From the IMG/VR virus record IMGVR_UViG_3300010429_000664, positions 1 to 64,000 of that record: a stretch of 64,000 nucleotides of DNA. One strand, given 5' to 3'. Origin of the DNA: a virus (taxonomy: Duplodnaviria; Caudoviricetes). This document shows positions 1 through 64,000 of the stretch, in pieces. Numbering within the stretch: the stretch's first letter is position 1; each line of letters opens with the position of its first letter. A program made the position numbers and the translations under genes. The notes under the pieces were generated by a model, which ran no database searches, was not told the DNA's origin, and saw only the letters and a program-made list of their open reading frames with translations.

Positions 1-135
1 GCACCGGACAAGTTTGCACCGTACAAGTCTGCACCGGACAAGTTTGCACCGGACAAGTCTGCACCGGACAAGTTTGCACCGTACAAGTCTGCACCGGACA
101 AGTTTGCACCGGACAAGTCTGCACCGGACAAGTTT
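1..135. repeat. 15-bp tandem repeat, 9 copies (GCACCG[G/T]ACAAGT[T/C]T), coding repeat of the pentapeptide protein
   Basis: Directly visible; variants recur with a 60-bp super-period. Confidence 0.97.
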
Positions 136-230
136 ATAGTTTTATTTTTTTGCAAACAATCCGTAACGTTCTCATACTCTCCGCAAATTATTATTTCATC
201 ACTAAATCTCTTTTTTATCTCTATGTTCAT
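1..230 (-). CDS. Pentapeptide-repeat protein, N-terminal part (runs off the left edge; absent from the ORF track)
   Basis: Manual translation from ATG at 230: [51 protein letters not shown]..., canonical A(D/N)Lxx repeats; SD-like GGGGTG upstream. Confidence 0.9.
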
Positions 231-384
231 AAAACACCCCTTTTCATATTTTATAGTATATTTCATTTGCCCAGAAAACGTGTCCGCAGTTTTTACGGTT
301 TGATAAGGTTCGTAGTCTCGTCGTCTATCATCGTTCCACAGTCGTGTCACTCTCCATTAATATATGCTCTTTTAACATACATAA

Positions 385-774
385 TCATATCTCCCTATAA
401 AATCCTTCGCCGTTAGATGCCACTCCGATACACTTATATTCAGCATATCCATATAGCATTTTAATGGTATCAATAATTTTATTCGCTTCTTTTGCCTCCT
501 TTTGAAGTAGTTTTTCTACTTGTTTATCAGTATAATCCGCATCATAAATCCAATCGACATTTTGAACAAAGTTAATACACGCTCCTTGATAGTAAGCATA
601 CGTCATAACAATTTTTGTTGCAATAAAATGTCCTTCATATTCTTCAAGCTCATAAGAAGCATACGACCGTCCGCCGATATTTTTTCCACATACCGCCGGA
701 TAATTTCCGACTTCAAAATCATCATCCGAAACAACAACGCATCTATTTTCATAACTAAAATTTGGTGTGGACAT
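385..774 (-). CDS. Hypothetical early-region protein (129 aa)
   Basis: ORF with SD-like GGAGGG upstream, co-oriented with neighbours. Confidence 0.75.
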   Translation of the reverse strand: MSTPNFSYENRCVVVSDDDFEVGNYPAVCGKNIGGRSYASYELEEYEGHFIATKIVMTYAYYQGACINFVQNVDWIYDADYTDKQVEKLLQKEAKEANKIIDTIKMLYGYAEYKCIGVASNGEGFYREI

Positions 775-775
775 A

Positions 776-871
776 TTAATGACCCTCCGATTCTTTTATA
801 CATTCACTACAGACGACCGCAACTGTTTTAACCTCTCGACCACAACAAGGACAAAACGCAAGCTCATCCAT
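776..871 (-). CDS. Small Cys-rich (zinc-ribbon-like) protein, 31 aa
   Basis: Manual translation MDELAFCPCCGREVKTVAVVCSECIKESEGH; SD GGAGGG upstream. Confidence 0.55.
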   Translation of the reverse strand: MDELAFCPCCGREVKTVAVVCSECIKESEGH

Positions 872-990
872 CTTCTTTTCCCTCCTTTAGTATGCTTGCC
901 AGTTCAGCGTTTATTTCGTTTTCAATTTCTATCATATTAAAAACAAGGTCTTGGGCGATTTCTAAATCTTCTTCCGTCATTATGTTTATA

Positions 991-1019
991 ATCATATATC
1001 AATCCCTTTATATTGTCAA
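991..1019 (-). promoter_or_regulatory. Sigma70-type promoter for leftward early genes
   Basis: TTGACA-17-TATGAT on the minus strand. Confidence 0.6.
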
Positions 1020-1175
1020 CTATATTTTCATTTTCGCCAGTGATGAAAAGACACTCCCAAAAACTTCCACGACCCGTTCCATTTATTATAGGTATTATTT
1101 GCTTGAATCATATCGCCGTTTTCCTTAACCTTATACTGCTCTCCCCGTATTGTAAAATATAGAGTTTTCACAATA

Positions 1176-1382
1176 TCAGCTCCTTTCCAGTTGATTGTTT
1201 AGGGGATTAAAATACCGCACTGTTTCCCCGTGTTTATTTTTTGCGTATACCATAAAACGACCGTCCGCTTGTTTCCACACCTTAAATGACTTCATAGTTT
1301 GCCCAAAAAACTTCATTGTATTTCTGCTAAAAAAATATGGTGATGTTTCCCTCGTCCGCTCCTTTATCTCGTAAATCGTCAT
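1176..1382 (-). CDS. Hypothetical protein (68 aa, YFF..TMKFFG motif)
   Basis: ORF overlapping the stop of its upstream neighbour (coupled). Confidence 0.75.
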   Translation of the reverse strand: MTIYEIKERTRETSPYFFSRNTMKFFGQTMKSFKVWKQADGRFMVYAKNKHGETVRYFNPLNNQLERS

Positions 1383-1756
1383 ATTATCATCCTTTCATAT
1401 TGTGCTGAGTTTAACGTTGCATGATTGTCTTCCCCGTCATTAAAATATATCGTAATGATATGCTTGGAAGTTCCCACGACCACAATTAAATCCACGTTTT
1501 CGGAGTATTTAACGCGATAAACCGCGCGTTCGACCGCTCCGCCGTCCATATAATACTCAAAAACATTTTGCGCGTTTAACTGCATTCCCTTGATAAAACG
1601 AAGCACGTTTTCGATATTACCTGCCCGTTGAATTATATTATCAATACAGTGCTCGGTATACTTCCACGGGATGACGTTCATCCGTGCCGAAAAACTCTCT
1701 AAAACCTCCCTTGCATTGTTCGGAAAATAGACGTTTTTATGATATCGTTTTATCAT
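1379..1756 (-). CDS. Hypothetical protein (125 aa), possible RelE/BECR-like fold
   Basis: ORF; N-terminal His-bearing helix, beta-rich core and C-terminal H.TL..Y; fold call is inference. Confidence 0.6.
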   Translation of the reverse strand: MIKRYHKNVYFPNNAREVLESFSARMNVIPWKYTEHCIDNIIQRAGNIENVLRFIKGMQLNAQNVFEYYMDGGAVERAVYRVKYSENVDLIVVVGTSKHIITIYFNDGEDNHATLNSAQYERMII

Positions 1757-1885
1757 GATATGCTTCCCACAATAGCATCCTTAACGTGCTCACTGGTATG
1801 ACGCGCCGACATAATACACCCACAAACGACCACACCAACCAACCAGAAAAGGAAAAGCATTAAATACAGTTTTTCGTTTTTGCGC

Positions 1886-2308
1886 TTAAACATTTTCCGC
1901 CTCGACTTTCGTATAAAGAAGTTTTACCAACATTTGATACACTAAACGCGACCTTAAACTACGAAAGAAAAAATCCGCAGTTCCTTCCACTGGTAAATCA
2001 AGCAACCAATTAAGCATATAGCACTTCGCCCACAATCCCTTATTCGTATTGCGCGAACAAAATCCGTCTTTTCGCATATCGTCAAGTTCCACTTTCAAAA
2101 AATCGTATCCCCAGTCGCGATTTTTCAAAGGAGCGACATACCGAAACCAAAGTTCGTTTATTTTGCGTTCGTCCTTCGGTAAAATCTTTCCGCCTCGGAG
2201 CGGATTGTTATTATCTCCTTCCGGCGGAAAAAATAGCGCGTTCAGTCGTTTGATTTCTTCTTTATGCTCCTTTGGAATATTACAATATTTTTCTTCAAGT
2301 TTGTACAT
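1886..2308 (-). CDS. Hypothetical protein (140 aa)
   Basis: ORF with SD-like AGGAAAGG upstream. Confidence 0.75.
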   Translation of the reverse strand: MYKLEEKYCNIPKEHKEEIKRLNALFFPPEGDNNNPLRGGKILPKDERKINELWFRYVAPLKNRDWGYDFLKVELDDMRKDGFCSRNTNKGLWAKCYMLNWLLDLPVEGTADFFFRSLRSRLVYQMLVKLLYTKVEAENV

Positions 2309-2309
2309 A

Positions 2310-2780
2310 TTACTTTCCTTTCCTGAATTCTATCAGGTTTCCGTTGATTATATTGTGGTTTACAATCCACTGTATTGCCTTGACAATATGCTCCGGTTTG
2401 GAGCATAAATCAAACCAAACGTTTGAACCAAAAGAAGAAAATCTAAAATGATTTACAAGTTTTTTCACAATAAAATAGTGCTTGTGACCGCCATTATCAA
2501 CAAAAACAAACTCGGACGGACGCACTGGCGAATAAACCTTTATATCATTTTCCACAATATCCACTAAAACGGGATTCCGGATATCAGTGCCGGATATATC
2601 GACCTCCTTTGCTTCAAAATAGCACATATTGCAGAAATATTCGCCGTTTAGCTCCTTTCCGCTTTCATAAGGAACGCGCTCGCCACATCCGCATAAAAAG
2701 TAATTTTCATCACATATAAAACAGACATCCCCTTCCATAGCTGATTTATGACATATTTCACGACATTCCGCGCCGGACAT
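2310..2780 (-). CDS. Cys-rich hypothetical protein (156 aa)
   Basis: CxxxC, CxxC, CxCG and CxxC motifs in the N-terminal half. Confidence 0.7.
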   Translation of the reverse strand: MSGAECREICHKSAMEGDVCFICDENYFLCGCGERVPYESGKELNGEYFCNMCYFEAKEVDISGTDIRNPVLVDIVENDIKVYSPVRPSEFVFVDNGGHKHYFIVKKLVNHFRFSSFGSNVWFDLCSKPEHIVKAIQWIVNHNIINGNLIEFRKGK

Positions 2781-2884
2781 TTTTTACCTTGATGAAGCAT
2801 TTCACGTTATATTTCTCTTCACAATATCGCGCTATTTCATCCGCTTCCGCTTGCGTTTTTGGAAATTTGACAAAGCTTTTCACA

Positions 2885-3313
2885 TTACACCTCCCGATTA
2901 TAAAAACTGTATACCGTGCATATATTCCCGTGCTCCAGAACGGTGCATCCGCCGAAACGATTAATCAAAGTGTTTATTATTCCGTTCAACTCGGACGGTT
3001 TGCACGAGGTCACAATCTGTTGCTCCATTATAGAGCACTTCCCCATATTGTAAATTATCCCTATACCGTCTATTTCCACGAAAATACAGTCCTGCCGATA
3101 TCCTTCTTGGATATCCTTTAACACACTGCCGGAAACAAAATCCCCATCCCTGAATTGTATATAATCCCTTACCAAACTCCCTTCCGCATCCTTCCAAAAA
3201 CCTATAGCGTCAAAACGACTCAGAGAATTTACTGGAATATAAACCTTTATTGCTCCTTCCACCACTCCGCCCTTTTCCAGTTCCGCCTTTACTTGTTCCG
3301 CTCTCGTTTTCAT
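2885..3313 (-). CDS. Hypothetical protein (probable start MKTRAEQ)
   Basis: ORF; ATG at 3313 preceded by a purine-rich SD. Confidence 0.7.
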   Translation of the reverse strand: MKTRAEQVKAELEKGGVVEGAIKVYIPVNSLSRFDAIGFWKDAEGSLVRDYIQFRDGDFVSGSVLKDIQEGYRQDCIFVEIDGIGIIYNMGKCSIMEQQIVTSCKPSELNGIINTLINRFGGCTVLEHGNICTVYSFYNREV

Positions 3314-4427
3314 AACTTCCCCCTTTTCGGTTTTGGGCTTCCTCTCCCTGCCATAATATGTTGCAAGTTGTTTGCCAAACTGGGAGCACATTACCATAAA
3401 ATGTCATAACTAACGTAATATGAACAGATTATCTATTTTATGTATTTATTTAACACAATCGAACGCGCCAAAAACCGCGACATAATGGCGCGATAGTGAG
3501 ACATCAAATAAGAAATAATCTATAAAATACAATAAATGAATGACTTAACTATGTGCAATAATGGCACAAAGTGAGACACACAAACAAAAACAGTATAAAT
3601 CTATAAATGCTGATAATACATAACTTATAAAGAAATCTTTCATAACTGCATAACGCTATGCACTTATACAAAAAATGACTTGGCACAATTCTTGACATAA
3701 TACACAGGAAGAGAGCAAAACAATCCTGTACAAGGTATAGAATGAACAAACGACAAAGGAACGGAACAAGGAAAGCACCTGATACTAAAAACGCTGACAT
3801 TGCTTACACTGAACATGGTGAAATAGGGAAGGGAAACACTGTTCACACCTTTCACTGAACGCAATGAAAGCGCGAAAACCTGCCTATAGATTGTCGTATT
3901 ATGTCACTATGTCACGAACGCGCCGGAAAGCACTTACAGAAAAACCACTCCGGCGGGTGCTATTCGGCAAACCCAGCGAAACCCAGTAAAACATACCGAC
4001 TGTCCCCTTCTCTGACGCTTCTTCCTATCCTTTTCTTCGTCTTTCCTAGCCTATAAATGCCGTTATTAAGTTTTTAACCCCCGGTGAAAACGACTTTATT
4101 ATACCTGGGTATAAGAGTAACCACAGTGTTAATGTAGATGCCTGTTTTCTTTACTTAGATAGGGTCCTGGGTCGTTATTAATATACCGGCAGGGGTCTTT
4201 ATCGGCAATTATACGTAGTCGTTTATACGCGATTATAGGAGTTTGTGGGTAGTATAATTTTTCGTAGGTACGAGTGGGTCTTGTTCGGCAATTTCTTTTT
4301 GTAACAAATATATATACGTATATGTTACAGCAAATGCTTGGTTTTTGTCACTTTATCGGTTCTCAATTGTTCCGTAATGGTACACCTAGCGGTAGCGGCC
4401 ACCCGGAGGGTGATAGAAGGAATATAC

Positions 4428-4457
4428 TTGACACGAATAACTTAGGTGTGCTATAAT
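4428..4457 (+). promoter_or_regulatory. Sigma70-type promoter with extended -10
   Basis: TTGACAC..., 18-nt spacer, TGnTATAAT. Confidence 0.85.
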
Positions 4458-4500
4458 AGGTATGTAAATAGAAGTGTCTCTTTGTCTGGAGGCATTAAAT

Positions 4501-4662
4501 ATGAATGAAACCTTTGCAATAAGGACCACAATGGACCTAGAAGAATTGCGACAAAAGGCCATTAAACTTCGTAAATGGCTGGAGAAGATGGAAAATGGAA
4601 ACATTAGACTTAGAAACAGAAGTATTAGAAAGGTTCGAGGAAAGCGCAAAAATACCGGTTAG
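4501..4662 (+). CDS. Small basic protein
   Basis: ATG at 4501 after GGAGG; first ORF after the promoter. Confidence 0.55.
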   Translation: MNETFAIRTTMDLEELRQKAIKLRKWLEKMENGNIRLRNRSIRKVRGKRKNTG

Positions 4663-4747
4663 GAATATACCTGGATGGTTGTTAATTGCTATGCAGGAAA
4701 GTGGTATAAAAGATTTTACTAAGATACCGTAAACCAAAGGGGCGCTA

Positions 4748-6046
4748 ATGAAGAAGATATTTGTGATAGACACCAATGTGTTGCTGCATAATAGCGCGGC
4801 TTTGAAGGCTTTTGGTGATAATGAAGTTGTTATTCCTTTGTGTGTGTTGGAGGAGTTGGACACATTCAAAAAGGAGTCCAGTGATAGGGGTAGAAATTCG
4901 CGTGAGATAATACGTACATTGGATAAGATGAAAGAAGTAGGCAATCTGCGTAAGGGAGTAGATAACGGGCAGGGAGGAACCATCAAAATAGTATTACATC
5001 CTCCGGAAGAACGAGAATTGACACTTGACCGGTCTTTGGTTGATAATAAGATTCTGATACATGCTTACTACTTGACGAAACATAATCCAGATAAGAAGGT
5101 AGTGTTTATTTCTAAGGACATCAATGCTCGGATAAAGGCCGATGTTCTTGGAGTACATTCGGAAGACTACGAAGCGGAGCGAGTAGACTGCGATAGCTTG
5201 TACACTGGGTTTAAGACAATTGAAAATGATGAGATGTACGAGCATTTATCGGACCTACGATGGTGTGATGTCGAACCGGGATACCTCTATGCTAACGAGT
5301 ATATAGTGATTAAATCTTCATCTGGCGAGGACCCGGTTATAGGTAAGCATCTATATACGGAAAATAAAGTAGTAGCACTAGATGATGAGCAGATTAGACT
5401 TTGGGGAGTAACATCTAGAAGCATTGAACAGCGTATCGCGTTCGATATTCTACTTGACAAGGAAATAAAACTCGTTACCTTATCAGGACAGGCAGGAACG
5501 GGAAAAACACTGCTCGCGTTAGCGGCAGGGTTGGAATCCGTGGTAACAAAGAAGGTGTTTAGGAAAATACTTATTTCTAGACCTATTATGCCGCTGGGTA
5601 GAGATATTGGATACCTACCTGGGTCTAAGGAAGATAAGATAGAACATTGGATGAATCCGATATATGATAACATCGAGTTTATGCTATCGTCTAAGACTCC
5701 GGATGTTCAAACAAAAGTCTACAATATGTTTAAGGATGGCACTATTGAACTTGAAGCTCTAACGTATATTCGAGGAAGAAGTATTCCAAATCAATACGTT
5801 ATTATAGATGAAGCTCAGAATCTTTCTCCGCATGAGATTAAGACCATTATTTCTCGTGTTGGAGTAGGAACAAAGATGATACTTACTGGAGACCCTAATC
5901 AGATTGATAGTCCTTATCTTGATAGCGCTTCGAACGGTCTTACATACTGTGCCGAGAGATTAAAGAACGAACCTCTTCACGGACATATTACGTTATCAAA
6001 GAGCGAAAGGAGTCCGCTTGCTGCATTAGCGGCACAGAAACTTTAA
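4748..6046 (+). CDS. phoH: PhoH-family protein, PIN-PhoH (PhoH2/YlaK type)
   Basis: PIN motifs IDTNVLLH, LEELD, D..IL, ISKD; P-loop GQAGTGKT; RGRS, IDEAQN, GD..QID, RS.LA. Confidence 0.95.
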   Translation: MKKIFVIDTNVLLHNSAALKAFGDNEVVIPLCVLEELDTFKKESSDRGRNSREIIRTLDKMKEVGNLRKGVDNGQGGTIKIVLHPPEERELTLDRSLVDNKILIHAYYLTKHNPDKKVVFISKDINARIKADVLGVHSEDYEAERVDCDSLYTGFKTIENDEMYEHLSDLRWCDVEPGYLYANEYIVIKSSSGEDPVIGKHLYTENKVVALDDEQIRLWGVTSRSIEQRIAFDILLDKEIKLVTLSGQAGTGKTLLALAAGLESVVTKKVFRKILISRPIMPLGRDIGYLPGSKEDKIEHWMNPIYDNIEFMLSSKTPDVQTKVYNMFKDGTIELEALTYIRGRSIPNQYVIIDEAQNLSPHEIKTIISRVGVGTKMILTGDPNQIDSPYLDSASNGLTYCAERLKNEPLHGHITLSKSERSPLAALAAQKL

Positions 6047-6052
6047 TCAAAC

Positions 6053-6120
6053 GCGGCGCGTGAGAGTTCGAGTCTCTCCTTGAACCTGCGGACAAGTAGC
6101 TCAATCGGCAGAGCAGCCGC
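6053..6120 (+). ncRNA. Circularly permuted tRNA-like RNA (YrlA/Y-RNA-like tRNA mimic)
   Basis: GCGGC(6053-57)/GCCGC(6116-20) closing helix; T-arm GAGAG-TTCGAGT-CTCTC precedes D-arm GCTC-AATCGGCA-GAGC; acceptor-like CTTG..CC/GG..CAAG closed by a TGC loop. Confidence 0.75.
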
Positions 6121-6370
6121 ATTATTGTTAGCACTACAGAAACTCGTCTTCTAGAAAACGAGGAGCATCAGAGAAGAGTGAGGATTCCCGCTCATTTTAG
6201 GCGGACCGGAAAACGCCCTAACGGTGCAAGTGATATTAGCCTGGAGTGCTTTACTTTTATCGCGTCCGATTAATCGTGTAACGACAGTGGCCACTGATGA
6301 ATAGTCGGATTGCAAATAGGGGGTAGTGATGTTACTAAAATTAGGTCGCTCCTAATTTAGAAACTATTCC
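6121..6370 (+). ncRNA. Unclassified multi-branched structured RNA
   Basis: Nested helices: AGCACT-CAG/CTG-AGTGCT, CTCGT/ACGAG, TTAGGCG/CGCCCTAA, TCCGATTA/TAGTCGGA, CAGTG/CACTG, AAATTAGG/CCTAATTT, AATAG/CTATT; no credible ORF. Confidence 0.55.
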
Positions 6371-6379
6371 TCGGATTTT

Positions 6380-6453
6380 TGCGCGGTAGTGAAACGGTAT
6401 CACGGAAGGCTCATAATCTTCAATTGGGAGTTCGATTCTCCCCTGCGCTACCA
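6380..6453 (+). tRNA. tRNA with CAT anticodon (Met or Ile2), CCA encoded
   Basis: Cloverleaf: TGCGCGG/CTGCGCT acceptor, GAAGG-CTCATAA-TCTTC anticodon arm, GGGAG-TTCGATT-CTCCC T-arm, ACCA end. Confidence 0.9.
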
Positions 6454-6487
6454 AAGGTACGGTCGGAGGAAAGTAAAGAGGAAGAAG

Positions 6488-6883
6488 ATGAGTACGAAGA
6501 AAAAGGAACTTATCTGGAGATTATCATCGAAGGTCACTGTAGAAGAAGTTCTAAAACTACTCGACCATAAGATAATAAACTCCGAGGAAGCAAGGGAACT
6601 TATTTTCAGGATTGAAGAAGAAAAGAAACTAACCCCCGACGCAGAGAAGGACCTAAAGGACGAATTAAAACTTCTAAGAGACTTGGTGTTAGAGCTTTGT
6701 AAAAAGAATATTGCAATAGCTCCATATGTTATCAGAGAGGTTGAAATTTATCCTCGACAGAGATGGGCAGAACCTTATTACGTTTGGTGTAGTTCTGTTA
6801 GTCCTTCTATTAATTTAAACGGAAATGGCTTTTACTCAGGTAGCGTAAGTTATAGTAATTTGGATAACAACAGTCAAGTATAA
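6488..6883 (+). CDS. Hypothetical protein (probable start MSTKKKELIW)
   Basis: ORF; the longer track start overlaps the tRNA, so ATG 6488 is preferred. Confidence 0.7.
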   Translation: MSTKKKELIWRLSSKVTVEEVLKLLDHKIINSEEARELIFRIEEEKKLTPDAEKDLKDELKLLRDLVLELCKKNIAIAPYVIREVEIYPRQRWAEPYYVWCSSVSPSINLNGNGFYSGSVSYSNLDNNSQV

Positions 6884-6920
6884 ACCAATTCCGACCGTAC
6901 CTAACCATCTAGGAGATAAA

Positions 6921-7532
6921 ATGTCAGAATATAAAGATTTTGATTCAACCGGACTTAATAAATCGGAAGCATATTTTGGTAATAAAAGATTTAAAGAGTA
7001 TCAAGAAAAGTACACTATAGAGAGTGTCTCCGACCTTTCCCTCCTACAAGAACTAGTGTTCCTAGAAATTGTCCAGCGACGATACAGAGAGAAGATTGCT
7101 AAACTAGGTGCAGATAAAAAAGTTGAATCTTCGGCAGTTCCTTCTCACATTGCGGAAGCGATGGAGAACAATCTTAAACAAATGATGAGTATTCAAGATA
7201 GACTCGGATGTTTTACAGAGAAGAAAGCCGATGACCCATTTCAATATATCCAAACTTTAAAAAAGAAATATGAAAAATGGATGGAAGAGAATCAACTTTC
7301 GCGTACCTACCCTTGTCAACACTGTGGTCAAATGAATCTATTAAAAATGAGAGTAGATAAATTCGAATCTATTAAACATCCCTTTTTTAAGGATAAGGTC
7401 TTATGCAACGAGGGTCTTATTAGACTTTATCGTAACGGCAGACTAAATAAAGAAGAAGTGGCCTCGGTTCTAGGATGTCATGTAGATTATGTCGTCGAAC
7501 TTATCGAACGCTGGCCAGACCTAGGTAAATAA
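6921..7532 (+). CDS. Putative terminase small subunit
   Basis: Abuts the terminase large subunit; helical, with CxxC and a C-terminal HTH-like segment; positional inference. Confidence 0.5.
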   Translation: MSEYKDFDSTGLNKSEAYFGNKRFKEYQEKYTIESVSDLSLLQELVFLEIVQRRYREKIAKLGADKKVESSAVPSHIAEAMENNLKQMMSIQDRLGCFTEKKADDPFQYIQTLKKKYEKWMEENQLSRTYPCQHCGQMNLLKMRVDKFESIKHPFFKDKVLCNEGLIRLYRNGRLNKEEVASVLGCHVDYVVELIERWPDLGK

Positions 7533-10376
7533 ATGCTGGAAAAAATCACGGAAGAAGAATTAAATTTTCTCGAATGTTGGTTTTATCCTATAGCCAACGC
7601 CGAATGTCTTTTCTCCGACTTCGACAATCTATCTGAGTTCGACGAATCGCGCCTGGGCGAAATGCGATTATATCAATATCCAATGCTTTCTTACGAAGCT
7701 ATCGTTGACGATATCACACCTAAAGTTACCGCCAAGACTAAATTTAAATGGCATAAGATGTTAGGAGATGGATTCAACTTTGGCGCTCGTAAATACGGCA
7801 AATGCGAAAAATCCGATTCATTATGTTTGTTATCTGACGGAACATATCATCCATATAGCGAATTAGTAAACACAGAACGTTCGGTCTTTTGTTTAGATGA
7901 GAATACTCAAAAAATAACTTCGGCTTTAGCCAGATTTGCAAATAATGGTGTTAAAGAATGTTTTCGAGTTGAACTTAAAACCGGAAAATATATCGAAATT
8001 ACTTCAAATCATCCTCTTCTTACAAATTACGGATGGAAAACAGTCGAAGAACTGATTTTCAATAAAGAGGTATTAATTGCGACTCCTAACTGTATACCTT
8101 GTTGCGGAATAATAGAACCTTCCAAAAATTTAGCCAAACTTTTAGGTTATTTACTCGGAGATGGAGGAACATCAATACCAAACGCAGTCTCATTTACAAA
8201 TATAAATGCAGAAATTATTAAAGAATATCACGAAATAGCGGATTACTTTAATTGTAAAGTAAGATTTGACGGCGATTGTGGTTATCATGTTAGTAAGAAA
8301 GACTATCAAAAATCGGGATATGAAAAAGGAGTTGGAATTATTCGTGGAGAAGGTCATAAACTTAATGTCATATCTGAAATAGTTATTAAATACGGAATAG
8401 ATAAACTCGCAAAAAATAAAACAATCCCAGAGGAAATATTTAGTTGGAAAAATGAATATATAGCAATTCTTCTGAATCGCTTATTTGCTTGTGACGGGCA
8501 TATTAATAAACTCTCTCGTCAGATAGAAATAGTTTTAGCATCAAAGAAAATGATTTATCAAATTTCTTCGCTTCTCTTACGTTTCGGAATAAGAGGTCGT
8601 ATTTATTATAAACCTGTTATATTGAAAGGTAAAAAATTTGACTCTTGGAGATATACAATATCTCAGGATTTTAATAAGTTTTTGGATATAGTCGGAATCA
8701 AGTCCAAGGACGATGGATTTCGTATTAACTCTACTTATAGTACGGGAGATGTTATTCCGAATAATTATTACTATAAAATTCATCCAACGCTTCCAAATAA
8801 GAAAAAATACCGATTAAACAGTTTTAAAAACTATCATCCGTCTAAAGAAAAACTCTCTCGATTAAACAAGATATTTAAGAACGCTGATATAGACAAATTA
8901 TTAAACAGTGATATATATTGGGATAAAATAAAATCTATTATCAGTATAGGTTTACATCCAACAGTTATAGTAGAAGTTAACAATCATCATAACTACATCT
9001 CAAACGATATTTTTTCTCACAACAGTCTTATATGCTTAAAACTTGATATACCCCTATCTCTTCTCTATGACGACAAGTGTTGGTGTGGAATGACTTCCAC
9101 TGACGCGATACATATAGACGGCATACTTGATAGCGTAAAAGATGCGGCAGAAAACCATCCTATTTTAAAATACTGGAAAAAACAAATTCATAAAACTCCG
9201 AAGTGGTCTTTCATAGGAAAAAACGGGTGGTTACTTGACGGAGTGAATATGAATATTTTGTCGAAAAATCCCGGCCATCAATTTTACGGAAAACATTTTA
9301 GAAAACTTTTCGGCGAAGAAATGTCACACGAAAATGATAAAGTTTTTGAAAAACGCAAAGACGCTTTATCAGAACTGGGGGCGGTATTTCGTTTCTCTGG
9401 AATGACCAACTTCACTAGACACTCTCCAGCAGGTAAGGTATTTTACGACCCAAAGAATAAAGTGCATGTAATTAACTATCCGCAGTTTGTTAATCCTACA
9501 TTTGACGAAGATGAAAAACAAGAGCGTATTAAACAATACGGTGGGATGGATTCGATTGGATTTAAAGTCTTTGTTCGTGGTAAGGTCGTAGAGGACGGAG
9601 TTTCTTCTTTTGATATGGAACGGGTAAGTAGATGTTACAACGAAGACCAAGAAATAAAACGGTTTGAAATTCCCAAAGACAAATTCTCTACATACGATAC
9701 TCGGATTATAGTCGAAAGACCTAAAAACGCTACCAATGTTTACGTGGTTGGAGACGTTGGAGATGGTTCTGGAGGCTCGGAAATTCTAGTTATATCTGAA
9801 TCCGGAGAAAAATATAATTATCTATATAATATAACGCTGTACAACTTAACTCATTCTCAGCAAGAAGAAATTTTTAAATGGATAATAGGACAAGTTCAGG
9901 CCAATATAATAGCAATAGACTGCGGAGATGCTCTAGGAAGAACTTTATGCGACGGTCTTGAAAAATGCTACGGTAAGGAACGTGTAGTGCGTTACGCTGG
10001 AACGAGTAAAGTTAAGATAGACTTTGAAAAAGACGATAAGGGCAATGTTTTAATGAAAGACGGCCAGCCGGTCTATCGGGAGGAGTTCGAAAGTGAATTT
10101 GCGGTCCATCGTCTAAAACACTTGCTATATGAGGGAAAAATTAATATTCCATTAGACTTTAAATTTGACGCTCAGTTTTCGTCAGTTATGTCATTGCAGT
10201 TATCCAATCGAACAGTTTATAAATGTGTCAGTGAACGAGACCACTTATTTGACGCTTTTCGTGTTTTTGCTATCGCCGAGTGGATAAAAAAATCGTTTGT
10301 ATCGCAGCCAATTAAAAATCAAAACTGGGGAACGGGAGCCTGTAATTGGAAACGTCCGCCAAGAAAGGAGGAATAG
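7533..10376 (+). CDS. terL: Terminase large subunit, intein-containing
   Basis: Walker A GARKYGK^S (split by intein), Walker B FGEE, RNaseH-like nuclease acids VVGDVG, IAIDCG, DHLFDAFR. Confidence 0.85.
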   Translation: MLEKITEEELNFLECWFYPIANAECLFSDFDNLSEFDESRLGEMRLYQYPMLSYEAIVDDITPKVTAKTKFKWHKMLGDGFNFGARKYGKCEKSDSLCLLSDGTYHPYSELVNTERSVFCLDENTQKITSALARFANNGVKECFRVELKTGKYIEITSNHPLLTNYGWKTVEELIFNKEVLIATPNCIPCCGIIEPSKNLAKLLGYLLGDGGTSIPNAVSFTNINAEIIKEYHEIADYFNCKVRFDGDCGYHVSKKDYQKSGYEKGVGIIRGEGHKLNVISEIVIKYGIDKLAKNKTIPEEIFSWKNEYIAILLNRLFACDGHINKLSRQIEIVLASKKMIYQISSLLLRFGIRGRIYYKPVILKGKKFDSWRYTISQDFNKFLDIVGIKSKDDGFRINSTYSTGDVIPNNYYYKIHPTLPNKKKYRLNSFKNYHPSKEKLSRLNKIFKNADIDKLLNSDIYWDKIKSIISIGLHPTVIVEVNNHHNYISNDIFSHNSLICLKLDIPLSLLYDDKCWCGMTSTDAIHIDGILDSVKDAAENHPILKYWKKQIHKTPKWSFIGKNGWLLDGVNMNILSKNPGHQFYGKHFRKLFGEEMSHENDKVFEKRKDALSELGAVFRFSGMTNFTRHSPAGKVFYDPKNKVHVINYPQFVNPTFDEDEKQERIKQYGGMDSIGFKVFVRGKVVEDGVSSFDMERVSRCYNEDQEIKRFEIPKDKFSTYDTRIIVERPKNATNVYVVGDVGDGSGGSEILVISESGEKYNYLYNITLYNLTHSQQEEIFKWIIGQVQANIIAIDCGDALGRTLCDGLEKCYGKERVVRYAGTSKVKIDFEKDDKGNVLMKDGQPVYREEFESEFAVHRLKHLLYEGKINIPLDFKFDAQFSSVMSLQLSNRTVYKCVSERDHLFDAFRVFAIAEWIKKSFVSQPIKNQNWGTGACNWKRPPRKEE
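7803..9023 (+). mobile_element. Intein (407 aa) with LAGLIDADG homing endonuclease in TerL Walker A
   Basis: Begins Cys, block B TSNHPLL, LLGYLLGDGG and LNRLFACDG motifs, ends His-Asn before Ser. Confidence 0.95.
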
Positions 10377-10571
10377 ATGCGATTTAATTATTTTTTCTTA
10401 GAAGCAATGCTGTTTCTGGTTATTATCGCTTGCTGTCTATTATGCTCATGCAAAGCATTACCAATAATACCTGACAGCGAATACGACAGATATTTACGAG
10501 AACGAGAATACGATGAACGTAATAAAGACTTTCAAGAGAGAGTACCGCATATAGTTATACCAAGGAGATAA
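10377..10571 (+). CDS. Small putative lipoprotein 1
   Basis: Hydrophobic signal with LCSC lipobox-like motif. Confidence 0.6.
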   Translation: MRFNYFFLEAMLFLVIIACCLLCSCKALPIIPDSEYDRYLREREYDERNKDFQERVPHIVIPRR

Positions 10572-10572
10572 A

Positions 10573-10692
10573 ATGTATAAACTATTGATAGTTGCTATTT
10601 TAACAATAATTCTTACGTCGCTTTCTTCTTGTCTACCGATTCCTAAAGACGACCTGGGAGCGCCGGTTGGAACGTACGAGCGGTCTCGTTGA
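10573..10692 (+). CDS. Small putative lipoprotein 2 (39 aa, absent from the ORF track)
   Basis: SD AAGGAG; MYKLLIVAILTIILTSLSSCLPIPKDD..., LSSC lipobox. Confidence 0.65.
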   Translation: MYKLLIVAILTIILTSLSSCLPIPKDDLGAPVGTYERSR

Positions 10693-10768
10693 CTTGAAGG
10701 CGTTGGTGACAACGTTTACGATGCTCCAATAGAAAACATTGTAAACACGCAACATCCATAAATAGTTC

Positions 10769-10798
10769 TTGACACGAACCGTCTTTGTATGCTATAAT
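10769..10798 (+). promoter_or_regulatory. Sigma70-type promoter upstream of the portal gene
   Basis: TTGACACGAA, 18-nt spacer, TGnTATAAT. Confidence 0.85.
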
Positions 10799-10856
10799 AT
10801 ATATAAGGCATAAAGTGTGCCTATTTTATTTATTTTACATACAAACGGAGTAATCT

Positions 10857-12344
10857 ATGGACAACGGCCTATTCCTATCGACCATAATGACGTTACTCTC
10901 CAAGCGTTTGATTACCCCCGGAGAGTTTCACGCTCAATGTACAGCAGTAAAAGAACTTCTTAGAAACGACCTCACTGGACTTGTAGATTCACTAACCGAC
11001 TTCTCTGTTCAAGCGGCAGCCGTCGATTATTCCATAGAAACTGAGAATCAAAATCTTAATAAAACGTTACGTGAGTGGCTCGATAAAATTAATATCGAAT
11101 TTAACGGTCAAATTCCAAGCGGTATTAACCCAGTTGCTGAAGAATTTTTTAAAGAAAGATGGAAGGGTTCTTCCCTATGTGCTATTCGTCTTGGGAGTTG
11201 GCGTAAACTGAACGGTATCGAAGTGCCGATGAAGGTTTATGTTTTGGATGGCTCCAGCATTCACGCCAAGGCTATTTCCGAAGACGACGATTTAACCCTA
11301 ATTAACTGGGATTACTACATAACCAATCGAACGGACAGCGATAAATATAAACTATCTAAAGATGTTATTTTAACCAAGGGCAGTGGTCGCTGGTTTGATA
11401 AATATCCAGTTCCTTATATCATTAAGCGAGGCGTTTATCACAATTGGAAAATTATTGAAGCTATTAAGAATAAAGAAACTCAGATACTCGAAGAAATAAT
11501 TCCATACATGCTTTTGATTAAAAAGGGTTCCGAGGCTCTTGCTACAAATAATATAAAGACATACAGTGATAAAGAACTTACAGATACGATAGCCGATTTT
11601 CAGGCTATGGTTACAGATTTAAAAGACCAGCATTATCTTGATAAAGATATTAAAGCCCCTATTCGTGCCACTAACTTTGACGAACAGTTAAATCATCTTA
11701 TTCCCGATTTACGCACCATATTCGAACCGACATTATTCGCTTCAGCGGAAAAGAATATTCTAACTGGTCTTGGATTTATAGATGTGGCCGATTCCGTATC
11801 CTCTTCTCGCAGAGAGTCAATTTTAAATCCAAAAGCGTTTGTTGAAGAAGTTAAAAAAGGTATAGTCGATTTTAAACAAGTACTTAAAGAAATCGTCATT
11901 AAAATAAAAGATAGGAATGTCGGTAACGTTAAGTATATGAATAGCGACTTCTATATTCTCTCTTCGCCGGTCAAGGCTTTTATTGGAGACGATTTTAAAG
12001 TACAAATTCGTTCCCTATATGATAGAGGATGCGTATCCAAACAAACCGCAGTAGAGTTAATTGGAGAAACAGACTTTAAAACGGAAGTATATCGTCGCAC
12101 AAAAGAAACTGATGACGGACTTGATGAAAAAATGTATCCGCCAATAACTCAAAATCAAGAAGGGCAACCCACGGATATTCCGGGCAAACCATTGGAAAAA
12201 ACCGAAAACATACCTCTCGATAAGCAAGGAGTTGAAAAGAAAAATTTCAATCAAGCGTCTTTAGACGAAATCGACTCTCTTAAAAAAGACGTTCTTTTAC
12301 AGCAAAAAATGTTACTTGAAAAACTTCTAAAACCAAAGGAATAA
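10857..12344 (+). CDS. Putative portal protein
   Basis: 495 aa, helical, first large gene after TerL; size and synteny. Confidence 0.65.
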   Translation: MDNGLFLSTIMTLLSKRLITPGEFHAQCTAVKELLRNDLTGLVDSLTDFSVQAAAVDYSIETENQNLNKTLREWLDKINIEFNGQIPSGINPVAEEFFKERWKGSSLCAIRLGSWRKLNGIEVPMKVYVLDGSSIHAKAISEDDDLTLINWDYYITNRTDSDKYKLSKDVILTKGSGRWFDKYPVPYIIKRGVYHNWKIIEAIKNKETQILEEIIPYMLLIKKGSEALATNNIKTYSDKELTDTIADFQAMVTDLKDQHYLDKDIKAPIRATNFDEQLNHLIPDLRTIFEPTLFASAEKNILTGLGFIDVADSVSSSRRESILNPKAFVEEVKKGIVDFKQVLKEIVIKIKDRNVGNVKYMNSDFYILSSPVKAFIGDDFKVQIRSLYDRGCVSKQTAVELIGETDFKTEVYRRTKETDDGLDEKMYPPITQNQEGQPTDIPGKPLEKTENIPLDKQGVEKKNFNQASLDEIDSLKKDVLLQQKMLLEKLLKPKE

Positions 12345-12346
12345 GT

Positions 12347-12643
12347 ATGCAGATATTTAAAGATAAGGAACTAACGCAAGAGATAGGCACTAACTTTGAT
12401 TTTGGAATAGTACCTGCGGGAGAAACTCGCACTTACGAATATTATGTTAAGAATAATAAGAGTTCACTATTAAAGCAGCTAACGTTTTCTGTTGCTCACG
12501 AAGAATTAAAGATATTAGAGTATCCAACCGAAATTCAAGCATTTGATGTTAAGAAACTCGTTATTGTTTGGAGTCCTTCAGTTACTTTGGAAGAGGGTCT
12601 TCGTGTTGAATTGCGCGTTCTTGGCATCGAACTTTTTGGGTAA
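12347..12643 (+). CDS. Small Ig-like virion protein
   Basis: FDFGIVPAGETRTYEYYVKN beta-sandwich pattern. Confidence 0.5.
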   Translation: MQIFKDKELTQEIGTNFDFGIVPAGETRTYEYYVKNNKSSLLKQLTFSVAHEELKILEYPTEIQAFDVKKLVIVWSPSVTLEEGLRVELRVLGIELFG

Positions 12644-12646
12644 AAT

Positions 12647-13600
12647 ATGAACTTACGGCAGGTTATTAACTACATTTTAAAAGATGGTTCGCGTTCCTTT
12701 ACAGCTCCCATATCCGGAATAGAACCGACCTCTCCTACGCATTTAGCAACTAAAGCTTATGTAGACTCTGTTGCTGTCGGTAATCACGAGGACTTAACGA
12801 CAGGAGTTCACGGGGTAGGTTCTGGAGATACGATTGCAAAGTTCTCAGATATCACCAAAACGAACGTAGGACTTAGCAATGTCACAAATAATGCTCAGTA
12901 TTATCCGGGCGGCACTGATGTTGCAATAGCAGATGGCGGTACTGGGGCTTCTACCGCACAAGCAGCTTTAAACAATATCGTAGATACATCAGAGCGAGGA
13001 GATATTCTATATTTTAACGGTACAAACTGGGTAAAACTCTCTCATGGTGATGCTGGTAAGTTTTTGAAAACAGGAGGTCACGGTGCAGACCCTTCGTGGG
13101 ATACCGCTTCTGGCGTATCTTCTCTATCTGCTTTAACAGATGTCTCTTTTGCAAGTGGAACACCTACCGACAACAACGTTCTAACATATGATTCGTCAAC
13201 AAGTAAATGGAAAGCAGAAGCACCCGCCGGTGGTGGAACGGCAGCATTTGGAATTACAATAGATGGAGGAGACTCCGCTATAACAACCGGAAGCAAGGGT
13301 TATATAACTATTCCCTATGCTTGTACGGTTACAGCGTGGGAAATTGTTTCTGACGTTTCTGGTTCTATAGTAGTCGATGTTAAAATAGGCAATTTTCCGG
13401 CAGGAGGGGCGGCTCCGAGCACGGCTTCAATTGCAGGAACGGAGCTACCGACCCTTTCCGGAGCCATTTCTGCAACAGATACAAATTTAACAACATGGAC
13501 AACCTCTATTACCGCTGGAAAGGTTATTGAATTTGTTGTTAATGGAACTCCAACATCCGTCAAAAGAGTTAATGTTACAGTTAAAGTTACAAAGGTATAA
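12647..13600 (+). CDS. Fibre-like virion protein
   Basis: Fibre-type motifs: HLATKAYVDS, ADGGTGASTAQAALNNI, GDILYFNGTNWVKL, LSALTDV, LTYDSSTSKWKA. Confidence 0.65.
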   Translation: MNLRQVINYILKDGSRSFTAPISGIEPTSPTHLATKAYVDSVAVGNHEDLTTGVHGVGSGDTIAKFSDITKTNVGLSNVTNNAQYYPGGTDVAIADGGTGASTAQAALNNIVDTSERGDILYFNGTNWVKLSHGDAGKFLKTGGHGADPSWDTASGVSSLSALTDVSFASGTPTDNNVLTYDSSTSKWKAEAPAGGGTAAFGITIDGGDSAITTGSKGYITIPYACTVTAWEIVSDVSGSIVVDVKIGNFPAGGAAPSTASIAGTELPTLSGAISATDTNLTTWTTSITAGKVIEFVVNGTPTSVKRVNVTVKVTKV

Positions 13601-13602
13601 GT

Positions 13603-15393
13603 ATGGCTACCAAGTACTTTAGAAATAACGGAACAAGCTGGAATACTGATGCCAACTGGTCTACGACTACTGGTGGAAGTGCCGACACTACAAAACCGAC
13701 TGCTTCTGATGCCGTTATCCTAGATGATAATAGCAAGTCATCGTGCGTAATTGACGCGGCGTGTGTATGCCTGTCTTTAACATGCAATACAGCAAGTCAC
13801 GAATATGCTGGTACGTTGTCTCATTCTGGGAGCAACGATTTAACAGTGTCAGGAGATTTGTTATTTTCTTCTGGAATGACGTATACCCCAAATAGTCGCA
13901 AGATTACAATAAACGCAAACGCCAATATAAAATCGGCTGGCAAGACTTTTTATAATCTTCAGTTTACAGGTGGAACTGGAAAGACATACACTCTGCAAGA
14001 CGATGCTACAGTATCAAACACATTTACTTGTGCTACAAACGATACCGCTACTAACACTGTAAATGGATATAAGTTATACATACAAAAAGATATGGGTTTT
14101 TCTACCACTATCAGAAATAATATGACGGGAACGACAGAAGTTCATTTTACTGCCGTAAGCGGTACGCAAACAATAACTGTACCAGCGCCAAATAAATACT
14201 CTGCTATATATAATCCAGTAGTAATAAATAGCGGAGGTACTGTTACTTTTTCAGCTAATGCGTACATTTATTTCAAAAATATAACATTTACTGCTGGCAC
14301 TTTTAATTTCCCACGATACGGTTACTTTACTGGAACACTAACATACAATGGCGGTACTTTATCTGTGGGTAGCACATTGTTTGTTTTACAAAATGCAGAT
14401 ATTACGTTTTCTTCAGCATTTTTAGGGGCTATCAGCTCTTTTTATGATTTTGACTTTCGTTCTGGGGCAAGTGGCAACACTTTGACATTAGAAGCAGATA
14501 TGTACGTGTCTAATGCTCTGAGAAGTTTGGGTACAGATACAAAAACGTATACTATAAACGGTTCATATAAAATATATGCTTCTGGAGACTTTTCTTTTGG
14601 TTCACTTATATGCCATTTAGCTGGCACTAGCACTATAGAGTTTACCGGCTCAAATAACCAATCGCTATCAACGGGCGGAGCGGCAACAAACTCTATTAGC
14701 AATCCGATTATTTTCAATAAGAGTGATGGAACTTTTACATTCTCAAACTCAGAACCAGTTTTCTTGCAGGGCGATGTAACATTTACTGCGGGTTCTGTTT
14801 CTTTTGGAAGTGCTTTAATTTATTATCTAGCTGGAACTATGACGTATAATGGTGGCACTATTGATGCTGGAACTTCTACTTTACGTCCTATGTCTGGAAC
14901 ATTAAACACTGGTGGAATAACTTGGTATAATATCGCAACGTACTGTACTTCCAGTTCTACGCTAAACTTATCCGGCGATTTGAATATATCAAACAATCTG
15001 ACGTTGACTGGTAACGCTGGTGCTAGTTGGACATGGACTGTTAATACCGCAAATAGCTCTAAAATTGTTATTGCTGGTAATATCGACCATTCTTCTGCTA
15101 CGTCTAGCCACTTAACGATGGCCGGTTCTGCACAAATTTTGTTAAATGGTACTGGAAGCCAATCTATAACAGGAAACGTAAGCTACAGCAAAACGATTTC
15201 TAATGTTGTGGTGGTTACAAAAGTTTCTGGAATCTTTTCATCTATATCCAAAGTCTATTATACTAACGCTTCAGGTTTAACAGTAACAGCACCAAATTAT
15301 CCGGCAATAACGGATACAAAAGTTGCTACATCTTACGGGCAGTCATTAACTGGAACTTTAGCAGTAACAGCGGCAAATACATTTGTGAGTTAA
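13603..15393 (+). CDS. Ser/Thr/Gly/Asn-rich beta-helix (adhesin-like) virion protein
   Basis: 596 aa; NWSTTTGG N-terminus, repeated T(F/Y)T.GT/TY.GGT strands. Confidence 0.6.
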   Translation: MATKYFRNNGTSWNTDANWSTTTGGSADTTKPTASDAVILDDNSKSSCVIDAACVCLSLTCNTASHEYAGTLSHSGSNDLTVSGDLLFSSGMTYTPNSRKITINANANIKSAGKTFYNLQFTGGTGKTYTLQDDATVSNTFTCATNDTATNTVNGYKLYIQKDMGFSTTIRNNMTGTTEVHFTAVSGTQTITVPAPNKYSAIYNPVVINSGGTVTFSANAYIYFKNITFTAGTFNFPRYGYFTGTLTYNGGTLSVGSTLFVLQNADITFSSAFLGAISSFYDFDFRSGASGNTLTLEADMYVSNALRSLGTDTKTYTINGSYKIYASGDFSFGSLICHLAGTSTIEFTGSNNQSLSTGGAATNSISNPIIFNKSDGTFTFSNSEPVFLQGDVTFTAGSVSFGSALIYYLAGTMTYNGGTIDAGTSTLRPMSGTLNTGGITWYNIATYCTSSSTLNLSGDLNISNNLTLTGNAGASWTWTVNTANSSKIVIAGNIDHSSATSSHLTMAGSAQILLNGTGSQSITGNVSYSKTISNVVVVTKVSGIFSSISKVYYTNASGLTVTAPNYPAITDTKVATSYGQSLTGTLAVTAANTFVS

Positions 15394-15395
15394 AT

Positions 15396-15977
15396 ATGGC
15401 TAACAGAGATAAGAATGGTAGGTTCATAAAAGGTAATACTCCTTGGTGTAAAGGAGGAAAAAATATAAAACTTAAGGGGCATCCGTATTGGGGCGGGCAC
15501 GCTCCAAAAGGCCATCCTGATTATGTTTCTAAAGAAGCAAGAAAAAGAGCAGGTATAAAAATATCGAAAAGTCTTACCGGTAAAAAATTATCAGAGAAAC
15601 ATAAAGATAATATTAGAAAAGCTCATCTAGGTAAAAAGTTAAGCAAGGAACATGTTAGAAAATGTTTGCAACGTAGGGCTATGAGTACTTTGGAAGATAA
15701 ATTTAACAAACTGATAATTGAGAATAGATTGCCTTATAAATTTGTTGGTAACGGGTCTTTTTTTATTGAGCGAAAGAATCCAGACTTTATAAATATAAAC
15801 GGCGATAAGATAGCTATTGACGTCTATTATCGAAGGCATAAAGAACAGTTTAGGGGTGGTCTTGAAAAATGGAAAGAAGAACGTAAAGCGGTATTTGCCA
15901 AGTATGGTTGGCAGTTAATTTTCTTTGACGAAACCCAAGTCAACAGAGAAACCGTACTGGAGGTGTGTCATCGCTAA
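15396..15977 (+). mobile_element. Free-standing homing endonuclease (NUMOD3-like repeats plus Vsr/EDxHD-like nuclease)
   Basis: GRFIKG..PW.KG, GKKLSEKHK..I repeats; C-terminal STLE..F, PDF, IAIDV..H.E motifs. Confidence 0.75.
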
Positions 15978-16779
15978 CAGATACTTCATCAACGGTGGTA
16001 GCAATAATAACTGGTCAGATACAGGTAACTGGTCTACTACATCTGGTGGTTCTGGAGGTAGTGCTGTTCCAACATCGTCTGATGCAGTGTATCTCGACGA
16101 TAAGTCTCCAAACTGCAACGCTAATGCAGGAGCAACTAGAAACGCAGGTTCTTTAAATTGCACTGGATATACTAATACACTTACAATGAATGTTCAAATA
16201 TCGGTATTTGGAAATATGACTTTCGTATCTGGTATGACGTTTAACCCACAGACATACTTGTTTGTTATTCAGGGAGCGGGTAATTTCACTTCGGCAGGTA
16301 AAACTTTTTATAATATGTATTTTGGTAATGGAGCTGGATTTACGACTACGCTTGTAGATGATATTAGAGTTTCTAATGCGTTTTGGGTAGATGCTACAAG
16401 TGGAGGAACCGTGACCTTTACAGGAAATAAAGTAATTTTAACAGAAAGCGGCTATATTGCTCTTTATACTGGTAGAAATATAGCCATGACTATAGCAGGA
16501 ACAACTGAATTTCTTTTTAATGGGTCTGGCAATCAGTCAATCACATCTGGTTCGAGTACAACTTTAACTATATCAAATCCGATAACAGTAACTAAAAATA
16601 CCGGAACTTTTTCTTTGAATAAATACTTGAGTTTAACTCATGCCAACGGTTGTGTTGTAACAGCCCCTAGTTATCCCGCTATAACTGATGTTCGTAAAAC
16701 CACAGTTTACGGTCCTAGTAATGAGTATACAGGAACAATGCCTATTCCTAAAATATCAAAAACATGGGTTAGTTCATAA
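15970..16779 (+). CDS. Shorter paralogue of the beta-helix protein; probable non-canonical ATC start
   Basis: N- and C-termini align by eye with 13603-15393 (NWSTT.GG...P..SDAV.LD; VTAP.YPAITD); GGAGGTG SD 4 nt before ATC. Confidence 0.65.
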   Translation: MANRYFINGGSNNNWSDTGNWSTTSGGSGGSAVPTSSDAVYLDDKSPNCNANAGATRNAGSLNCTGYTNTLTMNVQISVFGNMTFVSGMTFNPQTYLFVIQGAGNFTSAGKTFYNMYFGNGAGFTTTLVDDIRVSNAFWVDATSGGTVTFTGNKVILTESGYIALYTGRNIAMTIAGTTEFLFNGSGNQSITSGSSTTLTISNPITVTKNTGTFSLNKYLSLTHANGCVVTAPSYPAITDVRKTTVYGPSNEYTGTMPIPKISKTWVSS

Positions 16780-16787
16780 AATAGTAC

Positions 16788-16817
16788 TTGACACGAACAT
16801 ATGAAGTATGTTATAAT
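16788..16817 (+). promoter_or_regulatory. Sigma70-type promoter
   Basis: TTGACACGAA, 18-nt spacer, TGnTATAAT. Confidence 0.85.
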
Positions 16818-16861
16818 ATATATAGGCAATAAGTGTGTTTATATTTGATTTTGGAGTTTAG

Positions 16862-17413
16862 ATGTTAGAATTTCAAGTTAACGTTTCCTATTTTTTAGAG
16901 ATAGTTTTAACGGACTCCGATGGTAAATTTGTAACCGGGGAAACCGTTACATATGATATTTATAACAGCGATACTAACGCTTCTATTTTTTCTGGAACGA
17001 TGACATCAGAAGGTAATATTTATAAAGCCGAAGTAACGTTTACAACCGCCGGTCAATATCGCGTTTTTTATAATACTCCAGCAGGTTTTGAAGATGGCAG
17101 TGAATCTATTCTTGTATCTACCTCTTCTGCCTCTGCCATAGCGGACGCGGTTTGGAATGCTCTTACGTCTAATCACTCGACTGTTAATTCATTTGCCGAT
17201 TTAATTAAAAGAGTTGCCGGTCTTTGCCAAGAAAACTATAGAGTTATTAACCCAGTGTATGACGTTCGTGGAAATATGACATCCGGAACGATTAAAATAT
17301 ATCCGTCAGCAGCAGATGTATCGGCTAATACAAATGCAATTGCAACTTATGCAATAGCAGCTACTTATAATGTTCAAAACAGAACAACCGATTATCAGGT
17401 AAGCAAGGTTTAA
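16862..17413 (+). CDS. Putative virion protein (Ig-like N-terminus, IADAVW motif)
   Basis: ORF in the head module, beta-rich. Confidence 0.55.
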   Translation: MLEFQVNVSYFLEIVLTDSDGKFVTGETVTYDIYNSDTNASIFSGTMTSEGNIYKAEVTFTTAGQYRVFYNTPAGFEDGSESILVSTSSASAIADAVWNALTSNHSTVNSFADLIKRVAGLCQENYRVINPVYDVRGNMTSGTIKIYPSAADVSANTNAIATYAIAATYNVQNRTTDYQVSKV

Positions 17414-17414
17414 T

Positions 17415-18029
17415 ATGCGTCCTTTTGGACAGCCGTTATTCTCAAAGGGTATTCTAGCAAAAATAAAGGCGTGGGGTCTAGCTACCAAAGGTATGCTGGA
17501 TGAAATAGCCAAGAAGGGTCATAGCAGCGAAGAAGTAAAACGTTTTTCGGCTATTTATAAAATTGAAGGTAAAAAAGAAAAGATACTGCTCCTAGATATA
17601 CCCATTAAAGGACTGAAGCTATTTAACTTAGCGAATAATCTTTTATTAATCGGAATAAAAGAAATTGGACTTGTTTCTAATTATATAACCGAAGGAACCA
17701 AAAGCTTTTTGGTTGAGACCTCTAATCTGATTACCGGTAGCAAAATAGTAGAACGTACTATTGATTATACATGCAGTGCTGTCAAGGAGTTTAAACTAGA
17801 ATCTTCTGCTTTAGTTAGAGGTATAAAAAAATATTCGTTCAGCCACGGAAACTTTATCAAGAGTGCGCTGGTCGATTTAAAATATAATCTATTAGGTAAA
17901 AAAACGTCTGAAGTTTTAGAAATCGCAAAAATCAAAGCCTCTCGTTTTAAGCCAGTTTCATTGGTATATTCAGTATGTGGCAGACGAGATATAACCGAGA
18001 TACTGGCTGCACTTAATCCAATTAGTTAA
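17415..18029 (+). CDS. Hypothetical protein (204 aa, basic, IxGxK repeats)
   Basis: ORF coupled to its neighbours. Confidence 0.6.
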   Translation: MRPFGQPLFSKGILAKIKAWGLATKGMLDEIAKKGHSSEEVKRFSAIYKIEGKKEKILLLDIPIKGLKLFNLANNLLLIGIKEIGLVSNYITEGTKSFLVETSNLITGSKIVERTIDYTCSAVKEFKLESSALVRGIKKYSFSHGNFIKSALVDLKYNLLGKKTSEVLEIAKIKASRFKPVSLVYSVCGRRDITEILAALNPIS

Positions 18030-18038
18030 AGGTGAAAT

Positions 18039-20165
18039 ATGAACGAGAATATTACAAATCTAGACCTGGTTGACTTTCTAACGGATTATCGCTGTAACTC
18101 AGACCTTTCTTTATTAGAAGAGTCAAAAGAAAAGAACGAGCTTATAGAAATAGCGAAAGCCAAGGGCATCGATTTAAAAAATAATAGCGACCTAGCCGGA
18201 TTTAAATCCGTTTATACCTTTGCTAACAAAGCCAATCGTAACGGAGCTAGGATGCCGAAAGAAAAGCTTCTCAAGGCTCTTCCCACGATTATCGGCAAGC
18301 CGGTTGACGTAGACCATGTACGTACTCACGTTGTTGGTCATTACATAGATTATCGTTACAATGCAGAAGCCGACTCTGTTACAGCATTCGGAGTGTTTTA
18401 TAAGAGCAATTTTGCCGACCTATGGGACGAAGCAAAAAAACTGGTTGAAGCTAAAAAATTAACTACCAGCTATGAATGTTGGACTCCAAAAGACAAGCGG
18501 ACAAAACTGGCAGACGGAACTTACAATCTTAATCAGATAGAACTTGCTGGCGGAGCACTGCTATTTAGAGAAACACCCGCGTTCTCTGACGCGAAAGTTC
18601 TAGAGGTTGCAAAGGTTAATACGGAAACAAACGAAGCTTTAGTATGTGCCAAATATACCACAGAAGATTTAATTGTAAGTGAAGTTTCTGTTCCAACAGT
18701 TGAAACTAAGGTTACGTGTTCAAATTGTAAACAGGAACTCGATTATACCAAGATTCCAGAAACCTGTATGGGAGCAGTTAAATGTCCTAATTGTCTATCT
18801 ATTATTGACCAAACCGGAAAGGTTTTATTCCCTCCGCAAGTTATTGATTTTCGTATTTCCTGTCCTGAGTGCAGTTCTTCAAATTGGCTAATAAAAGAGA
18901 ACAAAGAAAGCTCTTCAGTTGTTCAATGCAGAAATTGCACAAAAGATTACGAAATATCATTTAAGAAAAATGTTAAACTACTCGCAGACGACTTTGAATT
19001 TCTATATTCCGGAAATGTTGCTTGCAAGCAGTGTGGAAGTTCTATTGTGGTTTCGGGCATTTCGAGTATTAAATCACGAGAAGTCAAGTGTCATAAATGC
19101 GGACTTGAATTTTCGTTTACAATAGGGAAGGAAAAGTATCGTACAATATCAAAGATAGATAAGGTTAAAGAAATGATTAAATCTTCGGAAGAAGGAGGGA
19201 AAAACATTATGGATTTTGAACTCGAAGTTAGTAAATGCAGTCGTCGTATACGTCGCAGTCGTCCGGATGCTACTCCAGGCGCTCTCGGAGCAGTTCTTGA
19301 CGAAGAGATGAATAAGTGGTGCGATGAACGTGAGATGGAACACGAATACGATGATATGGCCGAAGAAGCTAAAAAGCTTTCCTATCAAGAGAAGAAAGCA
19401 TTGCCGGATAAGGATTTTGCTCTAGTGATGAGGGTAAAAAATCAGAACACCGGTAAGATTCGTAAGATTCGCAAGTATGCTATCAATGACGAAAATCACG
19501 TTCGTAATGCTTTGGCTAGACTTGGCCAGGAACCTTCTAAGAAAGGCCTTGAGGCTCTAGGTGTTAGTGTAGAGAAAGTCCGCGCTAAAGTAGCTAAGAA
19601 AGCAAAAGCGATGGGTATTGAAGTGGCCTCGACTGAACCGAAGGTTGTAGAAACAGTGCAGCCCTCCGTGGCTCCCGAAGTTCCAGTTGTAGCGGCAGAA
19701 GTTGTAGCCGTTGTCGAACCGAAGGTCGAAGAGAAACCAGTTGAAGTCGCTTCTGTTGTTGCACCCGAAGTAGTTGCTACAGTAGTTGAAGCAGCGGCTG
19801 TTGTTCCTGTGCAATCCAGAGAAGAAGTAATGCTTATAGGACTAAAAAGAATGGCAAAGAAATATGCTGAACTTTTAAAGTCTTCAAAAGAGCAGGTCGC
19901 ATTTTATCAGGCAAATGCTCAGACAGTCATTACTCGTAGAGCTACACTCGGTGAACTTGCTGTGGCAATGGTTGACGCGGACCTTATGAACGACGATAAG
20001 TACGCTCGCGTTTTGGCAGAGAAAGAACTTGCGCTTGTAAAGGCAAAACTTGAAAACCAAACACCAGACCTAGTTGGTAGTAAAGTAGACGAGGCAGAAC
20101 GATTTGCGCGTCTTCGCAAAGCTATTGACGACAAGGCACAGGGTAAGGTTAAAAGAGACAGATAA
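18039..20165 (+). CDS. Putative prohead protease-scaffold fusion with six CxxC motifs
   Basis: N-terminal N.NG...GKPVDVDH...SYE..GGALL protease-like pattern; CxxC x6; Ala/Val/Glu/Pro linker; coiled C-terminus; immediately before the capsid gene. Confidence 0.6.
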   Translation: MNENITNLDLVDFLTDYRCNSDLSLLEESKEKNELIEIAKAKGIDLKNNSDLAGFKSVYTFANKANRNGARMPKEKLLKALPTIIGKPVDVDHVRTHVVGHYIDYRYNAEADSVTAFGVFYKSNFADLWDEAKKLVEAKKLTTSYECWTPKDKRTKLADGTYNLNQIELAGGALLFRETPAFSDAKVLEVAKVNTETNEALVCAKYTTEDLIVSEVSVPTVETKVTCSNCKQELDYTKIPETCMGAVKCPNCLSIIDQTGKVLFPPQVIDFRISCPECSSSNWLIKENKESSSVVQCRNCTKDYEISFKKNVKLLADDFEFLYSGNVACKQCGSSIVVSGISSIKSREVKCHKCGLEFSFTIGKEKYRTISKIDKVKEMIKSSEEGGKNIMDFELEVSKCSRRIRRSRPDATPGALGAVLDEEMNKWCDEREMEHEYDDMAEEAKKLSYQEKKALPDKDFALVMRVKNQNTGKIRKIRKYAINDENHVRNALARLGQEPSKKGLEALGVSVEKVRAKVAKKAKAMGIEVASTEPKVVETVQPSVAPEVPVVAAEVVAVVEPKVEEKPVEVASVVAPEVVATVVEAAAVVPVQSREEVMLIGLKRMAKKYAELLKSSKEQVAFYQANAQTVITRRATLGELAVAMVDADLMNDDKYARVLAEKELALVKAKLENQTPDLVGSKVDEAERFARLRKAIDDKAQGKVKRDR

Positions 20166-20306
20166 TAATCCGACTCAACAAGATAAGAGAAGGTTTATAA
20201 AGATAATATAAATCATAAAGATAAGGTTGAAAGTTGATTTAGACGTTTTTGATGATGTAGCGTGTTGCTATGTTTGATGAAAACGTAAATAAAGAAAAGG
20301 TGAATT

Positions 20307-21275
20307 ATGGAAACCAGAAATATACCCCTAGAAATCGCACAGTTGGTTGGTCAGCCAATCAACCTCCAGCTCCCCGTTCCTTACGAGCTGGCAGCAATCG
20401 CAGACGTTTTCACGGCAAATCCGGGCGACAAGTTCTGGCGTTGTGCCACGATGGAATCGACCGCAGATGTCATTCTAACAATTGACGCAAACGGTAAAAT
20501 CACGACAGTGAAGCGCAGCCCAATCGCTGATGCTCAACTTACGTTTACCGGTCTAAATTCGAAGTTAGAGTATGTTCTCGTTGATGACGTTCTCAATTCC
20601 GTCGATGTTGATGTTCTCGCTCGTAGGAAAGAGAGTATCACACGCGGTATGGACAAGACAGAGCTGAAGATTCTACTAGACGCAATCCTTAACATGACTT
20701 CCGGCTATCTCCCAGGCGTTAATCCGTTTGAGCAGACCGTTGCCTCCACTGATGACCTATTTGATGTCATTATGGGCATGAAGCATCAGGTTGAAGATTA
20801 CGGCGACCAGTTCGTTCTCCTTTGCGGTTCGACGGTAAAAGAGAAAATCGACACGTATGAGAAGGACAATGTTGCCACGTTTAATTATCGTATCGGTCTC
20901 TCCGAAAAACTTCGCGAACTCGGTATCGAAGTTGTTAAGGTGTTCGGTCAGGTCGCGTATGATAACGGTGAAAGCGGCCAGGCTCTGATGGATGCCAAGA
21001 AGATGATTCTCGTAGCGAAGAATAGCCGCATTGCCGAGGGCAAGCCGGTGAAGTTCGTTCGTCGGAAAATCTCCCCTGACATCGCGAAGCTAATGGGTTG
21101 TGAAGTTGACAGCGCTCAGAGGGCGTTGGTTGTGAACCCAACTCCAGTACCTATCGATTTCAGCGGCACGACATGGAATACACTTGCATACGGAATCTAT
21201 GGTTATGAGAGCATCGTTATGACCATCACGAATCCGAAGTCAATTTGTATTGCTGACGCGACAGTTATTCTCTAA
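20307..21275 (+). CDS. Putative major capsid protein
   Basis: 322 aa after the protease-scaffold, followed by a strong hairpin; synteny. Confidence 0.7.
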   Translation: METRNIPLEIAQLVGQPINLQLPVPYELAAIADVFTANPGDKFWRCATMESTADVILTIDANGKITTVKRSPIADAQLTFTGLNSKLEYVLVDDVLNSVDVDVLARRKESITRGMDKTELKILLDAILNMTSGYLPGVNPFEQTVASTDDLFDVIMGMKHQVEDYGDQFVLLCGSTVKEKIDTYEKDNVATFNYRIGLSEKLRELGIEVVKVFGQVAYDNGESGQALMDAKKMILVAKNSRIAEGKPVKFVRRKISPDIAKLMGCEVDSAQRALVVNPTPVPIDFSGTTWNTLAYGIYGYESIVMTITNPKSICIADATVIL

Positions 21276-21290
21276 GGTATGACGTTAACA

Positions 21291-21314
21291 GGGGGAAGGA
21301 ATGGGCCTTCCCCC
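21291..21314 (+). terminator. GC-rich hairpin after the capsid gene
   Basis: GGGGGAAGG-AATGGG-CCTTCCCCC; U-tract weak. Confidence 0.7.
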
Positions 21315-21330
21315 TTCCACAAATTAACGA

Positions 21331-21360
21331 TTGACACAGAATAACGAAAGATGTTATAAT
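21331..21360 (+). promoter_or_regulatory. Sigma70-type promoter
   Basis: TTGACAC, 18-nt spacer, TGnTATAAT. Confidence 0.85.
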
Positions 21361-21395
21361 AGATACGAACAAAAAACTAACTTGGAAAGATAAAA

Positions 21396-21830
21396 ATGAT
21401 AAAGACCAAACAGATACTTTCGGAGTCTGACAGAGAAGAAGTTTTAAACGTACTTAACCGAATCCCAGATATTTACGGCGACTTCTATATAACTAAAAAC
21501 AATCTGAGATTATTTATCAGAGAGAACTTAACAACCTTTCTAAAAGAAGTAGCTAAAGGCGATTTGATAGTATGGTCTGACGAAGGAATTGCTGTGGTGG
21601 TCGGTATCGCAGATAGAGGAAATAGAAATTATGTTAAAATTATTGCTTCTAATGGCTTTGCTGCCAATGACTTATACAAATCTATCGAAAAAGAGTACCG
21701 AGGCAAGGAACTCTGGTCTAAAATTAAACGGAATAACCCTTTTCTAAAAACCTTAGAATATAATGGGTGGACGTTTAGTCACGGTAGAGGTAAAGAAGTG
21801 TTAATGCACAAGGTTCTAAAAAGAGAGTAA
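21396..21830 (+). CDS. Hypothetical protein, possible GNAT-like fold
   Basis: C-terminal pattern ..IKRNNPFLKTLEYNGW.. resembles the GNAT terminal N-helix-G-aromatic arrangement; inference. Confidence 0.4.
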   Translation: MIKTKQILSESDREEVLNVLNRIPDIYGDFYITKNNLRLFIRENLTTFLKEVAKGDLIVWSDEGIAVVVGIADRGNRNYVKIIASNGFAANDLYKSIEKEYRGKELWSKIKRNNPFLKTLEYNGWTFSHGRGKEVLMHKVLKRE

Positions 21831-21833
21831 ACT

Positions 21834-22454
21834 ATGCTAACGAATATTGAAACCAAAGTTCGCGCTTTAGTCCAAGACGTTCTCAAAAAAGATAGCGAAT
21901 GCTTTACTTATGCCAATTCTAGCGTATTTACTCTAGCCGAGGCAAACATAGCGACCATTACTCAAGTAGTTCAACATTATGCTGTATTACCGAGCGGCGT
22001 TACCGAATATGACCGTATTTTAGGTAGCGGAGAATATTCATGGGATGCCGAGACAGGTCAATTAACCGTAACAGCCGACCTATCGTCTGGAGATATTGTT
22101 ACGGTATCGTATACGTATTATAAATATTCTTTAGCTGAAATAGATTCTTATATTTCAGCGGCACTAGTTTGGATAAGCGTTTACGGAGATAGCGATGTTA
22201 CGTGGGATTTAACGGATTTAGATGCCAGCGCATTCGATAGCCGTTCTGAAAACTTTGTAGCGTTGATGGCTGCTATTATCGTTAAACCAGAATACGATTC
22301 CTACAGAACGTCGTCAATGAGCGTAACATATCCTAGAACGATGGATAAAGACGAAAAACTTCAGAAAACAGTTCGCTCGTACAATATGGGATTGGGTATT
22401 TTTGATGTTATTACGTTTGACGAGCTGGACGTTTGGGAGAGTTACTTTGCATAA
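21834..22454 (+). CDS. Putative head-tail adaptor
   Basis: Synteny after the capsid; helical termini around a beta insertion. Confidence 0.5.
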   Translation: MLTNIETKVRALVQDVLKKDSECFTYANSSVFTLAEANIATITQVVQHYAVLPSGVTEYDRILGSGEYSWDAETGQLTVTADLSSGDIVTVSYTYYKYSLAEIDSYISAALVWISVYGDSDVTWDLTDLDASAFDSRSENFVALMAAIIVKPEYDSYRTSSMSVTYPRTMDKDEKLQKTVRSYNMGLGIFDVITFDELDVWESYFA

Positions 22455-22731
22455 GCCAGAAAAAGAAGTTAACAGTAGAAATAATTTTTATACGATAATA
22501 AGAAATAGGTTAAAAAGTTGGTTCGCTAATATCGAACTTACGTTTTGGAATAAAACGTATGTTTACGTTATGGCAGATACCATCGAATCTCTACATCAGA
22601 ACGCGGGAAATAAAGAGTACAAAAAAGCTATCAAGAAACTCAAGAAAGAGATTAAAGCCAGGATGGAATGCTGTGGCTGTAACGATAAGTTCAACTGCAT
22701 TCTAAAAAAGCGCGGAATCATTAAGGATTAA
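22447..22731 (+). CDS. Hypothetical protein (probable TTG start)
   Basis: ORF between neck genes; GGGAGAG upstream. Confidence 0.45.
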   Translation: MHKPEKEVNSRNNFYTIIRNRLKSWFANIELTFWNKTYVYVMADTIESLHQNAGNKEYKKAIKKLKKEIKARMECCGCNDKFNCILKKRGIIKD

Positions 22732-22732
22732 T

Positions 22733-23086
22733 ATGGACGACCTTTTTGCTGATAAATCTCAGAAAATAAGAGTGTTTTTAGGCACTGAGGTCGAGGCAGA
22801 CCCATACGATAAAGACAAGACAGTAACATATTTAAATCCTATTCCGATTAGTGCAGTAGTTAACGAACTTATTGCTTCACAGATTTCTTACAAACTACCG
22901 GGAATTGAAACATCCGGAGCAATGGAAATTATCGTTCGTAAAAAATATCGTCCGTTAATTGAACAGTCGCAGAAATTTGAGATAACGTGTGACGGAGAAG
23001 AATACGAAGGCTGGAGAGTTAACGGTAAGATGCAGATAAGACAAGACGGAGACGACTATATACGTTGTTATATCTATCGGGTGTAA
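22733..23086 (+). CDS. Putative head-closure protein
   Basis: 117 aa, beta-rich; synteny. Confidence 0.45.
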   Translation: MDDLFADKSQKIRVFLGTEVEADPYDKDKTVTYLNPIPISAVVNELIASQISYKLPGIETSGAMEIIVRKKYRPLIEQSQKFEITCDGEEYEGWRVNGKMQIRQDGDDYIRCYIYRV

Positions 23087-23087
23087 T

Positions 23088-23642
23088 ATGAATTTTACTA
23101 TTTCCATAGATACAGCAGCTATGTCGAGACTAGAGAACGCAATAACGCATAAAGTGCAAGTCGAACTCGGTCCAGAGCAGTTAGGTAAAATAAAAGCGGA
23201 TTTAATAGCTCGTGCAAAGAAGGTTGCCGAGGAGATGAGAGATTTTATTGCCTCTCATGCGCGTAGAGACGGGCATACAGGTCAACTAGAAAAAGCAATT
23301 GCGGTCGAAGAAGTCGAATCGACTCCAACTTCGATTACGGTTGGTATACTTAACATCGATAAAGTAACAAAAGAGGCTCCATACTGGCACGTTCTGAACT
23401 ATGGTTTTCGATGGGATACAAGAGAGCGCTTTATACCTCCTGCAAATCTAGGAACGTTTACTGGAGGAGAAGGTCCGCTAAAATCTAAAGCCGGTGGAAC
23501 TGACCAGTGGTTTCATACTGGTGATACGAGTATGCACTTATTGGAGCCTAAAACGTTTACTCCAATAAACTATATTCAAGTCGGTGTTTCGGCTTTAGAA
23601 CGAGAAGTGACAAATTTAGTAGCTAAATTTTCGAGGAAATAA
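23088..23642 (+). CDS. Putative neck/tail-completion protein (HK97 gp10-like)
   Basis: TG.L..AI, .PYW..LNYG motifs; synteny. Confidence 0.5.
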   Translation: MNFTISIDTAAMSRLENAITHKVQVELGPEQLGKIKADLIARAKKVAEEMRDFIASHARRDGHTGQLEKAIAVEEVESTPTSITVGILNIDKVTKEAPYWHVLNYGFRWDTRERFIPPANLGTFTGGEGPLKSKAGGTDQWFHTGDTSMHLLEPKTFTPINYIQVGVSALEREVTNLVAKFSRK

Positions 23643-24115
23643 TGGCATATCGTACCGGTAGAAATATCATTGCTTCAGTAATAGACAACATTGAATCACT
23701 TTTACAGTCTAATGGCTGGAATGGTGTTAGCGTTGTTAAAGGTTTTGCCCAAGCTTACGAAACTGAGCTTCCAGTTATTTGTGTTCGAATAAATACGACT
23801 GAACACAATCCGATAGAGGTAGGGTCGTCTTTAACGGTTAGAGAACCTAATCTCATTCTCGATGTTTTCGCCACTAGTTTTGGACAGGCAGAAGATTTAA
23901 AGGATTTTCTTGTTGACGAACTCAAGGCCGGTATGACTTATTACACTTATACGACCGTTAATGGAACAGTAACTGGAACGTCTGCCGGTAGGTTGCGTGT
24001 ATTCAGTATTAAAGATTATCCGGTTAACTTTGGCTCGGAACTAACTAAAATTGACAAATACGACCGTTATCGTTGGGTCGTTAGTATGAAAGTAAGCACA
24101 GGACAAACGGAATAG
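23642..24115 (+). CDS. Putative tail terminator protein
   Basis: LPVICV, LILDVFA motifs; directly before the tail tube gene. Confidence 0.5.
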   Translation: MAYRTGRNIIASVIDNIESLLQSNGWNGVSVVKGFAQAYETELPVICVRINTTEHNPIEVGSSLTVREPNLILDVFATSFGQAEDLKDFLVDELKAGMTYYTYTTVNGTVTGTSAGRLRVFSIKDYPVNFGSELTKIDKYDRYRWVVSMKVSTGQTE

Positions 24116-24250
24116 GAGGTCACAACAACATGCCGTAAGGTACGTGCAATTGACTGGGTTGTATGTTTTAAAAAATCCCAGTCGGAATACTAAGTTTCCT
24201 AGAAGGGAAACAAAAACCAAATAAGCATAACTCATTGAAGGAGAAAACTT

Positions 24251-25483
24251 ATGATAAACTATTCTTACTATAAACCTCGCATCTTTCCAATTGGCGGAGC
24301 CGGTGTTTCTGCTGAGATTGACCGCGCCCAGTCGATTGACCCAACAGTTACAATGAACCGCGATAAAGTTAATGAAATTGGTCGCGACGGCACGGTTGGT
24401 TATGTAAAGAAAAGCCCGTCGGTAACATATGCTGTAAAGCAGTTAGAGCACGGGAATATCGAATTTTTTCAGAAACTAGCGAACGAAGAGACTCATGGTA
24501 ATGCCGGTGAAGCTGCTCTAACGCTCAACGATTTCAAAACTTCGCGTTCGCATATATGCGCTTATCTAACCGACGATGATGGAACGTTCCGTGGTACGCT
24601 TCTTTATCCCGAACTTCGCGTAGACGGTTTTTCGCTTTCAATTGGCGACCCACAGGGTATGATTGAACGCAGTTATAATCTCGTTGGCGAATCGGCTATT
24701 ATATGGCAGGGAAATAATAAGTATTTTATCGAAGTAATTGATACTCTTGGTTCGGCTGGCGATAATACGATTTCTCTAGCAGCTCGCGCTCCGGTTCTTG
24801 ACCCAGATACTTCCGCTTACATGTTTAAGGTAGTTCGCGTTCGTGCTGGAATTGCAACTGACCTTACGCTAACGACAGACTACACGTATGATAGCGGAAC
24901 CACAACTCTAACAATCGTATCGGCACAGGCCGGGGATGTTATCAAGGCTTATTATACGTCAGGAACAGCACCAGTTACGCAGTTCACGAATAACGACGTT
25001 GATGTTGCCGGTATTACTGGTGAGTGTGCTTCGATTTATATGTACGTACCAGCTTCCGGGCATCCTGCATCAACCGATTACGTTTATAGGCTTCAGAGCG
25101 TAACGCTAGATGTTAAGTTTACTCGCGAAGACCCTCGGGAAATCGGCAATAAGCAGGTTGTGGCTCGTGGTATTAAGGATAAGGTTGTTACGGTTACAAC
25201 CGGTCGTAAGCTTGAGCAGTTCACAATTGAAGAAGTTCTTCGTGGTGAAGTTGCCGGGTTTGGTAAGATTGACGTTGATAAGATGAGAGACGATATTTCT
25301 ATTATCGTAAAGATTTATGACGATAATACAAAAACAAGCTTCAAGTATGGTTTCTTAGCTTCGGGTCTCACGCCATCTGACCTAAAGAACGGCGCGGCTG
25401 TTCGTGAGTATACCAATGCAGACGTAACCCTAACGGGCGAGACGCTCAGTATATCTGAAGACGCAAGTGTACTTGGTATCTAA
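24251..25483 (+). CDS. Putative major tail (tube) protein
   Basis: 410 aa, beta-rich with an Ig-like insertion, strong SD, followed by a terminator; synteny. Confidence 0.65.
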   Translation: MINYSYYKPRIFPIGGAGVSAEIDRAQSIDPTVTMNRDKVNEIGRDGTVGYVKKSPSVTYAVKQLEHGNIEFFQKLANEETHGNAGEAALTLNDFKTSRSHICAYLTDDDGTFRGTLLYPELRVDGFSLSIGDPQGMIERSYNLVGESAIIWQGNNKYFIEVIDTLGSAGDNTISLAARAPVLDPDTSAYMFKVVRVRAGIATDLTLTTDYTYDSGTTTLTIVSAQAGDVIKAYYTSGTAPVTQFTNNDVDVAGITGECASIYMYVPASGHPASTDYVYRLQSVTLDVKFTREDPREIGNKQVVARGIKDKVVTVTTGRKLEQFTIEEVLRGEVAGFGKIDVDKMRDDISIIVKIYDDNTKTSFKYGFLASGLTPSDLKNGAAVREYTNADVTLTGETLSISEDASVLGI

Positions 25484-25494
25484 TAAGTAAGGCC

Positions 25495-25518
25495 GGAGGG
25501 GGCCGTAAGACCCCCTCC
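25495..25518 (+). terminator. Hairpin after the tail tube gene
   Basis: GGAGGGGG-CCGTAAGA-CCCCCTCC. Confidence 0.7.
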
Positions 25519-25524
25519 TTCCAA

Positions 25525-26040
25525 ATGTATGTGGGAACATCTATGCTAGATAAAAAAGAATATGACCGCCTTTGGAGAATAAATCACAAAGAAGAAATTA
25601 AAATTAGAAATCGCGATTATTATTTAACTCACTTAAAAGAGCGAAAAATTTATCTAGAGTTAAATAAAGAAAAAATTAAAAAATATACTAAAACGAGCAA
25701 ATATTACTACGAACGATATAATAAAAATCTGAATTACAGACTTCGCTGTTTATTAAAAGGAAGATTATCCGACGCTTTAAAAAATAATAGGAAGGCATCA
25801 AGTATTATAAACTTGTTAGGGAGTTCAATAGCAGACTTTCGAATTTACATAGAATCTAAGTTTGATTCTACAATGTCGTGGAATAACTACGGCTACTACG
25901 GTTGGCACATCGACCATGTTATTCCATGCGCTCATTTTGATTTATCAAAGGAAGAAGACCAATATCGCTGTTTTCATTATACAAACCTGCAACCTCTGTG
26001 GGCAAAGGACAATTTAAGTAAAGGTTCTCGTGTAAGTTAA
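25525..26040 (+). mobile_element. Free-standing HNH-type endonuclease
   Basis: WHIDHVIPC...FHYTNLQPLWAKDNLSKG. Confidence 0.8.
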
Positions 26041-26060
26041 TTACCCTGTAAGGAGTATGT

Positions 26061-26288
26061 GTGATGGAACTGTATGACCAAATTTCCTCGTTAGTAGATT
26101 CACAGGCCAAGGTACTAGTCGGCCAGCTTATGAAGCGCGTTGAAGTTCTTGAACAGGAACAGGCACTAACTCCGTCTCTGTTTAAGGCTCTAGCTCGCGA
26201 ATCCGTCTATGAACACTTCCGTAATTTAAATAAGTTGATTGAACTTCAGTTTAAAATCGGTAAGGTAGTATTTACAACAAAGAAGTAA
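26061..26288 (+). CDS. Hypothetical protein (75 aa)
   Basis: SD AAGGAG; ORF in the tail module. Confidence 0.6.
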   Translation: MMELYDQISSLVDSQAKVLVGQLMKRVEVLEQEQALTPSLFKALARESVYEHFRNLNKLIELQFKIGKVVFTTKK

Positions 26289-26299
26289 GGAGAGATAAA

Positions 26300-26920
26300 A
26301 TGGATGAACGCAGCGAAATTAAACAAGAATTTGAAGAGAAGTTAAAAGACGAAGAAAAAATATCTGAAATTGAAGGCGTTATTCGCGATAATAAAGTATG
26401 CTTTAAAGTTAGAGAGGAAACCTATCGGTTACGCAAAGCCAGCTATGCCGAAAAACAGGAAATTGATGCTTTTCGTCGAAAACTTTATCTATCGTATTTA
26501 AAAGACGATTCGATGATTTTTAAAAAAGACCTCGTTAAAATGCTTAAAGAAAAACAGATAGACATCGATAAAAATGACTTAACTATTAAAGAACTTCAGA
26601 ATTCTATTGATAATCTATTGCTTATCTTAGCTCAGACGACTATAGAAAAAGAAATTCAAGATTTAAAGTCAAAAATTCTTACTTTAAAGACCGAACAGAA
26701 CAAGTTATACGCAGAAAAATCAGATGTTCTAACGTACTGCATCGAAGAACAGCTATCAACAAACGCTATGATTTATTACGCGCAACTTGTCTTGGATAAA
26801 AAAGTCGAAGAAAATTGGGTTAAGGCATTTAAAAACTACGACGAGTTTATTCAATGTGAAGATAGCCAGCTAATTGAGAAAATAACTTACTATATAACGT
26901 ATTTAGTTTATTCAGATTAA
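26300..26920 (+). CDS. Putative tail assembly chaperone
   Basis: Helical, between tail tube and tape measure. Confidence 0.5.
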   Translation: MDERSEIKQEFEEKLKDEEKISEIEGVIRDNKVCFKVREETYRLRKASYAEKQEIDAFRRKLYLSYLKDDSMIFKKDLVKMLKEKQIDIDKNDLTIKELQNSIDNLLLILAQTTIEKEIQDLKSKILTLKTEQNKLYAEKSDVLTYCIEEQLSTNAMIYYAQLVLDKKVEENWVKAFKNYDEFIQCEDSQLIEKITYYITYLVYSD

Positions 26921-26921
26921 T

Positions 26922-27266
26922 ATGAAAAACTATTTGCGTACGTTGGCCGCGTCTTACAGATATCAGTTTTTGTACTCTCAGATGCGAAATGGAGTACCGA
27001 TAGGATTGTTTGATAATCAAGGCGATTTATCAAAAATTCAAGTTATCTTTTTACAGTGGTTGAGCTACTATTATAATCTTTATCAGTCGCTTGCGATGAA
27101 TGAAGACCCGATGTTTTTAACAAAAGAAGTATTACAGGATGAATTACGAACTGACGCTTACGTGTTATGGAAATCAAAAAAGGACGATAAATCTCATGTT
27201 AAAAAAGGGAACGTTATAGATAATTCTACAGTTCCGAGCATGGTATTTATGAAAAAGCAGAAATAA
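26922..27266 (+). CDS. Putative second tail assembly chaperone
   Basis: Position directly before the tape measure gene. Confidence 0.4.
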   Translation: MKNYLRTLAASYRYQFLYSQMRNGVPIGLFDNQGDLSKIQVIFLQWLSYYYNLYQSLAMNEDPMFLTKEVLQDELRTDAYVLWKSKKDDKSHVKKGNVIDNSTVPSMVFMKKQK

Positions 27267-27275
27267 TGGTGAGTT

Positions 27276-30200
27276 ATGTCTGACAAAATGGCCGTACAAG
27301 TTAAACTAGGTCTAGACTATTCAGAGTTTAAAGCCGGATTACAACGCGCTCATACTGAACTATCAAAAACCTTCAATTCTAAATCCGGTCTAACCACAAC
27401 TAAGATAGATTTTGGTCAGTTTACAGATGCCGGTAAAAAATATCAGCAGTTCGGAACGATTGTAACTGATACTAATAATAAAATCGTTAGCAGTCTTAAT
27501 ACAGTTAAGCCGGTAGTTGGTTCAATGGCCGGTGCTTTTGCTAAAATGGACGTAGGTGGTCTAGTTGCTCGCGCCTTGGTAACAATTCCTGTTTGGTCTG
27601 CCATGCGAGCTGGTATGCAAGCTCTAACAGCTACCTTCGAGCATTCTGTTCAATTTATTGTTGAATGGGAAACAACGATGGCTCGTTTACAAGTTGTTAG
27701 TGGTGGTACAGCCGAAGAAATGCGTTCCCTATCTTCTACTATTCTATCAGTCGGAGCTGCTTATGGAATGTCATCTAAAGATATTGGCGAAGCGGCAACC
27801 ATGTGGATTCAACAGGGAAAAAGCGTTGCTGAATTAGCTCCACTGCTATCTACCACTTCTCAGTTATCAATCATTACCGGTCGTTCTGTCGCAGACTCGG
27901 TTGAGGACATAACTTCATTAATGAAGAACTATGGCATTACAGCGATGGAAACAGGCCGCATAGTAGATACCTTAACGGCTATTGACATGAAACATGCCAT
28001 TACGACAACAGACTTGATAGCGGCTTATAAAGAGGCTGCTCCAGTTGCTAGTTTGATGGGAGTTTCATTTGAAAAACTTGGAGGTATTATTACAGCTACA
28101 GAGGTAGCGACAAGGGCCGGTGGTTCGCGCATTGGACATGAACTAACAACGGTATTTACCCGTTTAGGTTCCATTGCAATAGCAACGATGCAAGACCTAG
28201 CTAACGTTCCAATGTATCTTGACGCGGCTGGAAATACAACAACAGAAAATACCGGTCGGTTGCGTAGTGCTGGTGACGCACTAGACGAATTGGCACTAAA
28301 ATGGGATACCTTTGGTAATGCCCTTCAGAATAATATAGCTAAAGGTGTTGCCGGAGTACGTCAGGCCGGACTTTTCGTATCTTCAATGCAGAATTGGAAA
28401 GAAGGTCTAGATGCAACCCTAGAAGCTATAAAATCGTTTAATGCCGGTCAACGTGCTACCGATATTATGATGAATACGACAGCAAAAAGAGCGGAACAGG
28501 TAAAAACGTCTTGGGATTCCATGATAGGAGCTATAGTGGAGACGGAAATACCAAGAGAAGCTCTTAATTGGTTAGCGAGTACTCTCCAGAATATAGCAGA
28601 CTTGATTGATAGAATCAATAGGTCAAAAATTAAACCGTCGATGGGAGATTTGTTAGAAAATGCCAATCCGGTTACATTAGTTAAAAATGTAGCTACAAAA
28701 GGTCCAGCGGCATATGCTAGATTTACAGCCGCAGGAGAAGAAATTACATCCGAAAAGTCTACCGAGAAGGAAATTAAAAATACTTCTGAAATGACTACGC
28801 AATATAAGCAACTTAACGAAGCTATTAAACAAGAAATTAATTTAAGAGCAACTTTGGAGAATTATAAGAAGAGTAACTCAGATGGAAAACTGAACAAGTC
28901 TATTGAAGATACAGAAAAATTAATCGAAGAATATCAAAAAGTTATTAACGAAGGTTTCAGTTCGCAAGAGCTAAGACTAGCTGGTAGCGATACTCGTGTT
29001 GAAACGTTAAAAAATCTAAAGAAGCACACTGATGAAATCGTTCTTGCTAATATGGCATGGATTCAGCAGCAATCCGAAATACTTGAGTTAACTAAAAAAA
29101 TTCACAAAGCCTCTACGGAAGAAGAAAAAGCCACTCTAAACGAGCAGTTGGCTAAAACTTCGTCGCCCGAGCATTTTGCTAAAATAACGCGAGACATAGC
29201 CAGAGAAACAATTAAAGTAGATGAAGAAAAAAGATATGATACAACTAAATCAGAATACGAAGAGCGAGTTTCCGCAGCAGCAGAAAAGACGGTCAATTTC
29301 AGACTAACTGAAAAACAGGTTTTGCTTCAGAATCTAAGCATTTTAAAGGAAATGTCAGCGGTTCAGGGAAAAGCTGGTTTATCCGATGATTTTGTTAAAA
29401 AAGAAGAGGCTAAAATCCAAAAAGGTTTAACCAGAATAGCGCAACAAGAAGAGGACAATCAGTTAAAACGCGACTTAAATCTCTTAGAAGCTCAAGGTAA
29501 AGCGAATGGGCTTGACGAAGTTGCTATCGAGCAACAGAAAAACGACTTAATTAGACAACGCACGACAGATACTGAAAAATTAAAAGACTCCGAGAACTCT
29601 TTAGCGGTTGCTAAATTAGATGCTCTAACAAAAGAGCACGAGAAAATTAAACAGAACATTGAGAAAAATAAAGAAAAAGTTACCTCTGAAACAGAAAAAC
29701 TGAATAAAACCGCCGAAAAGTACCAAGACGTTCTTCGAAAAATATCCAAATCAAATGCCGAGCATGTAGAAAAAAGAGCCGATATTAAATCCGCCTCAGA
29801 AAAATCAATAGCTCAAATAGAAGAAGACTATAGCAATAGGAATAGAAAATACAGCCCGTCTCAGTTAAGAGACAGGGCTATTCAGAGCGTTAGAGATAGA
29901 GAAAGAGAACAATTAAAGTCGGAAGATAAGCGTTATAATAAAGAACAGGCCGATTTACAAAGACAGTTTGTATTGGCAGATAGAGATTTTGATGTTCAAA
30001 AAGCTCAATTAGATAATTTGAAGTTAATAGCCAGTAAACTAGGTGCTAATCCTATTTCTGCTCCTAACACTGAAGCTCCTACATCAAATAATCCTAATTC
30101 GCGTTCTGAAAGTTCAACCAAAAATACGAACGTCAATACTGCTTTAAATACTTCTGTAACGGTTAATATTACAAAAGAGTCGGCCCCTTCCGACGTAGCC

Positions 30201-30287
30201 GAAACAGTGTCTAAAGCAGTAAAAGATAGTTTGATGGCAGATGAGAAGTTTAGAAGTGCATTTATATCTGGAGCCGAAATTAAATAA
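27276..30287 (+). CDS. Tail tape measure protein (TP901-type core)
   Basis: 1003 aa; E..MARLQVVSG, helical core, G..AG..L.TVF.RL, long coiled C-terminus. Confidence 0.9.
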   Translation: MSDKMAVQVKLGLDYSEFKAGLQRAHTELSKTFNSKSGLTTTKIDFGQFTDAGKKYQQFGTIVTDTNNKIVSSLNTVKPVVGSMAGAFAKMDVGGLVARALVTIPVWSAMRAGMQALTATFEHSVQFIVEWETTMARLQVVSGGTAEEMRSLSSTILSVGAAYGMSSKDIGEAATMWIQQGKSVAELAPLLSTTSQLSIITGRSVADSVEDITSLMKNYGITAMETGRIVDTLTAIDMKHAITTTDLIAAYKEAAPVASLMGVSFEKLGGIITATEVATRAGGSRIGHELTTVFTRLGSIAIATMQDLANVPMYLDAAGNTTTENTGRLRSAGDALDELALKWDTFGNALQNNIAKGVAGVRQAGLFVSSMQNWKEGLDATLEAIKSFNAGQRATDIMMNTTAKRAEQVKTSWDSMIGAIVETEIPREALNWLASTLQNIADLIDRINRSKIKPSMGDLLENANPVTLVKNVATKGPAAYARFTAAGEEITSEKSTEKEIKNTSEMTTQYKQLNEAIKQEINLRATLENYKKSNSDGKLNKSIEDTEKLIEEYQKVINEGFSSQELRLAGSDTRVETLKNLKKHTDEIVLANMAWIQQQSEILELTKKIHKASTEEEKATLNEQLAKTSSPEHFAKITRDIARETIKVDEEKRYDTTKSEYEERVSAAAEKTVNFRLTEKQVLLQNLSILKEMSAVQGKAGLSDDFVKKEEAKIQKGLTRIAQQEEDNQLKRDLNLLEAQGKANGLDEVAIEQQKNDLIRQRTTDTEKLKDSENSLAVAKLDALTKEHEKIKQNIEKNKEKVTSETEKLNKTAEKYQDVLRKISKSNAEHVEKRADIKSASEKSIAQIEEDYSNRNRKYSPSQLRDRAIQSVRDREREQLKSEDKRYNKEQADLQRQFVLADRDFDVQKAQLDNLKLIASKLGANPISAPNTEAPTSNNPNSRSESSTKNTNVNTALNTSVTVNITKESAPSDVAETVSKAVKDSLMADEKFRSAFISGAEIK

Positions 30288-30298
30288 AGGAATACTCT

Positions 30299-30724
30299 AT
30301 GTCGGACTATACAGTAGTTTATACATTTAATTCAGGAAGCGGAGAATATACGTTTCCATTAGCTCAAAAAATTTCAGACCCAGAGCCAACTGCGAAAGCT
30401 ACTATTATCGAAGGAATTCGTGGAGACGGTTCGGTTTATATTCCAGGCGGCAAAAAAAGCCATACTATCACTTTAACTGGTCTACTATTTGATAATGACG
30501 GATTTAAGGATATTACTACTCTTATGGATAATATGAGAACCGCCGTTAATACAAACAGCGCTACTCTAACATGCAAATACTGGGACCCGGAGGCTTCCGG
30601 CGGAGGTGCTTGGGTAACTGTATGGGCGTATACCGTTCGACGTACTTCCGAAATTGACTTTGGAGATAGTCAGAGAACGGCTATACAACCTTACACAGTA
30701 TCGTTTTTAGTATTAAGTTATTGA
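30299..30724 (+). CDS. Putative distal tail protein
   Basis: After the tape measure; I.G..G.V..PGG..S..I.LTG motif. Confidence 0.5.
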   Translation: MSDYTVVYTFNSGSGEYTFPLAQKISDPEPTAKATIIEGIRGDGSVYIPGGKKSHTITLTGLLFDNDGFKDITTLMDNMRTAVNTNSATLTCKYWDPEASGGGAWVTVWAYTVRRTSEIDFGDSQRTAIQPYTVSFLVLSY

Positions 30725-30749
30725 CACCAATCGTAAATTTTGTTATAAT
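30721..30749 (+). promoter_or_regulatory. Sigma70-type promoter
   Basis: TTGACAC, 17-nt spacer, TGnTATAAT. Confidence 0.8.
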
Positions 30750-30789
30750 AGATATGTACATTTATATTTTCTAGGAAAGGAGAAATTAT

Positions 30790-31458
30790 ATGGCAACTAA
30801 TTTAACAGTAAGAGTTAACTATGTAGATGCAGCCGTTAACTATCAAACTACTCCGGCAGATTATATCGCAATGGATTTAATCAACGACTATCTGATATGG
30901 ACGACAGGAGATGCTACAGTAAAGGATTTGATGCTGGCAGCTCCAACTAGCGGGCAGTTAACATCTGCGGCTACGGTCATTGACCCCGATGTTGCTAAGA
31001 CGGTTCCCCTCTGTTTACTCTACGACCATTCTCACGATGTTGGCGGAGCTTACTACACTCATAAGGTTATCGGTATGAGCGAAAATAAGAGATACGTATT
31101 TGCTGCTTCGTTTGATGGAGCTACAGCTTCTGAGCCTCAACTAGAAGCGTGGGATACGTCTGCTCACACAACAACGGCTAATAAATGTCTAGGAGATGGA
31201 ACTCCAGCGAACTCGATGGTTAAGGCGGTATGTACTACATCGTCTCTACCGGGAGCATCTTGGACAGGAACAGCTATTGCAGGTAGTGGAGCAGGTAGAT
31301 TCATTCAGTTAAATGATGGCAACGGGGCATTAGCAGCTCTAGCGTCTGGTATTACTAGTCAAGAGTTGTATTTTAACGCCAAGATTGTTATTCCAGCGGC
31401 GTATGCTTCTGCCGTGGCTGAAACGTTCGTTCTTTCGATACGTTATACGTATTCGTAA
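30790..31458 (+). CDS. Putative tail/virion protein
   Basis: Ala/Thr-rich beta protein with strong SD in the tail module. Confidence 0.5.
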   Translation: MATNLTVRVNYVDAAVNYQTTPADYIAMDLINDYLIWTTGDATVKDLMLAAPTSGQLTSAATVIDPDVAKTVPLCLLYDHSHDVGGAYYTHKVIGMSENKRYVFAASFDGATASEPQLEAWDTSAHTTTANKCLGDGTPANSMVKAVCTTSSLPGASWTGTAIAGSGAGRFIQLNDGNGALAALASGITSQELYFNAKIVIPAAYASAVAETFVLSIRYTYS

Positions 31459-31521
31459 GTGTTGTTAGGAATTCGATAAAAAAATATACGAGTTTCTAAC
31501 GCCAAAATGTAAGGAGTTAAA

Positions 31522-31911
31522 ATGAGTCCTTTATTTATTGTTGGATTCAAGGACGGGTCGATTTTTGAAGGTGGCGTAGATTATACCGAAACAAAGTGGT
31601 TGCAGATTCCACACAAAGAAATTGCTGCGATTTCATATAGACTTCCAGATGGCAACTATTTAGTTGTTAGCGGTGCCGAAGAATACTTTCATATGGTAGA
31701 AGTTGTTCAGGATATTTACGGAGGCCAGCCGGGAGTTCCGAAACTTGAATATGCTTATCTAATGACGAAGAAAAACGGTATAGTAACAAGTTATCGTATG
31801 ACTTTAATGAATATGGATACATTTCGTATGGGGGATATTACCCGTCGAGAATTTTCAGTAGATGACCCTAAGATAAAAGGACTTAACCCTAATTCTTGGG
31901 TAGGAAAATAA
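31522..31911 (+). CDS. Hypothetical protein (129 aa)
   Basis: SD AAGGAG; ORF. Confidence 0.65.
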   Translation: MSPLFIVGFKDGSIFEGGVDYTETKWLQIPHKEIAAISYRLPDGNYLVVSGAEEYFHMVEVVQDIYGGQPGVPKLEYAYLMTKKNGIVTSYRMTLMNMDTFRMGDITRREFSVDDPKIKGLNPNSWVGK

Positions 31912-31912
31912 T

Positions 31913-34147
31913 ATGTCTTTTAATTACTATACAGCACAGTCAGCCACTAATCATGCCAACGTACCTTGTTCGGTATGCGAGGATTCTAGTGGAAATCTGC
32001 ATGCTTTATGGTTTAATAGTCCTTCGAATTGCATTGCTTATTACGCGAAATCAACAGATGGAGGACAAACTTGGACAGACGGAGAAGGGGGCGGTTCTGG
32101 TACAGATTATGCGGTTAAGACAATATCATCTAATAATTTATACTATCCCAAAATCGTTGTTGATTCTCTAGGTTATATTCACTGTTGGTATTATGACGGT
32201 AATACAGGTAAAACCTGTTATAGAAGAAGAACGTCTTCTTGGCAGAGTGAAAATGCCACGTTTTCTTCTTTTACTTTTGACTTAACTCCACTGTTAGTTG
32301 GAGGAGCATGTGTCGATGGCAGTGACAGAATCAGCGTTTTTTATCTTCAGTCGGGAAATACAAAACAACTCTGTTCAAGAGATAACGGCGCTACGTGGGA
32401 TGCGGCCATTACGGTTGGAGGCAGTACGAGTCAGATTAGAGCGGTCACTGCCAGAGGAAGTTATACCTACGTTTTAATAAGCAATACTTCTTCCGACCCC
32501 TTGGTTTATCGTGGTAGTTATAGTGGTTCTTGGTCTTGGTCGAGTTTAGGAGCCGCTGAAGCAACAACCTTTAATGGAAGAGGACTATGTTTAATCGACT
32601 CTAGCGATAATATCTATATATTTTACGAACCTACTTCTGGAGGCACTCTACGATATTGTAAATACAGTGGAAGTTGGGGTTCTCCTAAAGAAGTTCTTGC
32701 TTCTATTGCTAATACTACTTATCTAGGCGGTACAATAAACAGCGATAATAGAATATTTCTTTCTTATACCGATGGTTCCGCTACCCACAATCTCTATCTC
32801 AATGAGTTTGATACAACTACAGAGGCGTTTCTTGGCACCACTGAAATTGGCAATACTGCTAAAGACAATATCGGTCCTGACATGCCTCAGTATGTTAACA
32901 ATAATACTGCAATCTATGTTTTCTATCATCAAAATACTGAACAATACATGGAGTGTACCGTTGAAACGTTGGCAACCACGGTCATTTCAGATATAAATAA
33001 TGATTTTCGAGCATCCGTTCTTTGGTATCTTTATTATATTAATAATGATGTTCGCATCGCTTCCGGAACGGTTTATTCCAACATTAACAATGATATTAGG
33101 TTTGGAGGGGTTAATTTTTCGGATGTAGCAAATGATATTCGTTTTGTAACTATAAACTATATAGTTGCCAACGTCAATAACGATATTCGTATTCGTCCTT
33201 ATTATTATGGTAATATAGCCAACAAGTTTGAAACTCTTGCTGCTTTATATCAAAATGTATCCAACAATCTGAAAATAAGAGCGCAAGGACTATCAAATGT
33301 CAATAACGATTTACGCCTATTGTTTTCGTGGCAGAAAGCACCTGGTGGAACGTTAGAGTCTCTCGGAAAGGGTTATGTAACCGTTTCTATTGACAGTGTA
33401 GACCAACCGCTCGTGAATGTAGATAGCATTAAGATAAATGAACAGTGCAGCGAATCAGTTAAAGCATCTTTCTTAATAGCGGTTCCGTATGACACAACTC
33501 CTCCGGTTATCGGTAAAGAAGTTATAATAAAATATTCTACGTATACTATTTTCAAAGGATACGTCAGCGGTACTTCTTATGATAGTAAAAATGAAGGAAT
33601 AATGGTCGAATGCCAAGACCTTTTCTGGTTGAACAATCAAAGCACCGTTGGTGCGTTTGGTGTAGGACATGAACCGGTAGATAATAAAGTATATGTCGGA
33701 CCAAATCAAACTCCGCCTAATGGTACTTACATTAGTTCTACAGTTAATTCGGAAGGTATTCCGTTTGACATATATCAGATAATGAAATACTACCCTACTA
33801 TTGCCGAAGCTATGGCGCTGGTTGGAGGTCCTTTGGTCGGTAACTTTGTTCCCGATAATATTAGTATAGGAGAAGTCGGTAAATCGGATGCCATTGTTAC
33901 ATTACTCCAAGAAGCCGGTAATTACGGAGTTTTCTATAAAAACGGTCTTCAATACCTACATATAAATGGAACTGGAAACAATCTGGACATTCCGATTCAG
34001 ACATTAGGCAATAATTTTAATCTTCATCAAGTGATTAGTTACTCAATCGGAACTTCAAAAGATAAGATAGTTAATACCGCAAAGGTATATTTAGGCAGTA
34101 CACCATCTGATATTCCTGCAATTAACAATCACATTAAATTACAGTAG
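31913..34147 (+). CDS. Tail-tip protein: Asp-box beta-propeller, NND repeat linker and hub-like C-terminus
   Basis: STDGGQTW and SRDNGATW Asp-boxes; about 8 (I/V)NND(I/L/V/F)R-type repeats; IFKGYV...ECQD hub-like segment. Confidence 0.6.
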   Translation: MSFNYYTAQSATNHANVPCSVCEDSSGNLHALWFNSPSNCIAYYAKSTDGGQTWTDGEGGGSGTDYAVKTISSNNLYYPKIVVDSLGYIHCWYYDGNTGKTCYRRRTSSWQSENATFSSFTFDLTPLLVGGACVDGSDRISVFYLQSGNTKQLCSRDNGATWDAAITVGGSTSQIRAVTARGSYTYVLISNTSSDPLVYRGSYSGSWSWSSLGAAEATTFNGRGLCLIDSSDNIYIFYEPTSGGTLRYCKYSGSWGSPKEVLASIANTTYLGGTINSDNRIFLSYTDGSATHNLYLNEFDTTTEAFLGTTEIGNTAKDNIGPDMPQYVNNNTAIYVFYHQNTEQYMECTVETLATTVISDINNDFRASVLWYLYYINNDVRIASGTVYSNINNDIRFGGVNFSDVANDIRFVTINYIVANVNNDIRIRPYYYGNIANKFETLAALYQNVSNNLKIRAQGLSNVNNDLRLLFSWQKAPGGTLESLGKGYVTVSIDSVDQPLVNVDSIKINEQCSESVKASFLIAVPYDTTPPVIGKEVIIKYSTYTIFKGYVSGTSYDSKNEGIMVECQDLFWLNNQSTVGAFGVGHEPVDNKVYVGPNQTPPNGTYISSTVNSEGIPFDIYQIMKYYPTIAEAMALVGGPLVGNFVPDNISIGEVGKSDAIVTLLQEAGNYGVFYKNGLQYLHINGTGNNLDIPIQTLGNNFNLHQVISYSIGTSKDKIVNTAKVYLGSTPSDIPAINNHIKLQ

Positions 34148-34153
34148 GTCAAT

Positions 34154-34675
34154 ATGCAACCAGTTTATTTTATTACCGTAGGCCCGATAGGTATTGAGTC
34201 TGGGTTAACAGAAACCATATCAATGCCTAATACCCAAACTGAAGTAGAGTATTTATGGAAAACTCGAAATGGGTCTATATATCTTTATGCAGTAGGGAGT
34301 AGTGGTGGCAGCGGAGCATCGATTGTTACGACCGAAGTACGTAAAAAAATAGTGGTGATAGATGACAGTGATTTCGCTCGTGACTTAGTAACAATGAGAC
34401 TTAGTAGAACCTGTGACTTAATTTATAAAGGAAGTGTTATCATCACTATAGATGCAGCGTGTTTCTATAACGTGGACCTAAATAAGAAAATATTCGGTCT
34501 TAATATCGTAGGTATCGAGTATGACTTTGCTTCATGGACTTGTACCCTAACGGTTCAAACAGAACGCGCTTACGCTCGCTCGGTATCTATAAAAGAACGT
34601 CCACCTACACAACAAATATTTGCCGATGGTATATCATATAACGGTATACTTGGAGCACCTATAGAATGGGCATAA
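34154..34675 (+). CDS. Putative tail-tip protein
   Basis: Synteny. Confidence 0.45.
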   Translation: MQPVYFITVGPIGIESGLTETISMPNTQTEVEYLWKTRNGSIYLYAVGSSGGSGASIVTTEVRKKIVVIDDSDFARDLVTMRLSRTCDLIYKGSVIITIDAACFYNVDLNKKIFGLNIVGIEYDFASWTCTLTVQTERAYARSVSIKERPPTQQIFADGISYNGILGAPIEWA

Positions 34676-34676
34676 T

Positions 34677-34769
34677 ATGACACTCACTCAGATGTTGCGA
34701 AGTATTTTAGCTCGTATTAAGAAACTAGAAGACAAAAAAGACTCTAATTACGCCGTCTATTCGGAGTAA
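34677..34769 (+). CDS. 30-aa peptide (MTLTQMLRSILARIKKLEDKKDSNYAVYSE)
   Basis: Fills the gap exactly, with TAATATG coupling on both sides. Confidence 0.55.
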   Translation: MTLTQMLRSILARIKKLEDKKDSNYAVYSE

Positions 34770-34770
34770 T

Positions 34771-36009
34771 ATGCCAAAGTGTCCTAATTGTACCTCTGAA
34801 CTTGGTCTTTTTACTGACGACCCGATTATTCCAGGCATTACTAGAATACGCGCCGTACATATTCTTGAATTACAGGCTCGCTGTCACCAAGCCGAAATTG
34901 ACGGCGGTATTACTCCGCTATCAGTTTTTTCTGAAATATCCGCAAACGTTTCTAAAGTACGCAATAATCACATTCAAGAGATTAGAAGTTCCATCGAAAA
35001 AATAATGGACAACGACCTAACTACCTATTTTAATTATGACTACGATGGAAATTTTTTAGGAACAGATAGAACTGATTGGATTGACAAAGATTTGGTGGCA
35101 TATGTAAACAAAATACGATATTTGCACATAGAAGACCTGCGACACCCGCTCTTAACAACTTGGAAAGAAACTTGGAATTTTAGTAGTAGTCTTTCGAATG
35201 GTCTTTCAATGTCATCTGCTTTAAATAACAATATTCAGCAGAGCGATATATTTAAAACTTCTTTAGATAGCGCAAGTAGTTATCAAACATCGACGAACTA
35301 TCTTTCCCCAGATAAGAATCGAATTTCTTTAGGAACTTTAGCTAACGTTAGCTGCTCTTACGCTTCTGGTTGGTATTATATCGATGGAACTACTCTCATA
35401 CAAGGGTCATATGGAACCACGTATCGTCCAAACGGAATAGCGACTGGAGTTCATACAATAAATGACGGAACTTTAAGTTGGAATATACTCAGTTCTGGTG
35501 TTAATGTAGTAACGGGTCCAACTCGTATTTTGGGTGCTGGTACTCCAGAAAGCCCTTATGTGCCTCATTTTTATGGTTATTCAACTGCTAACGTGTCTAT
35601 CTTTCAGAACGTAACCATTACACTGCCTTATGATAAAGATAATAATCCTAAGTGGTATATATTAACCACTGGTAGCAAGTTAATTTATACCGGAGCGGCT
35701 ATTACTTTATATATTATAGAAAAATTAGAAGCCGGACTAGGCGAAGATTATAGTCAGACGTTTAGTACAGGCGGAACATATGCTTTAGCAGATAGACTAG
35801 ATTTTAGTAACGGTAGAAGATATTATTTCTACGGTGTTTCTTTGCCTATTGGAACCTCTGCTTCTTATTCAACATATTATCCAAATGGAATTGATAATCC
35901 TCCAGTAACTGTTCCTGAAGTTGTAACTGTAAATTCTGGCGTAATCTCGGCTACTTACGGCACTATACGAGTGTCCGCGTTAATTCCAAGTGTTAATCCG
36001 AGTATTTAA
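34771..36009 (+). CDS. Putative tail fibre/tip protein
   Basis: Three (I/V)R..HI.(E/D)(L/I) repeats in the N-terminus, Ser/Thr/Tyr-rich C-terminus. Confidence 0.55.
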   Translation: MPKCPNCTSELGLFTDDPIIPGITRIRAVHILELQARCHQAEIDGGITPLSVFSEISANVSKVRNNHIQEIRSSIEKIMDNDLTTYFNYDYDGNFLGTDRTDWIDKDLVAYVNKIRYLHIEDLRHPLLTTWKETWNFSSSLSNGLSMSSALNNNIQQSDIFKTSLDSASSYQTSTNYLSPDKNRISLGTLANVSCSYASGWYYIDGTTLIQGSYGTTYRPNGIATGVHTINDGTLSWNILSSGVNVVTGPTRILGAGTPESPYVPHFYGYSTANVSIFQNVTITLPYDKDNNPKWYILTTGSKLIYTGAAITLYIIEKLEAGLGEDYSQTFSTGGTYALADRLDFSNGRRYYFYGVSLPIGTSASYSTYYPNGIDNPPVTVPEVVTVNSGVISATYGTIRVSALIPSVNPSI

Positions 36010-36010
36010 T

Positions 36011-36346
36011 ATGATTAAACATGCTGTAGACGATTTTCGTAAATCGAACGGTTCGTTTCAAGTTATCTGGGAAAACTGGATAACTGAACGATGTGCCGGT
36101 CATTCAAAGGCTATGGCATTTAATCACGGTATATATCATGCCGACTCGATGTGGCTGAATGGACTAAATGAAGCGGTCTGCTGTTCTCATATTTGGCTAG
36201 GCAAAGAGGATATGATTCGATATATGGTATTTGAGCTATTAGGAAAGAGTAACGGACATCGTACTATACTGTTGAACTCATGTAGAATGGGCGGACAAGA
36301 CTATATCGCCGACGGAATGATTTATCTGACGATTAGAGGGATTTAA
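36011..36346 (+). CDS. CAP/SCP-domain-like small protein
   Basis: CAGHSKAMA...H and S.GHR.ILL motifs typical of bacterial CAP domains. Confidence 0.55.
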   Translation: MIKHAVDDFRKSNGSFQVIWENWITERCAGHSKAMAFNHGIYHADSMWLNGLNEAVCCSHIWLGKEDMIRYMVFELLGKSNGHRTILLNSCRMGGQDYIADGMIYLTIRGI

Positions 36347-37058
36347 GTTTGTCTAGTATTGCTTTACGCTCTTCTTGCTGGTCTATTTTATAATCCAACC
36401 GTTTAAAAAACTCGTCATAACTTATTTTCGGTATAATATCTTCTGGTATTTTTGATATGGGGCTTACGTTATATATTTTGACGTTTTTAACCGTTAAATA
36501 AGGTTCGTAATCTTTTCTGACCCTACCGCTGTCGTTGTAATAAGAAACCTTCCCTATTCCCCGATGCAGTATTTCTCCCTGATAAAAATGAGTTATTGGA
36601 TTTCCTTTTTCGTCTTTTTCGGCTCCTTTAGTAAACGAAGCATTACCAGCGTCCGCTTTTCGTACTTCACCGTAGTCCATTCCGAGTAAAAATATATCGC
36701 CCTCTCCTAGTAAATAGATACCCATTGTTAGTGCAAATAATCCGCATAGAGAGGACTTATATACCCCCGTCTTTAATGTGGGGTCAAACTGAGCCGTTTG
36801 TTTAAACATATGTAGATTGTTAGGCTTGTCTTTTAGTATATCTCTATGAAAGTTGCCGATTATTAAAGGTAGATGGCTCATTCTCATACGTTCGTCTATC
36901 CAGAACTTATAATCCACAAAGAACTGTACGGTAGGTACGAAATATTTGTAACTATAATTGCAGCCAAATGTATATTTGTCTTTAAGAAAATCCCATAATC
37001 CAAGCGCCAGACCCTCTTTTATGCTGGAACCTCCTCCGATGATGGTTAACTGCCTCAT
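36333..37058 (-). CDS. Maf/DUF115 (MptE-like) family protein, putative nonulosonate-type or related transferase
   Basis: IIGGGSS, FGCN, D..FW, G..AL....LG...IFLLGMD. Confidence 0.65.
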   Translation of the reverse strand: MRQLTIIGGGSSIKEGLALGLWDFLKDKYTFGCNYSYKYFVPTVQFFVDYKFWIDERMRMSHLPLIIGNFHRDILKDKPNNLHMFKQTAQFDPTLKTGVYKSSLCGLFALTMGIYLLGEGDIFLLGMDYGEVRKADAGNASFTKGAEKDEKGNPITHFYQGEILHRGIGKVSYYNDSGRVRKDYEPYLTVKNVKIYNVSPISKIPEDIIPKISYDEFFKRLDYKIDQQEERKAILDKLKSL

Positions 37059-37097
37059 ATTACCCCTAATTTCTTACGTAGATAGGCCGTCCTGGCG

Positions 37098-37889
37098 TTA
37101 TTTACTAGGATATGGGTTGATACCCTTCCAAGTCTTCGGATATGGCGTTTTAGGGTATATTACCCATCCAGAAATACCCATTTTCTCGCGTACGATTGAT
37201 AGATATTTGCCCAAACGCGCCCTATAAACACGATAGTCTTCTGGCTGACAGGCAACGTGAAATGTCTGTATTTTATTTGTCCACAAACACTTATAACCAC
37301 TTGTCTTCAAATTCCAGAAGAAAACTTCGTGTTCGGCAATTTTTAGGTCATTATCCCAAGGACGCTGGATTAGTACATCTGTTTTACCCAAAAACGTATT
37401 ATTACATAAATCTACGACTAAATACTCAACTCCTTCGTATGTAAATACTTCTGTAGAATATTCAAGCACAAAACCTTGCTTGGTTAGCTGCATTTTATAT
37501 TCCCAGGGGCATTTACGACCTGATTCGTCAAAAGATACCAAAGCTAGAGTTGGTTGGCTTTCCAGTAGCCTATACAAACCAGACAGGTCTTCTTTACGTT
37601 TAAATCTAATCGAATCGGCCATCATCAGGCAATATGGTATCTGCTTTTCCGATGCTTTGGATACTAAGAAATTACGAGCATAAGATAGGCCGCAGTCGAA
37701 TGGTAATTCGTAGTAATAAAGGTCCTTTATGACTTTTTCGTAATTTTTCTTCTTTTGTTCTGCAAATTTACCTTGGTCGCCAACTAAAATAATCGAATTA
37801 TCAGGCCGATACTTATCCAGATTCTGTAGAGTTTCGAACAAAAGTTCGTCGCGAAGAAACGTGGTTATAATCAAGGCTACTTGGCACAT
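37098..37889 (-). CDS. GT-A glycosyltransferase paralogue C
   Basis: [29 protein letters not shown]; DxD degenerate (MADS). Confidence 0.8.
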   Translation of the reverse strand: MCQVALIITTFLRDELLFETLQNLDKYRPDNSIILVGDQGKFAEQKKKNYEKVIKDLYYYELPFDCGLSYARNFLVSKASEKQIPYCLMMADSIRFKRKEDLSGLYRLLESQPTLALVSFDESGRKCPWEYKMQLTKQGFVLEYSTEVFTYEGVEYLVVDLCNNTFLGKTDVLIQRPWDNDLKIAEHEVFFWNLKTSGYKCLWTNKIQTFHVACQPEDYRVYRARLGKYLSIVREKMGISGWVIYPKTPYPKTWKGINPYPSK

Positions 37890-38695
37890 AGATTATATCC
37901 TTTAATTATCTTACTAAAAAATCTTGTCCAGTATTTTCTTTCAAAATTAACTCTAGCGTGGCATTTTTGACATAAAGTTATTAAGTTATTTTCCTTGCAA
38001 TCTAATTTATTATAGTCTATATGATGAACGGAAAGATTGCGGTAATATAGTCTTCGATGTTGATGTTCGGATAAACCACATAACTTACAAACAAATCCAT
38101 CTCGTTGTCGAATTTGATATTTTAATTTATCTGTAAACTCAAAGGCGTATGGCATTTTACTTAAACCGCCTTTCCACATCGGGTTCAAACATCCGTATTT
38201 ACCAAACATCGGATTGTTTTGCCCTCTAAAAAATATACTTCTTTCTCTTGATAATTTTTTCTTTACTTCTGGAGAAATCTTTAACTTTAAACCTAGATGA
38301 TTTTTCCTTAATAGACGTTTTGTTTTGACAGTATGTTTTTTCCCTTTAAATGAAGAAGGATAGTCTAATCGATGACATGGAATTTTATATTTTTTAAGTT
38401 TATTTATAATCGTTGAACTTGAGCATCCCAAAAGTTTTGCTATCTTTATTGTAGATAGGTGATTTTGAATATAAAGCTCATTCAGTTCTGTTTTAGAAAT
38501 TGAGAAACGTTCCGGACATTTTTTTAGTTTGTTTGCTTGAGATAAATTTCTTCGAGAAATATTGTATCTTATCATATGACTTCTAACAGTGACAGCGCTA
38601 ACTTTAAAATAAAAAGCTATGTCTCTTATGGACATTAGTTTTTTAAAATATAGAAAAATAATTTTATTTTTATTTAGATTAATCTGTAGTGCCAT
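37877..38695 (-). mobile_element. Free-standing HNH endonuclease with HTH/NUMOD-like DNA-binding repeats
   Basis: RDGFVCKLCG...VHHIDYNK.DC..NNLITLCQKCH; probable start MALQIN. Confidence 0.85.
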
Positions 38696-38702
38696 ATTAA
38701 TA

Positions 38703-39410
38703 TTACGATAAGTGCGACTTGAGGCATTCGAGGTCTCGCGGTTGATTGAACATATAGTCGAGTATTGACATGTTAGGAATAAAGTCATCTGAAAGCTGAA
38801 CATAACTTGATGTGGGGGCGGGCGGATAACTGAAAATAACGGGAATATCGTGGTCTTCAAATAATTTCATATCCAAATATTCTCGTCCGCTCGGACCTGA
38901 TAAATAAACTTGCTCTACTTCATTATCTCCGAAAGCGTCTACTATCTGATAAAGTAGTTCTGACCCGGTTTTATTGTCTGGTAACTTCATAGCCGACTGT
39001 ACAACAATATTACGATGTAAACCAAACCAGTCTATTACAAGGTCTAGAAGATTACAATTTAAATGTAATAGTAGTTCGAATTTATGATTGATTATTTTTT
39101 CAAGACGCGGATATAGAATATTGAACGACAAACTTTTCGAATAAGCGTGACGCAGTGTTTCCAAATACTTGCGCTGCCAGTTTTCTTTGTAGCATATTTT
39201 AATATCTGTCATAGATGTCTCAGAAGGTGCGTTATAAACGGGAACAGTTAACCAGTGTTCCTTTCCGTTTAACACAATACGATTTCTATTACAATAATAG
39301 TTCTTCTGATACTGTGCTTTGTCAAGCAAAACAAATACGTCCGACGATATATACTTTTTCCAAAATCCTAGATAACTAAGATGCTCGCTTTGATGAATAG
39401 ATATTATCAT
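38703..39410 (-). CDS. WbqC-like family protein
   Basis: HQS..L.YLGF..K....DVFVLLD..QY.K....NRNRI...WLTVPV; YLSGPSGREY; MSILDYMFN. Confidence 0.9.
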   Translation of the reverse strand: MIISIHQSEHLSYLGFWKKYISSDVFVLLDKAQYQKNYYCNRNRIVLNGKEHWLTVPVYNAPSETSMTDIKICYKENWQRKYLETLRHAYSKSLSFNILYPRLEKIINHKFELLLHLNCNLLDLVIDWFGLHRNIVVQSAMKLPDNKTGSELLYQIVDAFGDNEVEQVYLSGPSGREYLDMKLFEDHDIPVIFSYPPAPTSSYVQLSDDFIPNMSILDYMFNQPRDLECLKSHLS

Positions 39411-40060
39411 AGTACCTCATATGTCATTTTAATAGGCTCAAAGCATTCGCAGAAATCTTTTTGTGCTTCTATTCCTCTCATTTTATTAACTGAAAAAACG
39501 AGTTGACTCCAATAACTATGTTTATCGACCTGAGAACGGTGGCATTTAATAGATTGTAGCTTTTTAGTAAAATGCTGTGATATATCTGTATATATAATGG
39601 GTCGAAATGGAATACTGGATAATTTGGATGGATAAATAGGCTCGAACATCCATATATTATTATATTTTCGAGAGGCTGACAAAACACATTTAGCGGTATT
39701 CAGATGGTCTTGATGAGAATCGCAGTTATGATGATGCGTGATTATTAAATCCGGGCATATATTATCAATAATCGCGTTTAAACGTTCTACTGTTTCCGCA
39801 TCATGTTTTACATGTTTAGTTTGAATGTTTAAATTATATACGCGCTCATCATTCACGCCAAGAACCCGTAACGCTTCCAACGACTCTACTCTGGCGTCAG
39901 CTAAAGTTCGCTCAATTTTTCCATCGTAATTGGTAAAGTCAGAAGCCGTCATTAAAATACAGTAAACGTTATGCCCTTTTGCCGTTAGATTAGAGACAAA
40001 TCCTCCGGCACTAAGTTCGATATCATCCGCGTGAGCGCCTACCAGTGCAACATCAGTCAT
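39407..40060 (-). CDS. PIG-L/LmbE family deacetylase
   Basis: GAHADDIE, IITHH..DSHQDH, K..SI.CHRSQ. Confidence 0.9.
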   Translation of the reverse strand: MTDVALVGAHADDIELSAGGFVSNLTAKGHNVYCILMTASDFTNYDGKIERTLADARVESLEALRVLGVNDERVYNLNIQTKHVKHDAETVERLNAIIDNICPDLIITHHHNCDSHQDHLNTAKCVLSASRKYNNIWMFEPIYPSKLSSIPFRPIIYTDISQHFTKKLQSIKCHRSQVDKHSYWSQLVFSVNKMRGIEAQKDFCECFEPIKMTYEVL

Positions 40061-41351
40061 TAATTTTCTCCCACTTCATACCGAAAAGTTTATGCAAATA
40101 ATGAACAACCGGAAATGGAACGTTATAATTTCTCCCTAGCAGTTGATTACCTTGCTTTACTTTTTCCGGATACCACATATCGATTTCAAACGTGACTCCG
40201 TCTTTAATATATTTATCGTCCATCTCTGTAAACCCTGATTCTAAAAGTTCACGTTTTATAATCGATTTATTAGCGCGAGTTGCTATCTGAATAGGAGATT
40301 TTAGTTGAATATGATTCATATACCTTCTACAAGTGTCTTTCACAAAACAGTACTCTTTAGTAACTTTTTCAATCGCGGCTGCAAATTGACATATTACTTT
40401 ATTTATATCGTTGATAGGCTCTTTCGGCAAAACTATAATTGGCTTGCTTTCGATTTTTTCTATAATTTCAGGTTCGTTTATGTTTGTTGGTATTTTCCAT
40501 AGCGTACCGTTGTGATAGTTACGCCCGTCTAAATAGTCAACACCCCATTTATGAATATAGTAAGGCCAAAATCTATTATTGCGCTTACGGTAAGAATTAT
40601 ATTCCGGAGCTGATATCGATATATTTTGATTTGCGCTTGTATGATTCGAACATATTACTTTATACGGACTTTTATATTTAATCTGTAAAAACGTGTCTAA
40701 ATGTTCGGCTAACTTCAAGTTATTATCCCATCGTATATAGTTAAATAAATCGCTTTTAGCAAGACAGAAATTCATAGTCATATCGCATCGTATTCCATGA
40801 CCAAAGTAGTCATCTTCTTTTTCGTGCGCGTCCGTGTATATTACTCGGCGGTCTTTTATTTCCAAATTTACTTCATAGTTATTAGTCAGGTTTCCATACT
40901 TCTCTAAAAATCCAACAACTCCAAGTTTTTCGTCTTGTTCTAGTAAATCTATGAGCGATTTAATGTCCGTTTGATTGGTAAAAAGATTATCACAATCGCA
41001 CCATATAATAAAAGGCTCGGACGTACGTTCAAGTAATTTATTATGAGCACGAGAGTAGCCAGCGTCAAATCCAACTCCTATCACTTCGTGACCTGCTTTA
41101 ATTAGTCGCTGATATAGTTTGGCCGTATTAATATCAAAAACTCCCTGTTCTGCTATATATATTTTAACGCCCGGCTCGTATATAAAAATGCTTCGAAGAA
41201 GATTTAATAACAATTTATCGCGTAAAAAATTATCTACCAAGACTGCAACGCGATGATGTTTGCTGGGAGGAATAATATGAACCTTATTAAGTTCTTCTTC
41301 CGTAAACGGAAGTAGCGACTCAGTTATTATAGGAAGATTTTCAAATATCAT
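40053..41351 (-). CDS. GT-A glycosyltransferase paralogue B with degenerate LicD-like C-terminus
   Basis: NFLRD, AEQG, GFDAGYS.A.N, CDCD, WD..LKLAEH; C-terminal VPFP...YL..LFG..W. Confidence 0.75.
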
Positions 41352-42673
41352 TCTCGTACCTTTATAATATCACTTTCGTTAGCTATGTTCCATTTTTGCA
41401 TAAACAGTTTCATACCGATGTTTCCGTTAATTGTTCTTCTAAATTTCATATATTCCGGAGAGTTATCTTTCTGTTGATGGTTTATTTCAACGGAATCTGT
41501 AAAGGTTACTAGCCATTTATTTATATTTTTAATTTGTAAATAGAAGTCGGTATGTTCCGTTAATTTAAGAGTATTATCCCACATTACATCGTTAAAAAGT
41601 TCTCGACGAAACATAGTAAAGTTTAAAATGATATCCCAGTAATAAAACGCTATCTTTTTTTGGATTGATGTTTCGTAACTATAAAAAAGTTTTTTAGGTT
41701 GGTTATAAAAGTAAAAAAGTTTTTTATCTTTTAGTATAAGTTTGTAGTTGTATGGTTGGTGATTTTTAAGAACCCCGCCTACCGCTCCAATTTCGGCTTC
41801 TGTATTTAAAACGTTTATAAAGTTTTGAATTTTAGTTGTATCGGTAACTTGAAAGTCATCATCTACTAAAAGAATATAAGGTTCGTTGGTCTGTTTAACA
41901 AGATAATTTCTGGCGTACGATAGCCCGCAGTTAAAAGGAAGATAAAATACTTTATGACCTAATTGCTGTAAGTATTGGTAATACTTCTCTTTTTCATTCG
42001 TATAAATACCCTGGTCAGCAATGTATATTCTAACCCAGTCGTTAGAGTAGGTATTTAATATAGAATCAATCAGCACTTTCGCATTTTTATCTCTTAAAAA
42101 TGTAGGAATAATAACAGCTATTTTTCTCCAATCTCGGTCAATATTAGAAGTTCGTTCGCTTACCCACTGTTGGTCAGGATTTCTCCAACTACCGTAATGA
42201 GCTGTTAAAATCTCGTCCGCAGAAGCAGGTATGTTAAAATAATGATTTGGAAAGGAAGTGATTGTAAAATTTTCAAATAACTCTTTTGGCCATCGTTCTC
42301 TCCATTCGATATCCCAAACGCCTGTAAATTTATTGGGCTTATAAGAATAAGAGTAAACATTTTTTTCGTCTCTATCGTGAAAAAATAAGTCGAGTTTAAA
42401 CTCAGAACGACTGCCGTATTTCAGAATAACGGCACATTCTCTTCTCCAAATAGAAAAAAATCTCCACTTATTTGATTCGGATACTATCTTTCTGACCTTC
42501 CAATAATCTTCTGCCCAAATACCTATATCGATATCGTCGTCCCAAGGAATAAAATCTCCATGTCGTAAGGCTCCAATCAACGTTCCAAAAGAAAGCCAGT
42601 AGTGAACTCCATGTTCATCTAAGAAATCAATAAACTCATAAAAATACTGTCTAAAATGGTCTGAAATTTTCAC
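41348..42673 (-). CDS. licD: LicD-family phosphotransferase fused to GT-A glycosyltransferase paralogue A
   Basis: [27 protein letters not shown]; [26 protein letters not shown]. Confidence 0.9.
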
Positions 42674-43110
42674 TGCTTTTTTACCTGTTGTTCTATTATT
42701 GCATAAGCATTTTGAATAATACGACGCTTGATTTCACTACTAGATAGATGTTTTGTATACGGCAAAAAGACTACTTTTCCACGTTCGCGCAACCAATTCA
42801 AACCGTCGTTATCGTTTCTAGATTCCCAGTCATTGCCTACCGTAAACAAATCGCATTTCAATTCTAAAAATTGCTGTACATCTATTAATGTCTTTTGACA
42901 AACAACTTCGTCTACATAATCGCAGTGTTTTACAATTTCTAAACGTTCGTTATATGGAATAATAGGTTTAAGTCCTTTGGCTCCTTCTATCAGTTCGTCC
43001 GTAGAAACTCCGACTATTAAATAGTCTCCCAGTTCTTTTGAACGTCGAAGCAGTTCAATATGCCCGAAGTGAAAAATATCCCACGAACCAGCAGTAAATA
43101 CTCTAGTCAT
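42670..43110 (-). CDS. Cytidylyltransferase (TagD/glycerol-3-phosphate CTP-transferase family)
   Basis: [34 protein letters not shown]. Confidence 0.9.
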
Positions 43111-43597
43111 ACAAAAGAACCCCTACTCGAAAGAATGTACCGTACTCCCACACCGGGAAACGTAACTGAATGCCGGTTATTTCTTTAAAAAAGTTAACAA
43201 CATTTATACCGGTAGCTTCTATAGGAATAATCATTTTATCAGGTTTAGAGCAAAGATATGTACAGTGAGAGCACTCTTTGCATGAGCCAGCTCCGTATAT
43301 CAGAGAGTTTGAAAAACTTTTCTTAAGTTCGCGGAGTTTGTCAGCCAGTTCAATGCTAGATTTACGTCCGAGTTCCTGCCAATTAGACTTCCAGGTTTTC
43401 TTATCTACCGCGTACTGCTGATAAATAAGAATACCCTTGGACGCTAGTTGAAATAGTTCTCGATATTCGTCGATGTTAGGTAATGCAGGTGGACAACAAG
43501 GAACATTTCCAAAACGTTTGCACGACCGACACGCTAGACGAGTATTAGAGCTGAAATGTCTTTGTAATATTTCAGGGTTAAATGGAATAATGGTCAT
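43103..43597 (-). CDS. DUF2284-like metal-binding protein
   Basis: C..C..FG....CPP, GAGSC..C..C...C, IEATGINV. Confidence 0.75.
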   Translation of the reverse strand: MTIIPFNPEILQRHFSSNTRLACRSCKRFGNVPCCPPALPNIDEYRELFQLASKGILIYQQYAVDKKTWKSNWQELGRKSSIELADKLRELKKSFSNSLIYGAGSCKECSHCTYLCSKPDKMIIPIEATGINVVNFFKEITGIQLRFPVWEYGTFFRVGVLLYD

Positions 43598-43603
43598 ATT
43601 AAT

Positions 43604-43632
43604 ATTATATCATAAATAGAGGTTGGAGTCAA
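43604..43632 (-). promoter_or_regulatory. Sigma70-type promoter heading the modification operon
   Basis: TTGACTC, 17-nt spacer, TGnTATAAT on the minus strand, 7 nt before the DUF2284 ATG. Confidence 0.8.
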
Positions 43633-44339
43633 GTAAGTTCATATCCTCCTGTCACGTTAATAATCTGCCCTGTAACATACGAGTTGTCAACCAGTTGCAT
43701 TGCCATTGAAGCAATTTCACTTGACTGAGCAAATCTCGAAAGAGGAATTTGATTATTAATGCGTTCTAATTGTGCATCGGACTTACCGGAATGCCACTCG
43801 GATTGTGTAAAACCAGGTGCTATGGCATTTACCGTAATTGCCTTATTTTTTAAGGCGAATTCAACAGCTAATCGCTTCACAGCAGCATTTATACCGGCTT
43901 TCGATACAGCGTAGGATAACGAAGTACCTCTTGGGCATTCTGCCAACACTGATGATATAAAGATTACTCTGGAATTATTTGTCAGTTTAGATTCTACACG
44001 TTGAAGAAAGAATAGCGGAGCTGTTAAGTTTGTATCTATAACTTTATTCCACTTGTCAATGTCCATGTTGCTAAACGGAGTTCGGTCTGTAATACCTACG
44101 TTTAAAACGAGGCAGTCTATTTTATCAAGTCCAATAGATAAGTCAGCAAATTTACTCGTATCTAACTGTACAATATCATACTGACCCTGATATCCTTCAG
44201 TTAAGTATGTGTTCAGGTCTATAGCTTTATTAACATCGTGCGCGTAATTAAAACGCACGAAATATCCGCGATGGAGAAGGGCAAGACCAATTTCTCGACC
44301 GATACCAGAAGTCGAGCCAGTGACTATAGCGGTTTTCAA
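43629..44339 (-). CDS. Short-chain dehydrogenase/reductase (SDR)
   Basis: TGSTSGIG, LNVG, ISS, YAVSK, VNAIAPG, VTGQ.INV.GG. Confidence 0.92.
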   Translation of the reverse strand: MKTAIVTGSTSGIGREIGLALLHRGYFVRFNYAHDVNKAIDLNTYLTEGYQGQYDIVQLDTSKFADLSIGLDKIDCLVLNVGITDRTPFSNMDIDKWNKVIDTNLTAPLFFLQRVESKLTNNSRVIFISSVLAECPRGTSLSYAVSKAGINAAVKRLAVEFALKNKAITVNAIAPGFTQSEWHSGKSDAQLERINNQIPLSRFAQSSEIASMAMQLVDNSYVTGQIINVTGGYELT

Positions 44340-44674
44340 TATCCACCTTCCTGCCGTTCAAAGTTTATCTTGTTTTTCTTGCAATACTCTTCGTATAAAT
44401 CAGAAGCATCTAGGTCCGCGAATTGTGCTGCGCTCACCAGAAAATGTAAAATATCAACAATCTCTTTTCGTGCTTCTATCTTATCATACACGCAGCCTTT
44501 CTTCCACCATTTCCATCTGGTACAGTCTTTTAGTTCCGCGCATTCTTGCATTAAAGCGGTTGCCATCTGAGAAAGCCATAGTTCTTTTTGGTCCGGGTGC
44601 ATGAAGTCGATATCGACACCAATAGACTTATTAAATTCTTTTTGAAGTTCAAATATACGAATGAGTTTATCCAC
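44336..44674 (-). CDS. Dimeric dUTPase/MazG-like nucleotide pyrophosphohydrolase
   Basis: E.AEL....WKWWK, EIVDILHF, K...NFERQ..GY. Confidence 0.8.
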   Translation of the reverse strand: MDKLIRIFELQKEFNKSIGVDIDFMHPDQKELWLSQMATALMQECAELKDCTRWKWWKKGCVYDKIEARKEIVDILHFLVSAAQFADLDASDLYEEYCKKNKINFERQEGGY

Positions 44675-44686
44675 GCTTATCCTTTT

Positions 44687-44896
44687 TTAATGAGGAGGAA
44701 TAGGACCGGTTATTTTAGTTTCAGTTCCTTTAAACTCAATAAACTCTTCTGGGTCGTACTTAATTTCAAATGGAGACGATAATGACCATCTTGACTGACA
44801 GATAGTACAAAACACTTCTAGTATACCGTTATTGGAACATACGCAAAGCGTTCCGTGGTCTGTTTTATGTAAAAGTTGAAATGATTGATTTGTCAT
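44687..44896 (-). CDS. Small Cys-containing hypothetical protein
   Basis: ORF, CxxC. Confidence 0.55.
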   Translation of the reverse strand: MTNQSFQLLHKTDHGTLCVCSNNGILEVFCTICQSRWSLSSPFEIKYDPEEFIEFKGTETKITGPIPPH

Positions 44897-45093
44897 AGGT
44901 TAATGTTGAACCCTTTTATATCCTTTTCTGCTTCAAGGCACTCTTTACAACGAAGTTTATAACTATTTTTGCTCCACTCTACCTTTGAGTTTGGAAAAGC
45001 GCAGCAACCAAGACAATTAAAGTAACAGTTCATCCCGCAGCAATTTATATCGTCGTCTCGCACTTCAATAGTAACTTCGATTATCTTTTTCAT
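44893..45093 (-). CDS. Small Cys-rich hypothetical protein
   Basis: ORF with CC..NC..., RCKECLEAE. Confidence 0.6.
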   Translation of the reverse strand: MKKIIEVTIEVRDDDINCCGMNCYFNCLGCCAFPNSKVEWSKNSYKLRCKECLEAEKDIKGFNINL

Positions 45094-45701
45094 ACTACCT
45101 CTATTTTATTATCCGCGCTTTCGATTATTTCTGCACGATGGCTGACCATTATTATCTGTCGATTGAGTTTCTGAGCTAGACTTTTTAAGAAATTAGAAGC
45201 TTTGCCAACAAAAGAAGTCGATATATGTTTAAACGATTCGTCTAAAAGCAGCGGCCCTTCTATTTTTGGAGACGACAGTTCTAATAAAGCTACCCGCAAA
45301 GCTAATGAAACTCCGTCTAAGACACCTCCTCCAGAAGTCTCTAATGGATTGAGCGCTTTCTGACATTGAGGAGTTTTAATATTGAAATCGAGTTCCTGGT
45401 AATTACCGCGACGACCTATTTCGATTGCAAAGTCATAGTCCTGCCCGTATATACTCTTTAACGCATATGAAACTATAGTCTCAAACCCTTTCTTAACATT
45501 GTCACAGGCAGATTTTTGAAGCATCGTAACGAATTCTACAGACTTCGCATATATTTCTTTATTATGCTGTAGATTCTCCAACCGTTGTTTATTTTGCAAC
45601 TGTTGTGTTTGCAAGACCTCTAATTTACCAGATAATTTAGCATTATTATCTTTTAGAGTGTCAAGTGATAATTTAATTTTCTTTATTTCCATTAAATTCA
45701 T
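45090..45701 (-). CDS. Rad50/SbcC C-terminal half (ABC signature and Walker B)
   Basis: TSGGG, SLALRVAL, LLLDESF, Q.IMVSH; N-terminal coiled coil. Confidence 0.85.
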   Translation of the reverse strand: MNLMEIKKIKLSLDTLKDNNAKLSGKLEVLQTQQLQNKQRLENLQHNKEIYAKSVEFVTMLQKSACDNVKKGFETIVSYALKSIYGQDYDFAIEIGRRGNYQELDFNIKTPQCQKALNPLETSGGGVLDGVSLALRVALLELSSPKIEGPLLLDESFKHISTSFVGKASNFLKSLAQKLNRQIIMVSHRAEIIESADNKIEVV

Positions 45702-45852
45702 AACTAGGACACCTTACTACTACAACGTGGGATAGTTCCTTGCACGACTTCTTACACGACAAACACATCTTGTTGATACCGGACACTTGTTCTTCCGTTG
45801 AGGTTCCTATTAAGGTCTTTGGTTTGTTTTTACTGCCCTTGGGTCTGCCCAT
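45673..45852 (-). CDS. AT-hook plus Cys-cluster small protein (59 aa, absent from the ORF track)
   Basis: Manual translation MGRPKGSKNKPK...CLSCKKSC...C; GGAGG upstream. Confidence 0.6.
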   Translation of the reverse strand: MGRPKGSKNKPKTLIGTSTEEQVSGINKMCLSCKKSCKELSHVVVVRCPSYEFNGNKEN

Positions 45853-46090
45853 TTTCGGCCTCCGTTATTAGTTTTTGCATTGTTTCTATTCCTTCTTGAA
45901 TTGCCATTTCCATATCTATCAAGCGAGACTCTATATCTTCCCCATCTTCAATACCTAGTTTCTTCAACTCTTCTTTCAGCGCTTCTTTCTGTGCTGTTAA
46001 CTGAGTTCTCTGTCCGTCTATGGAGGCGGCTTCTTTCTTCAGTTTTTCCAACTGAGTTTCAATACGTTTCAATTCTTCGGTGTAGTTCAT
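45830..46090 (-). CDS. Coiled-coil protein (86 aa)
   Basis: Heptad pattern throughout. Confidence 0.7.
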   Translation of the reverse strand: MNYTEELKRIETQLEKLKKEAASIDGQRTQLTAQKEALKEELKKLGIEDGEDIESRLIDMEMAIQEGIETMQKLITEAENGQTQGQ

Positions 46091-47015
46091 TTTCGTACCT
46101 GCCTATCCTGGTTATTATTTCATCGATAACTTCTTGGTTTACGCCCGCTCCAGGCGCATTAAGTTGCACCAAATCTCTGAACTTTAGCCCCCTAACCTCC
46201 GTGGTAGATAGATTATTTATGAAGTTGTCTAGGTTGGAATCAAATGCTTTAGAAAGTTCTAACTTCTTTAAATCGAAAACTTCTTCTCCGGGTTTACATT
46301 TCAACTCTATTTTTTCATAAGTTACCTTAGTATCACATGTTACCAATAAAACACTCGGACGAATGCTCATTTCCGTTATTTCAGTACGACCTATACAACC
46401 GACGTTGATGATGTTATTTACAACGAATGGCTGGTGGTAGTGTCCAGTTAAAAGCAAATCATAATCATGCTGTAGAGTCTTAGCATTACAATGCAAAACG
46501 TCCGGTCTGAACTTATCAGGAGTTACAAGAGCGTGTACAATACCGATTTTGGGTTTGCTCGGTTCTAATCCCTCGCTACGCTCACGTAGTAGGGTCTCCA
46601 GACGACTCTCTATGTTATGCTCGTAGTCTATCCCTACTATTGATATATCGTTGATTTTAAGCGTTTCTAGGCGTTTAAATACCTTTGAACGTCGAAACAT
46701 GTGAGCTAGACTGGTTGCTTTGGATAATCTAACCTCGTGATTCAATTCGTCATGGTTTCCAAAACACGAATACAGAGGTATACCAATACCTTCGATTAAA
46801 TCCAATGCTTTGTCGCTTAACGTGTTGGATACCAATGGAGTATCCCAAAAGTCTCCACACGTAACAATAGCATTACATTTACGTCCATCAGCCAATGCCA
46901 AAATCTGCTCTAATTTATCAAAGACAGAAAGGCAATAGCTGTCAACCCGATTTTCTGGATTATCACCTCGTAGATGTAAGTCATTGAAATAGATGAATTT
47001 ATACACTTTCTTCAA
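46059..47015 (-). CDS. Mre11/SbcD nuclease
   Basis: DLH, CGDFWD, GNHD, IVH, GHYH metallophosphoesterase motifs; next to Rad50 halves. Confidence 0.9.
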   Translation of the reverse strand: MKKVYKFIYFNDLHLRGDNPENRVDSYCLSVFDKLEQILALADGRKCNAIVTCGDFWDTPLVSNTLSDKALDLIEGIGIPLYSCFGNHDELNHEVRLSKATSLAHMFRRSKVFKRLETLKINDISIVGIDYEHNIESRLETLLRERSEGLEPSKPKIGIVHALVTPDKFRPDVLHCNAKTLQHDYDLLLTGHYHQPFVVNNIINVGCIGRTEITEMSIRPSVLLVTCDTKVTYEKIELKCKPGEEVFDLKKLELSKAFDSNLDNFINNLSTTEVRGLKFRDLVQLNAPGAGVNQEVIDEIITRIGRYENELHRRIETY

Positions 47016-47159
47016 TCCCCTGTCGATGCTCGAACCTATCGGTCAAACTTACATGTTCAACCTGCGGAATAATAGTCTGTAAGGAAAACATATGCAAATT
47101 ACTTACCGGTAGCGAAAAATTAAGGAGTATCAGCAATCCAAGCGCGGAAGTCATGTCGG

Positions 47160-47345
47160 TTATCCTTTCAGTTCGTCATCTGGTATTTCACACGCATAAA
47201 AATTTCCAAACATACACGGGCATTCTCCGGTGTTTCCCATGCACGGATAGTCCATTCGAACTGTTGCATACTCTTCTTCGGTTAATATTCTACCACATCC
47301 AATGCACTTATAAACAATCATAATGGCCTCCGACATGTTGGACAA
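47160..47345 (-). CDS. Small zinc-finger protein
   Basis: YKCIGCG...C...C.C. Confidence 0.5.
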   Translation of the reverse strand: MSNMSEAIMIVYKCIGCGRILTEEEYATVRMDYPCMGNTGECPCMFGNFYACEIPDDELKG

Positions 47346-48400
47346 ACAGGAATATTCGCTTTTTCGGCTTCAAGACTAACTATATCACGTTGAATGGCTT
47401 CGTGTCTACTAGAAAGATATTTTTCTATTTCCTCTGTTTTTATAATTTTTATACGTATGGAATCTAAATTGGCATAAAGTTCGTGTTGTTGACGTATTTT
47501 TTGAGTATCAACTTCTGGCACTTTGATGTTCTTTATAACCTTTAATTGCACAATAACTTTTAAATAGTTATCATGCAGATTGGTTATATCGTTATACAAC
47601 GAAATCTGCTTTTTTATGTTATCGAAATCGACGACCGGTACGTATATAGATTTAAGAGAATCTAGCTTTATACTGCTTTCAGTGAACCTAGTGAAAGTAT
47701 CTTTTATTCGACTATATAATTCAACCTGTGACTCTATTTTTTGATAAACCTTTTCGGCATTACTGTATATTTGTAAAGCGTAGCTTAACCTATCGGATAA
47801 CGCGGCTATCGTCTTTTCGGTTTCGCCTGTTAACGAGGCGATTTCGTTAGTTTGACGAGATATATTTAACAAATCCTTGTTAAACGACTGAATAACCTTA
47901 TCAGCTATATCGGCTCCTGTTAATTTATTAAAAATTTTCATCCTTTGAATTCCGGACTTCTCCATCAGGAACGGAGATTCCATTTGTCCGGCAATATTCA
48001 GCAGTATATTCTCCTCTTCCGTTTCGAACGGTCTTATTTGCAATACTCGCTGTACGTCTTCTGGTATAGTTTTGTTGATTGCCTCATAAGTTGTGGACTT
48101 GCCATCTGCATGAAGTATGTAAGCATTTTTCTTAGCATTTTTAACTCTTTCTACTTCTACTCCGTTATCTAACGTCAGTTTAACAGAGGTATTTTTCGTT
48201 CCTTCCTTTATAACCGAATCGCCTTTCGGCTCGTTGACCAATACCCACTTAATGGCTCTAATAATAGTTGACTTACCAGCGTCAGAAGCTCCATGAATAA
48301 CATTAAAACCGGATGATAAGTCCAGTTCTAACGTTTCATGTTTTTGGAAGTTTTTAAGGGAAATATGAGTGATATACATTAGATTCTTTGCATTCGACAA
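47318..48400 (-). CDS. Rad50/SbcC N-terminal half ending at the zinc hook
   Basis: LKNFQKH, Walker A GASDAGKS, Q-loop, coiled coil, terminal CPTC. Confidence 0.85.
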   Translation of the reverse strand: MSNAKNLMYITHISLKNFQKHETLELDLSSGFNVIHGASDAGKSTIIRAIKWVLVNEPKGDSVIKEGTKNTSVKLTLDNGVEVERVKNAKKNAYILHADGKSTTYEAINKTIPEDVQRVLQIRPFETEEENILLNIAGQMESPFLMEKSGIQRMKIFNKLTGADIADKVIQSFNKDLLNISRQTNEIASLTGETEKTIAALSDRLSYALQIYSNAEKVYQKIESQVELYSRIKDTFTRFTESSIKLDSLKSIYVPVVDFDNIKKQISLYNDITNLHDNYLKVIVQLKVIKNIKVPEVDTQKIRQQHELYANLDSIRIKIIKTEEIEKYLSSRHEAIQRDIVSLEAEKANIPVCPTCRRPL

Positions 48401-48693
48401 AGAGGAAGAAAATACTGATATCCAGAACCGTGATTCGCTATTTTATTATAATCTACCCAGGATTTCAGAAGCGAACTATAGTGTGCTCCATCTGCTGTTA
48501 CTATTAAAATAGACTGACATCTTTCGTGAGAAAGTTGAGTGATTACGTCTGTTGATATGCCGTATCCTTCATACTTCCTCATATAATGAACCGGTTTAAC
48601 TTCTTTGATAAATACTCCATCCTCAAGCATTCCCGCTGTCACAAACTTGCCCTTCTTCGGGTCTAACGTCCGGATTGGTTTTTTCATCAACAA
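48379..48693 (-). CDS. Hypothetical protein (104 aa)
   Basis: ORF overlapping its neighbours. Confidence 0.6.
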   Translation of the reverse strand: MLMKKPIRTLDPKKGKFVTAGMLEDGVFIKEVKPVHYMRKYEGYGISTDVITQLSHERCQSILIVTADGAHYSSLLKSWVDYNKIANHGSGYQYFLPLCRMQRI

Positions 48694-48895
48694 TCTCCCT
48701 TTTTACAACCTTTAGACATTTACAGGCCAATTTTTCACTTACAGGCATAGATACTATTTTTTCGACTCCATTGCGATTGACGGCCTTTTTACCCATACGA
48801 ACAAACGTTAGATACCCCTTACCGTTGCATCGACGACAATTTGGGTCGGAATAGTATTCCACTTGTTCTTTCTTCTCTGGATTCTGCTCGTCCAC
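48623..48895 (-). CDS. Small CxxCxGxG (DnaJ-type zinc) protein
   Basis: CRRCNGKG...CKC. Confidence 0.55.
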   Translation of the reverse strand: MDEQNPEKKEQVEYYSDPNCRRCNGKGYLTFVRMGKKAVNRNGVEKIVSMPVSEKLACKCLKVVKREIVDEKTNPDVRPEEGQVCDSGNA

Positions 48896-49893
48896 TATTC
48901 ACCTCCGCTGTATAGTTTATTGTTATATATGAATTTCGATTTAATTATTCGTAAGATATCGATTTGAAAAAACCCTCCGTCATAATAGTTAATAATACAA
49001 AATCCTAGTGAGAATTTATTTGGTTGGTTTTTCATAAAGTCCGGATTTTGCGTGGCAAGACACGGCATTGAAATTCCTATAGTACTAAGTTCTTTCGCTG
49101 GACTGTGCATCATCTTGACTTCTAGGGTATGTAAGTGTCCGCTTAAAACATTTCCCATAACCTGTGTTATCATTGATTTGGTTGGATTTTCTCCGCCTTT
49201 CCATCCATGAAATATATTCAATTTACCTACTTTTTCGATATGATTCTGTTCTTCGTACACTATATATCCTCGTTCTTTAAGTTTGAGATTCGGTATAACA
49301 TTTATTAAGCCGTCTAATTGTGGCATTTTTTCTAGAACATCTTCAACAAACCTTTCGTGATTTCCCATCCAGAAACGTTTATCACATCCAACGGGAAGTC
49401 TTTTATCAAATTCGTCGAGTAAACGATTGCCTTCTTTATACTCAAACTCTAGTCGCTTGCCTTCTAGTGTTTTATTTTTATGTTTATCGTGTAACCAATG
49501 ACTAACGCTTTCACATTCCAAAAAGTCTCCAAGAATAAAAAAACCGTCGAATTTAATGTCTTCGGTTAGTTTTAGAATAGCCTTAATAGATTTTTGGTCT
49601 TCGTGTGGAACGTGAGTATCCGCTATGACAAGATATTGCTTAAACTCTTTTTTATTTGTTTTAGCCGAACTTTTTACAATATTCCAATCGACGGGTGTAA
49701 AGTCGATTTCTCTTTTAATTGGAAATGAAACTGTTTTGGATGTTAAAATTTCTGACCTGGCTTTGATTTTCTTTTTGAGTCTAAGTTGAGCAAGCAATCT
49801 TTGAATGGAGCGTTCAGAGGTATTAAAAATCTCGGCAAGTTCTAAGTCACTTTTACCGGTCTCGTATAAAGCTATCAGCACTTTTTCATCCAT
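48895..49893 (-). CDS. Metallophosphoesterase with N-terminal HTH
   Basis: DTH, GDFLE, GNHE, HG, GHLH. Confidence 0.8.
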   Translation of the reverse strand: MDEKVLIALYETGKSDLELAEIFNTSERSIQRLLAQLRLKKKIKARSEILTSKTVSFPIKREIDFTPVDWNIVKSSAKTNKKEFKQYLVIADTHVPHEDQKSIKAILKLTEDIKFDGFFILGDFLECESVSHWLHDKHKNKTLEGKRLEFEYKEGNRLLDEFDKRLPVGCDKRFWMGNHERFVEDVLEKMPQLDGLINVIPNLKLKERGYIVYEEQNHIEKVGKLNIFHGWKGGENPTKSMITQVMGNVLSGHLHTLEVKMMHSPAKELSTIGISMPCLATQNPDFMKNQPNKFSLGFCIINYYDGGFFQIDILRIIKSKFIYNNKLYSGGE

Positions 49894-49902
49894 AAATACC
49901 TC

Positions 49903-50532
49903 TCAGTTATGACTATACTTTAAAAGGCCCAAAGTTTTTAAATCCTGTTCCATTAGAACCGTTAGTTTAATACTCGGATAAGCTATTCTAAACGTTTTTA
50001 TTTTTTCCATACTATTTCTATACCAATAGCCTTTTATTTCGATATACTCATTTGTTTCAGGTAAATAGAAATCCGGTCTATAGGTCGTTGGTTTATGGTT
50101 AATCAACAGTTCAAAGGTTTTAGGCTCGTAAATCCACTTAATATTATTCGTATCTAAATATTGCGCGTATTTAACTTCCCATGATGAACGCATATAGATG
50201 CTTTTATAATAGATGCCAGATGTAAAAGGAGCGACACTGCCAAACAAACGATTATTTTTACCGCTGTAAAACTTATAGTTGCACTTTGCACATCTAACAG
50301 TGTTTTCGTAAAAAGCTAATTTATGCAACTCTTTGCCACAGTCAATACAAAATTTCATTCTACCATTTTTGCCACCCTTCCATCTCCAGTGGTTTGTTCC
50401 CTTTTGACGTTTGCTTCTTTCGATAGGAGCGTGTTTTCTGCATCTTTTACTTCCTGATGTATGAGCCGTTCGCCCTAGCTGTTTTCCGCAGTCGATACAA
50501 TAAATAATAGGGCGTTTATTAGGCCATCTCAT
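49903..50532 (-). mobile_element. Zinc-ribbon-repeat PD-(D/E)xK endonuclease (homing-endonuclease-like)
   Basis: CIDCGK x2; SSWE..YA.YLD, YEPKTF, YRPDF, IEIKG. Confidence 0.7.
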
Positions 50533-50810
50533 TTACGCCTCACTTCGATATCAGCTACTATGTAATACATGTTGTTTTCGTTAGCAGGTAAAGAAATAAT
50601 TAGTTTCGGGAGTTTATTATTATCTAACGAGTTATTCCAAAGTTTGTCGAGGATTTCCTTAGTAATTGAAAATGATTTCTTATCAGTAGTTTTACATTCG
50701 ATAAAATGTGTTTCGGTCGATAAATCAGACTTATCCCACGATAAAGCCCCAGAATTAATTGATTTCTGGCACTTATCTTCGAATTTTTGTCCTTTACGTT
50801 TATTATTCAT
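50529..50810 (-). CDS. Small PD-(D/E)xK nuclease (resolvase-like)
   Basis: KG..FE, SG...D, D....IECK.T. Confidence 0.6.
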   Translation of the reverse strand: MNNKRKGQKFEDKCQKSINSGALSWDKSDLSTETHFIECKTTDKKSFSITKEILDKLWNNSLDNNKLPKLIISLPANENNMYYIVADIEVRRK

Positions 50811-51076
50811 GCCCACAATCCTTCTTGTCCAAATGCCGGACAATCTCTCAAATATGTTACTCTCTTTAGTGCTTTTGGCATTTTCGATAACTTACGCAGA
50901 TAATAAAATTTTTCAATCCCTAGGATACTAAACCTACAAATTTTAATAAAAACTTGTTTATTCTGAATATTATTTTTCCACATGCGTTTATATTCTTCTG
51001 CCATTGACTTAGATAAAAATTTTTTCAGAGGGGTACGGTCAATAACTCTGGTATTACCTCTGTATTCGCTAGACAT
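50807..51076 (-). CDS. Hypothetical basic protein
   Basis: ATG at 51076 after GAGG. Confidence 0.5.
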   Translation of the reverse strand: MSSEYRGNTRVIDRTPLKKFLSKSMAEEYKRMWKNNIQNKQVFIKICRFSILGIEKFYYLRKLSKMPKALKRVTYLRDCPAFGQEGLWA

Positions 51077-51093
51077 ATTACCTCTTATATATT

Positions 51094-51187
51094 TGGCTGT
51101 GAGAGTTGGATTTGAACCCACATTTAGGTTTCCTCAACCTCGTCTTATAGTAGTGGGCAATTACTATTCTACTTAGACCATCTCGCA
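51094..51187 (-). ncRNA. Atypical tRNA-like element (expanded D-loop, 5-nt anticodon loop)
   Basis: TGCGAGA/TCTCACA acceptor, G discriminator, CCA; GTGGG-TTCAAAT-CCAAC; AGGTT-GAGGA-AACCT; GTCT/AGAC enclosing an extra ATAGTA/TACTAT hairpin. Confidence 0.6.
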
Positions 51188-51286
51188 GTTTATAAGGGCC
51201 GACTGTATGTTGACTCTATAGTTGGTCTGGTAATACCCTACAGCTAGGTGGAGTTATGTTCTCTCTTTGCCACCGGCCCAATTATT

Positions 51287-51493
51287 TTATCTACGACTGG
51301 GTTCCGGACGTTCTCCCTCAACAGGAGGTTCTTCCTTTTCAATAGGAGGCATCATCAACACCTGAAGTTTGTTAATGAGAACGTTCTTCAGTTTCTCAAG
51401 TTCGTCATACTTTGCTCGAAGTTCTGCCTGAAGCTTTAGAATATCAAATAGTTCAACCTTTAATCCGTCCATTGTTAGTTGAGTATCTTCCAT
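51287..51493 (-). CDS. Small coiled-coil protein
   Basis: SD AGGAG; follows the promoter at 51513-51542. Confidence 0.6.
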   Translation of the reverse strand: MEDTQLTMDGLKVELFDILKLQAELRAKYDELEKLKNVLINKLQVLMMPPIEKEEPPVEGERPEPSRR

Positions 51494-51512
51494 AGTTTTC
51501 TCCTTTTTCTAT

Positions 51513-51542
51513 ATGATAGCATATTTACTGTTTAGGTGTCAA
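51513..51542 (-). promoter_or_regulatory. Sigma70-type promoter
   Basis: TTGACAC, 18-nt spacer, TGnTATCAT. Confidence 0.7.
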
Positions 51543-52036
51543 TCATTAAAATGAGCAAAATACTTACGAAATAAATTCCATCCACGATTATAAATAGCAA
51601 CCTCCTGTTCTGATAGAATTTTAAAATCGCCTTTCACTTTGTTAAATTGTTTTCTTTCCTTATTATTTTTTGGTATTAAACACTGACCTTCCATCTGCAT
51701 CTTTTCGACTTGAAATGTATAGATAACGTCTACAATAGCGTTTTCCCATTCTATTTCATCTTTAAAATCGCTCGGATAAGTAAAAGAGTCTCGTTTAAAC
51801 TGCTGCAATCCTTTGGATATGATATTTGCTAAATAATAATCGAAGTTCCATAAGTCTCTATCTCCATATCCTCTGACTCCTCTTTGGTAGAAACGGTAGA
51901 CTTCTTTACAATAATCTACAATTAAAAACCACGCTCTTTGTGGAAAATATAGAATATGATGATACCATTTAAGTTTAAATATCATCTTAAACGTGGTGCT
52001 ATTGATTTCTACTTCATTCGTTTTCTTCGTCATCAA
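51539..52036 (-). CDS. Hypothetical protein (165 aa)
   Basis: ORF with SD GGAGG. Confidence 0.7.
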   Translation of the reverse strand: MMTKKTNEVEINSTTFKMIFKLKWYHHILYFPQRAWFLIVDYCKEVYRFYQRGVRGYGDRDLWNFDYYLANIISKGLQQFKRDSFTYPSDFKDEIEWENAIVDVIYTFQVEKMQMEGQCLIPKNNKERKQFNKVKGDFKILSEQEVAIYNRGWNLFRKYFAHFND

Positions 52037-52167
52037 ACTCCTCCGGGTCTGCTAGAATTTCGTTTACATTTAATTTTTTACGTTTGTATTTCTTTTTGCT
52101 GTGTTTGACCCTAGTTACAGGATTTATACCCCACTCCTTACGAACGCTGTTATAAGCATCCAACTGC

Positions 52168-55100
52168 TCACTCATCTTCGGCATCTCCTTCTTTTACTTT
52201 TATACCAAATTCTTTAAGTAGGTCTGCCTTCCATCCCAAAGCCACGAAGATTTTCTCGATTTTTGTGTGAATATTACGCGATATCATTTTTGGCCAATTA
52301 ACCTTTGCCGTCTCAATATGTGAAAAGCACTCGTCATCGAATGCAAGCACGTCTTTTTTAGTAGTAACTGATTTGACTAGAGATTTTAATTCGTATTTAT
52401 TTAAATCTCCGTTTCCTTTCATCAATTCTTTCTTATCAGCTATAGTGCATTTTTTACCTGTATCTTTATTAAAATACCAAGGCATCTCAACTTCTTCTGT
52501 TACTGAACCTCCATCTGCGTAGATATAATAAAACGAGGAACCGCTGACCGGTTTAAATTCAGGCGTGTTATCGATTGCCCGCAAAAAAATCGGCACGTTC
52601 TTATATGCCTCCCGTGGTTTACTAATCTTGCAGGGAAAGGCGACGTTTGACAACGGCTCCTCGGTTATTTTCTTTTCCTGTTCTTTTATCCACGCTATTA
52701 TTTCTCCCTTGGGTTTATCATTTAGAATTAGTTCAATCAATTCTGTCTGAAATTTTTTCATAAACGTTGAACTATTTCCACTCCAATACGATTTTCCGTT
52801 TCTCATTACAAAAATAGTATGATGAGGTTCAACTTCTACACAATATATTTTTCCTTTATAATATTTGGTTTTTATTTTGTGAGGTTCTATCGTAAAAAAC
52901 TTGTTTGAATTTTCCGATATTTTATAATGTATTCCTCCTACATTTGCCCAATGGTCTACAATCCATTTTTGATGGGGTTCTACTATAATACGCTGTATTG
53001 TTGCGCTTATACCGGTTTTGCAAATAATTTCGTGAAGGTCGTGAGCCATCTGTTTGCTACTAGTAGTATAGAATTTTTGATTGTTGATAATATAACCATC
53101 TCCAGCGCAATAGGCATCCAATAATATTTGAAGCAAATCAGGACTGGCTTGTTTTGCATACGTTGGAATTAATTTATTTTCTGCGTGTTTACCATATTTG
53201 TTTAATTCCAACGCTAAAAGTTTATCTTTTATTTGATATTTTGTTTCCTCTTTATCTCTATAAAAATAAATACCTAATTTCAAAAGCAGTTTTTCAATTT
53301 GTCTGCACTTGTCAGGATTGGCGTTTTCTGATTGTGCTATATCTATTTCATAGATATTTTTTTGTTCGTTTATATAGACGTTTCCCTCACTTAAATACCA
53401 ACCGAGCAATTCGAACCAATCCGAAAGGTCTATAGATTTTTCGTTGTATTGTCGGCGTACCAATCCGGTTAAAGTAATTTTACTACCTAAATTTACTCCG
53501 GTCCATTTAAAATATTTCTGAGATGTGAAAACTGTTTTGGTGTGTTTGATATCTTTAATTGACTTAAATTTGTCGTGGTCGTTTTGAGAGTATTGGGCGG
53601 TTCTTTGGAGAAACTGGTGATTTGGTGTCACACAGAAATCTACGGATGTATTGTTGTAATTAAACATCGTTCCGGTATAATCTTCGCAAATTATTTTTTT
53701 AATCGGGTAATAATCCGCTAAATTAGTATGTGGATTTAAACTAAGCACCTTATCGTTTAAGGTCAAATCTTTAAACAAAGTCCATCCTTTATCAGTTAAA
53801 ACTTTAGTTTGACCGTCGAAACAGTCCTTGCGTTTCATTTCCACGCCTTTTACAACCTTTTTCAGTTCTCCCTTCTCATTACGCAAGTATCCTACATATC
53901 GGCACTTAGCTAGAATTAATATCTTTTCAAAAACGCCTTCATACGCGAACTGAATATTGACTTCTGGTTTTCCAAAAGTTTGGCCCCATTCTTTTATGAG
54001 GTTGTTCATTAGGTCGGTTAAATTGTCGTTTGAACAGACGTATACGCTATCCGTATCTATATATAGAACTTCGTATCCCTTTTCGGCAAGTTTGTCTTGT
54101 ACAAAATGCAATAGACTTCTGACTAGCCATGTCGTTCCTCCTGCTACATTTAAATCAAAAAGTCTAAAGAATCGCATACCAAACGTGCCATAATGAGCAT
54201 TCACGCACGATTTAATAGCAGCATATCGTATTTCATTTTCTTTATATTCGGGAGTATCGACCGCGCACGATTCTAAATCGTTTTTAATTTTCGACTTCAA
54301 TTGAACTGCCTTCCTCATAATTGTAGGCAGTAGGGCTTTGTCATTTTGCTTAAACCATACGTCGTTTATTTTTATACAACCTTCTTCGTATACTTGCCTC
54401 ACGTTGGCCGGGTCTAGACAGAAATTTATAATAGCCCAGGGATAAGCAGAGCCAATGTCAAATGCTGAAATCCCGTTAAACTTTCCGGTTTTAAACGCAA
54501 CTCGATAAGCTCCTTCAAACTCTTGTCGCTCTTCGTCTTCATTAACAACCGGTTTATTAGGTAGAACAACCTTCTGCTGTTTAGCTTCCATAAGTAACAA
54601 ATTATCTACTACTCGGCTGTAGAAAGTCATAGACTCCCAATCTACTTTGCTAAGTCGTCTTATTTCATCGTGAAACTCCACCAGTTTAAACTTATTTTCT
54701 AGATTCATTAGGATTTGAACGTCTTCTTGATTACGATACTTAACCTCATCGGATATTTTATTAAAATCGACTTTAGAAAAGGTTTTACCAACTCCAAGAT
54801 GTTTTTTTGCAATATGGTCAAGTGTATACTGTTCTTCTTTATTAAGCGTTATTTTTTTAAACCAACTCAGATAATCAACTATGGAAGTTCCTATTGGGTA
54901 CATTACTCCGTCTTTTCCGTATCGAGATTTGCCGACCGGACTAATAGCCTCTGCAAACGACTTTGACTTACGAACACCAAATAGACGTTCCCATCTAGCA
55001 GACAGATACGGTATATCGAAATCAATATTCCATGCCATTAATATGTCAAACGCTTCTAGTTTCAAGTATTCGGCAAATGATTGAAGCATTAACTCTTCAT

Positions 55101-55533
55101 CGTTGTTGAATTCAGGAAGAAAAAAGGTCGTTATCTCATCACAAAAATTTGAAATCACTGATATGCAGGATATCTTGAATTTAGGATTTTCAGCGGAAGG
55201 TAATTCGGAACACTTCATTTCTACGTCAAAAAAACCGAATTTAATCGCGGTCTTATCTAGAGTATCTACTTTGTCTATTAAGTATCTTTGTGGAAAGCTC
55301 ACGTCACTTTCATAAGCGTCGTGACCGGCAGATTTACGCATTTCATTTGGGTCTCCTCCTAGTATTTTACGAAGAGGTTGGCCGGTGTAGGATTTGCAAG
55401 TTCCTGTGGAAGCGTAGGATACGTAATAGTATGGATAGAAGTCGTTTACTTCCTCTATCGATTGTACACCATTCGAGTCGCGTTTAAAAATATATAGCAA
55501 ACGCTTATCATTGTGCAAATTGACAATGTTCAT
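52168..55533 (-). CDS. polB: Family B DNA polymerase, intein-containing
   Basis: Exo motifs FFDVE, AWNIDFD, Y...D; polymerase motifs D..SAYP, K..VNAHYG, YIDTDS, KGVE. Confidence 0.93.
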   Translation of the reverse strand: MNIVNLHNDKRLLYIFKRDSNGVQSIEEVNDFYPYYYVSYASTGTCKSYTGQPLRKILGGDPNEMRKSAGHDAYESDVSFPQRYLIDKVDTLDKTAIKFGFFDVEMKCSELPSAENPKFKISCISVISNFCDEITTFFLPEFNNDEELMLQSFAEYLKLEAFDILMAWNIDFDIPYLSARWERLFGVRKSKSFAEAISPVGKSRYGKDGVMYPIGTSIVDYLSWFKKITLNKEEQYTLDHIAKKHLGVGKTFSKVDFNKISDEVKYRNQEDVQILMNLENKFKLVEFHDEIRRLSKVDWESMTFYSRVVDNLLLMEAKQQKVVLPNKPVVNEDEERQEFEGAYRVAFKTGKFNGISAFDIGSAYPWAIINFCLDPANVRQVYEEGCIKINDVWFKQNDKALLPTIMRKAVQLKSKIKNDLESCAVDTPEYKENEIRYAAIKSCVNAHYGTFGMRFFRLFDLNVAGGTTWLVRSLLHFVQDKLAEKGYEVLYIDTDSVYVCSNDNLTDLMNNLIKEWGQTFGKPEVNIQFAYEGVFEKILILAKCRYVGYLRNEKGELKKVVKGVEMKRKDCFDGQTKVLTDKGWTLFKDLTLNDKVLSLNPHTNLADYYPIKKIICEDYTGTMFNYNNTSVDFCVTPNHQFLQRTAQYSQNDHDKFKSIKDIKHTKTVFTSQKYFKWTGVNLGSKITLTGLVRRQYNEKSIDLSDWFELLGWYLSEGNVYINEQKNIYEIDIAQSENANPDKCRQIEKLLLKLGIYFYRDKEETKYQIKDKLLALELNKYGKHAENKLIPTYAKQASPDLLQILLDAYCAGDGYIINNQKFYTTSSKQMAHDLHEIICKTGISATIQRIIVEPHQKWIVDHWANVGGIHYKISENSNKFFTIEPHKIKTKYYKGKIYCVEVEPHHTIFVMRNGKSYWSGNSSTFMKKFQTELIELILNDKPKGEIIAWIKEQEKKITEEPLSNVAFPCKISKPREAYKNVPIFLRAIDNTPEFKPVSGSSFYYIYADGGSVTEEVEMPWYFNKDTGKKCTIADKKELMKGNGDLNKYELKSLVKSVTTKKDVLAFDDECFSHIETAKVNWPKMISRNIHTKIEKIFVALGWKADLLKEFGIKVKEGDAEDE
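52774..53823 (-). mobile_element. Intein (350 aa) with LAGLIDADG endonuclease in PolB
   Basis: Begins CFDGQT, block B VTPNHQF, LLGWYLSEG and LDAYCAGDG, block F YCVEV, ends Gly-Asn before Ser. Confidence 0.9.
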
Positions 55534-55545
55534 GGTATAACTATA

Positions 55546-56094
55546 TCACTTTTGCTCTCTGGTGTCAAGCACTTGAATAACTTGTTGTACCAGTAAGGTT
55601 GGGTCGGACTCCTGAATCATTACAAACTTAGAATAAGGTTTGCGTATTTTTTCGGCAATGCTCCAGGCTAGGTCGCATATTCCACCTGAACCTTCTAAAA
55701 TTCCAATTACAAGGTCTAGTTCTAAACTCAATGCTAGTTCGTGATTTGTTCCTGTCATTCCTCCTATGACAATACATCCGTCACATGCTTTAACGTTGAT
55801 AACGTCTCTTTGAACAAAATCTGACCCAGTATAAATAACATCTTCGTTATTCTGTGGCGGTAAATGATATTTTTCTACATGTTCTTTGAGATTTCGAGCT
55901 GGTGAAAACGACAAAGTTTTTCCATTACAATTTCGCGCTCCGTCTACCGCAGCACCGGGTAAACCGTAGCAGCACCCCGTGACAACGACTTGTTTATGAG
56001 CAGCGAGCGTTTTACCAACTTGATAAGCTTTTGCCATTAAATCTAAATCTGTCGATTCCCCGCTTCCAAAAACTCCCAATTTATAAATCTTCAT
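55546..56094 (-). CDS. SLOG/LOG-family nucleotide-binding Rossmann protein
   Basis: GVFGS, VVTG..YG.P.A...GA, R....V..CDG.I.IGG..GT..EL. Confidence 0.8.
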   Translation of the reverse strand: MKIYKLGVFGSGESTDLDLMAKAYQVGKTLAAHKQVVVTGCCYGLPGAAVDGARNCNGKTLSFSPARNLKEHVEKYHLPPQNNEDVIYTGSDFVQRDVINVKACDGCIVIGGMTGTNHELALSLELDLVIGILEGSGGICDLAWSIAEKIRKPYSKFVMIQESDPTLLVQQVIQVLDTREQK

Positions 56095-56599
56095 TTAGTT
56101 TCTCCCATAAGTATTTCCATTTCCGACCCGTAACAATAGCGGAAATTGTTTTTTCACTGACACGATATTGTTTTGCTAATACCGCTTGCGTGTATTTTCC
56201 AGTGGCATATATTTCTATAATCTCTATTACTTCATGTTCCTTCAGTTTAGCAGATTTTTTGCATTCTCCTTTTGCCTGTCTATTTTTCTTTTTCATATCG
56301 GCAATATTGGTTTGAAAGGTTCCTAAAAATAAATGTTCAGGATTAACACATTTGCGGTTATCGCATTTATGACATACATACAAATCCGGAGGAATTGGTC
56401 CTCGATGAATTTCCCAGGATAAACGTGAGACTGTAATCGTCTTTTGGCAAACTCGTAGATTGCCATAACCGCTAGAATTTAAACATCCGGTCCACTCCCA
56501 ACAACCGGTTGTTTTGTCTAATTTAACACGTTTGAATAATCTGTTTTTAATTTTATTTATATTCGACGGCAAGTTATCGTAGTTTTTAATCGATTTCAT
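56081..56599 (-). mobile_element. Free-standing HNH endonuclease with C-terminal HTH
   Basis: CWEWTG...GYG, VCHKCDNRKCVNPEHLFLGT...N..D. Confidence 0.9.
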
Positions 56600-56853
56600 A
56601 GACCGATAGCCAACCTTTCTTCTATCTCAAATACTTCTGGGTAAACTTCTCTAAAATATTCTATAATAAAACGAGTTCCCATAGATAACGGGTCTGCTTC
56701 TATTTCTATTATTCTTGCGTCCAAATGTTCAAATCCTTCTTCAAACCCTATTTGCTCTACAAGTTTATTTTCAATAAGCATTTTTCTGTTACGAAAACTA
56801 CCAACCAACATTTCACTATGATTTAAAGTTATGATTGCTATCATAACTGACAT
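56596..56853 (-). CDS. Hypothetical protein (85 aa)
   Basis: ORF overlapping its neighbours. Confidence 0.6.
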   Translation of the reverse strand: MSVMIAIITLNHSEMLVGSFRNRKMLIENKLVEQIGFEEGFEHLDARIIEIEADPLSMGTRFIIEYFREVYPEVFEIEERLAIGL

Positions 56854-58349
56854 TCCTCATCGCTGCATTTCTGTTTCTTGGGTTGACGAACGAGAACTTG
56901 AGTGCCTTTTGAACCGTCGCGAAATACTGTTACTCCTTTACATCCGAGTTTCCACGCCGTCATATAGATGCTTTTTACGTCTTCAATAGAAGCTTCATAA
57001 GGTAGATTAACCGTCTTGCTTATAGAATTATCGGTCCATTTCTGCCATTGAGCTTGAACACGCAGATGCCATTCAGGGGAAATCTCGTGTGCTACTCTGG
57101 TAAACTTAGACTTATAAATATCTCTAGTTTCTTCTATTTTACCAATAGTTAAATTACGTGTAAAAACAGTATCAAAAATAGGCTCTATTCCACTAGAGCA
57201 ATCTGCGAGAATGGATAGAGAGCCTGTTGGAGCGATACTACGACGGAATAGACATCCTTTACCAACTTTATCGGTAACAGTTTTATATATTTCTCCTATC
57301 TTATCTATGAAATTTAGAGCTTCCTGACTGTCATAGTAAATTCCGAGTTTAATTAGTGCGTCGGCATAACCCATAACACCTACGCCTATCGGATTATACT
57401 CGTTCATTGCCTTAGTAATTTCGTGAATTGGAAACCAAGAAATTTTATTGTTATTAATTAAAGCTCTTGTTACTAGTTCAAGATATTTTTTAAACTTATC
57501 ATATTCGAACTTTCCAGACCGGACAAGCTCACTTAAATTTATACTTCCTAAACAACAAGCAGTATTTAGAGGAAGCGTTACCTCTCCGCAAGGATTTGTT
57601 GTAAATATTTTTACTTTAGGATATAGATTATTGTCCTTATTGATTCTATCATAAAACAGCAGTCCGGGGTCGCCGTTCATCCATGCTGAAAATGCTATAA
57701 CGTCCCAGATGGTTTTTGCATTAACACGAGCAATTGGATTTCCATCTTTTGGGTTTATCAGATGGATGTCTTCTCCGCGTTCAATCAAGCCCATTTGTAA
57801 ATCATTAATCAATACTGATATGTTGAAATTATTTAACTTTCCGGTTAGTTTACTGCGGATAAACTCCATAATTTCTGGATGATTGAAGTCAAGAATACCC
57901 ATCAATGCTCCGCGCCGGAAACCTCCTTGTTTGACAACTTCTGTTGCCGTATCAAATAAAGACATGAATGAAACAACTCCACTGGACGTTCCTCCTGATG
58001 ATAGAGGAGTGTTATTGGGTCGAAGACTGGAGAAATTAATACCGACTCCTCCCCCTCCCTTAAATATTAGAATGGTATTTTTAAGTGTTTCAGATATACC
58101 CTCGATAGAATCTTGCAGACCAAGAACGAAGCAAGCATGCAGTAATGCTTTCTTAAATCCAGCATTACGAATACACGGAGAATTGGGTAGAAAGATACCA
58201 TCGCGCATCATTGCTGTTAACTTACGTTCAAAACTGCTATCTCCGAGCGCCAAAGCATTTGCAACTCTAGGATAAACGTCGGAAGGTTTCTCCCCAGGAT
58301 GACAGTACCTCTTGGAGAGCAAATCTTGAGCATTTTTACTTAGAGCCAT
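56841..58349 (-). CDS. nrdJ: Class II (B12-dependent) ribonucleotide reductase, compact
   Basis: PNSP, ACF, GGGVG, TNPCGE, CCLGSINL, APTGS, KTVN, GCKG.TVFRDGS, C-terminal C...EC. Confidence 0.88.
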   Translation of the reverse strand: MALSKNAQDLLSKRYCHPGEKPSDVYPRVANALALGDSSFERKLTAMMRDGIFLPNSPCIRNAGFKKALLHACFVLGLQDSIEGISETLKNTILIFKGGGGVGINFSSLRPNNTPLSSGGTSSGVVSFMSLFDTATEVVKQGGFRRGALMGILDFNHPEIMEFIRSKLTGKLNNFNISVLINDLQMGLIERGEDIHLINPKDGNPIARVNAKTIWDVIAFSAWMNGDPGLLFYDRINKDNNLYPKVKIFTTNPCGEVTLPLNTACCLGSINLSELVRSGKFEYDKFKKYLELVTRALINNNKISWFPIHEITKAMNEYNPIGVGVMGYADALIKLGIYYDSQEALNFIDKIGEIYKTVTDKVGKGCLFRRSIAPTGSLSILADCSSGIEPIFDTVFTRNLTIGKIEETRDIYKSKFTRVAHEISPEWHLRVQAQWQKWTDNSISKTVNLPYEASIEDVKSIYMTAWKLGCKGVTVFRDGSKGTQVLVRQPKKQKCSDEECQL

Positions 58350-58734
58350 CGGACCCGTCCTTTACTTTTAGTTCTTCTTCGGTTTTTTCTTCGCCCTCTA
58401 CGAACATGCCGCCTTGTTTGTACCTTTTGATATCTTCTTCGGACACTTCCCCGTCTCTAACATAAATATATTCCAGAACTTCGCTGTCTTCTAGTGCAAT
58501 AAATCGATGAACAACACAAGGAGGTACAATAAAAGAGTCGTTTAGTTTTTCTAGAACTTTCATGCCTTTTCCGTACAACTCAATCATCACTTTACCCTTT
58601 AAAAGTTTAAACTCGTTAAACTTCTCCGAGTGGTAGTGAGTAGAACAGAATGAATCTTTCTTGAGTTGAAGTAAATCCATCTTATACTTTGGTGTATCGA
58701 TTAAACGTTTTGCTTCTCCCCAGATTTTTGCCAT
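58336..58734 (-). CDS. Cupin-domain protein (sugar-isomerase-like)
   Basis: STHYH..K..EF..L.G...., VPP..VHRF. Confidence 0.7.
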   Translation of the reverse strand: MAKIWGEAKRLIDTPKYKMDLLQLKKDSFCSTHYHSEKFNEFKLLKGKVMIELYGKGMKVLEKLNDSFIVPPCVVHRFIALEDSEVLEYIYVRDGEVSEEDIKRYKQGGMFVEGEEKTEEELKVKDGSDGSK

Positions 58735-58735
58735 T

Positions 58736-58915
58736 TTATCCTCTCGTTAAAATATAATAAATAACGTAGAACCAACCAAAAATACCGTGAAGCACTGCCC
58801 ATAGAATAGAGTGATTAATAGACCAAGAAATAACTATTGCTAAAGTTGAACCGAATAAGAAACCAGGTTGAATTGTATAATACTTTTTCTTAGATTGGCA
58901 CTGACAAACTTTCAT
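58736..58915 (-). CDS. Small two-TM membrane protein
   Basis: Manual translation ...GSTLAIVISWSINHSILWAVLHGIFGWFYV... Confidence 0.55.
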   Translation of the reverse strand: MKVCQCQSKKKYYTIQPGFLFGSTLAIVISWSINHSILWAVLHGIFGWFYVIYYILTRG

Positions 58916-59370
58916 TAGTCTCCTCCCTGCGGAATATTCATCTCCTTATTAACCGACTTTAGTAATGATTGAGCTACTTGAATAGACTTTTCGACGCTTT
59001 CGAGATACGCTTGAATCAGATTACGAACTCGTCTATAAGATGCAACATGACCGCTCGCTTCCTTTTCCATAGCAGTAGCTACGAACTTCTCTCCGGCATT
59101 TTCGACTTCCATCTTTCTAGTGTGATAGTGTTTTAGTTCGCGATTCGCTTTTTCTGTTTCAGCCAAGGCAGCTTTGGGCGCGAGTGACATATAAATACCA
59201 GCAAGTTCAGTTAATGCAGCACTTATTTCGTTTGGGTTATCAGCAATTACCCCTTTCTTGAATAAATCACTGTAATACTCTATTCTTGCGATATCTTCAG
59301 AACACATATCTAGGGCGTTACCGAGTGTGGCTTCCGACTGAAAACACTTCTCAAATTCGTAAATATTCAT
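58915..59370 (-). CDS. Helical protein, possibly UvsY-like recombination mediator
   Basis: All-helical, 151 aa, near RecA; inference. Confidence 0.4.
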   Translation of the reverse strand: MNIYEFEKCFQSEATLGNALDMCSEDIARIEYYSDLFKKGVIADNPNEISAALTELAGIYMSLAPKAALAETEKANRELKHYHTRKMEVENAGEKFVATAMEKEASGHVASYRRVRNLIQAYLESVEKSIQVAQSLLKSVNKEMNIPQGGD

Positions 59371-59372
59371 AA

Positions 59373-59492
59373 TTACTCCTTATCGTCCATGAGCAGTGAA
59401 AACAACCATATCACCCATAAAGCGTCATTATTTCCAAATAATGCCAACCAAAAAAATAACCACTGAATTTGTCCTATTTTTGCATACTTCAT
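59373..59492 (-). CDS. Trp-rich 39-aa membrane peptide
   Basis: Manual translation MKYAKIGQIQWLFFWLALFGNNDALWVIWLFSLLMDDKE; fills the gap exactly. Confidence 0.5.
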   Translation of the reverse strand: MKYAKIGQIQWLFFWLALFGNNDALWVIWLFSLLMDDKE

Positions 59493-59770
59493 AGTATTAC
59501 CAACTTTGTAAACAACGCCTGTCCGTACGTTGCAGGTGTAACTGGATTTCGGCTATTATACTCTAGCATCTGAAAATAAGAATATACCATCCAAACTCCG
59601 ATAACCACGAGAACAAACAATGTGCGAGTAATACACTTCTTAATAAAGGCTTTACGCTTTATTTTAACATATCCTTGAAAAATACTCTGAGCAGCAGATT
59701 TAATGTTATCAAATTCACCATTGCCGAGCATATCATCTAATTCTTTAATTACGTTTCTTTTCTTGGTCAT
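59489..59770 (-). CDS. Single-TM membrane protein
   Basis: TLFVLVVIGVWMVYSYF hydrophobic segment; SD AAGGAG. Confidence 0.65.
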   Translation of the reverse strand: MTKKRNVIKELDDMLGNGEFDNIKSAAQSIFQGYVKIKRKAFIKKCITRTLFVLVVIGVWMVYSYFQMLEYNSRNPVTPATYGQALFTKLVIL

Positions 59771-59827
59771 TTAGCATCTCCTTTTTTATTTTTAGTAGAC
59801 AGTATACAATTAAAAGTAACAATACTG

Positions 59828-59856
59828 ACTTTACCATAATTAAGTCTCGGTGTCAA
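59828..59856 (-). promoter_or_regulatory. Sigma70-type promoter (weaker -10)
   Basis: TTGACAC, 17-nt spacer, TGnTAAAGT. Confidence 0.5.
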
Positions 59857-60010
59857 TAGTTTGTTGGATGTTTTATATAATCTGATATATCATTAAATAA
59901 GTTCGGATAGTCAGAAATTTCACTGCGTTTTTCTGACATTGGAATTTCATAACTTACAGTATAACCAATACTTATACAAAACAATAGTGATAAAATAATG
60001 AGTAACTCTT

Positions 60011-61030
60011 TCATCTATCCTGCACTTTCCAAATTTCGTCTTCTATATCTTTAAGTATTTCCGGAGTCAGCAACTCCATAAAAGCATCCTGACCTACCGC
60101 CCTTAAATCTCTATATTTATAAGTATTGCCTTCTTTTGAAATAATAGCGTTCTTAACCGCACTGAAAAAGATAGGGGTCTTATTATCGACGGAACCGTTA
60201 ACATAGTAAAAATCGACACATGCCGTTTTAAATGCCGGTCCGCACTTGTTCTTTACGTTGTGCATCTTAATTTCATGGCCAATACGCTCTTTGCTGTCTC
60301 CGCTACCGGCTTCGATTGCTTTGGCAATTTTGAACTCTACTCGTGCGGAATATAAATGCCGAAGTGCTCTACCTCCGTTTGTCGTTGTGGGAGAGCCATA
60401 CATCGCCCCAACGCGGTCTCGCAATTGATTAATGAACACAACACAAGTTTTATTCTTTTCAATCTGTCTATATATTTTACTTACAATTGTTGCCCATACG
60501 CTTGCGGCTGCTCCCATAGTTTTTTCCTCTATCTCGTTTTCGAGAATAAGAATAGGAGCTATACCGGCAATGGAATCAAATACGATTAAATCTACTTTTG
60601 GAAGAAAATCGAGAAGCACTTGTCCGGCTTCTTCAAGATGTTTTGGATTACAGACTAAGAGTTTATCGTTATCTATACCGATAACATCTCCCGCCCAATG
60701 CTTATCGTAAGAATTTTCTGCATCTATAAGTAAACACGACTTGCCTAATTTTTGAAAAGCTTTTATGATTTGAAGCGAAAAAAATGATTTACCAGAACCT
60801 TCCTGTCCATAAAATTCTACAAAATAACCGCCTTCTTTTTGGGATAGTCCTCCAGATAGTACGTAATCTAAACCATAAATTCCGGTACGAATTTTTGCGT
60901 CTGGCTTTATTTCAGAAGCTTTTTGAATAGAATATTTCTTTTCAGCCTCATGAAGCATTCTATCCAAACTCTTATCTTTTGACGTATTTTCTACCGGCTG
61001 TTCTTCATTTTCTTTCTTAGGTCTTCCCAT
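60011..61030 (-). CDS. recA: RecA/UvsX-family recombinase
   Basis: GIYGLD..L.GG, EFYGQEGSGKS, IDAEN, VFDSI, FINQLR, GG.AL....S.R, KNK. Confidence 0.93.
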   Translation of the reverse strand: MGRPKKENEEQPVENTSKDKSLDRMLHEAEKKYSIQKASEIKPDAKIRTGIYGLDYVLSGGLSQKEGGYFVEFYGQEGSGKSFFSLQIIKAFQKLGKSCLLIDAENSYDKHWAGDVIGIDNDKLLVCNPKHLEEAGQVLLDFLPKVDLIVFDSIAGIAPILILENEIEEKTMGAAASVWATIVSKIYRQIEKNKTCVVFINQLRDRVGAMYGSPTTTNGGRALRHLYSARVEFKIAKAIEAGSGDSKERIGHEIKMHNVKNKCGPAFKTACVDFYYVNGSVDNKTPIFFSAVKNAIISKEGNTYKYRDLRAVGQDAFMELLTPEILKDIEDEIWKVQDR

Positions 61031-61032
61031 TT

Positions 61033-61233
61033 TTATTCTCCGTATATTTTTATACCACTATTACGCATATACGCTAACTCTATTTCGGTACATTTCGGAC
61101 AGAAAAAGCCTACTACGTTTTTTTTATAGCCTACCCATTGCCAGTGTTCAAGTTTTAAGTTTTTTATCTGTTCTTCCGCATAACAGCCGTCGCATTTAAT
61201 TAAACGTTCAGAATAGTATATTTTATCGTTCAT
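61033..61233 (-). CDS. Small zinc-binding protein
   Basis: CDGC...FCPKC. Confidence 0.55.
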   Translation of the reverse strand: MNDKIYYSERLIKCDGCYAEEQIKNLKLEHWQWVGYKKNVVGFFCPKCTEIELAYMRNSGIKIYGE

Positions 61234-61708
61234 TTTTCTGCTCCTTATGTTTTCTATAAAGATACCTATGATAACGTCCTAGATATCTACGTACTTCTGC
61301 TGGTAACGTGCTGGTTGATTGACCTGTTTTATACCACCGTTGAAACGCTCCCGGTCCCCATGTATAGGAAATCAAAATTCTATCTGGATTGGGAATAATA
61401 AAATGGAATAACATGATTTTTTCGACGAAGTGAAGATACCAATGAGCAACCTTAATATTCTTTTCTGGTTGAAACATCTCCAATAGCGTGTACTGCTCTA
61501 TATTAAATAGATTATATTCATCGAGCGCCGGTTGTGTAATTTGACAAAGCCCGACTGCTCTGCCATGAATATTATAAGACCAAGGATTGCCCATTGTTTC
61601 GGTCTTAGCTAGGCATTCCATATCAATCTCGTCTGCAACGTTAGATTGAGCAACGTATAGAATACCAATAGCGAAAACGACTAGAAAAAGATAGATGAAG
61701 TGTTTCAT
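61223..61708 (-). CDS. Lytic transglycosylase (SLT family) with N-terminal TM segment
   Basis: Catalytic E in KTET, AVGLCQI, NI..A.WYL, SY..GPG. Confidence 0.8.
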   Translation of the reverse strand: MKHFIYLFLVVFAIGILYVAQSNVADEIDMECLAKTETMGNPWSYNIHGRAVGLCQITQPALDEYNLFNIEQYTLLEMFQPEKNIKVAHWYLHFVEKIMLFHFIIPNPDRILISYTWGPGAFQRWYKTGQSTSTLPAEVRRYLGRYHRYLYRKHKEQKNER

Positions 61709-61713
61709 AATTT

Positions 61714-61789
61714 TGGCGACCCGGGACGGATTCGAACCGTCGCCCTCCCCCGTGTAAGGGGCTGTTCTTGCTAATTAAACTACCGGGCC
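61714..61789 (-). tRNA. tRNA, probably Val(TAC), with an irregular anticodon arm; CCA encoded
   Basis: GGCCCGG/CCGGGTC acceptor, GTTT/GAAC D-stem, CCC-CTTACAC-GGG, GACGG-TTCGAAT-CCGTC. Confidence 0.8.
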
Positions 61790-61795
61790 AGTCTT

Positions 61796-61824
61796 ATATT
61801 AGCATATTATAGAGTTGGTGTCAA
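61796..61824 (-). promoter_or_regulatory. Sigma70-type promoter for the tRNA
   Basis: TTGACAC, 17-nt spacer, TGnTAATAT, a few nt upstream of the tRNA 5' end. Confidence 0.7.
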
Positions 61825-62924
61825 TGAAATTCTGTACCGCCTTTTCTAAGCAAATAGTTTTCCGACACTAATTTTAGAATTTTTCTACCCAGTCTAACGT
61901 CCGTTTTTTCATTCTGCGGTTTAATAACTATGCCCTCGCGCATCTGAGTAGGGCAGATAACAGACATACCAGTACGCAGTTCCTTGAGTTCTTCCTTCCA
62001 CGGTCCACTATAGAGCATCGGCACTTCGGGCAAATCTAATCTGAGACATATCGCGTGAAATTCCGTACAATCTAAATATGTGCCGTTGGGATGTTTAATA
62101 TCAAAAAATGCTACCGTAGGTTCCTTAACCCCATAAGTAAGGTCTTGTATATTTGGTCCATATATCTCACCGTAAAAGATATATCCGGGGTATAGTTTTA
62201 ATTTCTCGATGAGGTTATATTTTTTAACTGTTTTTCCCCATACGTCAGTGCCGTAGAAGCCTTTACGAATATTTAACGGGTGTTTTTGACAGTTGTGTGA
62301 CCCATATACGAACTCATAAGGTTTAGTGAAATACTTCAAAACGGGTATAGTATTGGTTTTTTTTAGATAACCAAAACGTGCGTTTGTTCCGTGCAGTTTT
62401 TCCGTAATTATAACTATCTCGTTATCAAATATTTTAGGATAATGCTTGAAATTCTCAATATCTGTGTATTTAGTAAATAGTTCGTTACTACGTTTCGCAC
62501 TAAAACAGCGTTTAAATCGATATTTTATATACTGCAATAGGTTGCTTGGTTTACTCTTTGTTTGTGGCTCTGGAGGGGCTTCTGGTTCGTATTTCGTTAT
62601 GCCTAGCGCTGTAGCAACATCCGTTCCAACTGGTTTTCTAACTATATTTGGAATAATTAGGCCGTAACTTACTACACCGCGAATTTTGGCGGCTCTAATG
62701 CGGTTTGGGATGTAATTTTGGCCTATTTTCAGGTCCAGGCGTTGAATAAGTTCGTCCGGCAATACTGAGTCTATCGGAATATAAATAACTTCATCTCCGG
62801 CCTTATGAACACCTTTGCCAACTACGCATATCCAGTCATTTATTCGCGCAAGGTCCAAACGCTCCGCATTTTCGTGTTTCAATATCTCGTCAATTTTTAC
62901 GACTTCCACTTTAAGAGAACTCAT
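61821..62924 (-). CDS. ATP-dependent RNA ligase (DRB0094/Rnl5 family)
   Basis: N-terminal OB-like H.NA.RL.L..I..W..VV.K; motifs TEKLHGTN, YGEIYG, FFDI, EGIVIK, LK.VS..YL. Confidence 0.9.
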   Translation of the reverse strand: MSSLKVEVVKIDEILKHENAERLDLARINDWICVVGKGVHKAGDEVIYIPIDSVLPDELIQRLDLKIGQNYIPNRIRAAKIRGVVSYGLIIPNIVRKPVGTDVATALGITKYEPEAPPEPQTKSKPSNLLQYIKYRFKRCFSAKRSNELFTKYTDIENFKHYPKIFDNEIVIITEKLHGTNARFGYLKKTNTIPVLKYFTKPYEFVYGSHNCQKHPLNIRKGFYGTDVWGKTVKKYNLIEKLKLYPGYIFYGEIYGPNIQDLTYGVKEPTVAFFDIKHPNGTYLDCTEFHAICLRLDLPEVPMLYSGPWKEELKELRTGMSVICPTQMREGIVIKPQNEKTDVRLGRKILKLVSENYLLRKGGTEFH

Positions 62925-63190
62925 GCGTCTACCTCCAGCATTTTAGATATTTCCGAGCAGATTTCGTTATAAGATTTTGTAAAAAAATGTGCCTGGCCGA
63001 AGTTACACCGTTCTTCCACTGTTATAGTGATAGTACCTTTATATAGTTTGGCCATTGCTTTAACTTTTTGATAATGATTTTTAAATATTTGTAACGAAGT
63101 GATATTCGGCATATTAATAGTTCTTGGAACTTCCGTAGAAGTCAACGGTAACATGATATCAATATGTATTTTGGATTTATTCGTTAACAT
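62921..63190 (-). CDS. Hypothetical protein (89 aa)
   Basis: ORF coupled to its neighbours. Confidence 0.55.
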   Translation of the reverse strand: MLTNKSKIHIDIMLPLTSTEVPRTINMPNITSLQIFKNHYQKVKAMAKLYKGTITITVEERCNFGQAHFFTKSYNEICSEISKMLEVDA

Positions 63191-63451
63191 TCACTCCCTC
63201 CTTTTTACAATTTCACATCTATCGGACCGCCACAACTCAGGAACGATTTCCCATCTCATCGCTCCAGGTTCCACGGAATAAAAATGCTCGTCTTCTTCTA
63301 TAATATATCTAAACACGTAGTAAGGTCGTTCGCAAGTATACGGGTGTTTTAAATTTGGGTCTTCTACTAGAAAAGGACAGTAACATTCTATTCTATCGCC
63401 CACACAGATGTCTACTCCGTGTTTATCTTTAACTCCAACCGGTTTTCTCAT
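63191..63451 (-). CDS. YopX-like protein
   Basis: G.KDKHG..I..GD motif. Confidence 0.55.
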   Translation of the reverse strand: MRKPVGVKDKHGVDICVGDRIECYCPFLVEDPNLKHPYTCERPYYVFRYIIEEDEHFYSVEPGAMRWEIVPELWRSDRCEIVKRRE

Positions 63452-63452
63452 A

Positions 63453-64000
63453 TCACTCCTTTACCGCCAATCCAGCCAATGCTAATACCAAAGCATCGCC
63501 AATATCATTTTGTGTCACTTCAATGTTCAGTAAATCGCCGATATACTTCATAATCTCTTTCTTCAACTTCGGACTTGGCAATTTAGGAATAGATGCTTTA
63601 AACCCTATTCGATTACGAGCAGATGTTGGCATCATTAGTTCGGCCGATTTTACCACACTACGAAACCTATCATACACCAACACACCGTGTCGTGTCAATT
63701 TTTTTAGAACATTAACGTTTTGAGAGAAAAACGTGTCCTCAATAATAAGCTTGTCAATTTTATGTTTGCCAATAACAGAACGTTTAAAATCTTCTAGTTG
63801 GTCTGCAAAAATATTAATAGCATCTAGGTCTTGTGCATCTTTTGGAACTTGAATTATATGGGTTAGGTCGACAATAACCGAATCCTCAGTTGAACGTACA
63901 ACTGCCAAACCCGTGCTATGTACCGAGGTATCAGACCCAAGAACTGTAGTGTTTTTTAATAAAGCCGAACCGGTTAAGGTAGATATTCGTTCCAGTTTTA
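63453..64000 (-). CDS. ruvC: RuvC-like Holliday junction resolvase (5' end beyond the window)
   Basis: Frame open to the edge; VLGSDTS..STGLA, LIIED, AR..IG, DIGDALVLA. Confidence 0.8.
   Translation of the reverse strand, partial: KLERISTLTGSALLKNTTVLGSDTSVHSTGLAVVRSTEDSVIVDLTHIIQVPKDAQDLDAINIFADQLEDFKRSVIGKHKIDKLIIEDTFFSQNVNVLKKLTRHGVLVYDRFRSVVKSAELMMPTSARNRIGFKASIPKLPSPKLKKEIMKYIGDLLNIEVTQNDIGDALVLALAGLAVKE

Follow-up and report, generated by a model that had tools for sequence, protein, structure and literature searches.

Evidence for a conserved structured RNA, composed of a permuted tRNA mimic and a new fold, behind the PIN-PhoH gene of a rare phage lineage

Background

Does the 441-bp gap between the PIN-PhoH gene of a phage and its block of structural genes (6047–6487) give rise to a non-coding RNA of its own and, if so, where does this RNA begin and end and what may it do? 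The DNA analysed here, called the window, covers the first 64 kb of an IMG/VR phage contig of 90,065 bp with an estimated completeness of 98%. An initial annotation had proposed for 6121–6370 a 250-nt RNA of three domains (a, b and c) between a tRNA mimic and a tRNA(CAT) gene; together with the mimic it was thought to form one undescribed RNA of about 320 nt, released from the downstream tRNA by RNase P. The three sets of stems indeed exist in the sequence: in domain a 6130–6135 and 6137–6139 pair with 6241–6243 and 6245–6250, in domain b 6265–6272 pair with 6302–6309 and in domain c 6315–6319 with 6364–6368. Comparison with a related phage leads to a shorter molecule, which includes the mimic and ends behind domain a.

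Results and discussion

Genomic setting

The features of the locus are compiled in Table 1. The short reading frame in front of the PIN-PhoH gene has no Pfam match and is reminiscent of the small gene that has been described upstream of mycobacterial PhoH2. Downstream, the gap is followed by a 131-aa ORF, the first of the structural gene block. At the gathering thresholds of Rfam two tRNAs were found in the whole window and nothing else. The tRNA-Met gene of the gap has a mismatch at pair 1–72 (U/U in the window, C/A in the tRNA-Met of the related phage, L016 5507–5583). Such a mismatch is a mark of the bacterial initiator tRNA; the anticodon stem of the tRNA in the window lacks the three G-C pairs.

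Table 1. Features of the PIN-PhoH/tRNA-Met locus in window coordinates.
Feature	Position	Strand	Basis and remarks
45-aa ORF	4595–4732	+	directly upstream of PIN-PhoH gene; 53% identity with L016 counterpart; context only
PIN-PhoH (PhoH2-type) gene	4748–6046	+	Pfam PIN_4 4.6e-33, PhoH 6.5e-48; synteny with L016
Permuted tRNA mimic	6053–6120	+	stems read from sequence; Rfam YrlA 25.2 bits; covariation in closing stem
Mimic, closing stem	6053–6057/6116–6120	+	2 of 5 pairs covary with L016
Mimic, T arm	6062–6078	+	read from sequence
Mimic, closed acceptor-like hairpin	6079–6096	+	read from sequence
Mimic, D arm	6099–6114	+	read from sequence
Linker mimic/domain a	6121–6129	+	last six bases the same in L016 (alignment)
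Domain a, conserved new fold	6130–6250	+	RNAalifold, identity, compensatory pairs, simulation
P1 helix	6130–6139/6241–6250	+	one A/G mismatch; RNAalifold
Joiner between P1 and P2	3 nt	+	RNAalifold
P2 hairpin	6143–6162	+	10-nt loop; RNAalifold
P5 inner helix, encloses P3 and P4	6165–6169/6223–6227	+	RNAalifold
P3 hairpin	6176–6193	+	RNAalifold
P4 hairpin	6197–6221	+	one base bulged; RNAalifold
Conserved single strand, 13 nt	6228–6240	+	RNAalifold
Six-base tail 3' of P1	6251–6256	+	identical in L016; end of conserved unit
Spacer with hairpin sets b (6264–6310) and c (6315–6368)	6257–6379	+	not conserved in L016
tRNA-Met (CAT)	6380–6453	+	ARAGORN; Rfam tRNA 56.7 bits; CCA end encoded; pair 1–72 mismatched

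The strong late-type promoter of this phage is absent from 6047–6487 and is present at four other gaps. It appears as a promoter-like motif, TTGACAC followed by a spacer and an extended TATAATAT box, ahead of structural genes, with sites in the window at about 10790–10830, 16785–16825, 21330–21365 and 30740–30760.

In an activated-sludge RNA library of another study, a 520-nt contig corresponds to 5844–6363 at 100% identity. The phage thus occurs in a second study, and the contig would agree with a single transcript extending from the PIN-PhoH gene across the RNA; it shows neither strand, ends nor level, and DNA carry-over is possible.

Comparison with a related phage delimits the conserved unit

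A search with the PIN-PhoH protein yielded a single phage-like relative, here called L016, which is 73% identical; L017 and L018 are identical copies of this contig from other runs. All remaining matches, at 65% identity or less, were bacterial wherever they were looked up. In L016 the mimic and domain a follow directly after the PIN-PhoH stop codon (5014–5244, aligning with window 6053–6256), and the distance from stop codon to RNA is 8 nt there and 6 nt in the window. Domain a is identical at 98 of 122 positions (80%), and the unpaired positions (47/56, 84%) are included in this as well as the paired ones (51/66). The PIN-PhoH genes themselves are 67% identical at the DNA level and 39% at third codon positions, and the next gene has 44% protein identity. 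Neutral sites must therefore be near saturation, and the RNA block has nonetheless been held.

The similarity ends behind domain a. Between 6256–6379 and the matching stretch of L016 the local alignment score is 18, compared with 16.1 +/- 2.2 for shuffled sequences, of which 67 out of 300 scored as high. Judged by these alignments, the conserved unit comprises the tRNA mimic and domain a and measures about 205 nt (6053–6256), and 6257–6379 is an unconserved, lineage-specific spacer. That 6053–6256 are the limits of a real conserved structured RNA appears very probable to us.

In L016 the conserved block is followed by two enlarged tRNA-like genes, a spacer, tRNA-Met and a tRNA with the anticodon AAA. 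The two enlarged genes (5247–5329, Rfam tRNA 48 bits, with 17 nt where 6 are expected; 5336–5440, with an insert of about 30 nt) are not called by ARAGORN and could be intron-bearing or non-canonical tRNAs. We also considered that domains b and c might have arisen by decay from copies of these two genes; no significant similarity was found. The first of them starts 8 nt after the last helix of domain a, so that RNase P could make the 3' end of the RNA there. For L016 the earlier idea of a release by RNase P is thus plausible; in the window, for which it had been put forward, the tRNA lies 124 nt beyond the unit.

Of the single RNA of about 320 nt, in which a, b and c would act together, little remains. 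All of its stems exist, 6256–6379 fold somewhat better than shuffled sequences (z -1.96) and the RNA-library contig extends through b and c to 6363; but L016 lacks any counterpart of b and c, in contrast to a with its 80% identity. We therefore regard such a molecule as highly improbable. What stands of the original proposal is an undescribed RNA joined to the mimic, consisting of domain a without b and c.

Fold and covariation of domain a

A structure with 39 pairs was derived for domain a with RNAalifold from the sequences of the window and L016. Seven of its pairs are compensatory: two each in P2 and P4 and one each in P1, P3 and P5. Together with two in the closing stem of the mimic, nine changes affect both sides of a pair and still allow pairing; all of these counts come from two independent sequences, the window and L016, which are too few for statistics of R-scape grade. 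A hand-drawn structure of domain a was 98.6% paired, and this value dropped to 30–46% when the partners were slid by 1–3 columns. As a control for circularity, we folded the window sequence by itself and then scored the placement of the 23 differences in L016. Five pairs of this fold were compensated, a number reached by 3 of 100,000 random placements (P about 3e-5), and the three broken pairs fall in helices mispredicted by the single-sequence fold. P3 and P5 contain U-G/G-U pairs where the opposite strand would give A-C mismatches, which makes the plus strand the RNA. A minus-strand terminator at 6162–6143 was rejected, as the same bases form P2 on the plus strand with covariation. Coding potential was not found in the region of domain a, where none of six frames is open or shared between the phages; a small peptide was dismissed because of stop codons in all frames.

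The folding energy by itself does not distinguish this RNA. For 6121–6370 it is no better than that of shuffled sequences (plus strand z -0.74, with 44 of 200 shuffles folding as well; minus strand z -0.54), and domain a alone reaches z -1.21. This counts against the 250-nt molecule as initially drawn; for domain a, the covariation overrides it.

Domain a matches no family of Rfam: its fold is new and absent from this catalogue. With cmscan at E <= 10 over 5950–6520, only two chance-level matches (12.4 and 11.4 bits, both on the minus strand) were obtained inside 6121–6370, and no model for hammerhead, group I, RNase P, tmRNA (also permuted), ROOL or GOLLD matched. None of the echoes noticed before, those of RNase P, group I and hammerhead motifs, forms a complete motif. 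The only tRNA match (RF00005) at E <= 10 is 6380–6450; in 6121–6379 there is no cloverleaf by this model, nor does ARAGORN find a tRNA or a tmRNA. A permuted tmRNA with its stop codon in the P2 loop was also discarded: besides the missing ARAGORN and Rfam matches, the acceptor-like stem has two mismatches, a CCA is not encoded and this part is unconserved in L016. Likewise, a hammerhead core in domain b lacks stem II and is missing from L016. Two short motifs resemble those of the hairpin ribozyme, but a fit of the helices is lacking and none of the models gave a match. In both phages ACAGAAA is located directly 3' of a 6-bp stem, and the CAG of this motif is paired.

The permuted tRNA mimic and its relation to YrlA

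In the mimic, T arm, sealed acceptor hairpin, D arm and closing stem have the same order as in the Y RNA YrlA (RF02553; PMC4201824; bioRxiv 10.1101/312249). The closing stem reads GCGGC/GCCGC in the window and CCGGU/ACCGG in L016, that is, two double changes. In the T stem there are two further ones; the two outer pairs are missing from L016, which keeps 3 of 5. The elbow is fixed and the acceptor-like part varies, from a 4-bp hairpin in the window to two hairpins in L016. A fixed elbow with a variable acceptor-like part has also been reported for YrlA in the paper on its crystal structure (bioRxiv 10.1101/312249). D arm and T loop of the mimic are close to the YrlA consensus as well.

With cmscan 6061–6114 aligns to positions 30–81 of the YrlA model at 25.2 bits and the L016/L018 sequence scores 20.2 bits, both below the gathering threshold of 69. 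Weak YrlA matches are also obtained where one ordinary tRNA follows another, and controls gave matches in 13 of 14 genomes at E <= 10; therefore the score alone proves little. It is the covarying closing stem, not the YrlA score, which marks the element as a real permuted module. Model positions 1–29 and 82–114, the Ro60-binding stem, remain unaligned in the window, and the flanks of the mimic (6035–6052 and 6121–6140) show no complementarity. A Ro60/TROVE gene (PF05731) was not detected in the 90-kb, 98%-complete genome, DUF2828 (PF11443) had no match at E <= 1 in it, and among 49 ORFs scanned with Pfam no Ro60-like or other known RNA-chaperone domain was present. The RNA thus has the YrlA shape of the tRNA-like module and differs from YrlA in score, in the Ro60-binding stem and in the Ro60 neighbour. 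Both RNAs are modular and both are found in phages and beside tRNA genes; in YrlA a stem encloses the mimic, whereas here a 121-nt multi-helix module is placed on its 3' side.

Could the RNA be a true member of the YrlA family, using a Ro60/Rsr protein of the host? The order of the modules and the sequences of D arm and T loop would agree with this, and Y RNAs do occur in phages and beside tRNA genes (PMC4201824). However, the scores of both phages lie far below the threshold, the Ro60-binding stem is unmatched, with non-complementary flanks, and the phage has no TROVE gene. Hence we consider this an improbable solution.

Palindromic loops

Two loops of domain a are palindromic. That of P2 contains the same 8-nt palindrome, UUCUAGAA, in both phages. 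The sequence of the P4 loop differs between them and is palindromic in each, with CCGG (4 nt) in the window and UCCUAGGA (8 nt) in L016. Shuffling with preserved composition gave such loop palindromes in 3%, 6.6% and 1.7% of trials, values which are indicative only, as the test was picked after the loops had been seen. The palindromic loops cannot fold on themselves. By analogy, this suggests that they may suit loop-loop contacts between copies of the RNA or the attachment of a dimeric protein; within one molecule, the P2 and the P4 loop might also contact each other. ROOL, GOLLD and OLE RNAs self-assemble via loop-loop contacts (PMC12286853). These RNAs resemble the one described here in being structured, uncatalogued in function, of phage or bacterial origin and often located near tRNA genes. 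The phage RNA is three to four times smaller, has no sequence or Rfam match to them, and its self-assembly is a prediction from the two palindromic loops.

Distribution of the RNA

The search for further homologs remained negative. Exact and degenerate motif scans of viral contigs gave no further copy, nor did two scans of genome contigs, and a scan of metagenome contigs led to one chance match within a dnaJ-like gene. In a blastn search against 50,697 phage records tRNA-Met was matched and nothing else. With a covariance model (R1), applied to 46 sources and later to six more loci, the window and L016 alone scored. The RNA was absent from the loci of PhoH relatives at 38–55% identity, from those of the relatives of a 203-aa protein and from those fetched via the family of the 131-aa protein (377 members by HMMER). 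One sequencing run (X3) contained tRNA-like and tRNA parts only, in contexts unlike that of the window. Summarizing, the carriers of this RNA are a rare phage lineage.

Bacterial PIN-PhoH homologs at 64–65% identity have an ordinary long-arm tRNA downstream, and the RNA is absent. In these relatives (L019–L023) the gene lies beside RNase HII, SmpB and tmRNA, and one close match belongs to Candidatus Ancaeobacter aquaticus. The sequence similarity hints at a host lineage and at capture of the gene from it.

Possible functions

The explanation which accounts best for these observations, and which we would give about an even chance, is a two-module RNA at 6053–6256 with a Y-RNA-like modular design. 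Module 1 would be an inside-out tRNA, made of T arm, sealed acceptor hairpin, D arm and a 5-bp closing stem, which keeps the tRNA elbow and has neither an anticodon loop nor a free CCA end. Module 2, domain a, would consist of a closing helix, the hairpin with the 10-nt loop, the inner helix with its two hairpins and the 13-nt strand. The RNA would share a transcript with PIN-PhoH upstream and the tRNA downstream and probably be excised by the tRNA-processing machinery. The elbow might then serve as bait for a tRNA-binding protein, and domain a may bind another partner or, by way of its self-complementary loops, link copies of the RNA to each other. A trans-acting role for such an RNA, as an adaptor or decoy resembling Y RNAs, is a tentative and somewhat doubtful extension, drawn by analogy with YrlA (PMC4201824; bioRxiv 10.1101/312249). 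Against a trans-acting two-module RNA speak the unremarkable folding energy, the missing TROVE and DUF2828 genes and the reduced T stem of L016. Moreover, a role in cis for the upstream mRNA would give the same pattern of conservation. In this case the block would be a 3' UTR or processing module, which ends the PIN-PhoH message, blocks 3' exonucleases and guides the cuts between mRNA and tRNA without any function in trans. Its start right behind the stop codon in both phages, its position between mRNA and tRNA genes, the RNA-library contig linking the end of the gene to the block and the lack of the late-type promoter from the gap all agree with a cis module. But protection requires stable helices, not the observed identity of unpaired positions; a precise tRNA elbow, complete with YrlA-like D arm, would be dispensable for it as well, and the thermodynamic stability is ordinary. 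For these reasons a purely cis-acting element appears unlikely to us.

The partner of a trans-acting RNA might be sought next door. PhoH2 proteins are described as RNA helicase-nucleases with toxin-antitoxin traits in a passage of PMC7824862 which cites Andrews and Arcus, and PIN toxins of the VapC type cleave initiator tRNA (PMC4105405). The elbow mimic could occupy the tRNA site of the PIN domain and, for want of an anticodon loop, would stay uncut, so that the RNA would work as an inhibitor, an antitoxin-like regulator or a targeting adaptor of PIN-PhoH. The gene is directly upstream in both RNA-bearing phages, PhoH was found in none of 37 loci of more distant relatives and the RNA in none of those searched with the model, and the adjacent tRNA has the mismatch typical for initiators. 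However, eight other phage PIN-PhoH or PhoH loci as well as the bacterial homologs do without the RNA, and its co-occurrence with the gene (n = 2) probably goes back to one inheritance event, which makes it a lead and not a correlation. A partnership with PIN-PhoH is accordingly a quite unlikely reading, and the same small chance is given to the more specific version, a dedicated uncleavable tRNA decoy which gates or aims PIN-PhoH, perhaps as a dimer self-associated via the two palindromic loops. As a lead, the functional tie to PIN-PhoH is nevertheless the strongest one.

Other RNA-related genes of the phage

Several further genes concerned with RNA, or otherwise unusual, were observed. An RNA ligase gene (61821–62924, minus strand; Pfam RNA_ligase 2.9e-21) lies beside an odd tRNA-Cys with the anticodon ACA (61714–61789, minus strand). 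The anticodon of this tRNA begins with A, as does that of the AAA tRNA of L016 (5584–5656); an A at the first anticodon position is unusual in bacteria. A 125-aa early protein (1379–1756, minus strand) weakly matches the T4 endoribonuclease RegB (E 1.8e-4, which does not reach the Pfam cut-off), and the phage has a DUF1571 protein at G000 68016–68834. Intein or LAGLIDADG inserts occur in the gene of a 947-aa protein (7533–10376, plus strand), located after the RNA locus, and in the family B DNA polymerase gene (52168–55533, minus strand).

Conclusion

To our knowledge, tRNA mimics of the YrlA type have so far been described solely in Y RNAs bound by Ro60, of which they form the effector end. 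Here such a mimic is joined to another well-conserved module, in a phage without Ro60 and directly behind the gene of an RNA helicase-nuclease. An elbow mimic in a non-Ro60 setting suggests a portable part that different ribonucleoproteins share, and the RNA offers a second context in which its partner can be sought. With 121 nt, domain a is small enough for direct structural work. Should the RNA prove to be a decoy for PIN-PhoH, no earlier RNA regulator would be known for the PhoH2 family, and the YrlA-type tRNA mimic would have a use that does not depend on Ro60. Phages very commonly carry genes of the PhoH family, whose role is a question of long standing; an RNA linked to PhoH would make this question testable.
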